From: an uncultured Mycoplasmatota bacterium
Lineage (GTDB): Bacteria > Bacillota_I > Bacilli_A > RF39 > UBA660
NCBI GenBank assembly: GCA_900553395.1
Contig: USDJ01000002.1
Span: forward strand, 66,525-130,524
DNA: 64,000 bases
Reading direction: 5' to 3'
Part shown: piece after piece, positions 1 to 64,000 of the stretch
Numbering within the stretch: the first letter of the stretch is position 1
Layout of the letters: the number at the start of each line of letters is the position of its first letter
Notes under the pieces: generated by a model
Seen by the model: the letters and a program-made list of their open reading frames with translations, nothing else
Database searches by the model: none
Told to the model about the DNA's origin: nothing
Program-made: the position numbers and the translations under genes

Positions 1-1126
1 ATCTATGAGGCGCTATAGTAGTGTTTAGAGCACTTATTAATGGTCTTTTATTTTTATATAAAAGCATATCTGTATATAAATAATGTTTTAAAATGTTTAA
101 TCTATGTAAATCATTTATATTAAAGTCATTTAAAGCATAAATATCTACACCAAAATTATTTAATGGATGAATTATTAATTTTAAGTAAGCATCTACTACT
201 TTTGGATTTAATATATTAAAAGGTATATTTCCCTTATTATCTACTTCAAGATATTCTTTTAATAAATCAAAATCTTTATCTTTAGAATTAAAGCTTTTAT
301 AATCTTTTAAAGTATAAGCTAATTTAACACCTTTACTCTTTAAGTAATCAGATATTAATTTAGGTTCTTTATAAACATCAGTTAAAGATTTATTTTGATC
401 TAATAAATTTATCATTAAAACTGAAATTGGAACATCATTATCCTCAAATCTTTTTACTAAACGAGTAAGGCCTATTTCGTCATAAGTATCGTTTTTGCAC
501 CACCAATTACCTAATGCATATCTAGGTATAAGTGATGGATATGAAGTAAGTGCGAAATAATCACTCAAACAAAAGTAAAAGTCTTTATTATACATAAAAA
601 CGTAAGTATCTATGCACTTCTCTTCCCTTTTTTTAAATTCTCCATTTTCAAGTATAATATAAGAGTCAGAATCATCTATAGAAGTGAATCCCTCCTGAGA
701 ATACATTCCTTTTTCTTTTACTAAGCTATTATTATTTCTATATACGATAGCATCATAATTTCTGACTTCAGGATGATTATAAAACCAAGCTTTATCATTT
801 CCAATCAAAGAAATTTTAAGATTAGAAGCCGGTGAAAACTTACCGGCATAAAAAGGACGTTCTTTTTTATAAAAAAGTTCAAAATATTTAGTTGTGATTT
901 TTAAAGTATGGTCATTTTCTTCTACTGTAAATTCTGGCTTTTTAAAGTTTCTATACCAAACAAGCTCAGTAGGTTCGTCTAAAAATATACCTGATTCACT
1001 ATATTCTAATCTAACTAGTCTTTCAGTTAATACACTAATGCGATATTTTTTACCTTTAAATACTACTTCACTATTTGCTTTAGATAATGAAGTATCGAAT
1101 TTAAAATGATCTCCTAAATTATACAT
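1..1126 (-). CDS. Glycoside hydrolase family 31 (alpha-glucosidase/alpha-xylosidase-like), N-terminal part; the gene runs off the window start
   Basis: Minus-strand ORF starting at ATG 1126 (MYNLGDHFKFD...) with an AAGGGTG SD 7 nt upstream. It is not in the ORF track because it is open to the window edge. The segment PSLIPRYALGNWWCKNDTYDEIGLTRLVKRFEDNDVPISVLMINLLD resembles the GH31 catalytic-domain entry (PxWALGxxxSRxxY ... IPxDvxwlD). The plus ORF 894..1109 inside it is spurious. Confidence 0.45.
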   Translation of the reverse strand, partial: MYNLGDHFKFDTSLSKANSEVVFKGKKYRISVLTERLVRLEYSESGIFLDEPTELVWYRNFKKPEFTVEENDHTLKITTKYFELFYKKERPFYAGKFSPASNLKISLIGNDKAWFYNHPEVRNYDAIVYRNNNSLVKEKGMYSQEGFTSIDDSDSYIILENGEFKKREEKCIDTYVFMYNKDFYFCLSDYFALTSYPSLIPRYALGNWWCKNDTYDEIGLTRLVKRFEDNDVPISVLMINLLDQNKSLTDVYKEPKLISDYLKSKGVKLAYTLKDYKSFNSKDKDFDLLKEYLEVDNKGNIPFNILNPKVVDAYLKLIIHPLNNFGVDIYALNDFNINDLHRLNILKHYLYTDMLLYKNKRPLISALNTTIAPHR

Positions 1127-1183
1127 AGTATCACACCCTTATTATTCTATAAATTATTATAACATCAGTTTTAATTTTTTCCA

Positions 1184-1211
1184 ATAGAAAAAAAGGTATT
1201 AACACCTTTTA
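1184..1211 (-). terminator. Rho-independent terminator downstream of dnaI (hairpin aaggt-gttaat-acctt plus T-run); overlaps the stop codon
   Basis: Inverted repeat aaaaggt/acctttt at 1191-1210, followed on the minus strand by TTTTTTC. Confidence 0.4.
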
Positions 1212-2099
1212 TCTTAAATTTTTACTAATTAATTCCATATCTATTGTAAGTTGTTCTACTCTAGATATAATTCTTCTAGCTTTAACTACATCAACACCAT
1301 TTTTTGAAATAGATAAGTGCTGCTCCAACTCCTTAATATTTAAATTTGAAGTAAAAAACGTAGCTAAATTATTATCCATTCTATATTGTAATAGTGGACA
1401 TAGTATTTCATCTCTATTATATGCAGTTAAATTCTCAGCACCTATATCATCTATTAAAAGTAATGGCACTTTTTTTACTTGTTCGTATTTTAAATGAAAA
1501 TCATCTTGAAATGCACCTCTTATAAATTCTGGCCAAAAAACTATTATACTTTTATAATTTTTTCGAGCTAACTCATTAAAAAGAGCTGCTATCAAATAAG
1601 TTTTACCGCATCCAAAGTTTCCATGTAAATAAAGCCCTTTGCATTTTTTACCTTCAAGGAAATCATCTAAAAAGTCCATAAGCCAATTTATTACTTCAAA
1701 TCTATTTTTATCTGTTTTATATATATCTTCAAGACTGGCTGACTTTATATTATCTGGAGTATTAAAAAATTTTATACTAGATAGATGACTATTTTTTTTC
1801 ATCATAGCAATTTTATATTTACAAGGTTTATAAGTAAAAGATATTCCACCAATATTAACTGGCAAGTAACAATAGCCTTCCATTTTATTTAAACAATTAA
1901 ATAACCCTGGACAATTTTTACAATGTTCGTATTCTTTACTACTCTCTTCTATTAAAGAAGTGTACTTTTTTAAAACCTCACTACTAAGATTTAAACTTTT
2001 TACTATTTCTTTGAAATTAGGATTTTTCAAGGCATTTTTATACTCTAAATCTAAATCAGTTTTTACTTCTTTTTCCATATCATTTAAAATATTATGCAT
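1209..2099 (-). CDS. dnaI: Primosomal helicase loader DnaI
   Basis: N-terminal Cys-rich zinc module (HCKNCPG...CLNKMEGYC), a C-terminal AAA+ Walker A (GNFGCGKTYL) and DnaC/IstB-like motifs. It lies directly downstream of a dnaB(Bsu)-like gene, as in Bacillus. Confidence 0.8.
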   Translation of the reverse strand: MHNILNDMEKEVKTDLDLEYKNALKNPNFKEIVKSLNLSSEVLKKYTSLIEESSKEYEHCKNCPGLFNCLNKMEGYCYLPVNIGGISFTYKPCKYKIAMMKKNSHLSSIKFFNTPDNIKSASLEDIYKTDKNRFEVINWLMDFLDDFLEGKKCKGLYLHGNFGCGKTYLIAALFNELARKNYKSIIVFWPEFIRGAFQDDFHLKYEQVKKVPLLLIDDIGAENLTAYNRDEILCPLLQYRMDNNLATFFTSNLNIKELEQHLSISKNGVDVVKARRIISRVEQLTIDMELISKNLR

Positions 2100-2100
2100 A

Positions 2101-3390
2101 CTAATTCCTCTTCAATCTACTTTCTAATTTTCTTATTTCATCTTGTGTAGCTTCTTCTTCTTTTATGTCTTTATTAAACCATTCAGGAGTGTCACTAGCT
2201 TCTTTAGTCTTAACTTTTTTAACATTTTTCTTCTTTTTATATTCTTCTTCTGCAATTTTCATAGCATCTTCAACAGTTTCTATACCACTTTTACTCCACT
2301 GTGACGCTATTACCTCTACAAACGATTTAATAAGTTTATTATTGTTTATTTTAAGTACATAATCAACAAGTACATTAACTACACCAGGTTTTAAGTTTAA
2401 ATCTATTAAAAGATATGATATTAAACTTAAATCGCTACTTGTTGGTGAACCCGTTTTACATTTACTATTAATAAAATCATATGGACTAGTAGTTTCAAAT
2501 AAATGTATCATTCTAGATCTATTTGATGTATCTAAGGATTCTTTTCTTAAATATTCTGGTTGATTTTTATATATAATACTAGGTAGCTTACCCATATTAT
2601 CGTATCTATAATACTTATTAGCATTTTCCTGAAGCATCTTTTTATCTATTGTATGTTTTATAGATATTGAATTTCTAATAAGTTCTATCATATCATCGTT
2701 ATCATAATTATAAATATAAGATATTTTATATAAGAATTCTTTAGTATCTTTAGTTATAGATTTTTTATTTAAAAGTTCATCACTTATTAAGCTAAGTATT
2801 GTATTTATATCTATTTTTGATAGTATTTCAAGCTTCCTATAACTAGATTTTTTTATATCATAAATAAGATTATCATTGATTGGCTCATTAGAGAACGCAA
2901 ACACATCGCTAAACTTGCTAGTAATATCATCGTATTCTCTCAAATTTATTTTAGGTACTTTAAAGTAGCTAATAGCCCTTTCATATTCTAATTTACCTAT
3001 AGCATTAAATAAAGCCATATTAAGTAAAGGATTATTTATAAATTCAGAAGCACTTATAGGTGAATATAACTCATATACGAAATTATTTATATTTCCCTTT
3101 TTAACATATGTTTTAATAAGTCCTACTGCTTCTAACTTTACTCTTGCATCTATAAATTCAGAATTACTAATCATCATATCTCTTAATATGTGATGATGAG
3201 TCCATTCGTTAGATAAAAGTTCAGATTTATCTAAATAAGACCACAAAGTATAATACAAACTAATAGCTTGAGAGCCTATTATAGGTTGATAAAGTAACAT
3301 AAGTATATTTCTATCAGAACTGTTTAGTGTTGTTTTATTAACTACTATAAAAGTATCTGCAGGAAGTACTATCATTATAACACACTCCAA
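2101..3390 (-). CDS. dnaB: Replication initiation and membrane attachment protein DnaB (Bacillus-type, DnaD-like domains). The track start is TTG at 3390; a likely ATG start is at 3375.
   Basis: N-terminal DnaD/DnaB fold signature (LLYQPIIGSQAISLYYTLW...THHHIL); position immediately upstream of dnaI with a 1-nt gap. A GGAG SD sits 9 nt before ATG 3375. Confidence 0.6.
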   Translation of the reverse strand: MECVIMIVLPADTFIVVNKTTLNSSDRNILMLLYQPIIGSQAISLYYTLWSYLDKSELLSNEWTHHHILRDMMISNSEFIDARVKLEAVGLIKTYVKKGNINNFVYELYSPISASEFINNPLLNMALFNAIGKLEYERAISYFKVPKINLREYDDITSKFSDVFAFSNEPINDNLIYDIKKSSYRKLEILSKIDINTILSLISDELLNKKSITKDTKEFLYKISYIYNYDNDDMIELIRNSISIKHTIDKKMLQENANKYYRYDNMGKLPSIIYKNQPEYLRKESLDTSNRSRMIHLFETTSPYDFINSKCKTGSPTSSDLSLISYLLIDLNLKPGVVNVLVDYVLKINNNKLIKSFVEVIASQWSKSGIETVEDAMKIAEEEYKKKKNVKKVKTKEASDTPEWFNKDIKEEEATQDEIRKLESRLKRN

Positions 3391-3452
3391 TCTATATATA
3401 GTTTAACATATTTAAAAGCAAAAAAAAAGAAAAAAGCATTTTCTTTTTTAAA

Positions 3453-3656
3453 TTATAATATTATACAAAGTACAAAGAATATAACGCCAAGGAAAGCTGT
3501 CATATAAGTTATAAATAGCTCTCCGCCTCTTTCTTTTCTATTTTTAAATAAATCATTATTTGCTCCAGACATAATAGAAGCGCCTTCTGCTTTACCACTC
3601 TGTAATAGAACAATTGCAATTAATAAAATTGATACTATAATTAATAAAGTAGTCAT
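3453..3656 (-). CDS. secG: Preprotein translocase subunit SecG
   Basis: 67-aa two-TM protein with the LLQSGK...Gly-rich loop typical of SecG. Confidence 0.7.
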   Translation of the reverse strand: MTTLLIIVSILLIAIVLLQSGKAEGASIMSGANNDLFKNRKERGGELFITYMTAFLGVIFFVLCIIL

Positions 3657-3700
3657 ATTTCCACCTCACTTTAATAATTTATCATAAAATTATTAATAAA

Positions 3701-4984
3701 TCAAGATTTATTAATAATATAGACTGTTTTATTACTTAAATCTATCTCTTTAATAATTTCTTCCATCTTTTTCATATTTAATTCATCTATTTTTTTGTAA
3801 TCATCTAATATAACTTTTTTATAATTAATTATATTGCTCATTACTTTATTATTTAAAGCATATATGCTATCACTTCTATATATACAATTACTCTTTCTTA
3901 CTTTTTTCTTTCTTTCAAATTCACTCTTATCTATAGATAAATCCTTTAATTCTTTTTCTAACAATTCAAGTACTTTTTTAGTTTCATTTGTCTCTACTAT
4001 TACTATTATTAGTATATGACTATCAGTACTTAAAATAGAAAAGTCGACATCATTAGTAATTAGGTTTTGTTTTTTTAAATTTTCATTAAATATAGAAGTT
4101 GATCCTATTTTTAAATCAAACAATATACTTAAATATGATTTAACATCATTGATATCTAATTTAACCTTAGAACAATCGATTTTGTAGCCTACTCCTAATT
4201 TTGATATTTCTATATCCATTTTAGATTTTTCTAATTTTTTTTCAACTTTATTTGGTTCATCATACTTTTTCAATTTAATTTCAGAAAATTTAGAAAATTC
4301 TTTTTTTTCTTGATTTGACTTAACAATATTTATAACATCATCTGGATCAACATTTCCCACTACTGTTAAGAACATATTGCTAGGATGATAAAATGTATTA
4401 TAACAAGTATATAAGTCCTCTTTAGTTATTGAATATACATCTTTTACTGTTCCAGCTATAGGATATTTAATTGGATGATTTATAAAAGCGTTATAAATAA
4501 TTTTACTATATATCTTAAAGAATGGATCGTCTTCATACATACGTATTTCTTGCTCTATTATACCTTTTTCTTTCTCTACATTTTCATCAGTAAAATAAGG
4601 ATCTTCTACATAATCTAATAAGTAATTAAGGTTTTCTGATAAAAAGTTAGGTCCACTAAATAAATATGTTGTTTTAAAATTAGATGTATTAGCGTTTGCG
4701 TCGCATCCTCTTTCAGAATAAAATGTGAACGGATCAACATTATCTTTTTGTTCAAACATTTTGTGTTCTAAAAAATGTGCTACGCCAAGTGGAACAGATA
4801 CCATTTTCTTTTTTCCTATTGGTACAAATTCATGATTTATAGATCCAAACTTAGTAGAAAGAGTTGCATATATTCCATTAACATTATCTTTTGGAATAAC
4901 ATAAACTTCTAATCCATTTTTAAGCTTTTCTTCATAAAGATCAAGTCCCAATCTTACTAAATTACTCTTCTTCATCTGATTCAC
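3701..4984 (-). CDS. M16 family zinc peptidase (active subunit; HxxEH motif present)
   Basis: GVAHFLEHKMF inverted zinc-binding motif of pitrilysin/M16; pairs with the adjacent M16 paralog as ymfF/ymfH-like. Confidence 0.75.
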   Translation of the reverse strand: MNQMKKSNLVRLGLDLYEEKLKNGLEVYVIPKDNVNGIYATLSTKFGSINHEFVPIGKKKMVSVPLGVAHFLEHKMFEQKDNVDPFTFYSERGCDANANTSNFKTTYLFSGPNFLSENLNYLLDYVEDPYFTDENVEKEKGIIEQEIRMYEDDPFFKIYSKIIYNAFINHPIKYPIAGTVKDVYSITKEDLYTCYNTFYHPSNMFLTVVGNVDPDDVINIVKSNQEKKEFSKFSEIKLKKYDEPNKVEKKLEKSKMDIEISKLGVGYKIDCSKVKLDINDVKSYLSILFDLKIGSTSIFNENLKKQNLITNDVDFSILSTDSHILIIVIVETNETKKVLELLEKELKDLSIDKSEFERKKKVRKSNCIYRSDSIYALNNKVMSNIINYKKVILDDYKKIDELNMKKMEEIIKEIDLSNKTVYIINKS

Positions 4985-6245
4985 CTTCTAACAAATAAAT
5001 AGTATCTAAATGTATTTTACTTGCTAATTTAACAACATCCTTTTTGCTAACTCTGTTTATTTTAGATAGTCTATCTTTTATATCATCACTGCCCAAGTAC
5101 TCCATACCTGAATAAAGACTTAAAATGCTATCTGGATTATCTTCTAATTCTTTTAAACTGTTTATGTATGTTACTTTAGCCTTTACTATATCGTCATTTG
5201 AAAATTTTCCTTTTTTCATATTTACGATTTCAGCTTTTATTAGTGATAAAGCTTTCTTGAAATCTTTTTTATTAATGCCAGCATTAATAATCATAATACT
5301 ACTTAATGGTACACCTGATGATGAAATATAATAGCACAAACTATTTTTTTCTCTAACTGTTTTAAATAACTTAGAATCAGGTCCACCACCTAATATATAA
5401 GAATATACATTCAAAACATATCTAAGTTCAAAATTTGTCATTTTATCTATTTTCATTCCAAGTACTAATTTACTTTGACTAATCTTTTGTTTTTCTTTTA
5501 CTTTTTTTGGAAATAACCTAGTTCTTTTAGGCTCTAAAAAATGTGTGTCACTAGGTTTTTTTAATGTCTTTATATTAGCAAAGTTATCTTCTATTATTTT
5601 TTTAACATGTCTTTCATTTACATTACCTATTACAAATATATCGATTATATCACTGTTTAAAATTGATTCATAATATTGATATAATACTCGAGGTGTTATT
5701 TTTTCTAAGTCTTCTAGATATCCACAACTTCTATATGACATATAAGAATTAGGAGACATATTTTCAAGCATTCTAACTCTACTAAAACCATCTGGGTTTT
5801 CTTTTTGAGATATTATATTATTTTTTAAAATGTTATAAGATAAATTAAAGTTTTCTTCATCGAATTTTGTTACACTTGTTTTAACTACATTAGGTTTAAA
5901 TATCATATCTGCTAAAAACTTAATAGACTTATCCATCATTCCTTCTTCAGTATATTCCTCATTTAAAAAAGTAACATCATAACTCATAACATTATATTTT
6001 CCAGATAAATAATTCATTCCCCTGAAGCATAATTCATATAACTCTTCAGTAGCTATAGTCATAAGTCTTTTAGTAGGATAAGCTAGCGTAGATTCACAAA
6101 GCATATTAACAATCATATTTCTATAAGTTATTTCTTCTTTTACAAGTTTTCTTTTAAAATTAACTTTAACTGTAACTGTTTTAAACTTATCGGTTTTAAT
6201 AATATGTAAATTATATGAATAATTGCTAGTCTTCTTATATTTCAT
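4962..6245 (-). CDS. M16 family peptidase partner subunit (no obvious HxxEH)
   Basis: Same length and fold pattern as the downstream M16 gene, with a 23-nt overlap; tandem M16 pairs are typical. Confidence 0.6.
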   Translation of the reverse strand: MKYKKTSNYSYNLHIIKTDKFKTVTVKVNFKRKLVKEEITYRNMIVNMLCESTLAYPTKRLMTIATEELYELCFRGMNYLSGKYNVMSYDVTFLNEEYTEEGMMDKSIKFLADMIFKPNVVKTSVTKFDEENFNLSYNILKNNIISQKENPDGFSRVRMLENMSPNSYMSYRSCGYLEDLEKITPRVLYQYYESILNSDIIDIFVIGNVNERHVKKIIEDNFANIKTLKKPSDTHFLEPKRTRLFPKKVKEKQKISQSKLVLGMKIDKMTNFELRYVLNVYSYILGGGPDSKLFKTVREKNSLCYYISSSGVPLSSIMIINAGINKKDFKKALSLIKAEIVNMKKGKFSNDDIVKAKVTYINSLKELEDNPDSILSLYSGMEYLGSDDIKDRLSKINRVSKKDVVKLASKIHLDTIYLLEGESDEEE

Positions 6246-6368
6246 TGTATCACCTCTATTTTATTATGTTCATAATATTATAAACTAATCACTAAGACAA
6301 TTATATCATACTTTCTAACTTTTCTAAAAAAAAGATAAAATAAAACTTATATTAATAATAAGTATACA

Positions 6369-6400
6369 AAAAAAGAGAATTTAAAAATCCTCTTTATTAC
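6369..6400 (-). terminator. Weak intrinsic terminator downstream of the YihY-family gene
   Basis: Inverted repeat aaagag/ctcttt with a 12-nt loop and a minus-strand T-run. Confidence 0.3.
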
Positions 6401-6444
6401 CTTTTTAGTAGTCTATGTGTACTCGGTAATTAAGTACATTATTA

Positions 6445-7269
6445 TTATTCACTAATTTCTGGTTTATATTCATAAGCCTTAACATTTATTGCTATACCTA
6501 TAACTAAAATATAAGATATTATATAGACAATAAGCATAAGTATTATAATATTAGACATACTTCCATAAAATAAGTCATAATGAGTAAAATGAGTTACCCA
6601 GTAAGAATATATTTGAATTATAACTATCCAGCAAATAGTAGTAAATGCAGCACCTAAAGTTGTATGCTTACTCATGATTTTCCAGTCTGGCGCTATTGTA
6701 TAAATAAGCTTAACATTAAAGAATATTATAAATATTGAAAATGGCCATTTTAATACCGAGAATATATTTTTGATTAAATTTACTACTGATTTATCTTTTA
6801 TATAAGATAGCGAAAACGATAGCAAATGATTTCCAAATCCTAAGAACACTAGTAAAAACATTAAGGCAAATATAATTAACACTATTAAAAATATTGCTTT
6901 TATTCTTCTTTTTATATAATCAGAATTAGGAAAACCATATAAATTATTACTTGCAAGTATTATAGCATCAGCTCCATTACTTGCTAAATAAAAACCAATT
7001 ATCATAAATATTCCAATATTGCTATCGAAACCTTTTCCATCTATAAAAGCAACTAAAACGTTTGCTACATCTTTAGGTAAAGTTGTATTTATAACATTAA
7101 TTAGTGATCCTATATTAACTCCTAACTCAGATGCTATAACTCCAATAAGTGTTAAAATTGGAAATATAGAAAGCATTAAAAAGAATGCTAAATTTCCAGG
7201 TAAATAAGCCATGCTTGGATTAAAAACTATATTCCATAACTTCTTTACATATGTTTTAATTTTATTCAT
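6445..7269 (-). CDS. YihY/BrkB family inner membrane protein
   Basis: Polytopic membrane protein of about 274 aa with an N-terminus (WNIVFNPSMAYLPGNLAFFLMLSIFP) typical of the YihY/virulence factor BrkB family. Confidence 0.6.
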   Translation of the reverse strand: MNKIKTYVKKLWNIVFNPSMAYLPGNLAFFLMLSIFPILTLIGVIASELGVNIGSLINVINTTLPKDVANVLVAFIDGKGFDSNIGIFMIIGFYLASNGADAIILASNNLYGFPNSDYIKRRIKAIFLIVLIIFALMFLLVFLGFGNHLLSFSLSYIKDKSVVNLIKNIFSVLKWPFSIFIIFFNVKLIYTIAPDWKIMSKHTTLGAAFTTICWIVIIQIYSYWVTHFTHYDLFYGSMSNIIILMLIVYIISYILVIGIAINVKAYEYKPEISE

Positions 7270-7275
7270 ATAATC

Positions 7276-7470
7276 CTACTTCTCTTTTATATGTATTAAT
7301 CCTTTTGATACTTCTTCTAATGCTTTTCCGATATTCTTAGAAGATTTATATTCGTTTAATTGGTAATATTCAGTTTCTTCCATTTCTTTAACTCTTTTAG
7401 AAACTATATTAACAAGTAAAAATTTAGATCCAACTACATTTAATAATTTATCTATTGATGGATATATCAT
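7276..7470 (-). CDS. rpoZ: DNA-directed RNA polymerase omega subunit
   Basis: MIYPSIDKLL..SKF.LV...SKR.KEM and GKALEE...GL match Bacillus RpoZ (YloH) closely. Confidence 0.6.
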   Translation of the reverse strand: MIYPSIDKLLNVVGSKFLLVNIVSKRVKEMEETEYYQLNEYKSSKNIGKALEEVSKGLIHIKEK

Positions 7471-7559
7471 AAATTCGCCTCCTTAAAATTATTAATATTA
7501 ATATAATATATATTTATTCATTATTCAAGTTATTTCCAAAAACTTGACATTTATTTACA

Positions 7560-8834
7560 TTATTTTATTATGTCTAGTATAAGTTTTGGTAAGTTACTAA
7601 GTTCTTCATCAATTTGAAAACAGTCTAATATTTGAGTCATACTTACATCTTTATCTTTTAAATAAACTTTTAGTAACTCTTCATCCTTTTCTACTTTATC
7701 TCCTACTTTTTTATTTAAAACTAAGCCTACTTCATAATCTATTTTATCTTCCAAAGTATTTCTTCCAGCACCTATTAATTTTGCAATTTCACCAAGTGCT
7801 TCAGCATCTATTTTGCTAACATAACCGCTCTTATCACTTTTTATAGAAAAAACTTTATCAGATACCTTTAAGCTTTTTATATCTCCGCCTTGATATTTAA
7901 CAAGTTCTTCAAATTTTTTATATGCCTCTCCATTATTTAATTGCTTAAATAATAAGTTCTTGGCTTCCTCATTTGGTATTTTCTTTACAGCACCTATTAT
8001 TATTGAACATAATGTTATAACAACTTCTAATAAGTCACTTGGCCCATTGCCCTTTAAAGTATCGATAGCTTCTTCTACTTCTAAAGCATTACCTATTGCG
8101 TATCCTAAAGGTTCATCCATATTAGTTATAATACAAATAGTAGGCTTTCTATAGGCTTTTCCTATTTTAACCATTAAATTAGATAGCTTTCTAGCATCGT
8201 CTAAATTTTTAATTAATGCACCACTACCTACTTTTACATCTATTAAAATTATATCAGCACCACTAGCTATTTTTTTAGACATAATACTAGAAGCAATAAG
8301 AGGTATTGAAGATACAGTACCAGTCACATCACGCAAAGCATATATTTTTTTATCGGCTGGAACCAAATTACCAGTTTGTCCTACTAAAGCTATATTTATT
8401 TTATTTACTTGCTCAATAAATTCGTCAATACTAATTTTAGTATTAAATCCTTTAATAGATTCTAATTTATCAATAGTACCGCCAGTATGACCTAGTCCTC
8501 TTCCACTCATCTTAGCTATTTTTATTCCAAGTGATGCTAAGAGTGGTCCTAAAACTAAAGTAACTTTATCACCAACACCACCAGTTGAATGTTTGTCTAC
8601 TATTATTCCATCTATTTTACTTAAGTCAATAACATCACCACTGTGAAGCATTATATCTGTCAAGTCTATTGTTTCACGATCAGACATACCATTTATTACA
8701 ATAGCCATTAAAAGTGAGCTCATCTGATAATCTTTTATGCTACCATCTAAGTATCCATTAACAAAAAATTTAATTTCATCTCTTGTAAGTTCTTCATTTA
8801 ATCTCTTTTTAGTTATTATATCTATTATAGTCAT
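7560..8834 (-). CDS. pdp: Pyrimidine-nucleoside (thymidine) phosphorylase
   Basis: Glycosyltransferase family 3 signature (DKHSTGGVGDK, SGRGLGHTGGTIDKLE) at 424 aa. Confidence 0.85.
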   Translation of the reverse strand: MTIIDIITKKRLNEELTRDEIKFFVNGYLDGSIKDYQMSSLLMAIVINGMSDRETIDLTDIMLHSGDVIDLSKIDGIIVDKHSTGGVGDKVTLVLGPLLASLGIKIAKMSGRGLGHTGGTIDKLESIKGFNTKISIDEFIEQVNKINIALVGQTGNLVPADKKIYALRDVTGTVSSIPLIASSIMSKKIASGADIILIDVKVGSGALIKNLDDARKLSNLMVKIGKAYRKPTICIITNMDEPLGYAIGNALEVEEAIDTLKGNGPSDLLEVVITLCSIIIGAVKKIPNEEAKNLLFKQLNNGEAYKKFEELVKYQGGDIKSLKVSDKVFSIKSDKSGYVSKIDAEALGEIAKLIGAGRNTLEDKIDYEVGLVLNKKVGDKVEKDEELLKVYLKDKDVSMTQILDCFQIDEELSNLPKLILDIIK

Positions 8835-8859
8835 ATTATCACCATACTAATTATAACAC

Positions 8860-8895
8860 AAAATAAAAAAACTGTTAACTATCTCTAACAGTTTT
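8860..8895 (-). terminator. Rho-independent terminator downstream of the nucleotidyltransferase gene (bidirectional geometry)
   Basis: Perfect 8-bp inverted repeat aactgtta/taacagtt at 8870-8893, with a minus-strand T-run from the A-run at 8861-8870. Confidence 0.5.
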
Positions 8896-8918
8896 ATTCT
8901 TTATATTTTAGCTTTTTA

Positions 8919-9695
8919 TTAATCAGCTATTACAAGTAAATAATTTAAACTTTCATCAAATCCTATTTTACTTTCTTTAATAGTTTTATAAAATAGATCA
9001 AGAAGACTATCCATACAACTTTCTAATTCTTCTTTACTTAAGAATTTTGGAATTGTATTATGAATATTAGATAAAAAGCAATCATTTAATTCATTGTAAG
9101 CTTTAAATTCATGCATTTTTTTACCTTCGTTTAAACCTTCTATATTCATCACATTTGTTCTAGCACTATTTAATAATTGATAAGCATATATGTAATTTTC
9201 TCTTTTAATAGCTATTTTAAATTTTCTTACTGAATATAAAAACTCATAGTTAATTTTATCATCTATTCCATAATTAGATTTTTTTTCTTTAAATATCTCA
9301 AGTCCATTTTTTAAATGTTCTCTTAATTTATTACAAGAATCTACACCGACTTTGATTTCAGTTGAACTTATTTTTAAGTCTTTTAATGGACCGAACGATA
9401 TATCAGAACTTAATCCATTTTTTAAATAAATAGATACTCCCCATATTCTATCTGACCACTTTCTTTCAACTAAAGCACCTATTTCATCGTTATTAAAAAA
9501 CGATACAATCTCATCTCTTACTACTTTAGTTTCTACATCATCTTTATATGCCATCATAAAGTCGCAATCCGAATATATATCTTTAAATCCTTTTGATGAG
9601 GATCCTATTAAGTATGTTCCAATTATATTTTCTGATAACTTTACTTTTTCAAGTATGTTGTCAAAAAATAACTTTCTATCTTCAATTTTATACAA
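8919..9695 (-). CDS. Pol-beta superfamily nucleotidyltransferase (ANT(6)/Lnu(B)-like adenylyltransferase architecture; substrate unknown)
   Basis: LIGSSSKGFKDIYSDCDFMMAY is the hG[GS]x9-13DhD nucleotidyltransferase motif; the 258-aa size with a helical C-terminal domain matches the aminoglycoside/lincosamide nucleotidyltransferase layout. It lies 17 nt downstream of the coiled-coil gene. Confidence 0.5.
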   Translation of the reverse strand: MYKIEDRKLFFDNILEKVKLSENIIGTYLIGSSSKGFKDIYSDCDFMMAYKDDVETKVVRDEIVSFFNNDEIGALVERKWSDRIWGVSIYLKNGLSSDISFGPLKDLKISSTEIKVGVDSCNKLREHLKNGLEIFKEKKSNYGIDDKINYEFLYSVRKFKIAIKRENYIYAYQLLNSARTNVMNIEGLNEGKKMHEFKAYNELNDCFLSNIHNTIPKFLSKEELESCMDSLLDLFYKTIKESKIGFDESLNYLLVIAD

Positions 9696-9712
9696 TTACA
9701 TCACTCCTAATC

Positions 9713-11131
9713 CTAGAAAGAATTATAATTTTTTACTTTTTGCATTTTTTCTTTATTCATTTTATCTTCTTCTCGTAGCTTTTTATCCATTTTTCCAAGT
9801 TTAGTTTGCTGCAGTAAAATGCTTTTTTCTATTTCTTCTATCCTTTTTAACATCTCACTATATTCCGGTAAAATAACATCAAATTCGCTAAAATAATTTT
9901 TTAGGTTTGATTTTAGCTTTTCTATTTCATTTAATGAATCAGTTAAAACTAAATTAGTATATTCTAACTTATCCTTAACACCTGAAATTTTTTTAGATAA
10001 GTCTTCATAGTTATAATCGATAACCATTTTTTCTTTTCTTTCAAGACCCTTATTTAATTGTTTTAATCCCTTGTTTACCATAGTAGCGCCTAAAGAAATA
10101 CCAAATAATTTAAGTCCAGTAAATGGTATAGTAAGTATTCCTCCAGCGATTCTTGCAACGGAAGATAAAATTTTTCCATATCCGCTATATTCTACTTTTG
10201 TTCTAACTTCCTTCTCGAAAAATGAAGCTTTTGTATACATCTCATCAATAACGCTCTTTTGATATTCTAATTCTTTTTTTACAACTTCTTCTATAGAATC
10301 AAGTTGATTAATTTTTTCTTTTTCCTTATTGAATTTTATTTTTACTTGTTTTTGTTCCTGCTTCAATGAATCTATATCTGTTCCAACTTTAACAGTAGTA
10401 TCATATGAAATAGTTATACCATCAATTTTACTTATTTCTTTTTTACATACTTTTAATAACATTTCCATTTCATTTAAAGAAGCTAAAGATTTATAATCTT
10501 CTATTCCAGATATAAGTTTAATACTCTCTAGTATAGAAAAGTCACTTAAATCATATTTTTGCGATGCTACATCAAATTGCTCTTTAAGTTTTTTTACTTT
10601 TTTTCTAAGCTCTTCATACTCTTTTTCTAGTTGTTCGGTATTTTGATTTTTTTCTTTTGAGGATTTTTTTATCACATCAATAGAATCATTTATATCTTTA
10701 ATATTATCTAATGATTTATTAATGAAATCTTTTACTTCTTTTAATATTACAATCTCATCTTCTGTTTTACTTTGTTCTTTTTCTAAGTCAATTTCTCGTG
10801 GGAGACTTTTAGCACTCTCTAAAGATTTTAACCTGAATTCTCCAGGTAATTCCTCTTTAAAATGTGCCTTAAATCTTATATCATCCAAGGCTTTTTTATC
10901 TTCAAAAGGTAAAATACTAGGATCATTTGAATAACTAAACTGCTTTAACGTCTTTAGATATTCTGCTTGCTTTTTTTTACTTTCTATAGTATATTCGCTT
11001 TCCTTTAACTCTTTCTTTTTATAACGCATTCTATAAAGCATACTTATTAATCTATCCCTTACAGAACCTTTTGCACCTCTATTACCATTCATACTATTCA
11101 CCAATTTCATTATATCAAAAAAAAAGCGCAT
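9713..11131 (-). CDS. Hypothetical coiled-coil protein with a central glycine-zipper hydrophobic hairpin. An alternative start at 11110 is likely because the first ATG lies inside the lepB terminator hairpin.
   Basis: Lys/Glu-rich heptad-like sequence on both sides of GKILSSVARIAGGILTIPFTGLKLFGISLGATMVNKG; no recognisable enzymatic motif. Confidence 0.5.
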   Translation of the reverse strand: MRFFFDIMKLVNSMNGNRGAKGSVRDRLISMLYRMRYKKKELKESEYTIESKKKQAEYLKTLKQFSYSNDPSILPFEDKKALDDIRFKAHFKEELPGEFRLKSLESAKSLPREIDLEKEQSKTEDEIVILKEVKDFINKSLDNIKDINDSIDVIKKSSKEKNQNTEQLEKEYEELRKKVKKLKEQFDVASQKYDLSDFSILESIKLISGIEDYKSLASLNEMEMLLKVCKKEISKIDGITISYDTTVKVGTDIDSLKQEQKQVKIKFNKEKEKINQLDSIEEVVKKELEYQKSVIDEMYTKASFFEKEVRTKVEYSGYGKILSSVARIAGGILTIPFTGLKLFGISLGATMVNKGLKQLNKGLERKEKMVIDYNYEDLSKKISGVKDKLEYTNLVLTDSLNEIEKLKSNLKNYFSEFDVILPEYSEMLKRIEEIEKSILLQQTKLGKMDKKLREEDKMNKEKMQKVKNYNSF

Positions 11132-11143
11132 TTTCTAGCGCTA
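11114..11143 (-). terminator. Rho-independent terminator of lepB that overlaps the lepB stop codon and the first ATG of the next ORF
   Basis: GC-rich stem agcgc/gcgct (11125-11142) with loop attttcta, followed on the minus strand by nine T. Confidence 0.5.
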
Positions 11144-11644
11144 ATTAAATTTACCTATTTTAGTCAATGGAAAAATCCTAATCTTAGTTTTCCCAACTAT
11201 ATCACTTTTTTTAATAAGTCCAATTCTATAATCTCTACTATCCATAGAATTACCCCTATTATCTCCCATTACAAAATAATAATTATCAGGTATCTGTTCA
11301 TATCCGTATAATTCCATAAGAGAAAAATCTCCAGTACGAGATGTCGTTTTATCTTCTATTTTTTCACCATTTATAAAAAGCTCATTATCTATATATTCAA
11401 TTTTGTCTCCAGGAAGTCCTATAATTCTTTTTACTATTTTAGATCCTCCAATTTTTACAACCACAATATCAAATCTATTATAGTTTTTAGACATTTTATT
11501 TAAGATTAAAATATCACCATTATCTAGAGTAGAATACATAGATTTACCATCAACTCTTACTGGAGTTACTATAAATGTTCTAATTAAAACTACAGTTATA
11601 ATTATAACTATATAAGGATATATTTCTTTTAAATATTTTTTCAT
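11141..11644 (-). CDS. lepB: Signal peptidase I
   Basis: N-terminal TM, catalytic Ser region (DGKSMYSTL) and the GDNRGNSMDSRD box. Confidence 0.85.
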   Translation of the reverse strand: MKKYLKEIYPYIVIIITVVLIRTFIVTPVRVDGKSMYSTLDNGDILILNKMSKNYNRFDIVVVKIGGSKIVKRIIGLPGDKIEYIDNELFINGEKIEDKTTSRTGDFSLMELYGYEQIPDNYYFVMGDNRGNSMDSRDYRIGLIKKSDIVGKTKIRIFPLTKIGKFN

Positions 11645-11677
11645 ATTTCACCTAACAAAAATAAGGCATAAGCCTTA

Positions 11678-12031
11678 TTATACTCTTTCTTTAATCTTTG
11701 GTGTTTTTAAAGACTTTCTAATCCATGTTGGTTTAGCTTTTCTAACTTTACCTTTTCTAACAACTTCGATTTTATCAATTCTTGGTGAATTAACAGGTAA
11801 TGTTTTTTCAGTACCTACATTTCCAGACATTTTTCTTACTGTAAATGTTTTGCTAACTCCTGAACCTTTAATAGCCATAACTATGCCTTCAAAAGCTTGA
11901 ATTCTTACCTTTTTATTACCTGATGCGTCTGTTTCATCAATTTTAATATCAACTCTTACAGTGTCTCCAGCTCTAAATTCTGGTATATCAGTTCTTATTT
12001 GCTTTTGAGTAATCTTTTCTATTAAATTCAC
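11678..12031 (-). CDS. rplS: 50S ribosomal protein L19
   Basis: Typical L19 sequence (FRAGDTVRV...RIQAFEGIV...RKGKVRRAKL-like). Confidence 0.9.
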   Translation of the reverse strand: MNLIEKITQKQIRTDIPEFRAGDTVRVDIKIDETDASGNKKVRIQAFEGIVMAIKGSGVSKTFTVRKMSGNVGTEKTLPVNSPRIDKIEVVRKGKVRKAKPTWIRKSLKTPKIKERV

Positions 12032-12111
12032 AATGTCACTCTCCTTTTCTAGTTTATGATCTTGAACTCTATATATACTAAAAATAAACTAATCAGCGGA
12101 TCACATTAATG

Positions 12112-12140
12112 ATTCTAACATATTTACTTATTATTTGCAA
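12112..12140 (-). promoter_or_regulatory. SigA-type promoter (TTGCAA-17-TAGAAT) and leader upstream of rplS (possible L19 leader)
   Basis: -35 TTGCAA at 12135-12140 and -10 TAGAAT (revcomp attcta) at 12112-12117 with an exact 17-bp spacer; an approximately 75-nt leader precedes rplS. Confidence 0.5.
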
Positions 12141-12195
12141 GACTTTTATATGATTATGAGTAAAAATTTATAATAATTTTAATACAATTATTATT

Positions 12196-12226
12196 TAAAA
12201 TAAAAAAAGGAAAAATCCTTTTTATA
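12196..12226 (-). terminator. AT-rich intrinsic terminator at the rpmA stop
   Basis: aaaagga-tttt-tcctttt stem followed by TTTATTTT on the minus strand. Confidence 0.35.
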
Positions 12227-12509
12227 AACTTTCGTAAACACTAACTTGTTTTCTGTCTTTACCTAAGCGTTCATATTTTACATATCCACTTACTTTAGCA
12301 TATACAGTATCGTCAGATCCTATTCCAGCATTAACTCCTGGATAAATTTTTGTTCCTCTTTGTCTATATAAAATAGATCCACCAGTTACATATTCACCAT
12401 CAGCAGCTTTCGCTCCTAATCTTCTACCAGCAGAATCTCTACCATTTTTTGTAGATCCTTGACCTTTTTTATGTGCGAATAATTGGATATTTAATGTCAT
12501 CAATTTCAT
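12222..12509 (-). CDS. rpmA: 50S ribosomal protein L27 with a cleavable N-terminal extension ([16 protein letters not shown])
   Basis: L27 core ([15 protein letters not shown]...); start assigned to ATG 12509, 6 nt after the strong SD AGGGAGGTG. The longer track ORF begins at a GTG inside the SD. Confidence 0.9.
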
Positions 12510-12522
12510 AGATGGCACCTCC

Positions 12523-12810
12523 CTATCTAATTTCTATATATTTATTATATTGTTTTTTTAAATCTTTTAGCAAAGCTATCATATTATCTATTAATTTATC
12601 TATTACTTCGCTATGTTTTAATACTTTAATGAGTAAATATCCATCTTTACTATCGTATGATATACAGTCCTCATCTATACTTATCAAAGCATTTACTGTA
12701 GTTATACAAATAGAAGACACAGATGCGCAAACTATATCAGATCCCTCAGTACTATATCCAGAATGACCTTTTATAGTTATTTCATCTTTATCAATTTTTA
12801 CTTTAATCAT
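12523..12810 (-). CDS. prp: Ribosomal-processing cysteine protease Prp (YsxB)
   Basis: Conserved position between rplU and rpmA; GHSGY...DIVCASVS catalytic His/Cys dyad. Confidence 0.75.
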
Positions 12811-13151
12811 TATTTTACCACGATTTTTTTAATTTCAACTTTAGTATAAGGTTGACGATGTCCTTGTTTTCTACGATAATTTTTCTTTTGATTATATTTG
12901 TAAACTATAATTTTTTTAGCTTTACCGTTTTTAACAACTTCACCTTCTACACTAGCGCCCTCTACAGTAGGCATACCAGCTATTCCATTAGCCATTAAAA
13001 CTCTATCAAATTTTACTTTAGTACCTACTTCAGCATCTAACTTTTCTATGTAAAGAACAGATCCCTCTTCAACATAGTATTGTTTTCCACCAGTTTCAAT
13101 TACTGCTTTCATAATTACCTCCTTTATTTTATTTTTACTAAGACTCACCAT
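12810..13151 (-). CDS. rplU: 50S ribosomal protein L21
   Basis: [12 protein letters not shown]...; overlaps the prp start by 1 nt. Confidence 0.9.
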
Positions 13152-13241
13152 TAAGGTACTTTCGTTTAAAACCTTTTCTGTGTGGTTGTAGAATGAGGTC
13201 TACACGTTTAAAATAATAACATATTTCTATAGTAATGTCAA
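13152..13241 (-). promoter_or_regulatory. Candidate L21 leader region upstream of rplU
   Basis: A 90-nt untranslated interval directly 5' of rplU in the Firmicute rplU-prp-rpmA operon, where a structured L21 leader is known; structure not verified here. Confidence 0.25.
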
Positions 13242-13988
13242 TTATTTTATAGATATATCAAAGTATTTTGTTAAAAATGTACTTTCTGTTAAATATTTAC
13301 CATCAATAAAAAAAATATGTCTATAGTCTTTTTTCATATTATTCATATTATTAATTGTTTTTTCTTTCTTAAAATTAAACTTATTTAAATATCTTTCAAG
13401 TAAAAATTTATTAAATATTAAATCTTTTTGCTTATGTAGTTTACCTACAGACTGTAGTAAAAATAATAGTATTGAAATTACTACTTTATTTACATTAAAA
13501 AGTAAAAGTGCAAGTATTATAATCGCTATATAAGATAATATTACCGTAAGTATTAAACTTTTTTTAAAACTCGTTAATTTATTTAAAATTACATTTAAAA
13601 GTTTTGATCCATCTAAAGGATATATTGGTAACATATTAAATATAATTATAAAATAATTAATAAAAGAAAAATAGTCGTAGTTAATTTTACTGGATATAAT
13701 TTTAAAAAAAATAATTTGAAAAACAACACCTGCTATGCTCACAAAAAACTCTTCTATTAATGGCCTATTGATTAATTCATTAAACTTAGTAAGTCCACCA
13801 AAAGGCAATATTATTACTTTATCTATTTTCCATTCAAACATAAGCGCTACCGATATATGTCCTATTTCGTGAACTATTATTAATGTCATAAAATATAAGA
13901 TAAATTTAAATTTACCTATTAATGTAAAAATAAAAAGAACAATTAAAAAGAATGGATGAAAATATAATTTATTTAATATATTTTTCAT
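13242..13988 (-). CDS. spoIVFB: M50 family intramembrane metalloprotease, SpoIVFB-like
   Basis: HEIGH zinc motif inside a TM helix (LIIVHEIGHISVALMF) and LPFGG. The synteny spoIVFA-spoIVFB-rplU-prp-rpmA is the same as in B. subtilis. Confidence 0.55.
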   Translation of the reverse strand: MKNILNKLYFHPFFLIVLFIFTLIGKFKFILYFMTLIIVHEIGHISVALMFEWKIDKVIILPFGGLTKFNELINRPLIEEFFVSIAGVVFQIIFFKIISSKINYDYFSFINYFIIIFNMLPIYPLDGSKLLNVILNKLTSFKKSLILTVILSYIAIIILALLLFNVNKVVISILLFLLQSVGKLHKQKDLIFNKFLLERYLNKFNFKKEKTINNMNNMKKDYRHIFFIDGKYLTESTFLTKYFDISIK

Positions 13989-14517
13989 AGTCTAAAACAG
14001 TTCCATTCTTTTTATACACTAAATATAAGTTACCATTTACTTCCCCTAAGACAGTACCTTTCTCTACATAATCGTATAATTTTACATTAGGGTTTAGTAT
14101 ATTTCCATACCATTCATCTATACCATCTATTCTTTGAATTATCACTGTATTATTATATCCATCTTTATTACCTATAAAAACAACTATTCCACTTTCTAAT
14201 ACTGGCACTAAATAATTATTACCAACCTCAAGGCTAACACCATCTAAATATTTAGATGAACCTTTATATGTTAATTTTTCTTTAAATACAGTTTTGGTAT
14301 TAACAACGTTTTTTAATATATCAGAATTTCCAATATATTTATTATATAAATTATTTAAGTAAGCAAACTTGAAATTATTATCATAAACTTGTTCATAAAA
14401 TGATGTTTTAAATCCTGAGCTGGATTTTATTAATATAAGTATTATAAGAGTTATAATTATTGTTATAAATAATTTTGTTATAAAGATTGTCCTAGTATTG
14501 TTTTTCATATTATTCAC
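13969..14517 (-). CDS. spoIVFA: SpoIVFA-like membrane protein with a degenerate LytM/M23 domain
   Basis: N-terminal TM and a C-terminal LytM-like beta-rich domain (GVVVFIGNKDGYNNTVIIQ...G.VLGEV); located immediately upstream of the M50 protease. Confidence 0.4.
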   Translation of the reverse strand: MNNMKNNTRTIFITKLFITIIITLIILILIKSSSGFKTSFYEQVYDNNFKFAYLNNLYNKYIGNSDILKNVVNTKTVFKEKLTYKGSSKYLDGVSLEVGNNYLVPVLESGIVVFIGNKDGYNNTVIIQRIDGIDEWYGNILNPNVKLYDYVEKGTVLGEVNGNLYLVYKKNGTVLDYEKYIK

Positions 14518-14555
14518 CTATTAAAGTGTATGTAATATTTTAAAAAAAAGAATAA

Positions 14556-15158
14556 TTACTTATCCTTTATTAAATGTTTATTTAAATTATAATATTGTAC
14601 TCCTGATGTAATTGAGAATACAGTAGCTATTAAAAGCAAAGCTTTTGATACGCTAATTCCCCAAAGTTCAAATGGAAGATTATAAAATAAAGTTAATACT
14701 ATTCCTACCATAAGGAAAGTCGTTTTAATTTTTCCAGATTTTATAGCAGCAACTACTTTTCCTTTACTAGCTGCTAACATCTTTATTGAATTTACAACTG
14801 TATCTCTAACTATTATTATTACAGGTATTATTGGGTGTATAAAACCTTGTGCTGCTAATATTATTAAAACTGAGTTTACAAGCACTTTATCTGCTATAGC
14901 ATCTATTAATTTTCCAAAATCTGTAATTAGATTATATTTACGTGCTATATAACCATCTAGGAAATCTGTAATAGAAGCTATTATGAATAATATACCAGCT
15001 ATTATATATTTTAAATCAACTACTATTTTTTCATCTATAAATAGTTTGGGTATTTCAACACCAAATAACCCTACTATATAATCTCCACCTAATAATATTA
15101 CTATTATTATTATTGCCATAAATATTCTACTCATTGTTAACTTATTAGGCAAGTTCAT
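14556..15158 (-). CDS. pgsA: CDP-diacylglycerol--glycerol-3-phosphate 3-phosphatidyltransferase
   Basis: CDP-alcohol phosphatidyltransferase motif DFLDGYIARKYN...G...D...AD at 200 aa. Confidence 0.8.
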   Translation of the reverse strand: MNLPNKLTMSRIFMAIIIIVILLGGDYIVGLFGVEIPKLFIDEKIVVDLKYIIAGILFIIASITDFLDGYIARKYNLITDFGKLIDAIADKVLVNSVLIILAAQGFIHPIIPVIIIVRDTVVNSIKMLAASKGKVVAAIKSGKIKTTFLMVGIVLTLFYNLPFELWGISVSKALLLIATVFSITSGVQYYNLNKHLIKDK

Positions 15159-15651
15159 AATCTACACATCCTTCACTACTAACTATGGTATTAGATACTT
15201 TTTCATCATCTTTTATAAAAATAACTACTACAGTATAAATAACTATTACAATAAATAAAATTATACCTAAAACTATTAAAAACCTAGGAACTGGTCTTTG
15301 CTGTCTTTTTTCTATTGTATATGGAGAAGATATTTTTACTGTCTTTAGTTTTTTTTCTTTTTTTCTTTGTTCTAACTCAGCTTTTTTTATGTCTTCAATA
15401 GATATTTTAGATGTAAAATCAAATAAGTATTCATTAAATTCTTCAACCATCTCATCATAATCAAGTCCTAAATATTTAGAATAGTTTTTAATAAACATCT
15501 TCAAATAAAAAATATCTTTAAAAGCATCCTTATTACCTTCTTCTATATTTTCAAGTTGTGAAGGTCTAAGTTTCAAATCTTGAGCAGCTTCTTCTATAGA
15601 TATTCCCATTGATTCACGAGCTTTTCTTAATTTTTCTCCTATCTCTTTCAT
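15145..15651 (-). CDS. rodZ: RodZ-like cytoskeleton protein (XRE HTH plus single TM); ymfM homolog upstream of pgsA
   Basis: N-terminal HTH (LRKARESMGISIEEAAQDLKLRPSQLENIE), a central TM and the conserved rodZ-pgsA linkage. Confidence 0.5.
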   Translation of the reverse strand: MKEIGEKLRKARESMGISIEEAAQDLKLRPSQLENIEEGNKDAFKDIFYLKMFIKNYSKYLGLDYDEMVEEFNEYLFDFTSKISIEDIKKAELEQRKKEKKLKTVKISSPYTIEKRQQRPVPRFLIVLGIILFIVIVIYTVVVIFIKDDEKVSNTIVSSEGCVDYELA

Positions 15652-15674
15652 AATTCCTCGATTCTATTAATCAA

Positions 15675-16036
15675 AATAATAATATTTTATAAGCCATGTT
15701 CTGTTCTTCAAATGAAGCGACAAATATTTATCTACTGTTACCAGTCCCTGAATCGGTTCTAGTTTCCTATCAGAGTTCCCCTACCAAAATTTGGGTTTCT
15801 CACTTGCGGGGTTTACCACGTTCCACCAAACTCATTTCTGAGTTTTTTCGTCACTTTGGCACTTTTATACCTAATTTAACCATATCTAATGACTTAGGTT
15901 ATTTCGGAGCCGTTAGCTTAAAGCTACCTAGAGTTATTTTTTCCTCTAGCGCAAACACTATAGTCATCACAGACTATGTGAGCATGGACTTTCCTCTACA
16001 TTACTAAGAATGCAGCATTTGTCAAAATATTATTCT
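15675..16036 (-). ncRNA. rnpB: RNase P RNA, bacterial type B
   Basis: The minus strand reads ...GTAGAGGAAAGTCCATGCTCAC...GTGCCAAAGTGACGAA...GGAACGTGGTAAACCCC...GAGAAACCCAAATTTTGGTAGGGGAAC...ACAGAACATGGCTTA. This is near-identical in its conserved blocks to B. subtilis RNase P RNA (P4 halves GGAAAGUCC and ACAUGGCUUA). The P1 helix is formed by AATAATATTTT (16026-16036) and AAAATATTATT (15678-15688). Confidence 0.85.
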
Positions 16037-16365
16037 TTACCATATATAATTTTTTCAAGTTTAGAAATTCTTCTTAATATATCAGCATTAGATGTATTAG
16101 AACCATTTCCTTCATCAGATAAAACATCAATCTTTGTCTTTAGGTTTCTGATCTCTTGTTTCAATTGTATATTGTCTTCAATTAGTTGCTTTTTTTCTTT
16201 TTCTAAATCACGAATTATGTTATTCATCTCATCATAGTCTTTAATAACTACATCAAGAAATCTATCGACTTCCTGAGGACGATAACCTCTCGTATCTATC
16301 TTAAATTCTTTTTCTAATATCTCATTACTAGTCAAAACTATGCGATCTTGATACATAATTACCAC
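16030..16365 (-). CDS. gpsB: Cell-cycle protein GpsB (DivIVA-domain)
   Basis: KEFKIDTRGYRPQEVDRFLD DivIVA/GpsB N-terminal domain, a C-terminal coiled coil and conserved linkage to recU-ponA. Confidence 0.8.
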   Translation of the reverse strand: MVIMYQDRIVLTSNEILEKEFKIDTRGYRPQEVDRFLDVVIKDYDEMNNIIRDLEKEKKQLIEDNIQLKQEIRNLKTKIDVLSDEGNGSNTSNADILRRISKLEKIIYGKE

Positions 16366-16619
16366 CTCACACTTATTCCAAAGTAATTATCTCAAAAAAA
16401 AATATTTTTGTCAATAAAAAAGCTACTTATCGTTTTAACGAATAAGAAGCTAGTTTTATATAACTAACATCATTAAGCATATTGTTAAATACATTTTCTA
16501 TATGTGAATTAACATTCACTTAAATCACCTCAAACATATATTAACACATTCAAATTTTATTTGTTTGATTTCGACAAAACTAGCTAAAATTAGAACTTGC
16601 AAAAATTAAATTATATAAG

Positions 16620-16648
16620 TAGAAAAAAAACAAATTTTATTGTATAAT
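16620..16648 (+). promoter_or_regulatory. Extended -10 promoter (TGTATAAT) for recU-ponA
   Basis: TGnTATAAT at 16641-16648 with a weak -35 (TAGAAA); divergent intergenic region between gpsB and recU. Confidence 0.4.
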
Positions 16649-16664
16649 TATAATGGTGATTTGA

Positions 16665-17252
16665 GTGAACTATCCAGGAGGAATAAAAAAAGGTCCTAAA
16701 AAGGTTGAAAACTATGGAAATAGAGGTATGAATCTAGAAGATGATATAAATATCACTAATCAATTTTATTTGGATAGTAATATAGCAATTATATATAAAA
16801 AGCCGACACCAATAACAATAAATAAAGTAGACTATAAGTCTAGATGTGACGCTGTTATAACAGAAGCTCACTTTAAAGTTCCATCTACTACAGATTATAA
16901 TGGAATATATAATGGAAAGTACATCGATTTTGAAGCAAAAGAAACTAGAAGCTTAACAAGTTTTCCATTAAATAATATTCATAAGCACCAAATATTACAT
17001 TTAAAGCGAATATATGAGCACGGTGGGATTGGATTTATAATAGTAAGGTTTACAAGACTTAATAAAACTTACCTACTTTATATAAAAGATTTGTTAAATT
17101 TTATTGATAATGAAAAAAGAGTTTCTATTCCAATAGCTTATTTTGAAAAATATGGATATATAATTGAAGAAAAATATAGTCCTAGAATAGATTATTTGAA
17201 AATAATAGAAAAAAAGGAGTTTAAAGATGAAAAAGAAAAAGAATGCTGTTAA
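16665..17252 (+). CDS. recU: Holliday junction resolvase RecU
   Basis: N-terminus NYPGG...NRGM.LEDDIN..N.YY matches B. subtilis RecU; it overlaps the PBP1A start, as in Firmicutes. Confidence 0.85.
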   Translation: MNYPGGIKKGPKKVENYGNRGMNLEDDINITNQFYLDSNIAIIYKKPTPITINKVDYKSRCDAVITEAHFKVPSTTDYNGIYNGKYIDFEAKETRSLTSFPLNNIHKHQILHLKRIYEHGGIGFIIVRFTRLNKTYLLYIKDLLNFIDNEKRVSIPIAYFEKYGYIIEEKYSPRIDYLKIIEKKEFKDEKEKECC

Positions 17253-20052
17253 GAAATTAAAAAAAGTTTGGAATAATGATCCTAAAAACATCTTAGTTCC
17301 AGTTCTAAGTATTATTATATTTATTGTATCTTCCTTTTCGATAGGTATTGTAAAAGGATTAATCATATTTCTTATTATAAATATAATATACTTTTTACCA
17401 ATGCTAATATCAAAAGGTAAGAAAAACTCTACTAAGAATGAAAAAGAAAAAAAGAAGAAGAAAAGGAAAACATTAAAAATATTATTACTAATATTATTAT
17501 TCTGCTTTATTTTAGGAATTATAACTATAATACTTTTCTTCTCTTACGTAGTTATGAAAGCACCTAATTTTGATCCAGATGCATTATATGTAACTGATCC
17601 TTCTATAGTTTTAGATAAAGATGGAAAAGAAATTGGAAAATTAGGTTCAGAAAAAAGAGTAACTATTTCATATGATGAAATACCTGAAGTATTAATAGAC
17701 GCTATTATTGCTACAGAAGATTCTAGATTTTTTGAACATAATGGTGTCGATTGGGCTAGATTTTTAAAAGCATCTGCATATCAATTAGTCGGAAAAAGTG
17801 GTGCTGGTGGAGCCTCTACTCTTACTATGCAGCTTTCAAAAAACACATATACTTCAACTGAAGATACAGGTATCGAAGGAATAATAAGAAAATTTACAGA
17901 CGTATATGTTTCTATGTTTAAGATAGAAAAGAGCTACACTAAAGAGCAAATACTAGAATTTTATGTTAACTCTCAATACTTAGGTAAACAAGCCTATGGT
18001 GTTGAACAAGTATCACTTAACTATTTTGGTAAAAGCGCTAAAGATTTAAATTTAGCAGAAGCAGCTATGATAGCTGGATTATTCCAAGCACCTGGAAGAT
18101 ATGATCCTTATAAAAATCCAGATGCTACAGAAAACAGAAGACAAACAGTACTAAAACTTATGCTAAGACACGGATATATTACTAAGGAAGAATATAACGT
18201 TGCAAAAAAAATGACAGTGGATAAAATTATTATTTCTAAAGAAGAAAATCAATATATATCTAATTCAATTTCACCTTATCAATCATTTATTGATACAGTA
18301 GTTGAAGAAGTTCAAGAAAAAACTGGTAAGAATCCATATAATACACCAATGATTATCTATACAACTCTAAATACTGATATTCAAAATTATTTAAATAATA
18401 TAATGAATAGCACAACATATACTTGGGAAAATGATAAAGTTCAAGCCGGTGTTGCAATAACAAGTATCAGTGATGGTAGTATAGCAGCCATTGGTGGCGG
18501 TAGAAATGTTAATGTAATAGACTCATTTAACTATGCTACTGATATTAAAAATCAAATTGGATCTACAGCTAAACCACTATATGACTATGGTCCTGCTATT
18601 GAATATAACCACTGGAATACATATCAAATTGTTGTAGATGAACCTACTACATATTCTAATGGTACGCCTATTAACAACTGGAATGGCACTTATGAAGGAT
18701 TTGAAACTATAAGAACTGCTTTAAGTGGATCTAGAAATATTCCTGCATTAAAGACTTTTAAATCTGTAGAAAATGCTAATATAATTGAATTTGTTGAAAA
18801 CTTAGGATTAACTCCTTCTATATATTCTTGTAATTCTGGATTTAAATTAGATGGTAAAGAATGTATAGATAAAAGCAATCCAGATAACGTAGTAAGTGCT
18901 AATAAATCAAATAGTCTATTTGAGGCGCATGCTATCGGTGGTTACAACGGTGAATCTCCTCTTACAATGGCTGCAGCCTACTCTTCATTTGGACGCGAAG
19001 GAACTTATATTAAACCTTATTCATTTACTAAACTTGTTTATCAAGACACAAATGAAGAATTTACAAATGATATTGAGAAAAACGAAAAAGCTATGTCCCC
19101 AGAAACAGCTTATATGATAAGCGATATGTTGGTTACAACAGCTCCTAGAGCCTTACTTAGATATTACAATATAAATGGTGTCAGATATGCTGCTAAAACA
19201 GGAACAACTAACTTTTCAGATGAAACATTATCAGCTCATGGAATTCACGATTCAGATGCAGTTAACGACTTATGGGTAGTCGGATTTAACACCGAATATG
19301 CAATAGGCCTTTGGTATGGTTATAACTCTGTAAGTGGTGAATATTATAATAAAATGAGCAGAGGTCAACATTTAAGATTATTCCAAGCCATTGGTAAAAA
19401 AGTATTTACAAATAACGCATATTTTAAAAAACCTAGTGGAGTATTAGAAATTGAAGTGGAATCAGGTTGTCCTGAAGCTATGCTTCCAAGCGAATTTACA
19501 CCAAGCGATTTAAGGCAAACTGAATTATTTATTTCTGGTTATGAGCCTACTACTACATCTCCAAGATTTGAAAAACTTAAAGATGTATCTAATTTAAAAG
19601 CTAACGAATCAGATAATACAATTAAATTAAGCTGGGATCAAGTTAAAACGCCTGATATTAATACTCAAAGCTATTTGAAAGAGTATTTTAGAAAAGTATT
19701 CTTAAACGATAATTACTTAAATAGTTTTGTTTCAGCTAGATTAAACTACAATAATTCATATATAGGAAATATAGGATATAATATTTATTTAAAAGATAAC
19801 AATGGAAAATTAACTTTATTAGACTTTACTTCTAATAACAAATATGAATATAAAGCAAAAGAGGCTGGTGATTATACTTTCGTAGTTAAAACTGCTTATA
19901 GTATATTTAAAGCAAATATGAGCGATGGAAAAACAGTTAATGTTAAGGTTTCTAGTGCTATTATTCCTGAACCTGATGATCCTGATAAGAATCCAGACGA
20001 TAATAACAATCCTATAAAGCCTACAAATCCTGTCAAGCCTGCAACAAGTTAA
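17227..20052 (+). CDS. ponA: Class A penicillin-binding protein 1A (transglycosylase/transpeptidase)
   Basis: GT51 motifs (EDSRFFEHNGVD, GASTLTMQL), transpeptidase STAKP/SGSRN/KTGTT; Lys-rich N-terminal tail with two hydrophobic segments and a Pro/Asp-rich C-terminal tail. Confidence 0.85.
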   Translation: MKKKKNAVKKLKKVWNNDPKNILVPVLSIIIFIVSSFSIGIVKGLIIFLIINIIYFLPMLISKGKKNSTKNEKEKKKKKRKTLKILLLILLFCFILGIITIILFFSYVVMKAPNFDPDALYVTDPSIVLDKDGKEIGKLGSEKRVTISYDEIPEVLIDAIIATEDSRFFEHNGVDWARFLKASAYQLVGKSGAGGASTLTMQLSKNTYTSTEDTGIEGIIRKFTDVYVSMFKIEKSYTKEQILEFYVNSQYLGKQAYGVEQVSLNYFGKSAKDLNLAEAAMIAGLFQAPGRYDPYKNPDATENRRQTVLKLMLRHGYITKEEYNVAKKMTVDKIIISKEENQYISNSISPYQSFIDTVVEEVQEKTGKNPYNTPMIIYTTLNTDIQNYLNNIMNSTTYTWENDKVQAGVAITSISDGSIAAIGGGRNVNVIDSFNYATDIKNQIGSTAKPLYDYGPAIEYNHWNTYQIVVDEPTTYSNGTPINNWNGTYEGFETIRTALSGSRNIPALKTFKSVENANIIEFVENLGLTPSIYSCNSGFKLDGKECIDKSNPDNVVSANKSNSLFEAHAIGGYNGESPLTMAAAYSSFGREGTYIKPYSFTKLVYQDTNEEFTNDIEKNEKAMSPETAYMISDMLVTTAPRALLRYYNINGVRYAAKTGTTNFSDETLSAHGIHDSDAVNDLWVVGFNTEYAIGLWYGYNSVSGEYYNKMSRGQHLRLFQAIGKKVFTNNAYFKKPSGVLEIEVESGCPEAMLPSEFTPSDLRQTELFISGYEPTTTSPRFEKLKDVSNLKANESDNTIKLSWDQVKTPDINTQSYLKEYFRKVFLNDNYLNSFVSARLNYNNSYIGNIGYNIYLKDNNGKLTLLDFTSNNKYEYKAKEAGDYTFVVKTAYSIFKANMSDGKTVNVKVSSAIIPEPDDPDKNPDDNNNPIKPTNPVKPATS

Positions 20053-20053
20053 A

Positions 20054-20092
20054 AAATGCGGAGGAAATTAATCCTTCGCATTTTTATTTTTA
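20054..20092. terminator. Bidirectional Rho-independent terminator between convergent ponA and nth
   Basis: aaatgcggagg-aaattaat-ccttcgcattt hairpin at 20056-20085 with T-runs on both sides; the nth stop codon lies in the loop. Confidence 0.55.
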
Positions 20093-20694
20093 TATGTACA
20101 AATATTTTTTAATTTACAATTACTACATAATGGATTTTTAGATTTGCAATAGTATCTACCAAATAATACTAATTGATGATGTAGCCTAGCTAAGTTTTCT
20201 TTAGGAAATTTCTTATTTAGTTTTCTTTCTATAACTAAAACATCGTCGCTAGGTTTAGCTAGTCCAAGCCTTTTACTAACGCGGGCTACGTGAGTATCAA
20301 CGGCTATACAGGGTACATTATATAAATTAGCTAACACTACATTCGTAGTCTTTCTTCCTACACCCGGTAATGATTCTAAATATTTTCTATCGTTTGGAAC
20401 AATTCCATTTTGATTAACAAGTAAATCATTTGATATTTTTATTATATTTTGAGCCTTTTTATTAAAAGTCCCAATTGGTCTTATTATCTTTATAATATCG
20501 TTAATATCTGCTGAAGCCAGCTTATTTAATGTATCATACTTATTAAATAAAATACTAGTAACCATATTTACTCTCTTATCAGTAGTTTGTGCACTAAGCA
20601 TTACAGCAAGTAATAATTCATAATCTTTACTATAGTTTAGCTCACAACGAGGGTCAGGAAATAATGACTCCAAATAGTTAATTATCTCTATCAT
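20068..20694 (-). CDS. nth: Endonuclease III
   Basis: HhH-GPD with LPGVGRKTANVV and a C-terminal 4Fe-4S cluster motif (C-x6-C-x2-C-x5-C). Confidence 0.85.
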   Translation of the reverse strand: MIEIINYLESLFPDPRCELNYSKDYELLLAVMLSAQTTDKRVNMVTSILFNKYDTLNKLASADINDIIKIIRPIGTFNKKAQNIIKISNDLLVNQNGIVPNDRKYLESLPGVGRKTTNVVLANLYNVPCIAVDTHVARVSKRLGLAKPSDDVLVIERKLNKKFPKENLARLHHQLVLFGRYYCKSKNPLCSNCKLKNICTYKNKNAKD

Positions 20695-21316
20695 TTAACC
20701 AATCATAATCAAAAAGCTCTTTATTTTTTATATTGTTATTTTTAAATTGCTTTCTTTCTCTTTCTACATCTTCACGAGTTTTTATACCTTTTTTACCCCA
20801 TTCAAATATTATTTTATCTATATATCTTAAGTTACTTACTCCATTATATATTGCTTCTTTTAAGGCTAATTTAATTAACTCTTCACTACATCCACTGGAA
20901 ATCCATCCATTAATTATTTCATATTCCATAGGTGATAATGTTCTTCCAAACTCCGTTTCAAACATAGAAAATAAGTTATCATTTTTCTTTTCATCTACTT
21001 CATTTAATGAAAAAGCAAGCTTTTCATAAAGATAATCTAAATTAATTACTTCACATCTAATATTATTTATCTTCTTTAACTCTACTTTAAGTATCCCTTT
21101 TTCACTTAAAGAATTAACCATTTCTAGTACAGTATTTAATTCTAGTTTTAAATCATTAGATATTTGTTTTGGATTATATATATTGCTACTTTGATTTATA
21201 AAATATATAACTAGTATCATTTCACTATCTGTAATATTTAATTTTTTATAATTAAACATTAATTCTCTAGGAATCTGAAAATTAACACTTTTTAATAATT
21301 CTATTATTTGATTCAT
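20678..21316 (-). CDS. dnaD: DnaD domain replication initiation protein
   Basis: DnaD-like N-terminal and C-terminal domains; conserved dnaD-nth adjacency as in B. subtilis. Confidence 0.65.
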   Translation of the reverse strand: MNQIIELLKSVNFQIPRELMFNYKKLNITDSEMILVIYFINQSSNIYNPKQISNDLKLELNTVLEMVNSLSEKGILKVELKKINNIRCEVINLDYLYEKLAFSLNEVDEKKNDNLFSMFETEFGRTLSPMEYEIINGWISSGCSEELIKLALKEAIYNGVSNLRYIDKIIFEWGKKGIKTREDVERERKQFKNNNIKNKELFDYDWLNDRDN

Positions 21317-21372
21317 AAAATCACCTACATAAATTATATATTAATTATTTTGTTTAAGCAATATTTAACAAT

Positions 21373-21400
21373 AAAAAGTGGCGATTATTTACCACTTTTT
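21373..21400 (-). terminator. Intrinsic terminator overlapping the tig stop codon
   Basis: aaaagtgg/ccactttt stem with the TAA in the loop, followed by TTTTATT on the minus strand. Confidence 0.4.
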
Positions 21401-22659
21401 ATTGTATCAAATGCTTTTCTAACTTCTAGATCATATTTAATATAATCTATATTTTCTCCATATTGTTTCTTTACTTCTTCTCTAGTCATATTATATTTTT
21501 TAGCTATTTCGTCTATTTCAGCATCTACTTCATCTGAACTAACTTCTATTTTTTCTTGTTTAATTATTTCTTCTATAATTAATCTATATTTAACTCTCTT
21601 TAAAGCCTCTTCTTTATATTGCTCTTTTAATGCTTCCTTATTTGAATTTGTGAATTGATAAAATTGCTCTAGAGAAATACCTTGCATTTTAATATGTTCT
21701 CCAAATTGTTCAACCATTCTCTCAGCTTCATCATTAACCATAGTTTCTGGAACATCTATTTCTGTAGATTTTGAAATTTCTTCTAATAAGTCATCTATAT
21801 ACTTATCTTCTGCCTTAGTTGTTTTACTAGCAGTAATATTCTCTTTAACTTGATTTTCTAGAGCTTCTTTAGAATCAATACCTTCCATTCCTAGATCTTC
21901 AAAGAATTCTTTATCTAATTCTGGAACTTTAACTGCTTTAACCTCGTTTACTTTAACCTTAAAAACTACTGGTTGTCCTTTTAATTCCTCTGAATGATAA
22001 TCTTCTGGGAATGTAACATTAATATCTTTGCTTTCTCCGGCTTTCATACCAATTAGTTGCTCTTCAAATCCTGGTATAAATGTATTTGATCCTATTTCTA
22101 AAGAATAGTTTTCTCCTTTTCCGCCTTCAAATGCAACTCCATCTTTAAATCCTTCAAAATCTATTACAGCTACGTCTCCATTTTCAACAGCACCATCTTT
22201 TACAACATTTTCTTTATAATGCTCTCTCATATGGTTAATAGCCTCTTCGATTTCTTCTTTTGTAACTTCTATTTTGTCTTTTTTAACTTTTAAGCCTTTA
22301 TATTTACCTAATTTAACTTCTGGTTTTAAAGTTATAGTAAATACATATTCTATATATTTTTCATCTATTGATCTTATATCTAAAATTGGTTGAGCAGCAA
22401 TCTCAAGATCTTTATTTTCTTCTAACATCTTATTATATGCAGCTTCTACACAATAATTTGAAGCATCCATAAATAATGATTCTACTCCATAATGTTTTAA
22501 ATAAATATCCTTAGGTGCTTTACCTGGTCTAAATCCTGCTATTTTAGCTTTAGCATTTGCTTTTTTAAAAGCTTTATCTAATGCATCAGACCATTCTTTA
22601 CCTTCTATTTTTATTACTATTTCTTTTAAATTTTTGTTTTTTTCCATAATTACCTCCAA
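21385..22659 (-). CDS. tig: Trigger factor
   Basis: Ribosome-binding GFRPGKAP motif, central FKBP-like domain, 424 aa. Confidence 0.9.
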   Translation of the reverse strand: MEVIMEKNKNLKEIVIKIEGKEWSDALDKAFKKANAKAKIAGFRPGKAPKDIYLKHYGVESLFMDASNYCVEAAYNKMLEENKDLEIAAQPILDIRSIDEKYIEYVFTITLKPEVKLGKYKGLKVKKDKIEVTKEEIEEAINHMREHYKENVVKDGAVENGDVAVIDFEGFKDGVAFEGGKGENYSLEIGSNTFIPGFEEQLIGMKAGESKDINVTFPEDYHSEELKGQPVVFKVKVNEVKAVKVPELDKEFFEDLGMEGIDSKEALENQVKENITASKTTKAEDKYIDDLLEEISKSTEIDVPETMVNDEAERMVEQFGEHIKMQGISLEQFYQFTNSNKEALKEQYKEEALKRVKYRLIIEEIIKQEKIEVSSDEVDAEIDEIAKKYNMTREEVKKQYGENIDYIKYDLEVRKAFDTIKSGK

Positions 22660-22788
22660 TACCTATATAGTATATAATAAATCTTTTAATTTAGCAAGAA
22701 ATATTAGTTGTTTTTTACCTTTTGATTCTTGAAACATCTCTAGTACCATATTTAAACAAATTACTACTAAAATGTTTTGAATAATATT

Positions 22789-23424
22789 CTAGTAATTTTT
22801 TTTCAAATTTATTAATGCTTCCTCATAATCTTGACTAGTAATATAATTTCCAACAACACATATATCTGCTTTAGTGCATTGCTTGATTGTTACATCATTT
22901 ATTCCGCCATCTACTTCTATTAAATAATTATATCTTTTACTTTCTCTTAAATTATATAATTGATCTATTTTTTTTACACTATCTTCTATAAAAGCTTGAC
23001 CTCCTCGTCCTGGCTCTACACTCATAACAAGCACAACATCAACAAAATCTAAATATTTAACTATTTCGCTTACGTCAGTAGAAGGCTTAATTGAAAGTCC
23101 TACTTTTATACCTTTTTCATGAATATAGTTAATTACACTTCCAACTTCACTTACTGCTTCATAATGGAATGTAATAAAATCTGGATTTAATTTAGAAAAC
23201 TCATCAATATATTTTTTTACATCACTTACCATCAAATGAACATCTCTTTTGACAGTTGTATATTTTATGATTTCATAAAATTCATCAACTGAATAAGTTT
23301 TATTTTCAACAAATACCCCATCCATAACATCTAGATGAATATAATCTATATCTAAATTACAAAGTTTTGTTGTCTCCTCACATTTTGGTTCTTTAATATT
23401 TAATATAGATGCAGCTAATTTCAT
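22789..23424 (-). CDS. rpe: Ribulose-phosphate 3-epimerase
   Basis: SILNIK.....DIDYIHLDVMDG...H.MV and VDGGIN motifs. Confidence 0.85.
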   Translation of the reverse strand: MKLAASILNIKEPKCEETTKLCNLDIDYIHLDVMDGVFVENKTYSVDEFYEIIKYTTVKRDVHLMVSDVKKYIDEFSKLNPDFITFHYEAVSEVGSVINYIHEKGIKVGLSIKPSTDVSEIVKYLDFVDVVLVMSVEPGRGGQAFIEDSVKKIDQLYNLRESKRYNYLIEVDGGINDVTIKQCTKADICVVGNYITSQDYEEALINLKKNY

Positions 23425-24257
23425 AATTCACCTTTCCCTATAAACTTTAAGTAGTTTTTATATCTACTTTCAAGTATCTTACCACTAGTAACCATTTTCT
23501 TTATTCCACAATTTACTTCATTTAAATGCATACAATCTCTATATTCACAATCAGATTTAAATTGATTAAATTCCCTAAAATTATCTCTTATATCTTGTGC
23601 ACTCATTCCCTTAAAATCAATTGAAGAAAATCCAGGAGTATCTGCAATTAGTCCACCTAATACTTCAATTAGTTCTGTATGCCTTGTTGTATGTCTACCT
23701 CTCCCAAGCGCAACGGATACTTCACCTATTTTTAAATTTAAACTACTATCAAGGATATTTAATAGTGAACTTTTACCAGCACCACTCTGCCCTGCAAATA
23801 CGGTTACCTTGTCCTTAAATATTTCTCTTAAAGACTCATCTGTATTATTATATACATCAAATCCTATAGATTTATAATATTCTTCTATTTTAAATATTTC
23901 TTTTTTATCTTCTTCATCTAATAAATCGAGCTTAGTAAAGCATATAATAGGCTTTATATTATTATATTCTATTATATTTAAAAGCTTATCTAATAGATTT
24001 GAAGAAAAGTCTGGTATCTTTACACTTGTAACTATAACAACTTGATCTACGTTAGCTACGCTTGGCCTTGTTAATTCATTTTTTCTATCTAGTATATCTA
24101 AAATATATTTATTTTCTATATCTATATTTACATTATCGCCAACAAGTGGAGTTATATCTAGCTTTCTAAATTTTCCTCTTGGTTTACAAATATAAGTTAA
24201 ATTGTCAACCTTAACAGTATAGTCATTACTTATCTGTTTTATTATTTTTCCAATCAT
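23421..24257 (-). CDS. rsgA: Ribosome small-subunit biogenesis GTPase RsgA
   Basis: Circularly permuted GTPase (FTKLDL, GQSGAGKSSL, DTPGF) and a C-terminal zinc-finger Cys cluster. Confidence 0.85.
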   Translation of the reverse strand: MIGKIIKQISNDYTVKVDNLTYICKPRGKFRKLDITPLVGDNVNIDIENKYILDILDRKNELTRPSVANVDQVVIVTSVKIPDFSSNLLDKLLNIIEYNNIKPIICFTKLDLLDEEDKKEIFKIEEYYKSIGFDVYNNTDESLREIFKDKVTVFAGQSGAGKSSLLNILDSSLNLKIGEVSVALGRGRHTTRHTELIEVLGGLIADTPGFSSIDFKGMSAQDIRDNFREFNQFKSDCEYRDCMHLNEVNCGIKKMVTSGKILESRYKNYLKFIGKGEL

Positions 24258-24258
24258 T

Positions 24259-26001
24259 CTAGCCCTCAGTCTTTGTAGTATTTTTATTTAAATCTGCAGT
24301 TGAATCACTATTCTTTGAGTTAGTGGCTACAGTAATTGTGATACTAGAACCAATCTTTACCTCATCGCCTGCAGATCTAGATTGAAGTATTATTGCCCCT
24401 TCTTTGTAATTGTTATCTTCTTCCATTTTAAATATACAATTGATTTTATTATCATCACAGAATTGTTGAACTAAATCCTTAGTATAAGATCCATCAGTAA
24501 AATCGGGATAAACAGTTATTAAAGTTGCATAAGTAAGTTCTATAACTCCATTATTTTTTTGAAGTCTTTTACCCTCTTCAACGCTTTGTGATACTATCGT
24601 ATTTTCGTCTATCTTATCATCTTTTGTAACCTTAGATGGAGTTAAAACTACTCTAATACCTTCAGATTCTAATTCTGCTTTTACTACATCAAGCTTTTTT
24701 CCAACATAATTTTCAACTAAAATTGTATCTTCAAATGAAGTTACCTTTAAATTAACAGTATTTCCTTCTTTTACTTTAGTTGATTCTCTTGGAGTTACAG
24801 AGATAACTACATCTTCATCATAATCTTCATCATAAACATATTTTACTGAACAAATCAATTTTTTAGCCTCGATTTTTTTACAAGCGTCACGTTCAGATAA
24901 TCCGACTAAATCGCTAGGAACCTTTACTTCTTTATTTGTATCAGTACTATAAATTAAGATAAATATAAGTCCAATTAAAGTTATACTTACACAAGCAATT
25001 GCTGCTATTTTTAAAGCAATATTAATTTTCTTATCTTCCTTTTCTTCTTCTAAAGATTCATCTGAAACATTCAAATCTTTATTTTTAGATTCTCTAAGTT
25101 CTAATTTACTTATATTTTTAGATTCTTCTAAATTATGTTCAGAATATTTATAAACGATTCTTTCTTCGTGCGCTCTTTCCTCAGATAGGCAAGTTTTTAA
25201 ATCATTATACATTTCAGTTACTGAATCATACCTATTCTTTGGATTTTTAGCACATGCCTTTAAGATAATATTTTCAACACTCATAGGTATTGATGGATTA
25301 ATATCTACAACACTAGGAATTGGATCTCTCATATGTTTAATAGCTATTTCAACCGCATTATCTCCTTTGAATGGAACTTTACCAGTCAATAATTCAAACA
25401 TCAATATACCTAATGAATAAATATCACTTTTAATTGTAGATCCATTACCACTAGCCTGTTCTGGTGGTAAGTAATGAACAGAGCCCATTACTGAATTTGT
25501 CTGAGTAAGCTCGTTACTATTTAAAGCCATAGCTATTCCAAAATCTGTTATTTTCACTCTTCCATCTTCTAAGATCATTACATTTTGAGGCTTTATATCT
25601 CTATGAATTATATAACTATCGTGTGCACATGCAATACCACTAGTTAATTGCAACATAATATCTATTGCCTCAGTTAAGTTAAGTGCACCACGCTTTTTTA
25701 TAAGATTTTTTAAGGTTTTACCATTTACGTATTCCATTACTATGAAGTATTTACCGTTATCTTCTCCTACATCATACATTTCAACAATATTAGGATGTCT
25801 TAACGAACTAGCAGAATTAGCTTCTCTTTGAAATCTTCTTACAAATTTTTCATCATCAGCCAAATCTCCTCTTAAGACTTTAACGGCTACTTCTCTTTCT
25901 AGAATAGTATCCCAAGCTAAATAAACATTAGCCATTCCACCTTCGCCTATAGATTTAATAATCTTATAACGATTATCAATTAATTCCCCTTTATTAATCA
26001 T
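24259..26001 (-). CDS. prkC: Ser/Thr protein kinase PrkC with extracellular PASTA repeats (start corrected to the ATG overlapping the stp stop)
   Basis: Hanks kinase motifs (GEGGMANVY, HRDIKPQN, DFGIA), a TM segment and three PASTA-like repeats. ATG 26001 has the strong SD GAGGGAGGA and forms an ATGA overlap with the stp stop. Confidence 0.85.
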   Translation of the reverse strand: MINKGELIDNRYKIIKSIGEGGMANVYLAWDTILEREVAVKVLRGDLADDEKFVRRFQREANSASSLRHPNIVEMYDVGEDNGKYFIVMEYVNGKTLKNLIKKRGALNLTEAIDIMLQLTSGIACAHDSYIIHRDIKPQNVMILEDGRVKITDFGIAMALNSNELTQTNSVMGSVHYLPPEQASGNGSTIKSDIYSLGILMFELLTGKVPFKGDNAVEIAIKHMRDPIPSVVDINPSIPMSVENIILKACAKNPKNRYDSVTEMYNDLKTCLSEERAHEERIVYKYSEHNLEESKNISKLELRESKNKDLNVSDESLEEEKEDKKINIALKIAAIACVSITLIGLIFILIYSTDTNKEVKVPSDLVGLSERDACKKIEAKKLICSVKYVYDEDYDEDVVISVTPRESTKVKEGNTVNLKVTSFEDTILVENYVGKKLDVVKAELESEGIRVVLTPSKVTKDDKIDENTIVSQSVEEGKRLQKNNGVIELTYATLITVYPDFTDGSYTKDLVQQFCDDNKINCIFKMEEDNNYKEGAIILQSRSAGDEVKIGSSITITVATNSKNSDSTADLNKNTTKTEG

Positions 26002-26732
26002 AAATCCTCCCTCATCAAGCAAGCTATTGATATATTATCATTTCCGCCACGATTATTAGCCTTAAATACAAGTTTTTCTAATTTGTCTTTTAATGATAAT
26101 TTTTCACTTAAAACCCTCGATATTTGATTATCATCTAACATATTTGTAAGTCCATCACTACATAGAAAAATTCCATCTACATTAATATCAACGTTAAATA
26201 TATCCATCTCTACGTTAGTGCTGCTACCTAATGCTTTCATTAGTACATTCTTTTTAGGATGATTCTTAGCTTCCTCTAAAGTTAGTTCACCACTTTTTAC
26301 AAGTAAATTAACTAAAGTATGATCAATAGTTATTTTTTGTATTTTGCCGTTTTTATAAATATACCCAGATGAATCTCCTATATTTCCTATAAGTAAAAAT
26401 GAAGGTGTCAAAATAGAAAGAACTATAGTAGTTCCCATTCCCTGACTTTCTGGATGCTCTGAAACATATTTAAATATAGCAACATTTGCTTCACTTACAG
26501 TGCTTTGAATCCAGTTTATAGCATCTTCTTTATTACCTACACTACTAATACTTTTAAATCTATCACATATTAGTTTAAGAGCCAAATGTGAAGCTATTTC
26601 ACCATCTTTATGTCCACCCATACCATCAGCTACTATGAGTAGTTTCTCATTCATACCATTTTCGCAAATACAAACACTGTCTTCATTTCTTTCTCTAACT
26701 TTACCAGGGTCTGTTATATAGTAATATTCCAT
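25998..26732 (-). CDS. stp: PP2C-family Ser/Thr phosphatase Stp/PrpC (start at the internal ATG with a strong SD)
   Basis: PP2C motifs (RERNEDS, ADGMGGH, DGLTN); AAGGAGG lies 6 nt upstream of ATG 26732. Confidence 0.8.
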   Translation of the reverse strand: MEYYYITDPGKVRERNEDSVCICENGMNEKLLIVADGMGGHKDGEIASHLALKLICDRFKSISSVGNKEDAINWIQSTVSEANVAIFKYVSEHPESQGMGTTIVLSILTPSFLLIGNIGDSSGYIYKNGKIQKITIDHTLVNLLVKSGELTLEEAKNHPKKNVLMKALGSSTNVEMDIFNVDINVDGIFLCSDGLTNMLDDNQISRVLSEKLSLKDKLEKLVFKANNRGGNDNISIACLMREDL

Positions 26733-26733
26733 T

Positions 26734-27756
26734 TTATTCCTCCTTATAATGTGAACGCAATTGTCCACAAGCAGCATTAACTTTACTACCAAATTCTCTT
26801 CTTATAGTAACACCAATATTATTTTTCTTAAGTGTATCATAAAATTTTATAATTGAATCTTTACTACTTTTTTTATACTCTATATGAGTTGTTTCATTGT
26901 ATGGTATCAAATTAACATAGCAATTTAATCCTTTAAGAAGATTGCTTAGTTCATTTGCACACTCAAAAGAATCATTAACGCCATCTAGCATAATGTATTC
27001 AAATGTAACTCTCCTATTAGTTTTTGAAATATAATATTTAACTGCAGATATAATATCTTCTATTTTATAAGCTTTATTAATATTCATAATTGAATCCCTA
27101 ATTAAATTATTAGGTGCATGAAGACTAATCGCTAAATTAACTTGCTTTCCACACAAAGCAAATTCTCTTATTTTAGGCACTATTCCACAAGTTGATACCG
27201 TTATGTGTCTACTTCCTATGTCTAAACCTTTTCCACAATTTACAATATTAATAAACTTTATTACATTTTCAAAATTATCAAACGGTTCACCAATACCCAT
27301 TAAAACAATATGAGATATCTTTGATTTTATATCATCTTCTACCATAAGTATTTGTTCAATCATCTCGTGTACTTCAAGATTCCTAACTTTTTTAAGTCTA
27401 CCACTTTCACAGAATTTGCATCCCATATTGCATCCTACCTGAGTTGAAATACAAATACTAGTTCCATAATCATGATACATTAATACTGCTTCAATCAGTT
27501 CTGAATCATTAAGCCTAAATAAATATTTATTAACATCAACGTCTTTTCTTTTATCTACTAGTTCTAAATCTTCAAAATAGAAATCTTGTTTTAAATCACT
27601 TATTGTTTTTTTAGATACATTAGTAATAAGATCAAAATCTTTTACCCTCTTTTTATACACCCAATCAAATATTTGTGATGCTTTAAATTTTTTTTCGTTT
27701 TTATCAGTAAAATATTTTTCTAATTCTTCTAAAGTTATTCCATATATACTTTTCAT
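26734..27756 (-). CDS. rlmN: 23S rRNA/tRNA adenine-C2 methyltransferase RlmN (radical SAM)
   Basis: CxxxCxFC radical SAM motif (GCNMGCKFC) and a C-terminal CGQL motif; conserved rlmN-stp-prkC-rsgA-rpe synteny. Confidence 0.85.
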   Translation of the reverse strand: MKSIYGITLEELEKYFTDKNEKKFKASQIFDWVYKKRVKDFDLITNVSKKTISDLKQDFYFEDLELVDKRKDVDVNKYLFRLNDSELIEAVLMYHDYGTSICISTQVGCNMGCKFCESGRLKKVRNLEVHEMIEQILMVEDDIKSKISHIVLMGIGEPFDNFENVIKFINIVNCGKGLDIGSRHITVSTCGIVPKIREFALCGKQVNLAISLHAPNNLIRDSIMNINKAYKIEDIISAVKYYISKTNRRVTFEYIMLDGVNDSFECANELSNLLKGLNCYVNLIPYNETTHIEYKKSSKDSIIKFYDTLKKNNIGVTIRREFGSKVNAACGQLRSHYKEE

Positions 27757-27816
27757 AATTACACCTATAAAGATTATATCAAAATTTAAATAAAATTAAT
27801 AGTTATTTAATTGTTT

Positions 27817-28899
27817 TTACTTTTTAAATTCTCCAGAATCAGTAATATTTTTACTACTTAATAATATTGATAAATAATTATCTATAAGTTCTGAATCTAT
27901 TGTTGGTATATTTACACCTGATTCACTTAATTTACTTCTCATGAAATTTATAATAAAACCTGGACTAACGTGTTCTACGAGGCAGCCTCTAGCATTATTA
28001 TGATCCGTAAAAAACTTAGCATCACCATGTTTTAAATAATTAAATATAGCTATTTTTGTATTTTCTGGATTAACCATACTAGTCTCAATAACTGCCTGCT
28101 CAAAATAAAATCTAGGGTCTTCTATTCTTTTTCTATCACTTGAATATTTATCAGTTAATTTAATCCTAGCATGCATAATAAAATCTTCAAATTTAAAGTC
28201 TTTAGAAGTTGAACTAGCAATAAGTAAACAAAGATCCTTTAAATCTCCTTCTTCAAGCGATACGGCATAATCTAATACAAATTTATTAAATTCACTTAAT
28301 GATACTAAGTCAAGTTTATTATCTTTTTTTAATGAATTAATAAATTTTTGTATTAACATAGACAAAGTAGAATTAAAAGAATAATTATTATCTATAGCAA
28401 ATCCTATACCATTAAAATTTGGAACAAATGGATTAGGCTTTATAAGACCCGAATTAAAATTAGGACTTCCAAATATATAATCACAAACTTTAAAAGCATC
28501 TTCTAAATTATTTACTCTAAGACATACGTTATCATTTCTTAAATATCTTGAGACTTTAAGTTGATAAGAAACATTATTTAAATCTAAGAAATTTAACAGT
28601 TCATTTACACAATTATAAATAAAATTAAAGTCAATTGGTATATAAAGTTTTATTTCATTGCCACTTATTTTACCATTATCAAATCCAATAAAATTAGGAT
28701 TATTTGAATCAAAAAATGAATTACTACGGGACTTACTCCACAAATCAAATAGAGTGCTGATATCGCCAAATTTATATATACCCATAGTAACTAATTTGGG
28801 GTATACAAACTTTTCTCTTGATAATTCCAAATCAGGACTTTGGATTGCAGCAAACTTCATATCCTGTAAAAAATTCTCCATGCTTTCATATCTATCCAT
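27817..28899 (-). CDS. Hypothetical cytoplasmic protein (360 aa) with no recognisable motif
   Basis: Clean ORF with no TM and coding-like composition, inserted between rlmN and PFOR. Confidence 0.45.
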   Translation of the reverse strand: MDRYESMENFLQDMKFAAIQSPDLELSREKFVYPKLVTMGIYKFGDISTLFDLWSKSRSNSFFDSNNPNFIGFDNGKISGNEIKLYIPIDFNFIYNCVNELLNFLDLNNVSYQLKVSRYLRNDNVCLRVNNLEDAFKVCDYIFGSPNFNSGLIKPNPFVPNFNGIGFAIDNNYSFNSTLSMLIQKFINSLKKDNKLDLVSLSEFNKFVLDYAVSLEEGDLKDLCLLIASSTSKDFKFEDFIMHARIKLTDKYSSDRKRIEDPRFYFEQAVIETSMVNPENTKIAIFNYLKHGDAKFFTDHNNARGCLVEHVSPGFIINFMRSKLSESGVNIPTIDSELIDNYLSILLSSKNITDSGEFKK

Positions 28900-28963
28900 A
28901 TTTTTACCTCAGAATAATTATATCAACTAAAGCAATTTTATTCAATAGAAAAGACTAACTAAG

Positions 28964-31900
28964 TTAGTCCTCTAAAGCTTTATAATACTCATATCTTTCT
29001 TTAGCATTTTCTTTATTTTCTTTAAGTAATTCCCTAGCATTTTCTTTATTTACTTTAGGTAACATAGAATATCTAGTTTGACTATCTAAAAATTCATCAT
29101 ATAAATCAAAATCTACATTTTTACTATCAAGTTTAAATCCATCTTTAGGACTTCTTCTAAACGTTAGAAAATATCCACATTTAGTGGCAAGTTTTTCAAT
29201 GTTTATAGAGTTTCCCATACCACCTTTAATTCCGTGTGAAATACAAGGTGAGTAAGCTATTACTATGCTAGGTCCATTATGTAGACTTGCCTCTTTTAAT
29301 GCATTTATCACTTGCATCATATTAGATCCAAGTGAAACTTGGGCAACATATACATTTTTATAGCTCATAGCTATTCTTGCTAAATCTTTTTTAGCAGTAG
29401 TTTTTCCACTAGTAGCAAAAGAAGCTATTGAACCTATATCACTACTCTTACTTGCTTGACCTCCAGTATTAGAATAAACTTGGGTATCAAGTACTAATAT
29501 ATTTATGTTTTGATTACTTGCTAAAATATGATCTATTCCAGAAAATCCTATATCATAAGCCCATCCATCTCCACCTACTACCCAGTATGTTCTAGATGGA
29601 ATAAAGTCTTTTAAATCCTTTAATTCTTCTGGAATATTGTCATCTAAATTGTCATATACCTTTTTAGTTATCTCATAATCATCATAATTATCTAACCATT
29701 GCTTAAATAATAGAGAATTTGAATTATCCATATTTTGCTCCATTATATTTTTTATTTTTAATCTAATAAAATTATTAGCATTTAACATACCAAATCCATA
29801 TTCAGCATTATCTTCAAACAATGAGCTTGCCCAAGGAATACTATAAGGGGTTGAAGGAGCACTACCACCATATATAGAAGAACATCCTGTAGCGTTTGAT
29901 ATAAGAATATTATCTTTAAAAAGTTGAGTAAGAAGCTTAATATATGGAGTTTCTCCACATCCAGCACAAGCACCACAATATTTAAATCCTGGACTAATAA
30001 ATTGGCTTCCTTTTATAGAAAATTTATCAGTTAATTTTTTATCTTTGATATTTCTTTCCAAATACTCAAATATATTATTTTCTTCTTCTCTCAATTCTTT
30101 GCTTAGTGATTTAAAAGTTAAAGCCTTTTCACCTTTTAATCCAGGACAAGTATTTATGCAAAGTCCACAACCAGTACAATTATTAACAGATATACCAATA
30201 GTAAAATAATAGTCTTTATCTGCAATAGATTTTTTACATCTATTTTGAATAATACTTGGTGCATTATTATATTCATCTTCACTAAGTAAAAATGGTCTTA
30301 TAACAGAATGTGGACATACCATAGAACAGAAATTACAACTTATACAATTAGAATTTATATAAAACGGAACTATATCGCTTATAGAATTGCTCTCTAAAAT
30401 TGATGGTTTAAATACTCCACTTGGCATTTGTAAAAAGCTTGAAGTAGGTATATTATTTCCTTCTCTTTTAAACATTGCTTCATATAAATCATATTTATTA
30501 TCCTTAACTTCTTCTATAGATCTATAAATCTTCAACTCACGAATTAATTTTTCTGTCATATTAAGTGCTTCAATGTTAGCATTTACTATATCTTCTCCCT
30601 TTTTAGAGAATTTATCCTTTATATATTCAACTAATTTTTCATATGCTACTTTTGAATCTATAAGATTTGTTAAATATAATATAGCATACTCCATAATCAT
30701 ACTAATCTTTCCTGAAAGTCCTACCCTATCAGCTATAAGTGACGCATTCACTACATATAACTTTACATTTTTTTCTAATAAGAGATTGGTAAGCTTTGCA
30801 GAAAAACTATCTACAAGTTCTCTATCAGATTTATTGGAGTTTATAATTAATATAGAATTTTCTGATATATTATTAAGAAGCTCAAATGAACTAAAATAAC
30901 TATCCTTAGATACTACAACAATATCTGGATTCTCAACATAATAAGTAGATAAAATCTCTTTATCACTTATTCTTAAGTGTGAAACTGTTACTCCACCACT
31001 TTTCTTAGAATCATATTGAAAATAGCCTTGAACATAATTATTAGTATTATCTCCTATAAGTTTTATTATAGATTTTGATGCACTTACCATTCCATCTGAA
31101 CCATAACCATATATTAGTATTTCTTTACTATTTTTTATTTTTAATTCTTTTATAGGTAAGCTTAGATTTGTAACATCATCCGTTATACCTATAGTAAAGT
31201 TATTTACAGGATTATCTAGCATATCATATACAGCCTTTATCTGGCTTGGAGTAGTATTCTTGCTAGAAAGACCATATCTCCCACCTACTATACTGATGTT
31301 TTTATCTTTAAGCGCTGATAAAACGTCTAAATAAAGTGGCTCTCCTGGTGCTCCAAACTCTTTAGTTCTATCAAGTACAGCTATTTTAGTTGTGCTTAAT
31401 GGAAGTACATCTAATAAATATTTAGCACTAAAAGGTCTATATAAATGAACCTCAACTAAACCTAGTTCAGAATCAATATTATCTATAGTTTCTTTTATGG
31501 TACTACAAACAGATCCCATAGCAATTATTACTTTTTTAGCATTTTTACTTCCATAATAATTAAATGGTTTATAATTCATTCCTGTTATATGATTTATCTT
31601 TTCCATATAGTTATTTACTACATCTGGAACATTATCATAAAATTTATTTCTAACTTCAGTAGCCTGAAAATATACATCATCATTTTGAGCAGTTCCTCTT
31701 GTGTTAGGTTTAAGTGGATTCAAAGCATTATTTCTAAACTTACTTAAAGATTCTTTATTTATTAAATCTTTAATATCTGATTGTTCAAGAATCTTTATTT
31801 TATTTATCTCGTGACTTGTTCTAAATCCATCAAAAAAATGTAAAAAAGGTAAACTTAGATCAATCGCAGAAAGATGCGCTATAGCACTCATTATATTAGC

Positions 31901-32338
31901 ATCTTGTACACTAGAGGATGCTAAATAACAAAAACCAGTTTGTCTTGTAGCATATATATCTTGATGATCTCCAAAAATACTTAATGCGTGCGTAGATAGT
32001 GATCTGGCGGCAACATGCATAACACAGGGTAACATTTCACCTGCTATTTTATACATATTTGGAATCATAAGTAACAATCCTTGACTAGCTGTATAAGTAG
32101 TGGCAAGTGCTCCATTTTGTAAAGCACCGTGAACAAATCCAATAGCACCTGCTTCACTTTGCATTTCAACTACTTTAGCCTTTTCATTAAATATATTTAA
32201 GACTCCTTTTGAACTCCATTCGTCAATGTGCTCTGCCATTGGACTTGAAGGAGTTATCGGATAAATTCCGGCTAATTCAGTAAACATATAAGATGAAGCA
32301 GCACATGCTTCATTTCCATCCATAGTTTTTATTTTCAT
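28964..32338 (-). CDS. nifJ: Pyruvate:ferredoxin (flavodoxin) oxidoreductase, single-polypeptide PFOR
   Basis: 1124 aa; TPP-binding GGDGW and two ferredoxin-type CxxCxxCxxxCP motifs (CISCNFCSMVCP, CTGCGLCINTCP). Confidence 0.9.
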   Translation of the reverse strand: MKIKTMDGNEACAASSYMFTELAGIYPITPSSPMAEHIDEWSSKGVLNIFNEKAKVVEMQSEAGAIGFVHGALQNGALATTYTASQGLLLMIPNMYKIAGEMLPCVMHVAARSLSTHALSIFGDHQDIYATRQTGFCYLASSSVQDANIMSAIAHLSAIDLSLPFLHFFDGFRTSHEINKIKILEQSDIKDLINKESLSKFRNNALNPLKPNTRGTAQNDDVYFQATEVRNKFYDNVPDVVNNYMEKINHITGMNYKPFNYYGSKNAKKVIIAMGSVCSTIKETIDNIDSELGLVEVHLYRPFSAKYLLDVLPLSTTKIAVLDRTKEFGAPGEPLYLDVLSALKDKNISIVGGRYGLSSKNTTPSQIKAVYDMLDNPVNNFTIGITDDVTNLSLPIKELKIKNSKEILIYGYGSDGMVSASKSIIKLIGDNTNNYVQGYFQYDSKKSGGVTVSHLRISDKEILSTYYVENPDIVVVSKDSYFSSFELLNNISENSILIINSNKSDRELVDSFSAKLTNLLLEKNVKLYVVNASLIADRVGLSGKISMIMEYAILYLTNLIDSKVAYEKLVEYIKDKFSKKGEDIVNANIEALNMTEKLIRELKIYRSIEEVKDNKYDLYEAMFKREGNNIPTSSFLQMPSGVFKPSILESNSISDIVPFYINSNCISCNFCSMVCPHSVIRPFLLSEDEYNNAPSIIQNRCKKSIADKDYYFTIGISVNNCTGCGLCINTCPGLKGEKALTFKSLSKELREEENNIFEYLERNIKDKKLTDKFSIKGSQFISPGFKYCGACAGCGETPYIKLLTQLFKDNILISNATGCSSIYGGSAPSTPYSIPWASSLFEDNAEYGFGMLNANNFIRLKIKNIMEQNMDNSNSLLFKQWLDNYDDYEITKKVYDNLDDNIPEELKDLKDFIPSRTYWVVGGDGWAYDIGFSGIDHILASNQNINILVLDTQVYSNTGGQASKSSDIGSIASFATSGKTTAKKDLARIAMSYKNVYVAQVSLGSNMMQVINALKEASLHNGPSIVIAYSPCISHGIKGGMGNSINIEKLATKCGYFLTFRRSPKDGFKLDSKNVDFDLYDEFLDSQTRYSMLPKVNKENARELLKENKENAKERYEYYKALED

Positions 32339-32423
32339 AGTATCATCCCTTTAATAATATGGTATTAACATTATTTTAGCACATTTAAATTTATTAATCA
32401 AAATAAAATTTATAATTAACTAA

Positions 32424-32453
32424 GAACAAAAAAAAGATTATGGAAAATCTTTT
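32424..32453 (-). terminator. Rho-independent terminator immediately after the pilin-LRR gene stop
   Basis: aaaagatt-ttccat-aatctttt hairpin followed by eight T on the minus strand. Confidence 0.55.
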
Positions 32454-34162
32454 TAATTTTCAAATACTATATTTGAATCGCTATAGCCTGTGGCCCAACC
32501 AAATACATTAGTTCCAAAGCTAGTAAAATCAGATTTTGAACTTTTTCCTTTTATCACTACACTAGTAAGTTTATTTTTCAAAAATGCTTCTTTATCTATT
32601 GTTTTAACACTTGATGGAATTTCTACGCTTGTTAATTTATTGCTATAAAATGCATATTGACCTATTGTTGTTACACTAGATGGAATCGTTATACTTGACA
32701 ATTGATTATGTATAAATAAACTACTACTTATTGTAGTTAAACTAGATGGAATCGTTATACTTGTTAGTGAATTTTGATTAAATGCACCTTCACCTATACT
32801 AGTTATAGTATTAGGAAGTGTTATACTAGTTATACTATTTCTAGAAAAAGCATATGTACCTATTGTAGTAACATTACTAGGTAATGTTATATTACTTCTT
32901 TTTGCACCACCATAACTGACTATTGTTTTATTATCTATACTACCATCACTATTTCTCTTATATATAAAAGCCAAATCATCTGGTAATTTATTATTATTAA
33001 AAGATTCCTTTTCTATACTTGTTACACTAGATGCTATTTCTAAGCTTGTTAACTGATTATTTAGGAAAGATCCTCTTCCTATACTAGTAACTCCATTTTC
33101 AATTTTTAAGGTTTCTATTTTATTATTATAAAATGAATAATTAGAGATTTTTTTTATATTTCCTGGAATAGTTACACTTTTAAGCAAATTATCTGATAAA
33201 GCATATATACCCATACTAGTAACACTACTTGGTATTTCAATACTTGTTAATTTGTTATTTCTAAGCATATAAGAATTTATAATTTTTAAATTACTTGGTA
33301 AAGTTATACTAGTAAGATAGTTATTCAAAAATGCTTTACTACCAATATTAGTTATAGTATTAGGTAACTTTATACTTGTTATTTTTTGCGCTTCAAATGC
33401 ACTATTACTTATACTAACAACATTTTTATTATTAAACGTGCTAGGTATTATTACATCATAAAATTCTTTTGTTCCCGTATCTCCACACGTATATTTTACT
33501 ATTTCTATTCCAGCTTTAGTTTCTTTTACATCAAAGCATCTTCTTGGTGTATATATTTCTTCTGGATCTACTTCGTCTGCTATTAAATTTTCATTTTTAT
33601 CATTTATTGGTTTATATGTAACAGTGTATTCTTTACCACCTTTTTCCATAGATCCCTTTATCTTAGTATTATCAGGTTTATAGTATTTTACATCTGGAGA
33701 TTGTATTTCAAATTTTTCATCTATTCCAAATGTACCTTCGTATGTTAAAGAAGCCTCACCCAAATCTTTATTAGAGTATACATAATTTATAACCAGCTTA
33801 TACATATTCGTATACTCTTTTTTACCTATATATAAACTATATCCTTTAACTATACCGTTAACTATAGAAAGTCTTCCACTTTCTATCTTATTATCCTCAA
33901 TAGATACTTTCAGTTGTTCACCATCACAAATAATTATACTATTAGAACTTACTGTACAGCTTTCGGGATCGAATTCATCTTCTAAATTTTTATTCGCTAA
34001 AGTTTTTTCCACTGCATCTATATAAAATTCCACACTTCTTTGATTAGCTTGTTCATTAGAATTATTTATTATTCCTATAACAGCCGGAATAGTTATTAAA
34101 GCTATAATTGCTAATATTATTATTACAGCTAAAAGTTCTATTAAAGTAAATCCTCTTTTCAT
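32453..34162 (-). CDS. Prepilin-type N-terminal cleavage/methylation domain protein fused to a BspA-type leucine-rich repeat domain (pilin-LRR fusion)
   Basis: Class III signal peptide KRGFTLIELLAVIIILAIIALITIP (Gly-Phe cleavage site, Glu+5), a pilin-like head domain and about 12 BspA/LRR_5 repeats (LTSI.IPSSVTSIG..AF..N.). The C-terminal 30 aa are conserved with the paralog at 43403..44827. The GGTGG SD lies 5 nt before the ATG. Confidence 0.75.
   Translation of the reverse strand: MKRGFTLIELLAVIIILAIIALITIPAVIGIINNSNEQANQRSVEFYIDAVEKTLANKNLEDEFDPESCTVSSNSIIICDGEQLKVSIEDNKIESGRLSIVNGIVKGYSLYIGKKEYTNMYKLVINYVYSNKDLGEASLTYEGTFGIDEKFEIQSPDVKYYKPDNTKIKGSMEKGGKEYTVTYKPINDKNENLIADEVDPEEIYTPRRCFDVKETKAGIEIVKYTCGDTGTKEFYDVIIPSTFNNKNVVSISNSAFEAQKITSIKLPNTITNIGSKAFLNNYLTSITLPSNLKIINSYMLRNNKLTSIEIPSSVTSMGIYALSDNLLKSVTIPGNIKKISNYSFYNNKIETLKIENGVTSIGRGSFLNNQLTSLEIASSVTSIEKESFNNNKLPDDLAFIYKRNSDGSIDNKTIVSYGGAKRSNITLPSNVTTIGTYAFSRNSITSITLPNTITSIGEGAFNQNSLTSITIPSSLTTISSSLFIHNQLSSITIPSSVTTIGQYAFYSNKLTSVEIPSSVKTIDKEAFLKNKLTSVVIKGKSSKSDFTSFGTNVFGWATGYSDSNIVFEN
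32540..33410 (-). repeat. Internal tandem coding repeats (about 66-69 nt units) encoding the BspA-type LRR array
   Basis: Recurrent LTSI(E/T)IPSSVTSIG..AF units in the translation. Confidence 0.55.
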
Positions 34163-34220
34163 ATAACCACCATTCTATTAACTACTTCAGTATACAAAAA
34201 AGATTGGCCGAAGTCAATCA

Positions 34221-34979
34221 CTATCTTACTTTATGATAATCAAGTCTAAGCTTATCTGCAACTGTTACTATGAATTCTGAATTAGTTGGCTTAGCTCTAT
34301 CTATATCTACACTATTACCAAATATTTCTTCCATAAGATCCCAATTACCTCTGTTCCAACTAACTTCTATAGCATGTCTTATAGCTCTTTCAACTCTTGA
34401 CACAGTAGTATCAAATTTTGAAGCAAGTTCAGGATATAATTCTTTAGTTATTCCACCTATCATTTCAGGATTTTCAAATATCATATGCACTCCATCTCTT
34501 ATATATTGATATCCTTTTATATGTGAAGGTATTCCAAGTTCGTGTAATATCTTAGTTATTGATATCTGAAGATTATTATAGTGTAAATCTATATTTTTGC
34601 CTTCCTTTTTCTTGTTACACATATCAAGTATTCTTTTTTCTAAATCATCAAAATCAAAAGGTTTTAACAAATAATAATTTACTCCATAATCAGATACTTC
34701 TCTAATTACTTCTGCAGTATTATAGCTTGTAGCAACTATTACTTTTTTGTTTAAGTTTTTCTTTTTCATTTGCTCAAGTACATATAAACCATCTTTGTTT
34801 GGCATTATTAAATCTAATACTATTAAATCATAGTTTTCTTTTTCTACTGCTTCTATTCCTTCTAACCCATCGTGTGCTTCACTAGAAATAGTTATTAATT
34901 TACTACTTTTGAAATACTCTTTTACTGCTTCGATTAACTGCACATTGTCATCTATCATAAGAACTTTAATCTTGTCCAT
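34221..34979 (-). CDS. spo0A: Sporulation master response regulator Spo0A
   Basis: REC domain (D-D...D54-like LDLIMP...K) plus the Spo0A-specific C-terminal DNA-binding domain (TTVSRVERAIRHAIEVSWNRG...KPTNSEFI..VADKLRL). Confidence 0.9.
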   Translation of the reverse strand: MDKIKVLMIDDNVQLIEAVKEYFKSSKLITISSEAHDGLEGIEAVEKENYDLIVLDLIMPNKDGLYVLEQMKKKNLNKKVIVATSYNTAEVIREVSDYGVNYYLLKPFDFDDLEKRILDMCNKKKEGKNIDLHYNNLQISITKILHELGIPSHIKGYQYIRDGVHMIFENPEMIGGITKELYPELASKFDTTVSRVERAIRHAIEVSWNRGNWDLMEEIFGNSVDIDRAKPTNSEFIVTVADKLRLDYHKVR

Positions 34980-35061
34980 AATATACCTCTTTTCTATTAT
35001 TGATTATACTACATACAACTTAAAGCTTCTAGAGTTTATTTTATCTAGTTTTGTCACACTT

Positions 35062-35068
35062 TGTCGAA
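35062..35068 (+). promoter_or_regulatory. Candidate 0A box (TGTCGAA) in the spo0A upstream region
   Basis: Exact match to the Spo0A-binding consensus TGTCGAA, 83 nt upstream of the spo0A start and adjacent to TGTCACA. Confidence 0.3.
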
Positions 35069-35086
35069 TTATTTAGAATTATGCAA

Positions 35087-35800
35087 TCAAGAAATTTTAT
35101 CGATAATTTCTACAAATTGATTTGGATTTATACTTGCAGATCCAATTAAAAATCCATCTAATTCTTCTAATTTATTTAAAGCTAAAATATTTTTCTCATT
35201 TATACTACCACCATATAATACTTTAACATTTTGGTTATATAATTCAAATACTAATTCTTTTATATAATGTATAGTTTTTACTATTTCATTTAAATCTGGA
35301 ACATTATTAGTTCCAATAGCCCAAACAGGCTCATATGCTATTATTACGTTAGATAGTTCACTAACACCTACTAGTGCATCTCTTATTTGCCTTTTTATGA
35401 TAACATCCTTTTTTAATAAATTATATTCTTCTTTAGTTTCCCCAACGCATAATATAACTTTTAATTTATGCTTAAGACAAGTTTTGATCTTTTTATTTAT
35501 ATCTATATCAGTTTCTTTAAGCTTAATTCTTCTTTCACTATGGCCAACAATTGAATATTTTACTCCTATGCTAGCAAGTTGCAAGGCTGAAACTTCACCC
35601 GTAAAACCGCCATCTTCTGATGCGCAAACATTTTGACTGCCAACCTTAAAAGAATAGTTCAGAAAATAAGGAATATAAATATAACTTGGGCAAATTACTA
35701 AGTTTTTATTGTTTATTTCTTTAAATATATTTATATAATTTGCAATTTCACCAAATTGCATATTCATCTTTATATTTCCAACAATTAATTTATTCGCCAT
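35087..35800 (-). CDS. tpiA: Triosephosphate isomerase
   Basis: GNIKMN, VGHSERR and AYEPVWAIGT motifs. Confidence 0.85.
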   Translation of the reverse strand: MANKLIVGNIKMNMQFGEIANYINIFKEINNKNLVICPSYIYIPYFLNYSFKVGSQNVCASEDGGFTGEVSALQLASIGVKYSIVGHSERRIKLKETDIDINKKIKTCLKHKLKVILCVGETKEEYNLLKKDVIIKRQIRDALVGVSELSNVIIAYEPVWAIGTNNVPDLNEIVKTIHYIKELVFELYNQNVKVLYGGSINEKNILALNKLEELDGFLIGSASINPNQFVEIIDKIS

Positions 35801-37031
35801 GAAGTCCTCTTTTTATTGTAGTCTTTAATCTAGAAACAAAAGATTTATCTTTTTTAAGAGGTCTACCCTTAAGAGCTAATTTATATACGTGTAATACTCT
35901 TTCTGCAAAGTACTTAGAAGAATAAGTCTCAGCATTTATTCTTCCTTGACTACCCATATTTTCTCTTTTAGCCTTATCTAATAATATTTCAGACATCTTA
36001 CTTATATATTCTTTTTTATCTTTAAAAAGTGAACCTGTAAGAGAATCTATAACTGTATTTCTAAAAGCTTCATCGTCCAAAGCTACTACAGGTAATGATG
36101 CTGCCATAGCTTCTATAACAGTTAATCCTTGGGTTTCTGTATGAGAAGCTGTTACAAATATATCAGCTATATTGTAATAAGTTGGTACATCATCCCAAGG
36201 AACTTTCCCCGTGAATACAACATTTGAATCTATTTTATTTTTATGTACTAAAGCCTTATATTCTTCTAAATCCGGCCCATCTCCAACTATTAATAGCTTA
36301 CAATTTTTATTTTTCTTCATAAGCCCCTTATGATTATTTATAAGAAATTCTACACTTTTTTCAGATGCTATTCTACCTACAAACAACACTATTATGTCAT
36401 CTTTATTAAAACCCAAACTTTCTTTTAATTTTACAGTTTTCTCTTTATCTATGTTTTCAGAATAAAATCTATCTATTTCTATTCCAGTAGGAATAATGTG
36501 TACATTTCTATCATATTTATATTTTTCTTTAAATAAATCATAAGTTTTTTTTGTAGGAACTATTAACTCCTTTATTGTTTTATCACAATAAAATTTAGTT
36601 AAATACTCTACTATTTTTTTACTTGGACCATCAAAATATCCCTTAGTAATATAATGCACATAATCCTCATACATAGTATGATAAGTATGAACTATAGGTA
36701 TATCAAGTTGATGTCCTATAACTCTTGCAAATGTACCTATACCAAATTCAGTATGAGTATGTATTACATCTAAATTCCACTCTTTTATTTTATTAACAGC
36801 CTTGATAGGATAAAAAGTCGTTAATCTATAATCATATATACCAACAGGAATACCAGGTATTCTTATTATTCTACCGTTATCTTCAAATTGATATTTCATA
36901 TTTTCTGGATTAACAGTTACTATAAATACTTTATGTCCTTTTTTTCTAAGCGCATTCTCAAGCATCTTTATACTTGTAGATACACCATTTATAAATGGTG
37001 GATATGTATCAGTAAATATACCAATTCTCAA
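35790..37031 (-). CDS. GT4 family glycosyltransferase (glycolipid synthase-like)
   Basis: MRIGIFTDTYPPFINGVS N-terminus and E-x7-E GT-B motif region (ETQGLTVIEAMAASLPVV). Confidence 0.75.
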   Translation of the reverse strand: MRIGIFTDTYPPFINGVSTSIKMLENALRKKGHKVFIVTVNPENMKYQFEDNGRIIRIPGIPVGIYDYRLTTFYPIKAVNKIKEWNLDVIHTHTEFGIGTFARVIGHQLDIPIVHTYHTMYEDYVHYITKGYFDGPSKKIVEYLTKFYCDKTIKELIVPTKKTYDLFKEKYKYDRNVHIIPTGIEIDRFYSENIDKEKTVKLKESLGFNKDDIIVLFVGRIASEKSVEFLINNHKGLMKKNKNCKLLIVGDGPDLEEYKALVHKNKIDSNVVFTGKVPWDDVPTYYNIADIFVTASHTETQGLTVIEAMAASLPVVALDDEAFRNTVIDSLTGSLFKDKKEYISKMSEILLDKAKRENMGSQGRINAETYSSKYFAERVLHVYKLALKGRPLKKDKSFVSRLKTTIKRGLHGE

Positions 37032-38027
37032 TTATTTCACCTTCTTTATATTAAGAGCTATAGCCCCTACTATCATACCAAAATAGTATGTAATAAATCT
37101 CCAAACTAGCATCATAGCTGATAGTGTTGCACCAGAGCAAAAATTACCATAAAATTTAATAAATCCATACTCAAGTCCGCCAGTTCCTCCTGGAATTGGA
37201 ACAAATGAACCTATAATCATAATGTATGCACTAGTAACAATCGCAACACCTGGTAAAAATTTATATTCTCCCATAGCTAGAAGTACAAAAAATGGTATTA
37301 AGTAAAGACAAGAAAGCGCTAAAAAATTATAAACTATATTTAACACAAACATTTTTTTATCTTTTAAAAGTATTTTAGCACCTTTATGAAATTTAGATAT
37401 ATTTAAATCCCATTTTTTTAGTTTTTCTTCTTTATTTTTTACTATATGTAATTTAGTCAATAAATTAATACTTAAACCTATTAACTTTTTATTTATCTTA
37501 GGGCAGAATGCTACCATAAACATAATAACTATTACTAAAGTATTCATTAAAAATCCTAGCGCTATTAATTTTTGTAGCAAATATACTTTAGAAAATATAT
37601 GAAATATATTATTACTTAAAAGTGCTATAAGCCCTAAAACAACGAGTGCTATTTGATATACAATAAAGTTTTCTAAAACCACACTAGTTGAATTAGCATA
37701 GTCTATTCCACATTGCTTTAAAAAATAAATCTGATATGGTTGTCCTCCTGTTGCAAATGGAGTTACAGCATTGAAAAATTGAGTTCTAAGTACAAGATAA
37801 AATGCACTTTTGAATTTAAAGTCAGGGTTTATTTTTTTACAAAAAGAATACATAGGATATGTCCTAAATATCCAAAAAGTAAAAAGCAAAACAAACGAAA
37901 TTAACAAATACCATATATTCATACTTAATATTTGATTAATGGTGGCATTAAAATTATCTTTTAAAGAAAAATATAATACTAACCCAGTTATTGCAATAAG
38001 AAGAAATATATTTAGTTTCTTTTTCAT
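37032..38027 (-). CDS. Flippase-like membrane protein (lysylphosphatidylglycerol-synthase TM-domain/UPF0104 family)
   Basis: Eight-TM protein 1 nt downstream of the GT4 gene; this pairing is typical of glycolipid synthesis/translocation loci. Confidence 0.5.
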   Translation of the reverse strand: MKKKLNIFLLIAITGLVLYFSLKDNFNATINQILSMNIWYLLISFVLLFTFWIFRTYPMYSFCKKINPDFKFKSAFYLVLRTQFFNAVTPFATGGQPYQIYFLKQCGIDYANSTSVVLENFIVYQIALVVLGLIALLSNNIFHIFSKVYLLQKLIALGFLMNTLVIVIMFMVAFCPKINKKLIGLSINLLTKLHIVKNKEEKLKKWDLNISKFHKGAKILLKDKKMFVLNIVYNFLALSCLYLIPFFVLLAMGEYKFLPGVAIVTSAYIMIIGSFVPIPGGTGGLEYGFIKFYGNFCSGATLSAMMLVWRFITYYFGMIVGAIALNIKKVK

Positions 38028-38028
38028 A

Positions 38029-48097: not shown

Positions 48098-48586
48098 CTA
48101 TTTACAAACAGCTCCCATTGATTCATATATACTAATAAGTCCACTAGCTAGCATTTCATTATTTGAATTTACATAACTTTTCATAGCAGTATTATCAGAA
48201 ACATAAGCTTTTACATCCATCTTTGTATAATCGATAGTTACTTGCGAATAAACTTTTCCATCTTTTTTCTCTATATTAATATCATAACCTCCATATGTTT
48301 CATTCACTGATTCATATGTAGAATTTAAAGTTTCTAAGAAATAATCTAAAACTGATTCATCATCCGATTCAATTTCTTCTTTAGAAACCACTTTCTTAAC
48401 TATACTACCACTTTTATAAATATTATATTCAGAACTTATTTTATATCCATCTTTTGTATTATTTGATGTAAACTTACAAGTTACTTTATCATCTTCTTTT
48501 TTTACTCCTTGACTAGTTTTACTTACACTCTCACATCCAAAAGTAAATAAAAGTGTAACTATCATTAAAACAAAATATTTTTTCAT
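48098..48586 (-). CDS. Putative lipoprotein (lipobox LLFTFGC)
   Basis: Signal peptide ending in FGC with the Cys at +1; no other motif. Confidence 0.5.
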   Translation of the reverse strand: MKKYFVLMIVTLLFTFGCESVSKTSQGVKKEDDKVTCKFTSNNTKDGYKISSEYNIYKSGSIVKKVVSKEEIESDDESVLDYFLETLNSTYESVNETYGGYDINIEKKDGKVYSQVTIDYTKMDVKAYVSDNTAMKSYVNSNNEMLASGLISIYESMGAVCK

Positions 48587-48610
48587 ATCATTATACTCCT
48601 TACAATAATT

Positions 48611-49316
48611 TTAGTTTTTTAACATAGATTCAAGCCTTTTACATACGTCTTTATCCATAGGCTCTATATCCGCTAATTTATACTTTATATTTAATTTTTT
48701 ATATTTTTCTACTCCCATAGTATGATATGGCAATAGTTGTACCTTTTCAACGTTATCAAACATTTTTATATATTCTTTTAAATTTAATACATATTCCTCA
48801 CTATCATTTATAGTAGGTATAATTACTTGTCTTAGCCATAATTTAGGTTTACTTATTTTTAGTCTTTCACAAAAATAAGTAAATTCGTCCATACTTTTTC
48901 CAGTAATTTTTTTATAGTTTTTAGAATCGATGGCCTTTATATCTAACATTACTAAATCTATATATTTTAATATTTCATCTAAAACATCTTTATTATAACC
49001 TGTTCCAGATGTATCAAGACAAGTGTGTATGCCTGCTTTTTTACACAATTTTATAGTTTCTAATAAAAATTCAGATTGAAATAGAGGCTCTCCACCCGAA
49101 AATGTTACACCTCCACCTGATTCTATATAAGGTCTATATTTTCTTACTAAGTCAACAATTTCCTTAGATGTAACTTTATTATTAGACTCTTTAAACCAAG
49201 TATCAGGATTATGGCAAAATATGCATCTTAAAGGACAACCCTGCATAAATATGACAATCCTTATTCCAGGGCCATCCACAAGTCCCATAGTTTCTACAGA
49301 ATGTATAAAACCTTCT

Positions 49317-49330
<14 letters not shown>
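48611..49330 (-). CDS. pflA: Pyruvate formate-lyase activating enzyme (glycyl-radical activase)
   Basis: Radical SAM CxxxCxxC ([11 protein letters not shown]) and SGGEPL motifs; overlaps pflB by 14 nt. Confidence 0.85.
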
Positions 49331-53559
<4,229 letters not shown>

Positions 53560-53564
53560 TCATA

Positions 53565-54314
53565 TTATTTAATTTTTCTGTGTTGAATATTATAAGTTAA
53601 TCTCAATTTTAATTTATTTGGTAATAATCTTCCAAATATATATATCATTTTTATAGAAAATCCTGGTATTATTAAAAGTTTACCTTTAAACATTTTTTTA
53701 ATAGCATAGCGTGCTACAAAATCACTTGGAAGTGACTTGATTTTGAATTCGCATCCCGCTACATTATTAAAATTAGTATCTACTGGTCCTGGACATAAAC
53801 AGCTTATCTTTACATTACTATTAATGTGCCTTAACTCTTCATATAAAGCTAAAGTCAAATTATAGACATAAGCTTTAGTTGAATAATAAGTTGCCATTAA
53901 AGGCCCCGGTTGGAATGCAGCACTAGAAGAAACATTAAGTATGTATCCTGAATCCCTTTTTATAAAATCAGATATAAATAACTTAGTAAGTACGTGAAGA
54001 GCTTTAATATTTAAGTCTATCATATCTAATTCTTTTGAAATATTAGATTCATTAAATGGTCCAATAAGACCAAATCCTGCATTATTAATAAGTATTTCTA
54101 TATTTTTATCTTTAACCATATCATATAATTTATAACAATTATTAATATCACCTAAGTCCATAGCAATTATTTCGACCTTAGTATTTATTTTATTCTTTAC
54201 TTCTTCTAGCTTCTTTTTATCCCTAGCTACTAATATTAAATCATAGCCTTTACTACCTAAATATATAGCCATATCACGGCCTATACCACTACTAGCACCT
54301 GTTATTAATACCAT
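53565..54314 (-). CDS. SDR family short-chain dehydrogenase/reductase
   Basis: TGASSGIG cofactor motif, NNAG, and a YxxxK catalytic site (YYSTKAYV). Confidence 0.8.
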   Translation of the reverse strand: MVLITGASSGIGRDMAIYLGSKGYDLILVARDKKKLEEVKNKINTKVEIIAMDLGDINNCYKLYDMVKDKNIEILINNAGFGLIGPFNESNISKELDMIDLNIKALHVLTKLFISDFIKRDSGYILNVSSSAAFQPGPLMATYYSTKAYVYNLTLALYEELRHINSNVKISCLCPGPVDTNFNNVAGCEFKIKSLPSDFVARYAIKKMFKGKLLIIPGFSIKMIYIFGRLLPNKLKLRLTYNIQHRKIK

Positions 54315-54375
54315 GTTATCACCTATTTAATTATATAATAAAAAAAATCTAAAAACTAGATTTTTCATAATAATA

Positions 54376-54950
54376 TTATAATTTGTCCTTGCTTACTTCA
54401 ATAACAGGACGAATGCCTAAGTATTGTACATATAAATACTTCAAGTCAAAAACACTAACACCAAATATAGGATGACAGATTGTGTATAAAAGTCATCTTC
54501 CTGGTAATCATCTGTAATAGTACTAGAATTTTCTTTAGTTTTTTTATATCGGGCAACCAATTACTCTTAGATTTTACTTGAGTTGTAGTAAGATTGCTTT
54601 CTGAAAATCCAATAGAACTCAAGTCGGTAACTATCTTTTTTACATCTATTGAAGTTATACCCATAATGCTTATAACTTTTTCCATAGATAATATTTTTGA
54701 AGTATAGCTTGAATAGTCTATTGTGTAATCTATTCCATCACTACAAATAGAACCACTTGCCACATCGAAGTCTATATTAGCTTGTCTACTCGCTACTGTA
54801 TCATTTATAGCATCTATATAAAATTCTACACTTCTTAATGCTACATTCTTTCTAGAATCATGAATCATATTTGTACTATTGGAAAAGCTATCAAAGCTAT
54901 TATCGCTAGTATAACTAATACTGCAAGAAGTTCTATTAATGTAAATTATC
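54376..54950 (-). pseudogene. Decayed prepilin-type gene (paralog of the 39306..40370 pilin-like gene): in-frame stop replacing the Gly of the G|FTLIELL site, no start codon, and an internal frameshift
   Basis: The minus strand reads NVKNR*FTLIELLAVLVILAIIALIAFSN..RSVEFYIDAI (compare MKNVKNKGFTLIELL in intact paralogs). The track ORF 54455..54868 is the middle fragment. A third frame ends ...YLGIRPVIEVSKDKL*, matching the C-terminus YGVRPVIEVKRNKIS of the 39306 gene. Confidence 0.6.
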
Positions 54951-55012
54951 TATTCTTCACATTATCACCATTTTAAGTATATAAAAAGTTTGACAAAATG
55001 TCAAACTAGCTA

Positions 55013-56008
55013 TTATCTTTTTTCAAAACTCATATTTGGCTTTTTTAATAATTTAAGTTGAAAGCCTAATGTATCTTGACTCTCATGATCTAACTGTGAA
55101 TCACTGCCTTCAAAAAAGTGAATATAGTCTAGTGCTGTATATGGAGTTGTATAACTAAAATCATTTGTTTCTTCATAAAATAAGGCGTTTCTAAATGATA
55201 TAGCAAAACCATCTAAGTAGGCTTTTATATTTTCTTCTGTTGCCTCTATATATCCATCACTTAATATTTTCATAGCTACTTCTTTTCTCTTTTCATCCAT
55301 TAACATAGCCTTACCTGCTGATATTCCAGTGAAATGCATAATTCCCAGTCTATCTAAGCAATTATTAGCTAAGAGAAAAAATTGACGATATGAGCAATCT
55401 ACTATATATTTTTTACCATCTATAACTATTATATTAAAGTAATGAAATCTAAGATCATTTGGAAGATTTAGATTTTTTTTAAAACCTGGACTGATTACTA
55501 AACTTTGTGACTTTACAGAATACTTTGAACTTACTTTATTTACTATATTGCTAGCTTCAAAACATAAATTTCTGAGTGGATGAAGCATTAAAGTATTTAA
55601 CAAAACTTCCAAATCACTTGATTGTGTAATGCTAGATGCTAACTCTATTCTTGAATCACGAACGATACATCGTATTATATCTTCACCATCATCTTGTCTG
55701 CTTAAAACATCTAAAGATATTTTGGGATTTGATTCTACTAAAAATATCTTGCTATGATTAATATTTTCAAAACGTGATAATGAACATATTTTACTTTTAA
55801 CATCTGAATAATAATGTACACTAACTCTTGCGTTGCAGAAGTCATTTAATTGAGCATTTAAAGTTTTTATTCTTCTATAAATTAAATTTAAATTTTCACC
55901 AAGAGCAATAATATCATCTGGGTCTGAAGTAGAACCACTTAATTCTTTAAATTCGTCTATATATTTATCTATTTGTTTTAAGCATCTTTTAAATATCACA
56001 AAATTCAC
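55013..56008 (-). CDS. Hypothetical protein, tandem paralog B (conserved C-terminal approximately 155 aa shared with paralog A)
   Basis: Shares the block HYFNI.VI.GKKYIVDCSYRQFFLLA.NCLDRLGIMHFTGISAGKAMLMDEKRKEVAMKILSDGYIEATEENIKAYLDGFAISFRNALFYEETNDFSYTTPYTALDYIHFFEGSDSQLDHES with 56070..57020; the N-terminal halves are divergent. Confidence 0.5.
   Translation of the reverse strand: MNFVIFKRCLKQIDKYIDEFKELSGSTSDPDDIIALGENLNLIYRRIKTLNAQLNDFCNARVSVHYYSDVKSKICSLSRFENINHSKIFLVESNPKISLDVLSRQDDGEDIIRCIVRDSRIELASSITQSSDLEVLLNTLMLHPLRNLCFEASNIVNKVSSKYSVKSQSLVISPGFKKNLNLPNDLRFHYFNIIVIDGKKYIVDCSYRQFFLLANNCLDRLGIMHFTGISAGKAMLMDEKRKEVAMKILSDGYIEATEENIKAYLDGFAISFRNALFYEETNDFSYTTPYTALDYIHFFEGSDSQLDHESQDTLGFQLKLLKKPNMSFEKR
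55021..55480. repeat. Direct repeat copy 1 (3' coding portion of paralog B); perfect 262-bp core at 55081..55342
   Basis: Base-for-base identical to 56138..56399, with near-identical flanks. Confidence 0.8.
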
Positions 56009-56069
56009 CTGATAAGTATTGTACTATTTTTTTTAATAATGTCAAATTAGCAATTTTTTAAAATAAGAT

Positions 56070-57020
56070 TTATCTTTTTTCAAAACTCATATTTGGATTT
56101 TTTAATGGTTTAAGTTGAAGACCAAGTGTCTTTTTACTCTCATGATCTAACTGTGAATCACTGCCTTCAAAAAAGTGAATATAGTCTAGTGCTGTATATG
56201 GAGTTGTATAACTAAAATCATTTGTTTCTTCATAAAATAAGGCGTTTCTAAATGATATAGCAAAACCATCTAAGTAGGCTTTTATATTTTCTTCTGTTGC
56301 CTCTATATATCCATCACTTAATATTTTCATAGCTACTTCTTTTCTCTTTTCATCCATTAACATAGCCTTACCTGCTGATATTCCAGTGAAATGCATAATC
56401 CCTAGTCTATCTAAACAATTACTAGCTAAAAGAAAAAATTGGCGATATGAGCAATCTACTATATATTTTTTACCATTTATAACTACTATATTAAAGTAAT
56501 GAAAATTTAATTCACTTGGTATATCCGAATCTTTTTTAAACCCAGGATAAATTATTACACTTTTTGATTTAGCACCCATTAAAAGGCTAACTTCATCTAC
56601 TATATCACTAGCTTTAGAACAACAATCTACTAAAGAACTTTTTACTGTAAATTCATTTAAGGAAATGGATAAATCAGATATAAGTCTTAATCTAGAATAT
56701 TTTATGATACGTTTTATTATTTCACTATTCTCATTTGAAAATACTAAATCATAAGTAAGATTTGGAAACGAATCTATTAAAAATTTGTCTGGGTAAAGAA
56801 AATCTGATAGTTCAAATATTCTTTCGCCTACAGCATCATAATAAAATTTTCTCGTTTTGCCTTTAGAAGTATAATAATATTCTTGTTGATAAGCTTTAAT
56901 TCTTTTATAAAAGTCATTTATTCTTCTTTCAAGTATATCCTCTTCTAAGCAAAAATCTTCTCTTTCAAAATCCATCATACATTTGTCTATTTTTCTCAAA
57001 TATTTTTGTTCTATCATCAC
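56070..57020 (-). CDS. Hypothetical protein, tandem paralog A
   Basis: See paralog B; same length class and same strand, with a 61-nt spacer. Confidence 0.5.
   Translation of the reverse strand: MMIEQKYLRKIDKCMMDFEREDFCLEEDILERRINDFYKRIKAYQQEYYYTSKGKTRKFYYDAVGERIFELSDFLYPDKFLIDSFPNLTYDLVFSNENSEIIKRIIKYSRLRLISDLSISLNEFTVKSSLVDCCSKASDIVDEVSLLMGAKSKSVIIYPGFKKDSDIPSELNFHYFNIVVINGKKYIVDCSYRQFFLLASNCLDRLGIMHFTGISAGKAMLMDEKRKEVAMKILSDGYIEATEENIKAYLDGFAISFRNALFYEETNDFSYTTPYTALDYIHFFEGSDSQLDHESKKTLGLQLKPLKNPNMSFEKR
56078..56537. repeat. Direct repeat copy 2 (3' coding portion of paralog A); perfect 262-bp core at 56138..56399
   Basis: Offset is exactly 1057 bp from copy 1. Confidence 0.8.
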
Positions 57021-57073
57021 AAGAAATCACCTGGTAAGGTATTATACTTGTTTTACATTATTAAATCAAGTTA

Positions 57074-59212
57074 TTAAATTAAGTTTGTCCTAACCGAATT
57101 TACACCTATATCATAGTAATTATCTTTTAATGCTCTTTTTTTATAGTTATATATGTGCATAAAATTATTCTTAACAACAATTTTATATTTGTTATTAAAT
57201 CTATCTATCAAATATCCAGATTTAGTATTATATTTTTTTAGCAAGTTGTATTTGCACACCATAACTTGTTCATATCCATCAGTTATAACCTCTAAATTAG
57301 GCCTTTTATTATATCTTTTTATATAAGTTTCAATTAAAAATTTAATTTGCTTATAATTTAACTCATAAGATAATGTTATCTTATTAACTCCTATACTGTG
57401 TAAAAAAGCAACTGAATAAGAATTAAATACATTAAGTGAGAAATCAGAATCTACATTTTTATATTTAAAAACACTTCCTATATCTCCAACTAATAAATTA
57501 GTATTATTAAATTCTTTTAAATGTTCATTAACTGTATCTAATTTAAAATAGGCTTTATCTGATTTTATTTTACTAAATACATTATAATCATCAATATATA
57601 TTATGTCATAACAGTCTTTATACTTTTCATATTCCTCATAAGATTCTAGCAAAATAGATTTTTTTTGTTCTTTTTTATAATCTTTTAAATCTATATGATA
57701 TTCTTCTTTTATGTATTCATTTTTATATATTCTTTTTTCATCTAATTCTTTTATGGCGTTTCTTCTTAATTCATTTATTACGTTCATTGGAATAAATGAA
57801 TTATCATCTATAGTTATATTTAATTTGTCAAAAGTATATATTGAAGATCCTAGCTTATTTAATTTAGATAGTATATCATCTTTTGTAACAGAACATTTTT
57901 CTGATACTTGAACTTTTATATCACTATATTTTTCAACTTTATTTTTTCCATCTGTAATAGATAATTTTACATAATTACCTATTTTCATTTCACATATACC
58001 ACTTATTTTGATTTTTTTATTTACAGACATTTTTTCTTTCAATATTTTTAATTGAAGATTATCTGTTGTCTTTACTACTTTGGCTCCCTTTTCTGCATTT
58101 TTTACATAAAGTGATATAATGTCTCCTTTTTTGGCACTCTTTATTTTTGGATTATTAGAAATACTAGTCACTGTCATTCCATAATCTTCTTTTCCTATTA
58201 TTCTAATTCCATCGCCTATATTTAAATCATCTTCAAGTAATATTGTAGCTATATTATTCTTACTCTTTATAACTTTTCCTAAAACTGTACCCATATGATT
58301 AGGTCTAAATGTATTAGTAAAATTATCATTTTTTTCATTAAATAAAAAACCTTTAGTAAATTCTCTATTAAAAACTTTTTTTAATTCCAATATATCTTCT
58401 TCTGTTATATTAGTTTTCTTATATTTAACATAATTATCTATTGCTTTTCTATATAGACTAGTAACTAAATATACATACTCTGGCCTTTTCATTCTTCCTT
58501 CTATTTTAAAGCTATCAACACCTATATCTATTAGTTTACCTATATTACTTAAAGTATTTAGATCTTTAGTACTCAATAAATATTTATTTTTTTCAACTAA
58601 ATTATTATCGATTTCAAGACTATACATTTGTCTACAGCATTGAGCACATGTTCCTCTATTGCCACTTCTAGAACCTATTAGGGCACTCATTAAACATTCT
58701 CCAGAATAACTTTGACAAAGCGCTCCATGTACAAAAATTTCTATTTCTACCTTTGAATTTTTCTTTATTTCTTCAACTAATTCTATAGGAGTTTCACGAG
58801 CTAAAACAGCTCTTTTAATTCCTATGCTTTCACAGAATTTTACGCCTTCCAAATTATGAATATGAAGCTGTGTTGATGCGTGAATCTCTAACTTAGGATA
58901 AGTTTTTCTAACTAGGTCAATCATGCCTATATCTTGCATAATTAATGCATCAACATCGTTTCTATATAAAAAGTCAACATATTCTAAAAGCTTTTCTACT
59001 TCTATATCATAAATTAGTGTATTAATCGTTACATATACTTTTACTCCAAATAAATGACTAGTTTTAATAGCCCATATTATTTCGTCACGAGAAAAATTTG
59101 AAGCAAAACTCCTAGCTCCAAAATTTTTACCAGATAAATAAACTGCATCACATCCTGCGTTTATAGCAGGCATTAATGTTTCTACACTTCCTACTGGAGA
59201 TAATAATTCCAT
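57074..59212 (-). CDS. Peptidase U32 family protein, long form with a C-terminal extension
   Basis: MELLSPVGSVETLMPAINAGCDAVYLSG N-terminus and a conserved E-x-F-x-H-G-A-L-C block (EIFVHGALCQSYSGEC); 712 aa. Confidence 0.8.
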   Translation of the reverse strand: MELLSPVGSVETLMPAINAGCDAVYLSGKNFGARSFASNFSRDEIIWAIKTSHLFGVKVYVTINTLIYDIEVEKLLEYVDFLYRNDVDALIMQDIGMIDLVRKTYPKLEIHASTQLHIHNLEGVKFCESIGIKRAVLARETPIELVEEIKKNSKVEIEIFVHGALCQSYSGECLMSALIGSRSGNRGTCAQCCRQMYSLEIDNNLVEKNKYLLSTKDLNTLSNIGKLIDIGVDSFKIEGRMKRPEYVYLVTSLYRKAIDNYVKYKKTNITEEDILELKKVFNREFTKGFLFNEKNDNFTNTFRPNHMGTVLGKVIKSKNNIATILLEDDLNIGDGIRIIGKEDYGMTVTSISNNPKIKSAKKGDIISLYVKNAEKGAKVVKTTDNLQLKILKEKMSVNKKIKISGICEMKIGNYVKLSITDGKNKVEKYSDIKVQVSEKCSVTKDDILSKLNKLGSSIYTFDKLNITIDDNSFIPMNVINELRRNAIKELDEKRIYKNEYIKEEYHIDLKDYKKEQKKSILLESYEEYEKYKDCYDIIYIDDYNVFSKIKSDKAYFKLDTVNEHLKEFNNTNLLVGDIGSVFKYKNVDSDFSLNVFNSYSVAFLHSIGVNKITLSYELNYKQIKFLIETYIKRYNKRPNLEVITDGYEQVMVCKYNLLKKYNTKSGYLIDRFNNKYKIVVKNNFMHIYNYKKRALKDNYYDIGVNSVRTNLI

Positions 59213-59220
59213 ACAAACAC

Positions 59221-60225
59221 CTAATTCTTCTCTTTTTTCTTATTTAAATATTCTTCGTAATTAAATCGATCTAATAAATCAGCTTTACTTATCTTAAATC
59301 TCTTCTTAAACACACTTTCATTAAGAAATAATAGAAATGCATTTTCTTCGTTTATTTCTATTCCAATATTATTCAAATAATAATATCTAGCAAAAGAAAG
59401 CTCAACACTTTGAATAAGATATTTTGGAACTTTTACTATGACATTTAATATTCCAAATTCTCTATATAAATTTAATTTATCATTAGTATTTTCTATAGTT
59501 GAACCTAGTATTACCGGAAACTCTAACACAATACGCCTAGCATCTTCCACCTTGAAGCCGAATGTCAATAGATTATTAAATCTATCATTAATTTTAGACA
59601 TTAATAAAGATAGTAGTTGTGGATAAATGGAACACATTTCTATTACTTCTTCATTTGTAAATCCTAACAAACAAATATCTTTTATTCTTTTTTTAACTTT
59701 ATTTTGGGATAGGTTTATGATTGATGGTAATTTTTTTATGATTTTTAATGCCTGATTTTTACTGAACCCTAAAGATACTATGTCATCTATTCTCTTTGAA
59801 ATATAACTAATATCAGAACCTAATATTTGAGGAAATTTCTTAATAATTTTTAAAACCTCATTATAAGTTAATTTTAACGTCATCATATCTTTAATCTTAT
59901 TTAAAGACGTAGCATATGGATGTTTTAAGATGTGTGGATTAGCAAGTATCATCTTTTTTATTTCACTTTCAGTAAATCCTAATTCTCTATAATCACCAAT
60001 TCTACTTAACAAAGTAATAATTGAATACGAAAAAAGTCCTGGTACTACTCTAGTTATTTTTATAATTTGTTTTTGTGTATATCCTAATGAACTAAAAAAA
60101 TTATAATTAGTTTCTAATTTAGATTTTAGAGTATCATTATCATAACTGAGTAGTGCATAATCATTTACAATTTTTACCGCTATATCTTCGCTATAGCCTA
60201 AGCTCATTAAATAATTAACTGCCAT
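59221..60225 (-). CDS. mTERF-like repeat protein (about 8 repeats of the L..LGFS...I.KI....P.LL motif)
   Basis: Periodic approximately 32-36 aa units: YLMSLGYSEDIAVKIVNDYALL, FFSSLGYTQKQIIKITRVVPGLF, LGFTESEIKKMILANPHIL, LGFSKNQALKIIKKLPSII, LGFTNEEVIEMCSIYPQLL, FGFKVEDARRIVLEFPVIL. Confidence 0.5.
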   Translation of the reverse strand: MAVNYLMSLGYSEDIAVKIVNDYALLSYDNDTLKSKLETNYNFFSSLGYTQKQIIKITRVVPGLFSYSIITLLSRIGDYRELGFTESEIKKMILANPHILKHPYATSLNKIKDMMTLKLTYNEVLKIIKKFPQILGSDISYISKRIDDIVSLGFSKNQALKIIKKLPSIINLSQNKVKKRIKDICLLGFTNEEVIEMCSIYPQLLSLLMSKINDRFNNLLTFGFKVEDARRIVLEFPVILGSTIENTNDKLNLYREFGILNVIVKVPKYLIQSVELSFARYYYLNNIGIEINEENAFLLFLNESVFKKRFKISKADLLDRFNYEEYLNKKKEKN

Positions 60226-60608
60226 TAATCTATTACTCCCATGCTTATTAAACCTATAATATCATCAATTTCCATTCCGTTTTTTCGTTTTTCTAAAATA
60301 AATTCATCTATATCATCAGCATCTTCATTAAGTAAAAGAGGATTACTATCAAAAGTAATGTCTAATCTTTTTATTCCAAGTAATTTAAGCTTTTGTATAA
60401 GTTCTAAAACACTATCAAATATTCTATTTAAATAAATAGGATTAGTAGTTATAATATTTCTAATAATTTTATCACTACATCCTACACTTCTTAAAAGATC
60501 TATTAAATTAATTACTTCACTATTTGATAAGTATTCTAGTTCTGGATTTTCTTCTAGCATTTCTTTAATTTCTTCTGTTGATATATTAACATTTAAAAGT
60601 TCTAACAT
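60225..60608 (-). CDS. Small mTERF-like repeat protein (3 repeats), translationally coupled to the downstream larger one (TAATG overlap)
   Basis: LLRSVGCSDKIIRNIITTNPIYL and LLGIKRLDITFDSNPLLL units; the stop TAA overlaps the ATG of 59221..60225. Confidence 0.45.
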   Translation of the reverse strand: MLELLNVNISTEEIKEMLEENPELEYLSNSEVINLIDLLRSVGCSDKIIRNIITTNPIYLNRIFDSVLELIQKLKLLGIKRLDITFDSNPLLLNEDADDIDEFILEKRKNGMEIDDIIGLISMGVID

Positions 60609-60642
60609 ATAACCACCACATTAATTGTATCACATAATCTTT

Positions 60643-61491
60643 TTATTCCAAAATATTTTCTTCTAATGACGCTATATTATAACCTTTTGATTTTATATAA
60701 ATTATAATTGATGATAATTCTTTTTTAACTTCTGAATTAACGCTTAAAGATAGTATACTACCAGAATTTAATTTATCTTTTATATCTACTAACGGGGTAT
60801 TATCACTTATTTTTATTGGTTTAACAGTGAAGGATTTTTTTAATTTACATTGTTCTAAATTGCTACTAGAATTATTTGTGTTATAGCAAAAATTTACACT
60901 TTGATTATTAACTTTTCTTAAAACAATGTCCATCCATTCAAAATTAGGATCGCTATAATCATCAAATAATGGAGAAACTGTATGGAATGATTTTACCATT
61001 TTATCAACTAAATTATTGTTTTCCTTAAACCAATCAAATTCCACAAAAAAAGTCGCTTTTACATTATAATTATCAATTATATTTAATACTTTATCAATAT
61101 TATCTCCACTTTTTACTAAAAAAACTAAGCTTACCATTCTCTTTTCACTATTACCTTGAACTATATATTTATCTAAATTATCATTTATACTTATATTAGG
61201 TACAATATAATCATAAATATATAGTTTATCACTATAATATCCATTTTTTTTCATGTTTTTATAACTTTTTGATATATTAACTTCTCTACCTCTTATACCT
61301 GGTGTTATAGTATCACCATCTATAGTAGCGTCTATTGGACTCATTTTGTATTCATCTTTATTTTCATTTATCTTTGTCATTATTTCATCCATATTATTTA
61401 TAACTATAGCAGTTTTTTCCGTAATAAAAAAACTAAAACAAGTCAAACTAATTAGGCCTATCATTTGGAATATTTTTTTCAACATTATCAC
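60643..61491 (-). CDS. Membrane-anchored NodB-homology (polysaccharide deacetylase-like) protein, catalytic motifs degenerate
   Basis: N-terminal TM; VKATFFVEFDW beta-strand and downstream H-containing segment resemble the NodB fold, but the canonical TFDDG and H-x-x-x-H-P motifs are absent. Confidence 0.35.
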   Translation of the reverse strand: MIMLKKIFQMIGLISLTCFSFFITEKTAIVINNMDEIMTKINENKDEYKMSPIDATIDGDTITPGIRGREVNISKSYKNMKKNGYYSDKLYIYDYIVPNISINDNLDKYIVQGNSEKRMVSLVFLVKSGDNIDKVLNIIDNYNVKATFFVEFDWFKENNNLVDKMVKSFHTVSPLFDDYSDPNFEWMDIVLRKVNNQSVNFCYNTNNSSSNLEQCKLKKSFTVKPIKISDNTPLVDIKDKLNSGSILSLSVNSEVKKELSSIIIYIKSKGYNIASLEENILE

Positions 61492-61526
61492 CTAACTAAT
61501 TATATGTTTAGTTTTTATTCTTTTTA

Positions 61527-62624
61527 CTAATTTAAGTCTTTTAAAGATTCTAGCACGAATTTACCGTCTTTACGTATTAATACATCGTCAAAATAAATTT
61601 CTCCTCCGCCATAATCTTCTCTTTGTATCAATACTAAATCCCAGTGTATACTTGATTTATTTCCATTATCGCAATCTTCATAACACCTACCTGGTGTAAA
61701 ATGAATGCTTCCCATAATTTTTTCATCGTATAAAATATCGCCCATTGGATTTAATATTCTAGGATTAAATCCTAATGAAAACTCCCCTATATATCTAGCG
61801 CCCTCATCAGTATCAAATATTTTATCTAATTCATCTTGATGTTCTAAAACAGTTGCGCAAACTATTTTACCATTTTTAAATTCTAATCTAATATTGCTAA
61901 ATACATTTCCATTATAAGGACTTTTAGTATTATAAGTTATAACACCATTTACTGAATCTTTTATAGGTGCGGTATAAAGCTCACCATCTGGAATATTTGC
62001 AGTACCACAGCAAGGTATTGCAGGCATACCTTTTATACTAAAAGTAATATCAGTATCTGGTCCAAGTATTCTAACTCTATCAGTTTTTTCCATTAAATCT
62101 TTTAAAGGTTTAATTTTTTCATTAAGTGATCTATAATCAACATTCATAACATCTAATGAATAATTATAAAAATCATCATACTTCATACCTGACTTATATG
62201 CATCAATAAGTGATGGATAGTTTAATAAAACCCATCTTCTTTTATTAATTCTTATGTCATCTATCTCTTCTGACTTTTCACCCAATTTTTTTCTAATTAA
62301 AGAACTTACATTTTTATCTTCATACTCATTTTCCGTATAGCAAATTCTGATAAAACAATCAAAATTATCTACTTCATAAGTCTTCATCTTAACCATTTCA
62401 TCAAGAGTATTATCATCTGCTTTTTCTAAAATTAAAGAACTTAATTCATTATCTAATAGCTTAACGAAGGGTATTCCTTTATTCTTATAAATATCATTTA
62501 TCAAACATTTAACAAGAGGTTTACATGCATCATTTTCATATTGTATAAGTACTCTATCATTCTCTTTAACAGAAACTGAATAATTAACAATAGTATTGCT
62601 CAATTTTTCAATTCTCAAATCCAT
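61527..62624 (-). CDS. Aminopeptidase, M29 (AmpS/PepS) family
   Basis: MDLRIEKLSNTIVNYSVSVKENDRVLI N-terminus and metal-binding region (EGARYIGEFSLGFNP...SIHWDL) typical of thermophilic-type M29 aminopeptidases. Confidence 0.7.
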   Translation of the reverse strand: MDLRIEKLSNTIVNYSVSVKENDRVLIQYENDACKPLVKCLINDIYKNKGIPFVKLLDNELSSLILEKADDNTLDEMVKMKTYEVDNFDCFIRICYTENEYEDKNVSSLIRKKLGEKSEEIDDIRINKRRWVLLNYPSLIDAYKSGMKYDDFYNYSLDVMNVDYRSLNEKIKPLKDLMEKTDRVRILGPDTDITFSIKGMPAIPCCGTANIPDGELYTAPIKDSVNGVITYNTKSPYNGNVFSNIRLEFKNGKIVCATVLEHQDELDKIFDTDEGARYIGEFSLGFNPRILNPMGDILYDEKIMGSIHFTPGRCYEDCDNGNKSSIHWDLVLIQREDYGGGEIYFDDVLIRKDGKFVLESLKDLN

Positions 62625-62630
62625 TTTATC

Positions 62631-62657
62631 ACCTATTCCCTCTATTTACATATTATA
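62631..62657 (+). promoter_or_regulatory. Candidate SigK-type promoter (AC-16 nt-CATATTATA) upstream of the Gly/Tyr-rich ORF
   Basis: Matches the mother-cell sigmaK consensus AC-16/17-CATAnnnTA; it ends about 19 nt before the ATG. Confidence 0.25.
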
Positions 62658-62675
62658 ACATGAAAGGAGTTTTTT

Positions 62676-62891
62676 ATGTATAATAACTATCAAATTCCAA
62701 CAAATTTTACAAATGGAAACAATTCTAGATTCGTAGGCGGTGGATTTTTAGGCCCATTTTTATTAGGTGGTATCACAGGAGGTCTTGTCTCTCCACTATT
62801 TTATGGCGGTTATAATAGGCCTTATTACTACAACAATTACTATTATCCAACATATCAGCCATATCCATATTATTATACTAGACCATATTAA
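62676..62891 (+). CDS. Small Gly/Tyr-rich protein (71 aa), possible spore coat/crust-type protein
   Basis: Strong RBS AAAGGAG 8 nt upstream; composition GGGFLGPFLLGGITGG then PYYYNNYYYPTYQPYPYYYTRPY; own terminator. Confidence 0.5.
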   Translation: MYNNYQIPTNFTNGNNSRFVGGGFLGPFLLGGITGGLVSPLFYGGYNRPYYYNNYYYPTYQPYPYYYTRPY

Positions 62892-62912
62892 AATCAGGAA
62901 ACTGATTTTTTC
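62891..62912 (+). terminator. Rho-independent terminator of the Gly/Tyr-rich gene
   Basis: aaatcag-gaaa-ctgatt hairpin plus TTTTTTC. Confidence 0.5.
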
Positions 62913-62913
62913 T

Positions 62914-62942
62914 TTGATTTACTACTAAAAGTATTGTATAAT
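62914..62942 (+). promoter_or_regulatory. SigA promoter TTGATT-17-TGnTATAAT for the aminotransferase gene
   Basis: -35 at 62914-62919, an extended -10 TG at 62935-36 and TATAAT at 62937-62942. Confidence 0.55.
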
Positions 62943-62957
62943 AATTGTGGTGATAGA

Positions 62958-64000
62958 ATGATTCTAAATAAAATTAAAAGAGGCATTAAACAATTATTAG
63001 GTGAAAACATAGAAATAATAAGTAGTAATTATTCAGAGAAAAATTTTCCTGAAAGTTTAAAACGTTTTACAGATGATAATCCAAATGTATTAGAAAATTA
63101 TAGTCAGTTTGGTAAAAGAAAAGATAAAAAAGAATTTTACCCTGCAATAAAAAAAATCGAAACAGGATTTAATCTCTTATATAAAGAATTACCAGAATAT
63201 GATGAGGAAAATTATAAGCCTATAGAAGAAATATATACTGTAAGAACTGGAAACCCAATAAAATCAAAACCTTTCCCTATGGCTAAGGAATATATACTAA
63301 GAATAGCTTTAAGCAAATACCTATTTAGATACCCATCTATAGAAGGTCACATAAAAGCTAGAGCGCATTTTGTAAATTATTTAATTCGTGAAGGATTTAA
63401 AAAAGATAAAGATAAATCATACGATGGATTAGGCATTGAAAATGTAATATTTGCTTGCTCTACTACACATGCATACAATATGATTTTAAGTTCTATCTTA
63501 AGAGATGAAGACGTAGTCATTATGACTGGGCCAAATTATGGATTATTTGCTGTAGACCCAGAAAGAATGAATGGAAAAGTAGAGATTTTAGATTTAAAAG
63601 AAGAAGATGACTTCTACGTTAATCCAAATGATTTAGCTAAAAAAATTGATGAAGTAAATTTAAAATTAAAGGAAAAATTTGAAGGAAAACTCGACTACAC
63701 ACCAAGAGTAGTAGCATTTCTTAATATGAATCCACATAATCCATTAGGAAAAGTTATGAACAGTAAAAATGTTGATATTTTAAAAGGAATTGGTGACGTT
63801 TGTCTTGAAAAAGGGGTATTTGTAATAGATGATTTAATATATAGAGATCTAACTTATGATCAAAATGATTTAGCAATACCAATGGCATCTTTTCCAAAAT
63901 ATTTTAACAACACCATTAGTCTGTTTGGATTATCTAAATCTTATGGTTTGGCTGGTATTAGAGCTGGTGCCGTAGTAGCTCCTATTCCAATTGCTAGAGG
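62958..64000 (+). CDS. PLP-dependent class I/II aminotransferase, 5' part (runs off the window end)
   Basis: ORF open to the window end; fold-type I aminotransferase pattern with the SKSYGLAGIRAG PLP-lysine motif (S-K-x-x-G-x-x-G-x-R). Confidence 0.7.
   Translation, partial: MILNKIKRGIKQLLGENIEIISSNYSEKNFPESLKRFTDDNPNVLENYSQFGKRKDKKEFYPAIKKIETGFNLLYKELPEYDEENYKPIEEIYTVRTGNPIKSKPFPMAKEYILRIALSKYLFRYPSIEGHIKARAHFVNYLIREGFKKDKDKSYDGLGIENVIFACSTTHAYNMILSSILRDEDVVIMTGPNYGLFAVDPERMNGKVEILDLKEEDDFYVNPNDLAKKIDEVNLKLKEKFEGKLDYTPRVVAFLNMNPHNPLGKVMNSKNVDILKGIGDVCLEKGVFVIDDLIYRDLTYDQNDLAIPMASFPKYFNNTISLFGLSKSYGLAGIRAGAVVAPIPIAR

What the first reader, a model, noticed from the sequence alone, without database searches (positions are those of the whole stretch)
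32453..34162. Second pilin-LRR paralog sits 58 nt downstream of spo0A with only a weak hairpin between them
It has the same architecture as 43403..44827: KRGFTLIELL leader, about 12 LRR_5 repeats and the same C-terminal tail. It follows spo0A after a 58-nt spacer that contains only a 5-bp hairpin and no convincing -35 element. It ends in a strong terminator. This raises the possibility that this surface adhesin is co-transcribed with, or regulated by, the sporulation master regulator. The two paralogs have diverged (about 85 percent nucleotide identity at the conserved 3' end), so the duplication is old and maintained.
Basis: partly seen in the sequence, partly recalled or inferred. Interest (0 to 1): 0.55.

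Follow-up and report, generated by a model that had tools for sequence, protein, structure and literature searches.

The report
Modular pilin-LRR adhesin gene beside spo0A
This gene from an uncultured gut bacterium (order RF39) encodes a type IV pilin head fused to a BspA-type leucine-rich-repeat adhesion domain, an architecture already catalogued, and its position next to the sporulation regulator spo0A looks incidental, not regulatory.

Summary
ORF 32453..34162 (-) encodes 569 aa. It has a class III (prepilin) signal peptide MKRG|FTLIE, a pilin alpha1 helix with a small beta-sheet, an 80-residue insert, and about 12 LRR_5 repeats. It lies 58 nt after a genuine spo0A. A 474-aa paralog with the same architecture sits at 43403..44827.

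- The spacer does hold a good sigma-A-type promoter, TTGACT-17-TATACT.
- The 5-bp hairpin plus T6 sits exactly where 61 of 80 related genomes carry a hairpin plus T-run after spo0A.
- The 3' "strong terminator" is an A/U-rich hairpin of about -5 kcal/mol.
- Paralog nucleotide identity is 77-83% only at the extreme ends, and about 68% over the 3' 660 nt.

The spo0A linkage is not conserved. tpiA-spo0A adjacency is conserved across the related RF39 genomes, but the gene downstream of spo0A varies. In two relatives PFOR follows spo0A directly. No 0A box lies in the spacer.

The architecture IPR012902-IPR026906 is already listed among the most frequent modular pilins (Raynaud 2021).

Verdict: an ordinary new member of a known kind. 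It is most likely a stand-alone gene for a pilus-displayed adhesin. Read-through from spo0A cannot be excluded without RNA data. The genes for the pilus assembly machinery were not found in the sequence available.

The parts
32453..34162 (-). Gene for a 569-aa modular type IV pilin with a BspA-type LRR module (the finding)
   Evidence: ORF. Pfam N_methyl plus LRR_5. The identical protein is found on 3 metagenome contigs. A 98% identical strain variant gives pN/pS 0.21.
34091..34162 (-). Class III (prepilin) signal peptide, aa 1-24. Leader MKRG, predicted cleavage G4|F5, E at mature position 5, then a hydrophobic stretch.
   Evidence: Pfam N_methyl covers aa 2-24. F5, T6, L7, E9, L10 and L11 are invariant in 25 homologs. 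Mature residue 1 of solved pilins aligns to F5.
33803..34144 (-). Pilin module: alpha1 helix (aa 7-61) followed by six beta-strands (aa 68-120)
   Evidence: AlphaFold2 models: pLDDT 84 for the module alone and 75-81 for this part of the full model. A profile of the module hits 20 solved pilins or pseudopilins with E values down to 8e-11. Foldseek was not significant.
33563..33802 (-). Insert of about 80 residues (aa 121-200) that is absent from the paralog. Its fold is unknown.
   Evidence: It is a gap in the paralog alignment. pLDDT is below 50. There is no significant Pfam match; the best is Muc_B2 at E 0.22.
32456..33550 (-). BspA-type LRR (LRR_5) solenoid, aa 205-569. It has about 12 repeats of 22 aa plus a conserved C-terminal cap.
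   Evidence: Pfam LRR_5 E 2.7e-78. pLDDT is mostly above 90. Foldseek matches 4gt6 (E 2e-11), 4fs7, PcpA 4cp6, 4h09 and TpLRR 6mlx. phmmer matches 4fs7 at 6e-30.
34189..34217 (-). Sigma-A-type promoter-like site TTGACT-17-TATACT. The -10 ends 26 nt before the ATG.
   Evidence: Consensus scan, 10 of 12. It is identical in strain L088. The paralog has the same design, TTGACT-17-TAAAAT at 44887..44859. Matches of at least 10/12 are 2.7 times denser in intergenic DNA. Function is inferred, not shown.
34196..34219 (-). Hairpin GATTGAC-UUCG-GCCAATC plus T6. This is the likely, but weak, intrinsic terminator of spo0A. Its 5' arm overlaps the -35 hexamer.
   Evidence: Sequence. Energy -2.5 to -3.7 kcal/mol. 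A hairpin plus T-run lies at the same position in 61 of 80 relatives, against 11% of random 85-mers.
34167..34171 (-). Ribosome-binding site GGTGG, 4 nt before the ATG
   Evidence: Read from the sequence.
32428..32454 (-). A/U-rich 9-bp hairpin plus T-run after the stop codon. It is a plausible, modest terminator.
   Evidence: Fold energy -5.6 kcal/mol, z -1.24. In strain L088 only the loop differs. The consensus scan did not call it.
34221..34979 (-). spo0A (252 aa), the upstream neighbour
   Evidence: Pfam Response_reg plus Spo0A_C. It is 68-91% identical to Spo0A in 80 related genomes.
43403..44827 (-). Paralog (474 aa) with the same architecture. This is the more widely conserved copy.
   Evidence: Pfam. 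BLASTP. It has a graded series of orthologs at 97, 92, 66 and 61% identity, of 392-471 aa.
39306..40370 (-). Third pilin-like gene (N_methyl only), lying between nrnA and pgk. It occupies the same position in most relatives.
   Evidence: Pfam. Gene call of 354 aa. Pilin-like ORFs peak 5-8 kb upstream of spo0A in the related loci.

Best explanation
The gene encodes a modular type IV pilin. A prepilin peptidase would cleave the four-residue leader after Gly4. The hydrophobic alpha1 helix with its small beta-sheet 'pilin module' would then insert into a type IV filament, probably as a low-abundance, tip-located subunit. That would present the bulky C-terminal BspA-type LRR solenoid outside the cell as an adhesion or ligand-binding module.

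The gene is a stand-alone transcription unit. It has its own sigma-A-type promoter (TTGACT-17-TATACT), a ribosome-binding site and a 3' hairpin. It sits in a variable slot between spo0A and the PFOR gene (pyruvate:ferredoxin oxidoreductase). The short hairpin plus T6 in the spacer is the 3' end of spo0A. The adjacency to spo0A is therefore positional, not regulatory.

Shown here: the domain architecture, the predicted folds, purifying selection, the variable synteny, and a terminator-like element in the same position in relatives. Inferred: promoter use, terminator efficiency, cleavage, incorporation into a filament, and adhesion.
For: Architecture:
- Pfam N_methyl plus LRR_5.
- F5, T6, L7 and E9 are invariant across 25 homologs.
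- A profile of the N-terminal module hits 20 solved pilins with E values down to 8e-11, with mature residue 1 aligned to F5.
- AlphaFold2 gives a helix at aa 7-61, six strands, then an LRR solenoid with pLDDT above 90.
- The solenoid matches BspA-like surface proteins and the pneumococcal adhesin PcpA.
- The same architecture, IPR012902-IPR026906, is among the 15 most frequent modular pilins in Raynaud 2021. IPR026906 is the BspA-type LRR region.

The gene is functional:
- pN/pS is 0.21 between two strains.
- The identical protein occurs on 3 contigs.

Independent unit:
- A 10/12 promoter-like site and a hairpin plus T6 lie in the spacer.
- The paralog has the same layout of terminator, TTGACT-17-TAAAAT and ribosome-binding site.
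- A hairpin plus T-run follows spo0A in 61 of 80 relatives, against 89 of 800 random segments.
- In relatives where a pilin gene follows spo0A, each has its own 9-11/12 promoter-like site.

Incidental linkage:
- tpiA-spo0A adjacency is conserved, but the downstream gene varies.
- PFOR follows spo0A directly in L008 and L013.
- Homologs P0004, P0070 and P0046 lie among unrelated housekeeping genes.
- No TGNCGAA lies in the spacer.
Against: - The hairpin after spo0A is weak (-2.5 to -3.7 kcal/mol). It is among the weaker ones in the 80 relatives. The whole spacer folds no better than shuffled sequence (z -0.04). Some read-through is therefore plausible.
- Promoter-like matches are not rarer in shuffles of this A+T-rich region: 16 found against 22 expected.
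- No PilB, PilC or PilD genes were found in about 84 kb of this scaffold. A motif search of 1.4 Mb of related loci also found none. Assembly into a filament is therefore unverified.
- Foldseek did not significantly match the pilin module to solved pilins. The best pilin hit was PilW 8dx4 at E 0.17.
- Pilin-type genes are about five times enriched 0-2 kb downstream of spo0A, in 12 of 70 species. This is not explained by pure chance.
Confidence: 0.6

Rival explanations
1. Bicistronic spo0A-pilin expression. The weak hairpin lets transcripts from the spo0A promoter run into the pilin gene, so the adhesin is made when spo0A is induced, that is, coupled to sporulation.
For: - The two genes are on the same strand with a 58-nt spacer and only a 5-bp hairpin of -2.5 to -3.7 kcal/mol.
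- A perfect 0A box lies in the spo0A promoter region at 35062..35068, which suggests autoregulated spo0A transcription.
- Pilin-type genes lie within 3 kb downstream of spo0A in 12 of 70 relatives, about five times the background density.
Against: - The spacer has its own 10/12 promoter-like site.
- A hairpin plus T-run at this position is the rule in relatives, whatever gene follows.
- The LRR pilin is next to spo0A in this species only.
- No 0A box lies in the spacer.
- In relatives with a pilin gene after spo0A, the hairpins are stronger (-6 to -9 kcal/mol) and separate promoter-like sites are present.
Confidence: 0.2
2. The pilin-like N-terminus serves only as a cleavable membrane anchor or export signal. 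The LRR domain is displayed on the cell surface, and the protein is not polymerised into a pilus.
For: - No filament-assembly genes were found in about 84 kb around the gene or in 1.4 Mb of related loci.
- These genes are scattered singly among housekeeping genes.
- The mature protein is large (about 62 kDa) and carries an extra insert.
Against: - Glu at mature position 5 and the whole alpha1 helix plus beta-sheet module are conserved across the family. A plain anchor would not need them.
- Relatives keep a pilin gene of typical major-pilin size (120-140 aa) in a conserved position.
- Large modular pilins are known to be incorporated into pili in Streptococcus sanguinis (PMC8179133).
- Most of the genome was not available for search.
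Confidence: 0.2

Closest known systems
Modular type IV pilins of Streptococcus sanguinis (PilB with a vWA module, PilC with a lectin module; Raynaud et al. 2021, PMC8179133)
   Same: Both have a short class III signal peptide and a small pilin module with a bulky, non-pilus-specific binding domain grafted at the C-terminus. Both come from single-membrane (monoderm) Bacillota. The predicted role is filament-displayed adhesion.
   Different: The module here is a BspA-type LRR solenoid instead of a vWA or lectin domain. This copy has an extra 80-residue insert between the modules. The gene is an orphan and is not in a pil locus. No assembly or binding data exist.
The IPR012902-IPR026906 (N-methylation site plus BspA-type LRR) architecture in Raynaud 2021, Dataset S1
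   Same: It is the same domain architecture. The dataset lists 18 proteins with one LRR region and 6 with two, and the architecture is among the 15 most frequent. Dozens of the 120 best database hits carry both Pfam domains.
   Different: Those entries were only catalogued ('no clear function'). None was studied, and the RF39 lineage was not discussed.
BspA-like LRR_5 surface proteins: Tannerella forsythia BspA, pneumococcal PcpA (4cp6), Treponema pallidum TpLRR (6mlx), and gut-bacterial structures 4gt6, 4fs7 and 4h09
   Same: The C-terminal 365 residues match this repeat family in sequence and predicted fold. From general knowledge, BspA and PcpA are adhesins.
   Different: Those proteins are exported and anchored by signal peptides, choline-binding repeats, lipid or type IX secretion tails. 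Here the carrier is a pilin module.
Thermus thermophilus ComZ (a pilin with a beta-solenoid module)
   Same: It is a pilin carrying a solenoid-type extra module. Raynaud 2021 cites it as a modular pilin.
   Different: The ComZ module is linked to DNA uptake and is not an LRR_5 domain. No sequence relationship was tested here.

Membership tests
Type IV pilin (type IV filament subunit) | Class III signal peptide: a short hydrophilic leader ending in Gly, then Phe or Met, Glu at mature position 5, and about 20 hydrophobic residues | tested here: met
   The sequence is MKRG|FTLIELLAVIIILAIIALITIP. Pfam N_methyl scores 25.3 bits against a cut-off of 21.2. F5, T6, L7 and E9 are invariant in 25 homologs.
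Type IV pilin (type IV filament subunit) | A long N-terminal alpha1 helix (about 50 residues) homologous to that of solved pilins | tested here: met
   AlphaFold2 predicts a helix at aa 7-61. A profile search hits 20 solved pilins or pseudopilins with E values from 8e-11 to 8e-4, with mature residue 1 aligned to F5. The single sequence hits PilE1 8pfb at E 6.5e-4.
Type IV pilin (type IV filament subunit) | A globular head made of an antiparallel beta-sheet packed on alpha1 (the pilin fold) | tested here: inconclusive
Type IV pilin (type IV filament subunit) | The genome encodes a prepilin peptidase, an assembly ATPase and a platform protein, and the protein is processed and polymerised | not testable with these tools
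   No such genes lie in about 84 kb of the scaffold. A motif scan of 1.4 Mb of related loci found none. The rest of the genome could not be reached.
Modular pilin (sensu Raynaud et al. 2021) | An N-terminal pilin module plus an extra domain that is not specific to pilus biology | tested here: met
   N_methyl plus LRR_5. The architecture is listed in their Dataset S1.
Modular pilin (sensu Raynaud et al. 2021) | The extra module has a direct role in a filament-mediated function such as adhesion | not testable with these tools
   This needs binding or localisation experiments.
BspA-type LRR (Pfam LRR_5, PF13306) | A sequence match above the curated cut-off, and a solenoid fold like the solved members | tested here: met
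   260.5 bits against a cut-off of 27.7. Foldseek matches 4gt6 at E 2e-11, 4fs7 at 5e-10 and 4cp6 at 1.5e-8.
spo0A operon / Spo0A regulon member | No terminator or promoter between spo0A and the gene (co-transcription) | tested here: not met
   The spacer holds a hairpin plus T6 and TTGACT-17-TATACT. Both are predictions from sequence. Transcripts were not examined.
spo0A operon / Spo0A regulon member | A 0A box (TGNCGAA) in the promoter region | tested here: not met
   None of the 13 matches in the window lies in 34163..34220. There is only a one-mismatch GGCCGAA at 34206..34212.
spo0A operon / Spo0A regulon member | Linkage to spo0A conserved in related genomes | tested here: not met
   The LRR pilin directly follows spo0A only in this species. 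Six of the related loci, counting this one, have some pilin-type gene directly downstream, and 12 of 70 have one within 3 kb. The rest have unrelated genes.

The most novel reading that the evidence does not exclude
The reduced-genome, uncultured gut order RF39 may rely on an expanded family of orphan modular pilins as its main surface-adhesin repertoire. These share one conserved pilin head fused to LRR_5, DUF6273, dockerin, DUF285 or unknown domains. The modules may be exchanged by recombination between paralogs. The slot just downstream of spo0A may be a preferred landing or diversification site. In this species the weak terminator might let part of the expression follow spo0A.
Probability: 0.2. 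Interest if true: 0.5.

Novelty: new member of a known kind. Interest (0 to 1): 0.25.

Why it matters
RF39 bacteria are common in the human gut but uncultured, and how they attach to host or partner surfaces is unknown. This gene family gives concrete candidates: pilus-presented BspA-like LRR adhesins. For genome annotation, the case shows that a short spacer after a master regulator does not imply an operon in A+T-rich genomes, where terminators are weak-looking and can overlap the next promoter. The specific gene is not surprising, because the architecture is already catalogued.

Tried and rejected
- Known RNA element in the spacer: Rfam at E up to 1 over 32000..35400 found nothing.
- Spo0A binding site upstream of the pilin gene: no TGNCGAA in the spacer. 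A perfect box at 40341..40347 is just the codons for L-V-E of the pilin motif in the third pilin gene.
- Recent horizontal transfer: G+C is flat at 25-30% across 28-46 kb.
- Recent repeat expansion or a slippage tract: TRF finds only one 66-nt, 2.4-copy array at 72% identity. There are no A, T, G or C runs of 9 or more in the gene.
- Identity of the 80-residue insert: Pfam at E up to 10 gave only Muc_B2 at E 0.22 and PMBR at E 0.1, neither significant. AlphaFold2 confidence is below 50.
- Pilus machinery: Pfam tables for about 84 kb of the scaffold, a Walker-A and peptidase-A24 motif scan of all held loci, and a Pfam scan of the pilin cluster in L030 all found none.
- Literature on RF39 pili: nothing relevant was found.
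Full report
**What is there**

The minus strand carries, in order, tpiA (35087..35800), spo0A (34221..34979), the ORF of the finding (32453..34162, 569 aa) and a PFOR gene for pyruvate:ferredoxin oxidoreductase (28964..32338).
- The spo0A product has Response_reg and Spo0A_C domains (E 9e-41), so it is a real Spo0A.
- The finding's protein matches Pfam N_methyl (25.3 bits, cut-off 21.2) and LRR_5 (260.5 bits, cut-off 27.7).
- The ORF at 43403..44827 (474 aa) has the same two domains and the same C-terminal tail. BLASTP gives 47% identity over the LRR part and a well-aligned N-terminus.
- The spacer between spo0A and the pilin gene is 58 nt.

**Corrections to the observation**

- The spacer reads TAG-tGATTGACTTCGGCCAATCTTTTTTGTATACTGAAGTAGTTAATAGAATGGTGGTTAT-ATG.
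- It contains TTGACT, 17 nt, TATACT, a 10 of 12 match to the sigma-70-type consensus. The consensus scan lists it. The statement 'no convincing -35' is therefore wrong.
It has 5 pairs, or 7 with an A·C mismatch and a UUCG loop, at -2.5 to -3.7 kcal/mol. It is followed by six T.
- The 3' 'strong terminator' is a 9-bp hairpin made almost entirely of A-U pairs, at -5.1 to -5.6 kcal/mol with z -1.2. That is plausible for a genome with 27% G+C, but it is not strong.
- Paralog nucleotide identity is 83% over the first 26 codons and 77% over the last 30, 51-72% elsewhere, and 68% over the 3' 662 nt.
- This copy also has an 80-residue insert (aa 121-200) and one more repeat than the paralog.

**Where it comes from**

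- The identical protein lies on a 155-kb scaffold of a human gut metagenome.
- Spo0A is 68-91% identical in 80 species-level genomes labelled as uncultured Bacilli or 'Tenericutes'. One of these loci comes from a circular 1.2-Mb contig. The set also includes Candidatus Coprosoma and Candidatus Faecimonas.
- Gilroy et al. place those two genera in GTDB order RF39 (PMC8035907).
- RF39 is predicted to retain spo0A and to be able to sporulate (PMC10868615).

**Is the spo0A linkage meaningful?**

- tpiA lies about 0.8 kb upstream of spo0A in most of the 80 loci.
- The gene downstream of spo0A differs in almost every species. It is fmt, a DnaD-like gene, recA, an AAA protein, phosphoglycerate mutase and others.
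- In L008 and L013, PFOR follows spo0A directly. In L003, L004 and L011 it lies 1.4-4.7 kb away with other genes in between. The pilin-LRR gene therefore occupies a variable slot between spo0A and PFOR.
- I scanned the 85 nt around the spo0A stop codon for a hairpin of at least 5 bp followed by a T-run. This was found in 61 of 80 loci, against 89 of 800 random 85-mers. At -5 kcal/mol or stronger the counts are 48 of 80 against 25 of 800 (sequences). A terminator directly after spo0A is therefore the rule in this lineage, whatever gene follows. The window's hairpin sits at that place but is one of the weaker ones.
- The paralog at 43403..44827 has the same upstream layout: a hairpin plus T-run after the preceding gene, TTGACT-17-TAAAAT, then a ribosome-binding site.
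- In the relatives where a pilin-type gene follows spo0A, each spacer has its own promoter-like site matching 9-11 of 12 positions. In L015 the -35 hexamer is again embedded in the terminator hairpin and the -10 hexamer follows the T-run.
- Promoter-like matches of at least 10/12 are 2.7 times denser in intergenic than in coding DNA of the window. A single match is not significant on its own, because the scan found 16 against 22 expected in shuffles.
- No TGNCGAA 0A box lies in the spacer. The only perfect TGTCGAA nearby sits in the spo0A promoter region.
- Other pilin-LRR homologs lie between unrelated housekeeping genes: adh_short and sigA, uppS and ispH, gltX and rpsB.
- Together these results argue for a stand-alone gene whose position next to spo0A is incidental.
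- One caveat remains. Pilin-type ORFs are about five times enriched 0-2 kb downstream of spo0A, in 12 of 70 loci from several clades and with different C-terminal modules. I read this as an accessory surface-protein slot. An ancestral pilin gene at this site is also possible.

**What the protein is**

- Across 25 homologs, F5, T6, L7, E9, L10 and L11 are invariant. The consensus begins KGFTLIELLAVIVILAIIALIATP.
- A profile of the first 122 residues hits 20 solved type IV pilins and pseudopilins with E values from 8e-11 to 8e-4. Their mature residue 1 aligns to F5, which fits cleavage after G4. The single sequence hits S. sanguinis PilE1.
- AlphaFold2 gives a helix at aa 7-61, six strands at aa 68-120 (pLDDT 84 for the module alone), a low-confidence insert at aa 121-200, and a solenoid from aa 205 to the end with pLDDT mostly above 90.
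- The solenoid matches BspA-like LRR surface proteins of gut bacteria (4gt6 at E 2e-11, 4fs7, 4h09), the pneumococcal adhesin PcpA and TpLRR.
- Two strains differ by 27 nt in the gene with pN/pS 0.21, so the gene is under purifying selection.

**Comparison with what is known**

- Raynaud et al. defined modular pilins as a pilin module with a grafted functional domain. They showed that S. sanguinis PilB uses its vWA module for adhesion (PMC8179133).
- Their Dataset S1 lists IPR012902-IPR026906 with 18 proteins, and a two-copy version with 6. The architecture is among the 15 most frequent and is marked as having no clear function. IPR026906 is the BspA-type LRR region.
- In the database search here, dozens of the 120 best hits carry both Pfam domains.
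- The finding is therefore a new member of a known, catalogued but unstudied architecture.
- In RF39 relatives the same pilin head is also fused to DUF6273, Dockerin_1, DUF285 and unrecognised domains.
- The paralog at 43403..44827 has a graded ortholog series at 97, 92, 66 and 61% identity, with lengths of 392-471 aa. The finding's copy has only a 98% strain variant, and its next relatives are the paralog-type proteins at about 50%. The copy beside spo0A therefore looks like an old, lineage-restricted duplicate.

**What could not be settled**

- No prepilin peptidase, assembly ATPase or platform protein gene was found in about 84 kb of the scaffold or in the related loci held.
- The rest of the genome was out of reach, so assembly into a filament is inferred from conservation of the pilin module.
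- Promoter use and terminator efficiency are predictions from sequence. Only transcript mapping can exclude partial read-through from spo0A.

**Verdict**

- The regulatory interpretation is not supported. The 'old, maintained paralog' and 'surface adhesin' parts are supported.
- Novelty: a new member of a known kind.
- Interest: low to moderate.

Noticed in passing
window 35038..35068: A perfect 0A box TGTCGAA lies at 35062..35068 on the + strand. It overlaps the -35-like hexamer of the promoter-like site upstream of spo0A (TCGACA-18-TAAAAT). This fits Spo0A autoregulation. Only 3 perfect boxes occur in the 64-kb window, against 2.1 expected by chance.
   Followed up: partly
window 13242..14517 and downstream: Peptidase_M23 and Peptidase_M50 genes lie directly upstream of rplU, prp and rpmA. 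From general knowledge, this is the arrangement of spoIVFA-spoIVFB-rplU-ysxB-rpmA in Bacillus subtilis. It suggests that this small-genome RF39 organism keeps late sporulation genes.
   Followed up: no
window 35087..35800 with 34221..34979; loci L002-L081: tpiA lies about 0.8 kb upstream of spo0A in most of the 80 related genomes. This is a conserved glycolysis-gene/spo0A neighbourhood. From general knowledge, it differs from the usual spoIVB-spo0A arrangement of Bacilli and Clostridia.
   Followed up: partly
window 39306..40370; related loci 5-8 kb upstream of spo0A: A third pilin-like gene between nrnA and pgk occupies the same position in most relatives. Its size ranges from 120-140 aa (typical of a major pilin) to more than 500 aa.
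   Followed up: partly
L015 10831..16325; L003 10865..12205; L018 4825..5925; L012 1108..2796: In relatives the same conserved pilin head is fused to Dockerin_1, DUF6273, DUF285 plus LRR, LRR_5 or unrecognised domains. L015 carries at least three such genes in the 6 kb after spo0A.
   Followed up: partly
loci L001-L081, 0-2 kb downstream of spo0A: Pilin-type ORFs are about five times denser here than elsewhere in the loci (0.10 against about 0.02 per locus-kb, in 12 of 70 loci). The C-terminal modules differ between loci. This is unexplained: it could be an accessory-gene slot or an ancestral pilin site.
   Followed up: partly
L051 10896..10905: A G10 run lies in the leader between a promoter-like site and a pilin gene, in a lineage whose DNA is very A+T-rich (27% G+C in this window). 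It is followed by CCCC and a T-run. It may be a slippage-prone tract or simply part of a hairpin.
   Followed up: no
L084 17459..18895 (about 7.5 kb beyond window position 1); L092 15082..16416: A 478-aa protein with SpaA and a weak TED match, and a 444-aa relative in another species, point to sortase-type pilus or adhesin subunits in addition to the type IV pilin family.
   Followed up: no
P0018, P0014, P0046-P0054, P0048 compared with window 43403..44827: Orthologs of the paralog range from 392 to 471 aa at 60-97% identity. This indicates that the LRR repeat number varies between species.
   Followed up: no

Follow-up and report, generated by a model that had tools for sequence, protein, structure and literature searches.

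The closest described counterparts of the gene pair analyzed here are two groups of enzymes and one evolutionary process. Tox-PLDMTX domains (PF15645), which include the C3 deamidase domain of the Pasteurella multocida toxin (PMT) and Salmonella SseI, have a papain-like alpha + beta core, a Cys-His-Asp triad and a conserved Gln after the Asp, all of which are shared, on prediction, by the proteins described below. The conserved set of these domains has been given as C, W, H, D, and Q (Zhang et al., 2012, PMC3482391), and they were listed as proteobacterial and T2SS-linked (Zhang et al., PMC3482391). The arylamine N-acetyltransferases (NATs; PF00797; e.g., E. coli NhoA and human NAT2) belong to the transglutaminase-like branch as cytoplasmic enzymes with a Cys-His-Asp triad, in which a helical N-terminal part bears the Cys. 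The process is the concerted evolution of tandem bacterial paralogues, in which, as at this locus, direct repeats lie about 1 kb apart, the identity tract is bounded by diverged sequence, synonymous sites are homogenized, and the extent of the tract varies by strain. Nothing about the gene pair is unusual in comparison, participation being limited to the 3′ third to half of the gene. The gene conversion process is ordinary, and the protein family is previously undescribed. It is likely that the two genes are tandem duplicates coding for cytoplasmic papain/transglutaminase-like enzymes whose 3′ ends have been homogenized by repeated conversion.

The window, i.e., the whole stretch of 64,000 nucleotides that was analyzed, contains the two co-oriented tandem paralogous genes that the original prediction had described; both open reading frames (ORFs) were found on the minus strand, as were all features given below. 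According to the ORF list, the upstream paralogue (gene B) spans 56070..57020 (316 amino acids from GTG 57020) and the downstream paralogue (gene A) spans 55013..56008 (331 amino acids from GTG 56008). Since both GTG codons overlap AGGTGA ribosome-binding sites, the likelier starts are ATG 57017 for B (56070-57017, 315 amino acids) and GTG 55999 for A (55013-55999, 328 amino acids). The same starts were called on related contigs; B was called at 315 amino acids also on L081, L082, and L088, and P0001, an orthologue of A with 96% identity, begins with MIFKR. The A/B pair was found in the window and on L081, L082, and L084, and in a related species (L083), a single A-like gene follows the U32 peptidase gene. 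In their N-terminal parts, A and B are mutual closest non-orthologous relatives, and a tandem duplication specific to this lineage is the best explanation for the pair.

The claimed base-for-base identity of 262 bp between the genes is exact, and the full run encompasses 264 bp, located at 55079..55342 in A (amino acids 223-310) and, with an offset of 1057, at 56136..56399 in B (amino acids 207-294). It is embedded in a larger homogenized 3′ segment (repeat family D1) at 54994..55457 in unit A, which starts at about amino acid 185, immediately 5′ of the His189 codon, ends 19 bp beyond the stop codon, and has its counterpart at 56051..56514 in unit B (approximately 95% identity overall). The flanks of the run are indeed near-identical, with 23 differences in the 445 nt from 55013 to 55457, every one of them outside the run; when 23 differences were placed randomly in 445 nt, a run of at least 264 bp was obtained in 0 of 200,000 trials. 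Upstream in the gene sense (5′ of approximately 55460), the ungapped identity of A and B drops to a background of 25-35%. On the protein level, 137 of 148 residues are identical in the C-terminal part and 17 of 37 in the middle, compared to only 38 of 129 (29%) in the N-terminal part, in agreement with the described high divergence of the N-terminal halves.

The two genes of the window (wA/wB) were compared with those of L081 (lA/lB), a 98%-identical strain, and L082 (mA/mB), and synonymous divergence was calculated by NG86. The dS between A and B was approximately 0.72 in the N-terminal part and 0.96-1.47 in the middle; C-terminally, it amounted to 0.11 in the window and to 0.24-0.25 in L081 and L082. 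Within the tract, none of the approximately 50 synonymous sites of the window differed between A and B (0/50), as compared to 47/96 for the N-terminal and middle regions combined (p = 1.6e-11), 8/32 for the remaining C-terminal part (p = 3e-4), 11/51 in the tract of L081 (p = 5e-4), and 24/51 to the orthologue of another species (p = 3.4e-9). The L081 tract contained 13 A/B differences in all, and the synonymous differences of this pair amounted to 11/51 in the tract vs. 49/98 upstream. Orthologues from other related species showed a tract dS of 0.48-0.89, and a site table of the three strains listed zero fixed A/B differences within 55079-55342 in any strain.

The tract haplotypes of the three strains further illustrate this pattern. 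wA and wB are the same, lB and mB differ from them at three and four sites, respectively, lA carries eight private synonymous variants, and the tract of mA is a mosaic. Between wA and lA 11 sites differ (10 synonymous and 1 non-synonymous, counted by NG86 in columns 223-310, with one site just outside the run), so that in this stretch wA is nearer to the paralogue of its own genome than to the orthologue of the sister strain. At all fixed A/B sites upstream of the tract, wA clusters with lA and mA. The homogenized synonymous sites and the closer relationship of the paralogue than of the orthologue in the tract support gene conversion or concerted evolution as the origin of the identical tract, as had been proposed from its identity. 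Since a search for more strains in JGI metagenomes yielded 0 matches to an exact 35-mer and one distant locus only in a protein scan, the analysis of copy number and breakpoints comprises three strains plus two fragments.

The proposed course of events is repeated non-reciprocal homologous recombination between the direct repeats 1057 bp apart, which would homogenize the 3′ approximately 450 bp of the genes. In the latest event in the strain of the window, a B-type tract would have been copied into A, resulting in the 264 identical bases; this direction, with B as probable donor and A as apparent recipient, is suggested by the haplotypes of three strains. Conversion would end where homology is lost, which on the 5′ side is near the His codon, and its 3′ limit would be marked by clustered fixed A/B differences within the last approximately 20 codons. 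Because conversion would stop where homology ends, A and B would retain their different N-terminal regions and Cys helices. The locus is a clean, small-scale case of partial concerted evolution and changes nothing conceptually.

The family to which A and B belong consists of 647 clusters at 50% identity, which stem almost exclusively from metagenome-assembled genomes (MAGs) of uncultured low-GC gut Bacilli, and many genomes carry two or three copies of it that diverged long ago. Comparison of A and B to Pfam, NCBIfam, and the PDB sequences retrieved nothing meaningful, no curated family model matches, and a search of the PDB sequences with the family profile recovered coiled-coil and helical-bundle noise only. 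A match to PBECR4 (E = 0.0036), confined to the helices at the N-terminus of A, did not recur in other members and was rejected. The absence of an obvious family assignment noted originally therefore holds with respect to Pfam and NCBIfam models, and the proteins are not ordinary members of a known enzyme family, but profiles and Foldseek revealed a remote and consistent papain/transglutaminase-like affinity.

A small set of residues is near-invariant among 266 sequences of the family: a nucleophile position occupied by Cys in 234 and Ser in 27 sequences (Cys or Ser in 261), followed by His (264), Asp (264), and Gln (262). The putative nucleophile of A is Cys149 (codon at 55562..55564, identified from the family alignment and the model), which lies in the divergent part and outside the converted segment; its equivalent in B is Cys133 (56619-56621). 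The other residues correspond to His189, Asp204, and Gln209 of A (331-amino-acid numbering; codons at 55442-55444, 55397-55399, and 55382-55384, respectively) and to His173, Asp188, and Gln193 of B (56499-56501, 56454-56456, and 56439-56441). His189 and Asp204 are encoded in the near-identical 5′ flank of the 264-bp run. The spaced Cys, His, and Asp residues that had been pointed out in the shared domain thus do include conserved catalytic candidates, namely the His and the Asp, whereas the conserved Cys is situated upstream of this domain. The Cys of the IVDCSY motif is not among the conserved residues of the family.

AlphaFold2 (AF2) models of A (pLDDT 84, pTM 0.87) and B (pLDDT 91.3, pTM 0.90) showed secondary-structure elements in identical order. 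The predicted layout of both proteins comprises N-terminal helices (a three-helix region in B), a Cys-His-Asp core, and a C-terminal helical subdomain, which is very conserved, rich in invariant aromatic residues, and in A (amino acids 223-310) encoded by the 264-bp run. In the model of A, the helix formed by residues 149-162 begins at C149, the strand 189-196 starts with H189, and D204 directly follows the strand 199-203; the triad is placed equivalently in the model of B, with the Cys at the start of a helix and strands with the His and then the Asp. The Foldseek lists were dominated by NATs, a TGase, PMT-C3, SseI, transglutaminase-like proteases, vasohibin, C39, and UCH. All these superfamily matches are individually non-significant (Foldseek E of at least 0.01, hhalign P of approximately 0.03-0.04, and Pfam scores below the gathering thresholds). 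Based on the AlphaFold models, the near-invariant Cys/Ser-His-Asp-Gln set, and the recurrence of such sub-threshold matches, A and B are probably cysteine enzymes of the papain/transglutaminase-like superfamily.

Among the Pfam affinities of 94 family members, Tox-PLDMTX ranked first with 15 members (best E = 3.1e-5), and 11 showed affinity to Acetyltransf_2. The family consensus aligned to positions 5-73 of the Tox-PLDMTX profile, which represent the Cys-to-Asp stretch, and structures of PMT (2ec5, 2ebh, and 2ebf) and SseI (4g2b) were among the Foldseek matches. The threshold of the Tox-PLDMTX model (26.1 bits) was not reached by the consensus (11.7-13.7 bits) or the tested members (14.3-16.9 bits), and A and B themselves had no match to this model at E values up to 1. 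Of the conserved set of Tox-PLDMTX, the residues corresponding to C149, H189, D204, and Q209 are near-invariant here; a conserved Trp between the Cys and the His was not found in the family alignments A1 and A2. Unlike Tox-PLDMTX, the family consists of stand-alone proteins of approximately 300-340 amino acids, in which a helical region at the N-terminus is combined with a long conserved C-terminal subdomain, and it occurs in low-GC Bacilli without a toxin or secretion context.

The similarity to NATs is of comparable nature. NATs were the top papain-like Foldseek matches of model A (probability up to 0.92) and made up most of the top 50 matches of model B, and a viral NAT was the top BFVD match. 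The triad residues are spaced by 40 and 15 residues here, compared to 38 and 15 in E. coli NhoA (C69/H107/D122). In hhalign comparisons with NhoA all three triad residues were in register (Cys149 of A with Cys69 of NhoA), although these alignments are not significant (P = 0.03-0.04); the same was observed with a NAT profile, also non-significantly, this profile being shallow as it comprised only relatives with at least 70% identity. The NAT threshold (PF00797, 22.8 bits) was not reached by the consensus (15.7-16.4 bits), and the best member had an E value of 5.9e-4. In contrast to NATs, the family has neither the RGGYC motif nor NAT domain III, possesses its own C-terminal subdomain (YLDGF...RN...Y...Y...F), and includes one subfamily with a Ser nucleophile. 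A more useful outcome than the conversion itself is that a family of approximately 650 clusters that had no model can be assigned with reasonable confidence to Cys-His-Asp enzymes nearest to the PMT/SseI deamidases and the NATs. For organisms with a biology known only through MAGs, this fold assignment provides a testable catalytic hypothesis (C149/H189/D204/Q209).

Both genes would encode cytoplasmic enzymes of about 37 kDa. In the predicted active site, the Cys (Ser in one subfamily), activated by His-Asp, would attack an amide or thioester carbonyl to form an acyl-enzyme, which would be resolved by water or an amine. This chemistry would be that of the fold and covers deamidases, transglutaminases, N-acyltransferases, and peptidases alike. 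The genomic context implies no activity. The directly adjacent (+/-1) genes in 80 loci were varied housekeeping genes. Clustering by BLAST and a Pfam census of the +/-1 genes revealed no conserved partner in these 80 loci, with no neighbor family present in more than 7 of them, and PADLOC and PHROG models had no consistent matches among 94 members. Our best guess for the substrate is an amide in an intracellular protein or peptide, or else an acyl-CoA-type compound, rather than a role as secreted toxin.

The original prediction had also raised the possibility that the N-terminal halves act as specificity modules shaped by diversifying (positive) selection, with the catalytic and C-terminal half deliberately kept uniform. 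This we regard as unlikely. Throughout the family, evolution is much faster in the N-terminal than in the C-terminal half, and between strains the omega of the N-terminal half was higher (0.25-0.83, calculated from 4-25 substitutions) than that of the C-terminal part (0.02-0.11), but in none of the comparisons did it clearly exceed 1, and the counts are small. For A vs. B, the synonymous sites are saturated, which renders the N-terminal omega of approximately 1 uninformative. The Cys helix and the next strand also differ between A and B (17/37 residues identical), and the N-terminal dN relative to the single-copy A-like gene of L083 is 0.74 for B and 0.37 for A. The divergence of B's N-terminal half between strains is confined to the first approximately 63 codons according to direct pairwise alignment, and in this patch two strains differ by 18 non-synonymous and 4 synonymous changes. 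However, its dS is raised as well (0.157 vs. 0.015 in the rest of this half of the gene), so that import of a divergent allele fits as well as selection.

A broader and more speculative proposal, to which we attach only a low probability, is that the family represents a new non-toxin branch of the PMT-C3/SseI/NAT-like Cys-His-Asp enzymes, with a housekeeping or regulatory protein-modifying function (as deamidase, transglutaminase, or acyltransferase) in gut Bacilli with reduced genomes. The N-terminal helices and the nucleophile helix would set the specificity, and as conversion is confined to the C-terminal half, this module would be free to diverge after duplication. If true, such an arrangement would provide a built-in route to new specificities on a constant catalytic scaffold.

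It appears improbable that A and B are toxins or effectors of the PMT-C3/SseI (Tox-PLDMTX) type, i.e., glutamine deamidases delivered to a host or competitor by means of a variable N-terminal delivery or targeting region. Tox-PLDMTX is the best Pfam affinity, C, H, D, and Q of its set are present, PMT and SseI are among the structural matches, and the organisms are gut-associated; moreover, an expansion of paralogues with a variable region is common in effectors. Yet every Tox-PLDMTX score remained below the Pfam threshold, inspection by eye found no signal peptide or known secretion domain, the genes sit amid housekeeping genes, and no immunity-like or secretion-system neighbor was conserved in the 80 loci. 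The polarity is also opposite to that of polymorphic toxins, which combine a conserved N-terminus with a variable C-terminal toxin, as it is the N-terminus that is variable here and the C-terminus that is conserved. Polymorphic toxin/immunity cassettes are expected to combine a conserved N-terminal trafficking region with an adjacent cognate immunity gene, a layout that the locus does not show.

Returning to the homogenized tract, its perfect identity could have been created or exaggerated by metagenome assembly if near-identical repeat paths were merged by bubble popping or consensus polishing and the true copies differed at a few sites, as they do in L081. We consider this improbable as an explanation, even if assemblers may collapse repeats as similar as the tracts of L081 and possibly contributed the last few identities. 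In that 98%-identical strain, 13 A/B differences occur in the corresponding stretch. Over 6948 bp the window is identical to scaffold_36 of the human gut metagenome assembly ENA ERZ28619677, which consequently provides no independent confirmation of the alleles in the window. On the other hand, both copies were assembled with unique flanks and are colinear with two independent assemblies, the assemblers did resolve A/B differences in the tracts of L081 and L082, and the mosaic A copy of L082 also fits genuine conversion events. Because the tract dS in L081 and L082 is only about 0.25, compared to about 1 upstream, concerted evolution holds regardless of the assembly.

Purifying selection on an essential C-terminal domain or a very recent duplication of the whole gene, in either case without recombination between the copies, is highly improbable: conservation within the family is highest in the C-terminal half (protein identity of approximately 80-88% to the nearest other species, P0002 and P0004, and 50-55% to distant members), but selection on the protein leaves synonymous differences (tract dS of 0.5-0.9 among orthologues vs. 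0 to 0.25 for A/B), a recent duplication is incompatible with a dS of about 0.7-1.4 in the 5′ two-thirds, and in the tract the paralogue is nearer than the orthologue.

Conversion between A and B can be compared with a second tandem pair of the family (L024), which shares approximately 80% nucleotide identity over the last approximately 287 nt with a longest identical run of 32 nt, indicating that homogenization there is old or absent. At the locus in the window, A and B appear to have a separate promoter each, as suggested by consensus matches only: TTGATT-17-TATAAT at 57041..57069 upstream of B, and TTGACA-16-TACAAT (11/12 positions) at 56018..56045 in the spacer between B and A. Downstream of A, a terminator-like hairpin at 54987..55007 (AGTTTGACA-TTT-TGTCAAACT followed by a T-run) overlaps a promoter-like TTGACA-17-TATACT site of a downstream gene remnant, and an identical hairpin is located 3′ of the single A-like gene of the related species L083.

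Genes A (55013..56008; 331 aa) and B (56070..57020; 316 aa) are tandem paralogues on the minus strand of the window. In both genes an AGGTGA ribosome-binding site overlaps the first GTG, which makes GTG 55999 (A, 328 aa) and ATG 57017 (B, 315 aa) the likelier starts; the gene calls on related contigs use the equivalent positions. The identical tract of 262 bp described in the original prediction is confirmed and is contained in an exact run of 264 bp (55079-55342 = 56136-56399, offset 1057 bp), which is enclosed by a near-identical 3' segment of ~450 bp that reaches 19 bp past both stop codons. All 23 A/B differences in the 445 nt at 55013-55457 lie outside the run, and simulated random placement of 23 differences produced a run of at least 264 in 0 of 200,000 trials. 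The G + C content of the window is 26.7%. Ungapped identity 5' of the near-identical segment is at background, and the two proteins are 29% identical over the N-terminal part, 46% over the middle part, and 93% over the C-terminal part.

The order U32 peptidase gene, B, A also occurs in two other strains, on contigs L081 (98% identical to the window) and L082, and the codon-based comparison of A with B (NG86) covered all three pairs. The N-terminal part had a dS of ~0.72 and a dN of ~0.70 (both saturated) and the middle part a dS of 0.96-1.47, while dS in the C-terminal part was 0.11 in the window and 0.24-0.25 in L081 and L082. Within the tract, no differences separate the window pair, 11 synonymous and 2 non-synonymous differences separate the L081 pair, and orthologues from related species have a dS of 0.48-0.89. 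The synonymous counts in the tract of the window pair were compared by Fisher tests with the upstream part (p = 1.6e-11), the rest of the C-terminal part (p = 3e-4), and the L081 pair (p = 5e-4). Tabulated over the three strains, fixed A/B differences extend up to about 55445, with a few only within 55343-55445; none occur within 55079-55342, and they resume at 55078 and continue to the stop. The two window copies are identical within the tract, the B copies of L081 and L082 differ at 3 and 4 sites, respectively, the A copy of L081 has 8 private synonymous variants, and the A copy of L082 is a mosaic of both types.

This pattern is most simply explained by conversion on repeated occasions, including a recent transfer from B to A in the lineage of the window. 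Gene conversion, as originally proposed, is supported by the synonymous-site tests, the site table, and the low dS in three strains; the phenomenon as such is ordinary. The window sequence is identical to a human-gut metagenome scaffold, and a few true A/B differences could have been erased by the assembler, but concerted evolution holds regardless of this effect since the C-terminal dS is also low in the two other assemblies. Purifying selection on the protein is ruled out as the cause of the A/B identity by the Fisher tests, as it cannot account for identity at synonymous sites. In the conversion model, homologous recombination between the direct repeats would convert the 3' segment again and again, with its 5' limit near the His codon, where homology is lost. 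The two copies accordingly differ in the N-terminal region and the nucleophile helix, and have His, Asp, and the C-terminal subdomain in common.

In their N-terminal parts, A and B are mutual best non-orthologous matches family-wide (E ~5e-10), which points to an origin by local duplication. On a fragment of another relative (L084), a B-like gene precedes the start of an A-like one. In a more distant relative (L083), a single A-like gene comes immediately behind the U32 gene, and the hairpin after it is the one also found after A in the window. Copy number, which the original prediction had suggested checking, therefore varies between related species, from one in L083 to the pair in the window, L081, and L082. 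The N-terminal dN against the L083 gene is twofold higher for B (0.74) than for A (0.37); either B evolved faster once duplicated, or an older duplication was followed by loss of B in the L083 lineage. Strain-to-strain divergence of the pair is ~3 times that of its flanking genes. In L081, 18 non-synonymous and 4 synonymous changes fall in a patch of 63 codons at the B 5' end, and an imported divergent allele fits this patch at least as well as selection, since dS is raised too. Omega exceeded 1 in none of the comparisons, and the proposed diversifying selection on the N-terminal halves as specificity modules thus remains unproven. Of the 138 differences between the window and L081 over 7.1 kb, 19 fall within 200 bp at 56863-57062 (5' end and leader of B); this local hot spot of divergence would fit an imported allele.

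Searches of Pfam, NCBIfam, and PDB sequences yielded no significant matches. Homologues are rare and unnamed (16, then 42 matches in a word-indexed database of 5.8 billion proteins), and 1.84 billion cluster representatives contained 647 homologue clusters at E ≤1e-3 and 213 at E ≤1e-30, nearly all 290-345 aa in length. Three matches, P0017 (586 aa), P0069 (535 aa), and P0184 (587 aa), have about twice the normal length, P0069 and P0184 with two matched stretches each; they could represent fusions of tandem copies or gene calls that read through a stop, and hint at tandem arrangements elsewhere. Species-representative genomes contained 110 relatives, nearly all from gut MAGs, labeled as uncultured Bacilli, Tenericutes, Erysipelotrichaceae, Coprobacillus sp. 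CAG:605, Acholeplasma sp. CAG:878, Candidatus Coprovivens, and in a few records Muribaculaceae. Several genomes have two or three dispersed copies with a mutual identity of just 33-42%, most of which have nearer relatives in other genomes and thus represent old paralogous lineages. Another MAG contains a second tandem pair (L024, 6883-7761 and 7767-8648), alignable on the DNA level over the last ~287 nt only (80% identity, longest identical run 32 nt); this likeness may be a trace of older homogenisation of the 3' end or merely reflect strong conservation of that region.

AlphaFold models of A (pLDDT 84, pTM 0.87) and B (pLDDT 91, pTM 0.90) show the same order of elements: three long helices at the N-terminal start, more helices, the last of which starts with the conserved Cys, strands associated with the conserved His and Asp, and a helical C-terminal subdomain. 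Among 266 family sequences, the Cys column holds Cys in 234 and Ser in 27, and His (264/266), Asp (264/266), and a Gln five residues past Asp (262/266) are nearly invariant. The Ser-bearing sequences form one 263-aa subfamily, and this uniform exchange with His and Asp kept is as expected for a nucleophile position. The subfamily (P0018-P0042; L038:2660-3448) also keeps the Gln, ends ~60 residues earlier than the long form, carries distinct motifs (LEPLF, LSQLEN, GYNFxNRYYxHP), and can share a genome with a long-form copy, as in L038.

The triad spacing of 40 and 15 residues compares with 38 and 15 in E. coli NhoA, and hhalign placed all three triad residues in register, at a P of only 0.03-0.04. 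A Pfam scan of all 94 members of alignment A2 gave Tox-PLDMTX (15 members, best E 3.1e-5) and Acetyltransf_2 (11 members) as the only recurrent families. With both models, Foldseek retrieved many members of one superfamily (the majority of the top 50 for model B), all at E-values ≥0.01, including arylamine N-acetyltransferases, a TGase, PMT-C3, SseI, transglutaminase-like proteases, vasohibin, C39 peptidase, and UCHs. Tox-PLDMTX and NAT belong to the transglutaminase-like branch of papain-like enzymes (PMC10318531), and the conserved set of Tox-PLDMTX is C, W, H, D, Q (PMC3482391). We conclude that A and B represent an undescribed family, new to curated libraries, that probably belongs to a known superfamily, the papain-like enzymes (transglutaminase-like branch). 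Membership in Tox-PLDMTX or Acetyltransf_2 itself was rejected; the family consensus aligned with the Tox-PLDMTX profile over the stretch from Cys to Asp, but with a sub-threshold score. Judging from the fold, His and Asp would activate Cys149 (A) or Cys133 (B); reaction of this Cys with a substrate amide or thioester would give an acyl-enzyme, to be resolved by water or an amine.

In the window, the pair separates the U32 peptidase gene from an SDR gene and ligA. Across the best 80 of the 110 relatives, no conserved neighbour was found, the adjoining genes being varied housekeeping genes (RF-1, TilS, pseudouridine synthase, topoisomerase, rubrerythrin, etc.). Defence and phage model searches gave no consistent matches for the 94 family members, and inspection of A and B revealed no signal peptide or secretion domain. 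This context argues against a polymorphic-toxin cassette and favours putative cytoplasmic enzymes; polymorphic toxins have a conserved N-terminus and a variable C-terminus, the opposite polarity to this family. By consensus match, the three best minus-strand promoter-like sites lie one in each of three intergenic gaps and a terminator-like hairpin lies 3' of A, and each copy is thus probably transcribed independently.

Next to the pair, comparison of 54424-54990 with L081 7139-9582 shows that ~440 bp in the window stand in place of about 2 kb in L081. The stretch absent from the window contains two small ORFs and two prepilin-type (N_methyl) genes, which encode 418 and 154 aa. At ~54890-54985, a stop codon precedes a remnant 'FTLIELLAVLVILAIIALIAFP' motif, and a 137-aa ORF (54455-54868) joins pieces that match two separate segments of L081; a pseudopilin or competence gene cluster seems to have decayed here in a strain-specific manner. 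On the minus strand, 59221-60225 encodes a 334-aa protein with a strong mTERF match (PF02536, E 7.6e-40), and the adjoining 127-aa ORF (60225-60608) matches mTERF weakly (1.1e-4). As mTERF is chiefly a eukaryotic organellar family, its occurrence in a gut bacterium with a reduced genome may merit attention.

Follow-up and report, generated by a model that had tools for sequence, protein, structure and literature searches.

What would two adjacent genes for mTERF-like repeat proteins, one large and one small, do on a bacterial chromosome? The question is raised by a 64,000-nucleotide stretch of DNA (the window) from an uncultured Mycoplasmatota bacterium, in which an initial annotation, made from the letters alone, described such a pair as rare and uncharacterised bacterial members of an overwhelmingly eukaryotic family. 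Papers on mTERF evolution, one of them from 2026, call the family absent from prokaryotes (PMC12977773; bioRxiv 10.1101/2022.01.18.476766). The name 'pTERF' for mTERF-like proteins of prokaryotes comes from a 2024 screen for DNA-binding tandem-repeat proteins (Nucleic Acids Res 2024;52:10464, PMC11417379). Two of these proteins were characterised there as sequence-specific dsDNA binders of nanomolar affinity, so the word 'uncharacterised' has to be given up. pTERF1 (MBQ3414883.1, identifier TR_35_C32_2, period 35), from a ruminant-gut 'Clostridia bacterium' MAG, binds ACTNNNAGTC with a Kd of 1.87 nM, as established by EMSA, BLI and a GFP reporter, and pTERF2 binds a motif other than that of pTERF1 (PMC11417379).

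The pTERF kind has therefore been known since 2024, and no new class is described here. The 334-aa protein of the window is filed as pTERF-type by description, since its period, its mTERF annotation and the kind of its source organism match. The 2024 paper holds no analysis of genomic context and mentions neither an acidic small partner nor paralogue arrays nor a C-terminal cap motif (PMC11417379). In the literature searched, the name 'pTERF' was found in no other paper, and no mention of an acidic mini-mTERF partner was found. The acidic small family, its adjacency to a large paralogue at 27 of 27 loci and the tandem arrays of one to nine large genes appear to be unreported.

The gene pair and its signals

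The window is bacterial and belongs to the Bacillota, with RNase P class B, an L21 leader, PFOR, a class A PBP, PFL, LigA and a PASTA kinase; its GC content is 26.7%. Both reading frames of the pair lie where they were first placed, on the minus strand, and both are built of mTERF-like repeats. The features of the locus are the following:

60624..60651, minus strand: promoter-like element TTGGAA-16 nt-(TG)TACAAT (consensus scan, consensus match only)
60613-60617, minus strand: GGTGG ribosome-binding site of the small gene
60225..60608, minus strand: small ORF, 127 aa
60223..60227, minus strand: TAATG junction of the small-ORF stop and large-ORF start (letters of the window)
59221..60225, minus strand: large pTERF-type ORF, 334 aa, stop codon at 59223-59221
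57074..59212, minus strand: U32-family gene (Peptidase_U32 + DUF3656), 712 aa, downstream of the large ORF

The small-ORF TAA (60227-60225) and the large-ORF ATG (60225-60223) have one base in common. A one-base stop/start overlap of this form (TAATG) is an arrangement typical of translational coupling, and the overlap reported by the initial annotation is indeed present. The identical -1 junction between a small and a large gene is found at other loci (L005, L010, L011 and L017) and recurs in independent assemblies.

The promoter-like element is situated 15 nt upstream of the small-gene ATG and reaches into the end of the deacetylase gene that precedes the pair. Relatives with a small protein of 89% and 71% identity keep both hexamers as well as the TGTG extension, the conserved form being TTGGAA-16 nt-TGTGnTAcAAT. 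No terminator-like sites were found on the minus strand from 62624 to 55007. Downstream, 8 nt (59213-59220) separate the large-ORF stop from the U32 ATG (59212), and the AGGTG ribosome-binding site of the U32 gene overlaps the stop codon of the large ORF. The U32 gene is probably co-transcribed with the pair in the window genome.

Both genes are under purifying selection. In the comparison with a relative of 85-89% identity, the small gene has a dN/dS of 0.16 and the large gene one of 0.20; compared with L052, dN is 0.19 and 0.37, respectively. At one locus, L006, the large gene is broken by frameshifts.

The large solenoid and its small acidic relative

The 334-aa protein is a clear member of the mTERF family. 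It matches PF02536 with 137.2 bits (E 7.6e-40; Pfam gathering cut-off 23.1), and a single-sequence search of the PDB finds MTERF1, MTERF3 and MTERF4 at E 1e-5 to 1e-3. Profile A1, built from 25 large-family members, matches human MTERF1 in the PDB collinearly over profile positions 38-311 (E 1.8e-24). Pfam matches to UBA, RuvA_C and DUF3173 were treated as spurious; they span only 15-20 residues of single repeat helices.

In the self-comparison of the 334-aa protein, a shift of exactly 35 residues gives 56 identities, the remaining shifts between 28 and 43 only 12-28 each, and 35 is also the best period in 6 of 6 other large-family members tested. The AF2 model (pLDDT 96.0, pTM 0.85) consists of eight helix/short-helix/helix units at intervals of 35 residues and ends in a helical C-terminal cap. 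When this model was used for a Foldseek search of the PDB, all of the top 17 matches were mTERFs (MTERF1, MTERF3, the Tetrahymena mitoribosomal protein mS93 and MTERF4). DNA-bound MTERF1 is matched at E 1e-10, with a TM of 0.63-0.65 over 328 columns; the MTERF4 match (E 7e-6, TM 0.42) ranks below those of MTERF1 and MTERF3. The initial annotation had proposed a PF02536 search and structure prediction as checks, and had named assignment to another helical repeat family (TPR/HEAT-like) as grounds for abandoning the mTERF reading. The large protein passes the profile search, the structural matches are to MTERF1, MTERF3 and MTERF4 and to no other repeat family, and the TPR/HEAT-like outcome did not occur. 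The initial annotation counted at least eight repeat units in the 334-aa protein and three in the 127-aa protein; the AF2 models have eight plus the cap and 3.5, respectively.

The repeat consensus, derived from 244 ungapped repeats of 65 large proteins, is DLIsLGYTKEEVIKMTKxLPxLYGYSIENIKQKIE, 35 residues long. Gly6, Tyr/Phe7 and Pro20 are near-invariant, the proline being conserved in 93% of repeats. A basic residue (K or R) occupies position 33 in 100% of the 244, and Lys is found at position 14 in 78%. Variation is greatest at positions 18 and 21, on either side of Pro20, whether one compares family members or the repeats of a single protein. Such a pattern would fit a phosphate-contacting scaffold that carries few specificity positions.

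The protein is basic (pI 9.33, net +12). Its C-terminal cap has the conserved motif LIQSVELSFARYYYL...LLF...F.KRF and is the best conserved region of the large proteins (Q272, S273, A279, R280, L299, F300, F306), for which mean column identity is 33%. This conservation makes the cap an obvious candidate for the surface by which divergent paralogues would contact a common partner.

The organellar members of the family are nuclear-encoded and targeted to mitochondria or plastids; here the gene lies on a Bacillota chromosome and the protein begins with a repeat helix. Organellar targeting belongs to the distribution of the mTERF family rather than to its fold.

The 127-aa protein has an mTERF fold of 3.5 units and represents a distinct, conserved, acidic family of uniform length. 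On PF02536 the single protein reaches 21.7 bits, just under the cut-off of 23.1, and 20 of 21 small-family members match this profile (best E 3e-10). The small-family profile matches MTERF1 at E 5.4e-10, and hhalign relates the small family to the large one with 97.6% probability. The AF2 model (pLDDT 95.9, pTM 0.88) shows three units and the first helix of a fourth; in the Foldseek PDB search with this model the top 17 matches are all mTERFs, with TMq up to 0.81. The protein is acidic (pI 4.24, net -14), and so is its family, with a median pI of 4.24 and a median net charge of -14 as against 9.0 and +8 in the large family. The charges of the two partners are thus complementary.

Small-family members are 126-137 aa long and form 230 clusters in the word-indexed database, 0 of them named. 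Their mean column identity of 51-57% is above that of the large family. Signatures of the family are Cys44, NIIxxNPxYLxR, LNLLFDSNPxLLNKDxFEI and an acidic tail. The small-family HMM gives 142-177 bits on the small genes checked at newly fetched loci and up to 191.5 bits elsewhere.

These properties bear on whether the pair could be an artefact, that is, one longer mTERF gene which a frameshift or a faulty assembly has cut in two. Some homologues of 440-500 aa come near to the sum of 127 and 334 residues, and at L006 the large gene is frameshifted. This explanation is hardly credible, however, for a stand-alone protein of uniform length found in 230 clusters, with a dN/dS of 0.16 and with a junction that recurs in independent assemblies. 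The small-family HMM scores at most 56 bits on long proteins, far below its scores on small ones, so no fused small-large form exists in the data; since no long protein carries a small-type domain, both a split gene and a fusion were rejected.

Pairing, arrays and genomic neighbours

Of the small genes at loci found through the large protein (large-seeded loci), 23 of 23 abut or overlap a same-strand large mTERF gene, on either side. The small gene also abuts or overlaps a same-strand large mTERF gene in 4 of 4 distinct lineages found via the small protein (small-seeded loci), so that a small gene stands beside a basic large paralogue at 27 of 27 loci overall; for the small gene this adjacency is obligate. 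A large gene may stand alone or belong to a tandem array, which can have up to nine members; one MAG has at least eleven large genes.

In about one complete locus in three, no small gene adjoins the large one, an observation counted against the partner model considered below. Unpaired large genes of this kind are notably the single-copy ones in the rpoC-smc/M/ABC-F synteny.

In an exhaustive HMMER search covering 1.84 billion cluster representatives, 1326 clusters matched at E <= 1e-3, 92 of them at E <= 1e-30. Among the best 150 of the 1326 clusters (50% identity), about 139 have a low-GC composition of bacterial type, and the remaining 11 are long, GARP-rich, probably eukaryotic proteins. 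The 2024 screen counted about 46 pTERF homologues of 3-11 units each, all from MAGs and mostly from Bacillota (PMC11417379). The bacterial family is much larger than that, and the initial description of bacterial mTERFs as rare does not hold for gut metagenomes.

The scan of GTDB species representatives was carried out with the trimmed alignment A2, a single-protein query having given no match. It found 41 related loci, almost all labelled as gut MAGs (rabbit, goat, deer, mouse and human gut), which are mostly labelled 'Bacilli', 'Clostridia' or 'Tenericutes' and include RGIG ruminant MAGs. GC is 21-31% in all but one of the 41 loci. Because of this low GC, the contigs placed in Muribaculaceae, Paratractidigestivibacter, Sphaerochaetaceae and Oscillospiraceae MAGs are probably mis-binned.

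The flanking genes differ from lineage to lineage and are housekeeping genes. At 7 loci the array lies between rubrerythrin and pheS-pheT; elsewhere it is followed by hisS-aspS or preceded by argS, and further contexts contain a SpoU methylase with rimM and trmD, or rny, recJ and relA. At some loci rpsP and khpA are found upstream of the array, with uppS, cdsA and rseP between. A U32 gene adjoins the pair only in close relatives of the window genome (L005, L006 and L049-L052) and is absent from this position in the other lineages sampled. The operon with the U32 gene suggested by the initial annotation is thus plausible locally, given the 8-nt gap, the overlapping ribosome-binding site and the missing terminator, and the functional link that it might imply is not borne out.

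It could still be supposed that the pair binds RNA or takes part in ribosome biogenesis, in concert with the U32 enzyme encoded downstream, by analogy with MTERF4-NSUN4. The U32-family members RlhA and TrhP are RNA hydroxylases. The U32 protein itself (Pfam 292 bits) has TrhP as its top NCBIfam match, at 243 bits and under the cut-off of 534 of that model. Besides the tight spacing in the window, this explanation would account for the frequent position of arrays beside RNA and translation genes (SpoU methylase-rimM-trmD, pheST, hisS-aspS, argS, rny) and for the presence of MTERF3, MTERF4 and mS93 among the structural matches. We nevertheless regard it as unlikely. The neighbours vary by lineage and are generic housekeeping genes, and a conserved rRNA target would be a poor fit for one to nine fast-diverging paralogues with hypervariable repeat positions. 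Both pTERFs tested bind dsDNA (PMC11417379). With U32 adjacency confined to close relatives, no functional inference can be drawn from this gene, and U32 as the functional partner of the pair was rejected.

The same arrays could alternatively be viewed as a diversifying family engaged in defence, in action against mobile elements or in host interaction, whose members would be variable DNA binders directed against foreign DNA, or effectors. Up to nine tandem paralogues (at least 11 in one MAG) and hypervariable positions inside near-identical repeats would be expected of such a family, and one homologue, at L004, is found amid genes for a DNA methylase, NOV_C, DpnII/MboI, an SLFN-like helicase and a PIN-sigma70_r4 domain protein. 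At most loci, however, the synteny is stable and of housekeeping type, and the N-termini, judged by eye, open with a repeat helix, unlike signal peptides. PADLOC (E <= 0.01) assigned no families to the pair, to the U32 protein or to the two paralogues downstream of U32, on which ground identity with a known defence system was rejected. A phage or plasmid origin was rejected as well: tblastn against 50,697 phage and 72,556 plasmid records gave 0 matches, no relative was found in IMG/VR, and PHROG gave one weak match only, to a 20-residue stretch. A role in defence or host interaction is accordingly held to be improbable.

A probable two-protein system and its known counterparts

The explanation that is fairly probable, and that is preferred here, is that the large protein, a solenoid of pTERF/MTERF1 type, recognises specific dsDNA sequences and has the small acidic mini-mTERF as its co-translated protein partner. 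The 334-aa protein would bind dsDNA sequence-specifically along its repeat surface, as MTERF1, pTERF1 and pTERF2 do, and could serve the cell as a roadblock, a terminator or a regulator. Its net charge of +12 and the regularly spaced basic residues of the repeats (positions 14 and 33) lend such binding indirect support. The small protein would probably be kept from binding nucleic acid on its own by its acidity; being produced along with the large protein, it would most likely bind to the latter. The probable docking site is the part common to all large paralogues, namely the C-terminal cap and the lysine-rich tail. The small protein could then be an adaptor common to the paralogues, or it could modulate or inhibit the binding of DNA.

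A wider reading, which is doubtful at present, would extend this pairing to whole genomes. In low-GC gut Bacillota, pTERF arrays and one acidic mini-mTERF would constitute a diversifiable two-component DNA recognition system controlling termination or roadblocking genome-wide. Each paralogue would have its own specificity, set by the hypervariable positions flanking the repeat proline, and all basic pTERF paralogues would work through one conserved acidic mini-mTERF subunit. If true, this would be a bacterial counterpart of the organellar mTERF system, and possibly its source or sink in evolution; papers on plants and animals still hold that prokaryotes have no such system.

Bacterial mTERFs, collinear with MTERF1 at the profile level, are organised in tandem arrays with a conserved acidic mini-mTERF partner. 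They offer a concrete two-protein system for how mTERF-type solenoids are regulated and bear on the origin of the organellar family. They are also a possible platform for programmable DNA binders; the authors of the 2024 screen suggested that pTERFs may be reprogrammable (PMC11417379).

Among known systems, the pTERFs share most with the large protein: they come from gut Bacillota MAGs, consist of tandem 35-residue units annotated as mTERF, and are modelled by AF2 as a solenoid of three-helix repeats. Differences exist as well. pTERF1 is described as lacking the conserved proline, which is present in 93% of the repeats analysed here, and the paper sees no obvious sequence similarity to eukaryotic mTERFs (PMC11417379), whereas the large-family profile matches MTERF1 at E 1.8e-24.

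Human MTERF1 (PDB 3MVA/3MVB) is a mitochondrial transcription terminator and polar roadblock which binds dsDNA along its repeat surface. The likeness consists in the collinear full-length profile match, the TM of 0.63-0.65 and the basic superhelix of helical repeats. Identity is about 20%, and the 334-aa protein is encoded on a bacterial chromosome without a targeting peptide. It differs further by its strictly tandem repeats of period 35, its separate small partner and the many paralogues of its relatives.

In the MTERF4-NSUN4 heterodimer (PDB 4FP9/4FZV) an mTERF acts via a protein partner: MTERF4 recruits the methyltransferase NSUN4 to rRNA. The window likewise has a gene for a putative RNA-modifying U32 enzyme after the mTERF gene, but the conserved partner here is a smaller mTERF-fold protein, not an enzyme, and the U32 gene is not a constant neighbour. 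Several eukaryotic mTERFs bind RNA, not DNA, which was counted against the dsDNA reading together with the missing proline of pTERF1.

TALE, BurrH (BAT) and STAR proteins, programmable DNA binders of bacteria, also consist of tandem units of about 33-35 residues, which are nearly identical and vary at a few positions. TALE and BurrH belong to another fold family: their Foldseek matches (E 1.1e-3 and 6.8e-3, TM 0.30-0.36) fall far behind those of the mTERFs, and a Pfam search of both proteins of the pair gave no TALE match. We know of no one-repeat-one-base code for pTERF.

The plant mTERF family, with about 30 paralogues per genome, resembles the bacterial one in its lineage-specific expansion serving a small, AT-rich genome. 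Plant mTERFs are nuclear-encoded and organelle-targeted, whereas the bacterial genes are encoded and used in the same genome, in tandem, operon-like arrays.

Copy number and database representation of the large pTERF proteins

Large proteins of the prokaryotic mTERF-like family (pTERF) can be encoded in long tandem series, as in MAG RGIG8542 from water deer caecum:

L019, 1-9374: pTERF array of nine large paralogues

The nine genes follow one another without interruption, and this number is a lower bound, since the array continues past both ends of the available sequence. Two further large paralogues are located on a separate contig of the same MAG (L025, 1-2485), which gives at least 11 large copies.

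The large pTERF proteins of the window (59221-60225) and of loci L015, L019, L022 and L025 were absent from a collection of 15 billion proteins on exact look-up. This absence, while the small mTERF-like partner and the U32 protein encoded beside the window's large gene are present, suggests that the collection under-represents repeat proteins. A precomputed Pfam match is lacking for the window's large protein on its contigs and is available for some homologues.

Neighbouring genes and other features of the window

Immediately downstream of the U32 gene of the window, two paralogous ORFs are arranged in tandem:

55013-56008 (-): ORF, 331 aa
56070-57020 (-): ORF, 316 aa

Their overall identity is 59%; the last ~150 residues are almost the same, and the N-terminal halves are far more divergent. 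Such a mosaic pattern suggests gene conversion. Neither ORF has a match in Pfam, NCBIfam, PHROG, PADLOC or PDB.

Divergently from the M29 peptidase gene lies a small ORF without a Pfam match:

62676-62891 (+): 71 aa, rich in Tyr, Gly, Pro and Asn (MYNNYQIPTNFTNGNN...YYYPTYQPYPYYYTRPY)

The matching position holds a comparably sized ORF in three close relatives of the window (L005, L049, L052).

A second family of small proteins (115-151 aa; unannotated, no Pfam match) immediately adjoins pTERF arrays in four lineages (L008, L013, L014, L023), all labelled 'Clostridia'. Its members include:

L008, 1958-2413: family member
L008, immediately downstream of the small gene (8793-9191): second copy, ~115 aa
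L013, about 6279-6730: family member

Other features of the window are as follows:

13131-13197 (-): ribosomal protein L21 leader
15685-16030 (-): RNase P RNA class B (303 bits)
32453-34162 (-): BspA-type leucine-rich repeat (LRR_5) protein
43403-44827 (-): BspA-type leucine-rich repeat (LRR_5) protein

Both RNA elements point to Bacillota as the source of the window. One of the two LRR_5 proteins carries an N-terminal prepilin-type methylation motif.

Binning, assembly and atypical context of pTERF loci

Six pTERF contigs (L028, L031, L036, L037, L045, L046) belong to Muribaculaceae, Paratractidigestivibacter, Sphaerochaetaceae or Oscillospiraceae MAGs. They are probably mis-binned, since their GC content (23-27%) resembles that of 'Bacilli' contigs. 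The only pTERF locus at 42.5% GC, L034 from a Nanosyncoccus bin, contains a pTERF fragment situated at the contig end. In L006 (1340-2303), a close relative of the window from a Logan assembly, the large pTERF gene is split over three reading frames beside an intact small gene; the large gene is either misassembled or a pseudogene.

One pTERF homologue, P0005, has surroundings that resemble a defence or mobile island:

L004, 3761-10885: P0005 neighbourhood

The neighbours contain PIN_8-sigma70_r4, DNA methylase, NOV_C, MazG-like, DpnII/MboI and SLFN-like helicase domains. Such a context contrasts with the housekeeping surroundings of pTERF genes elsewhere.
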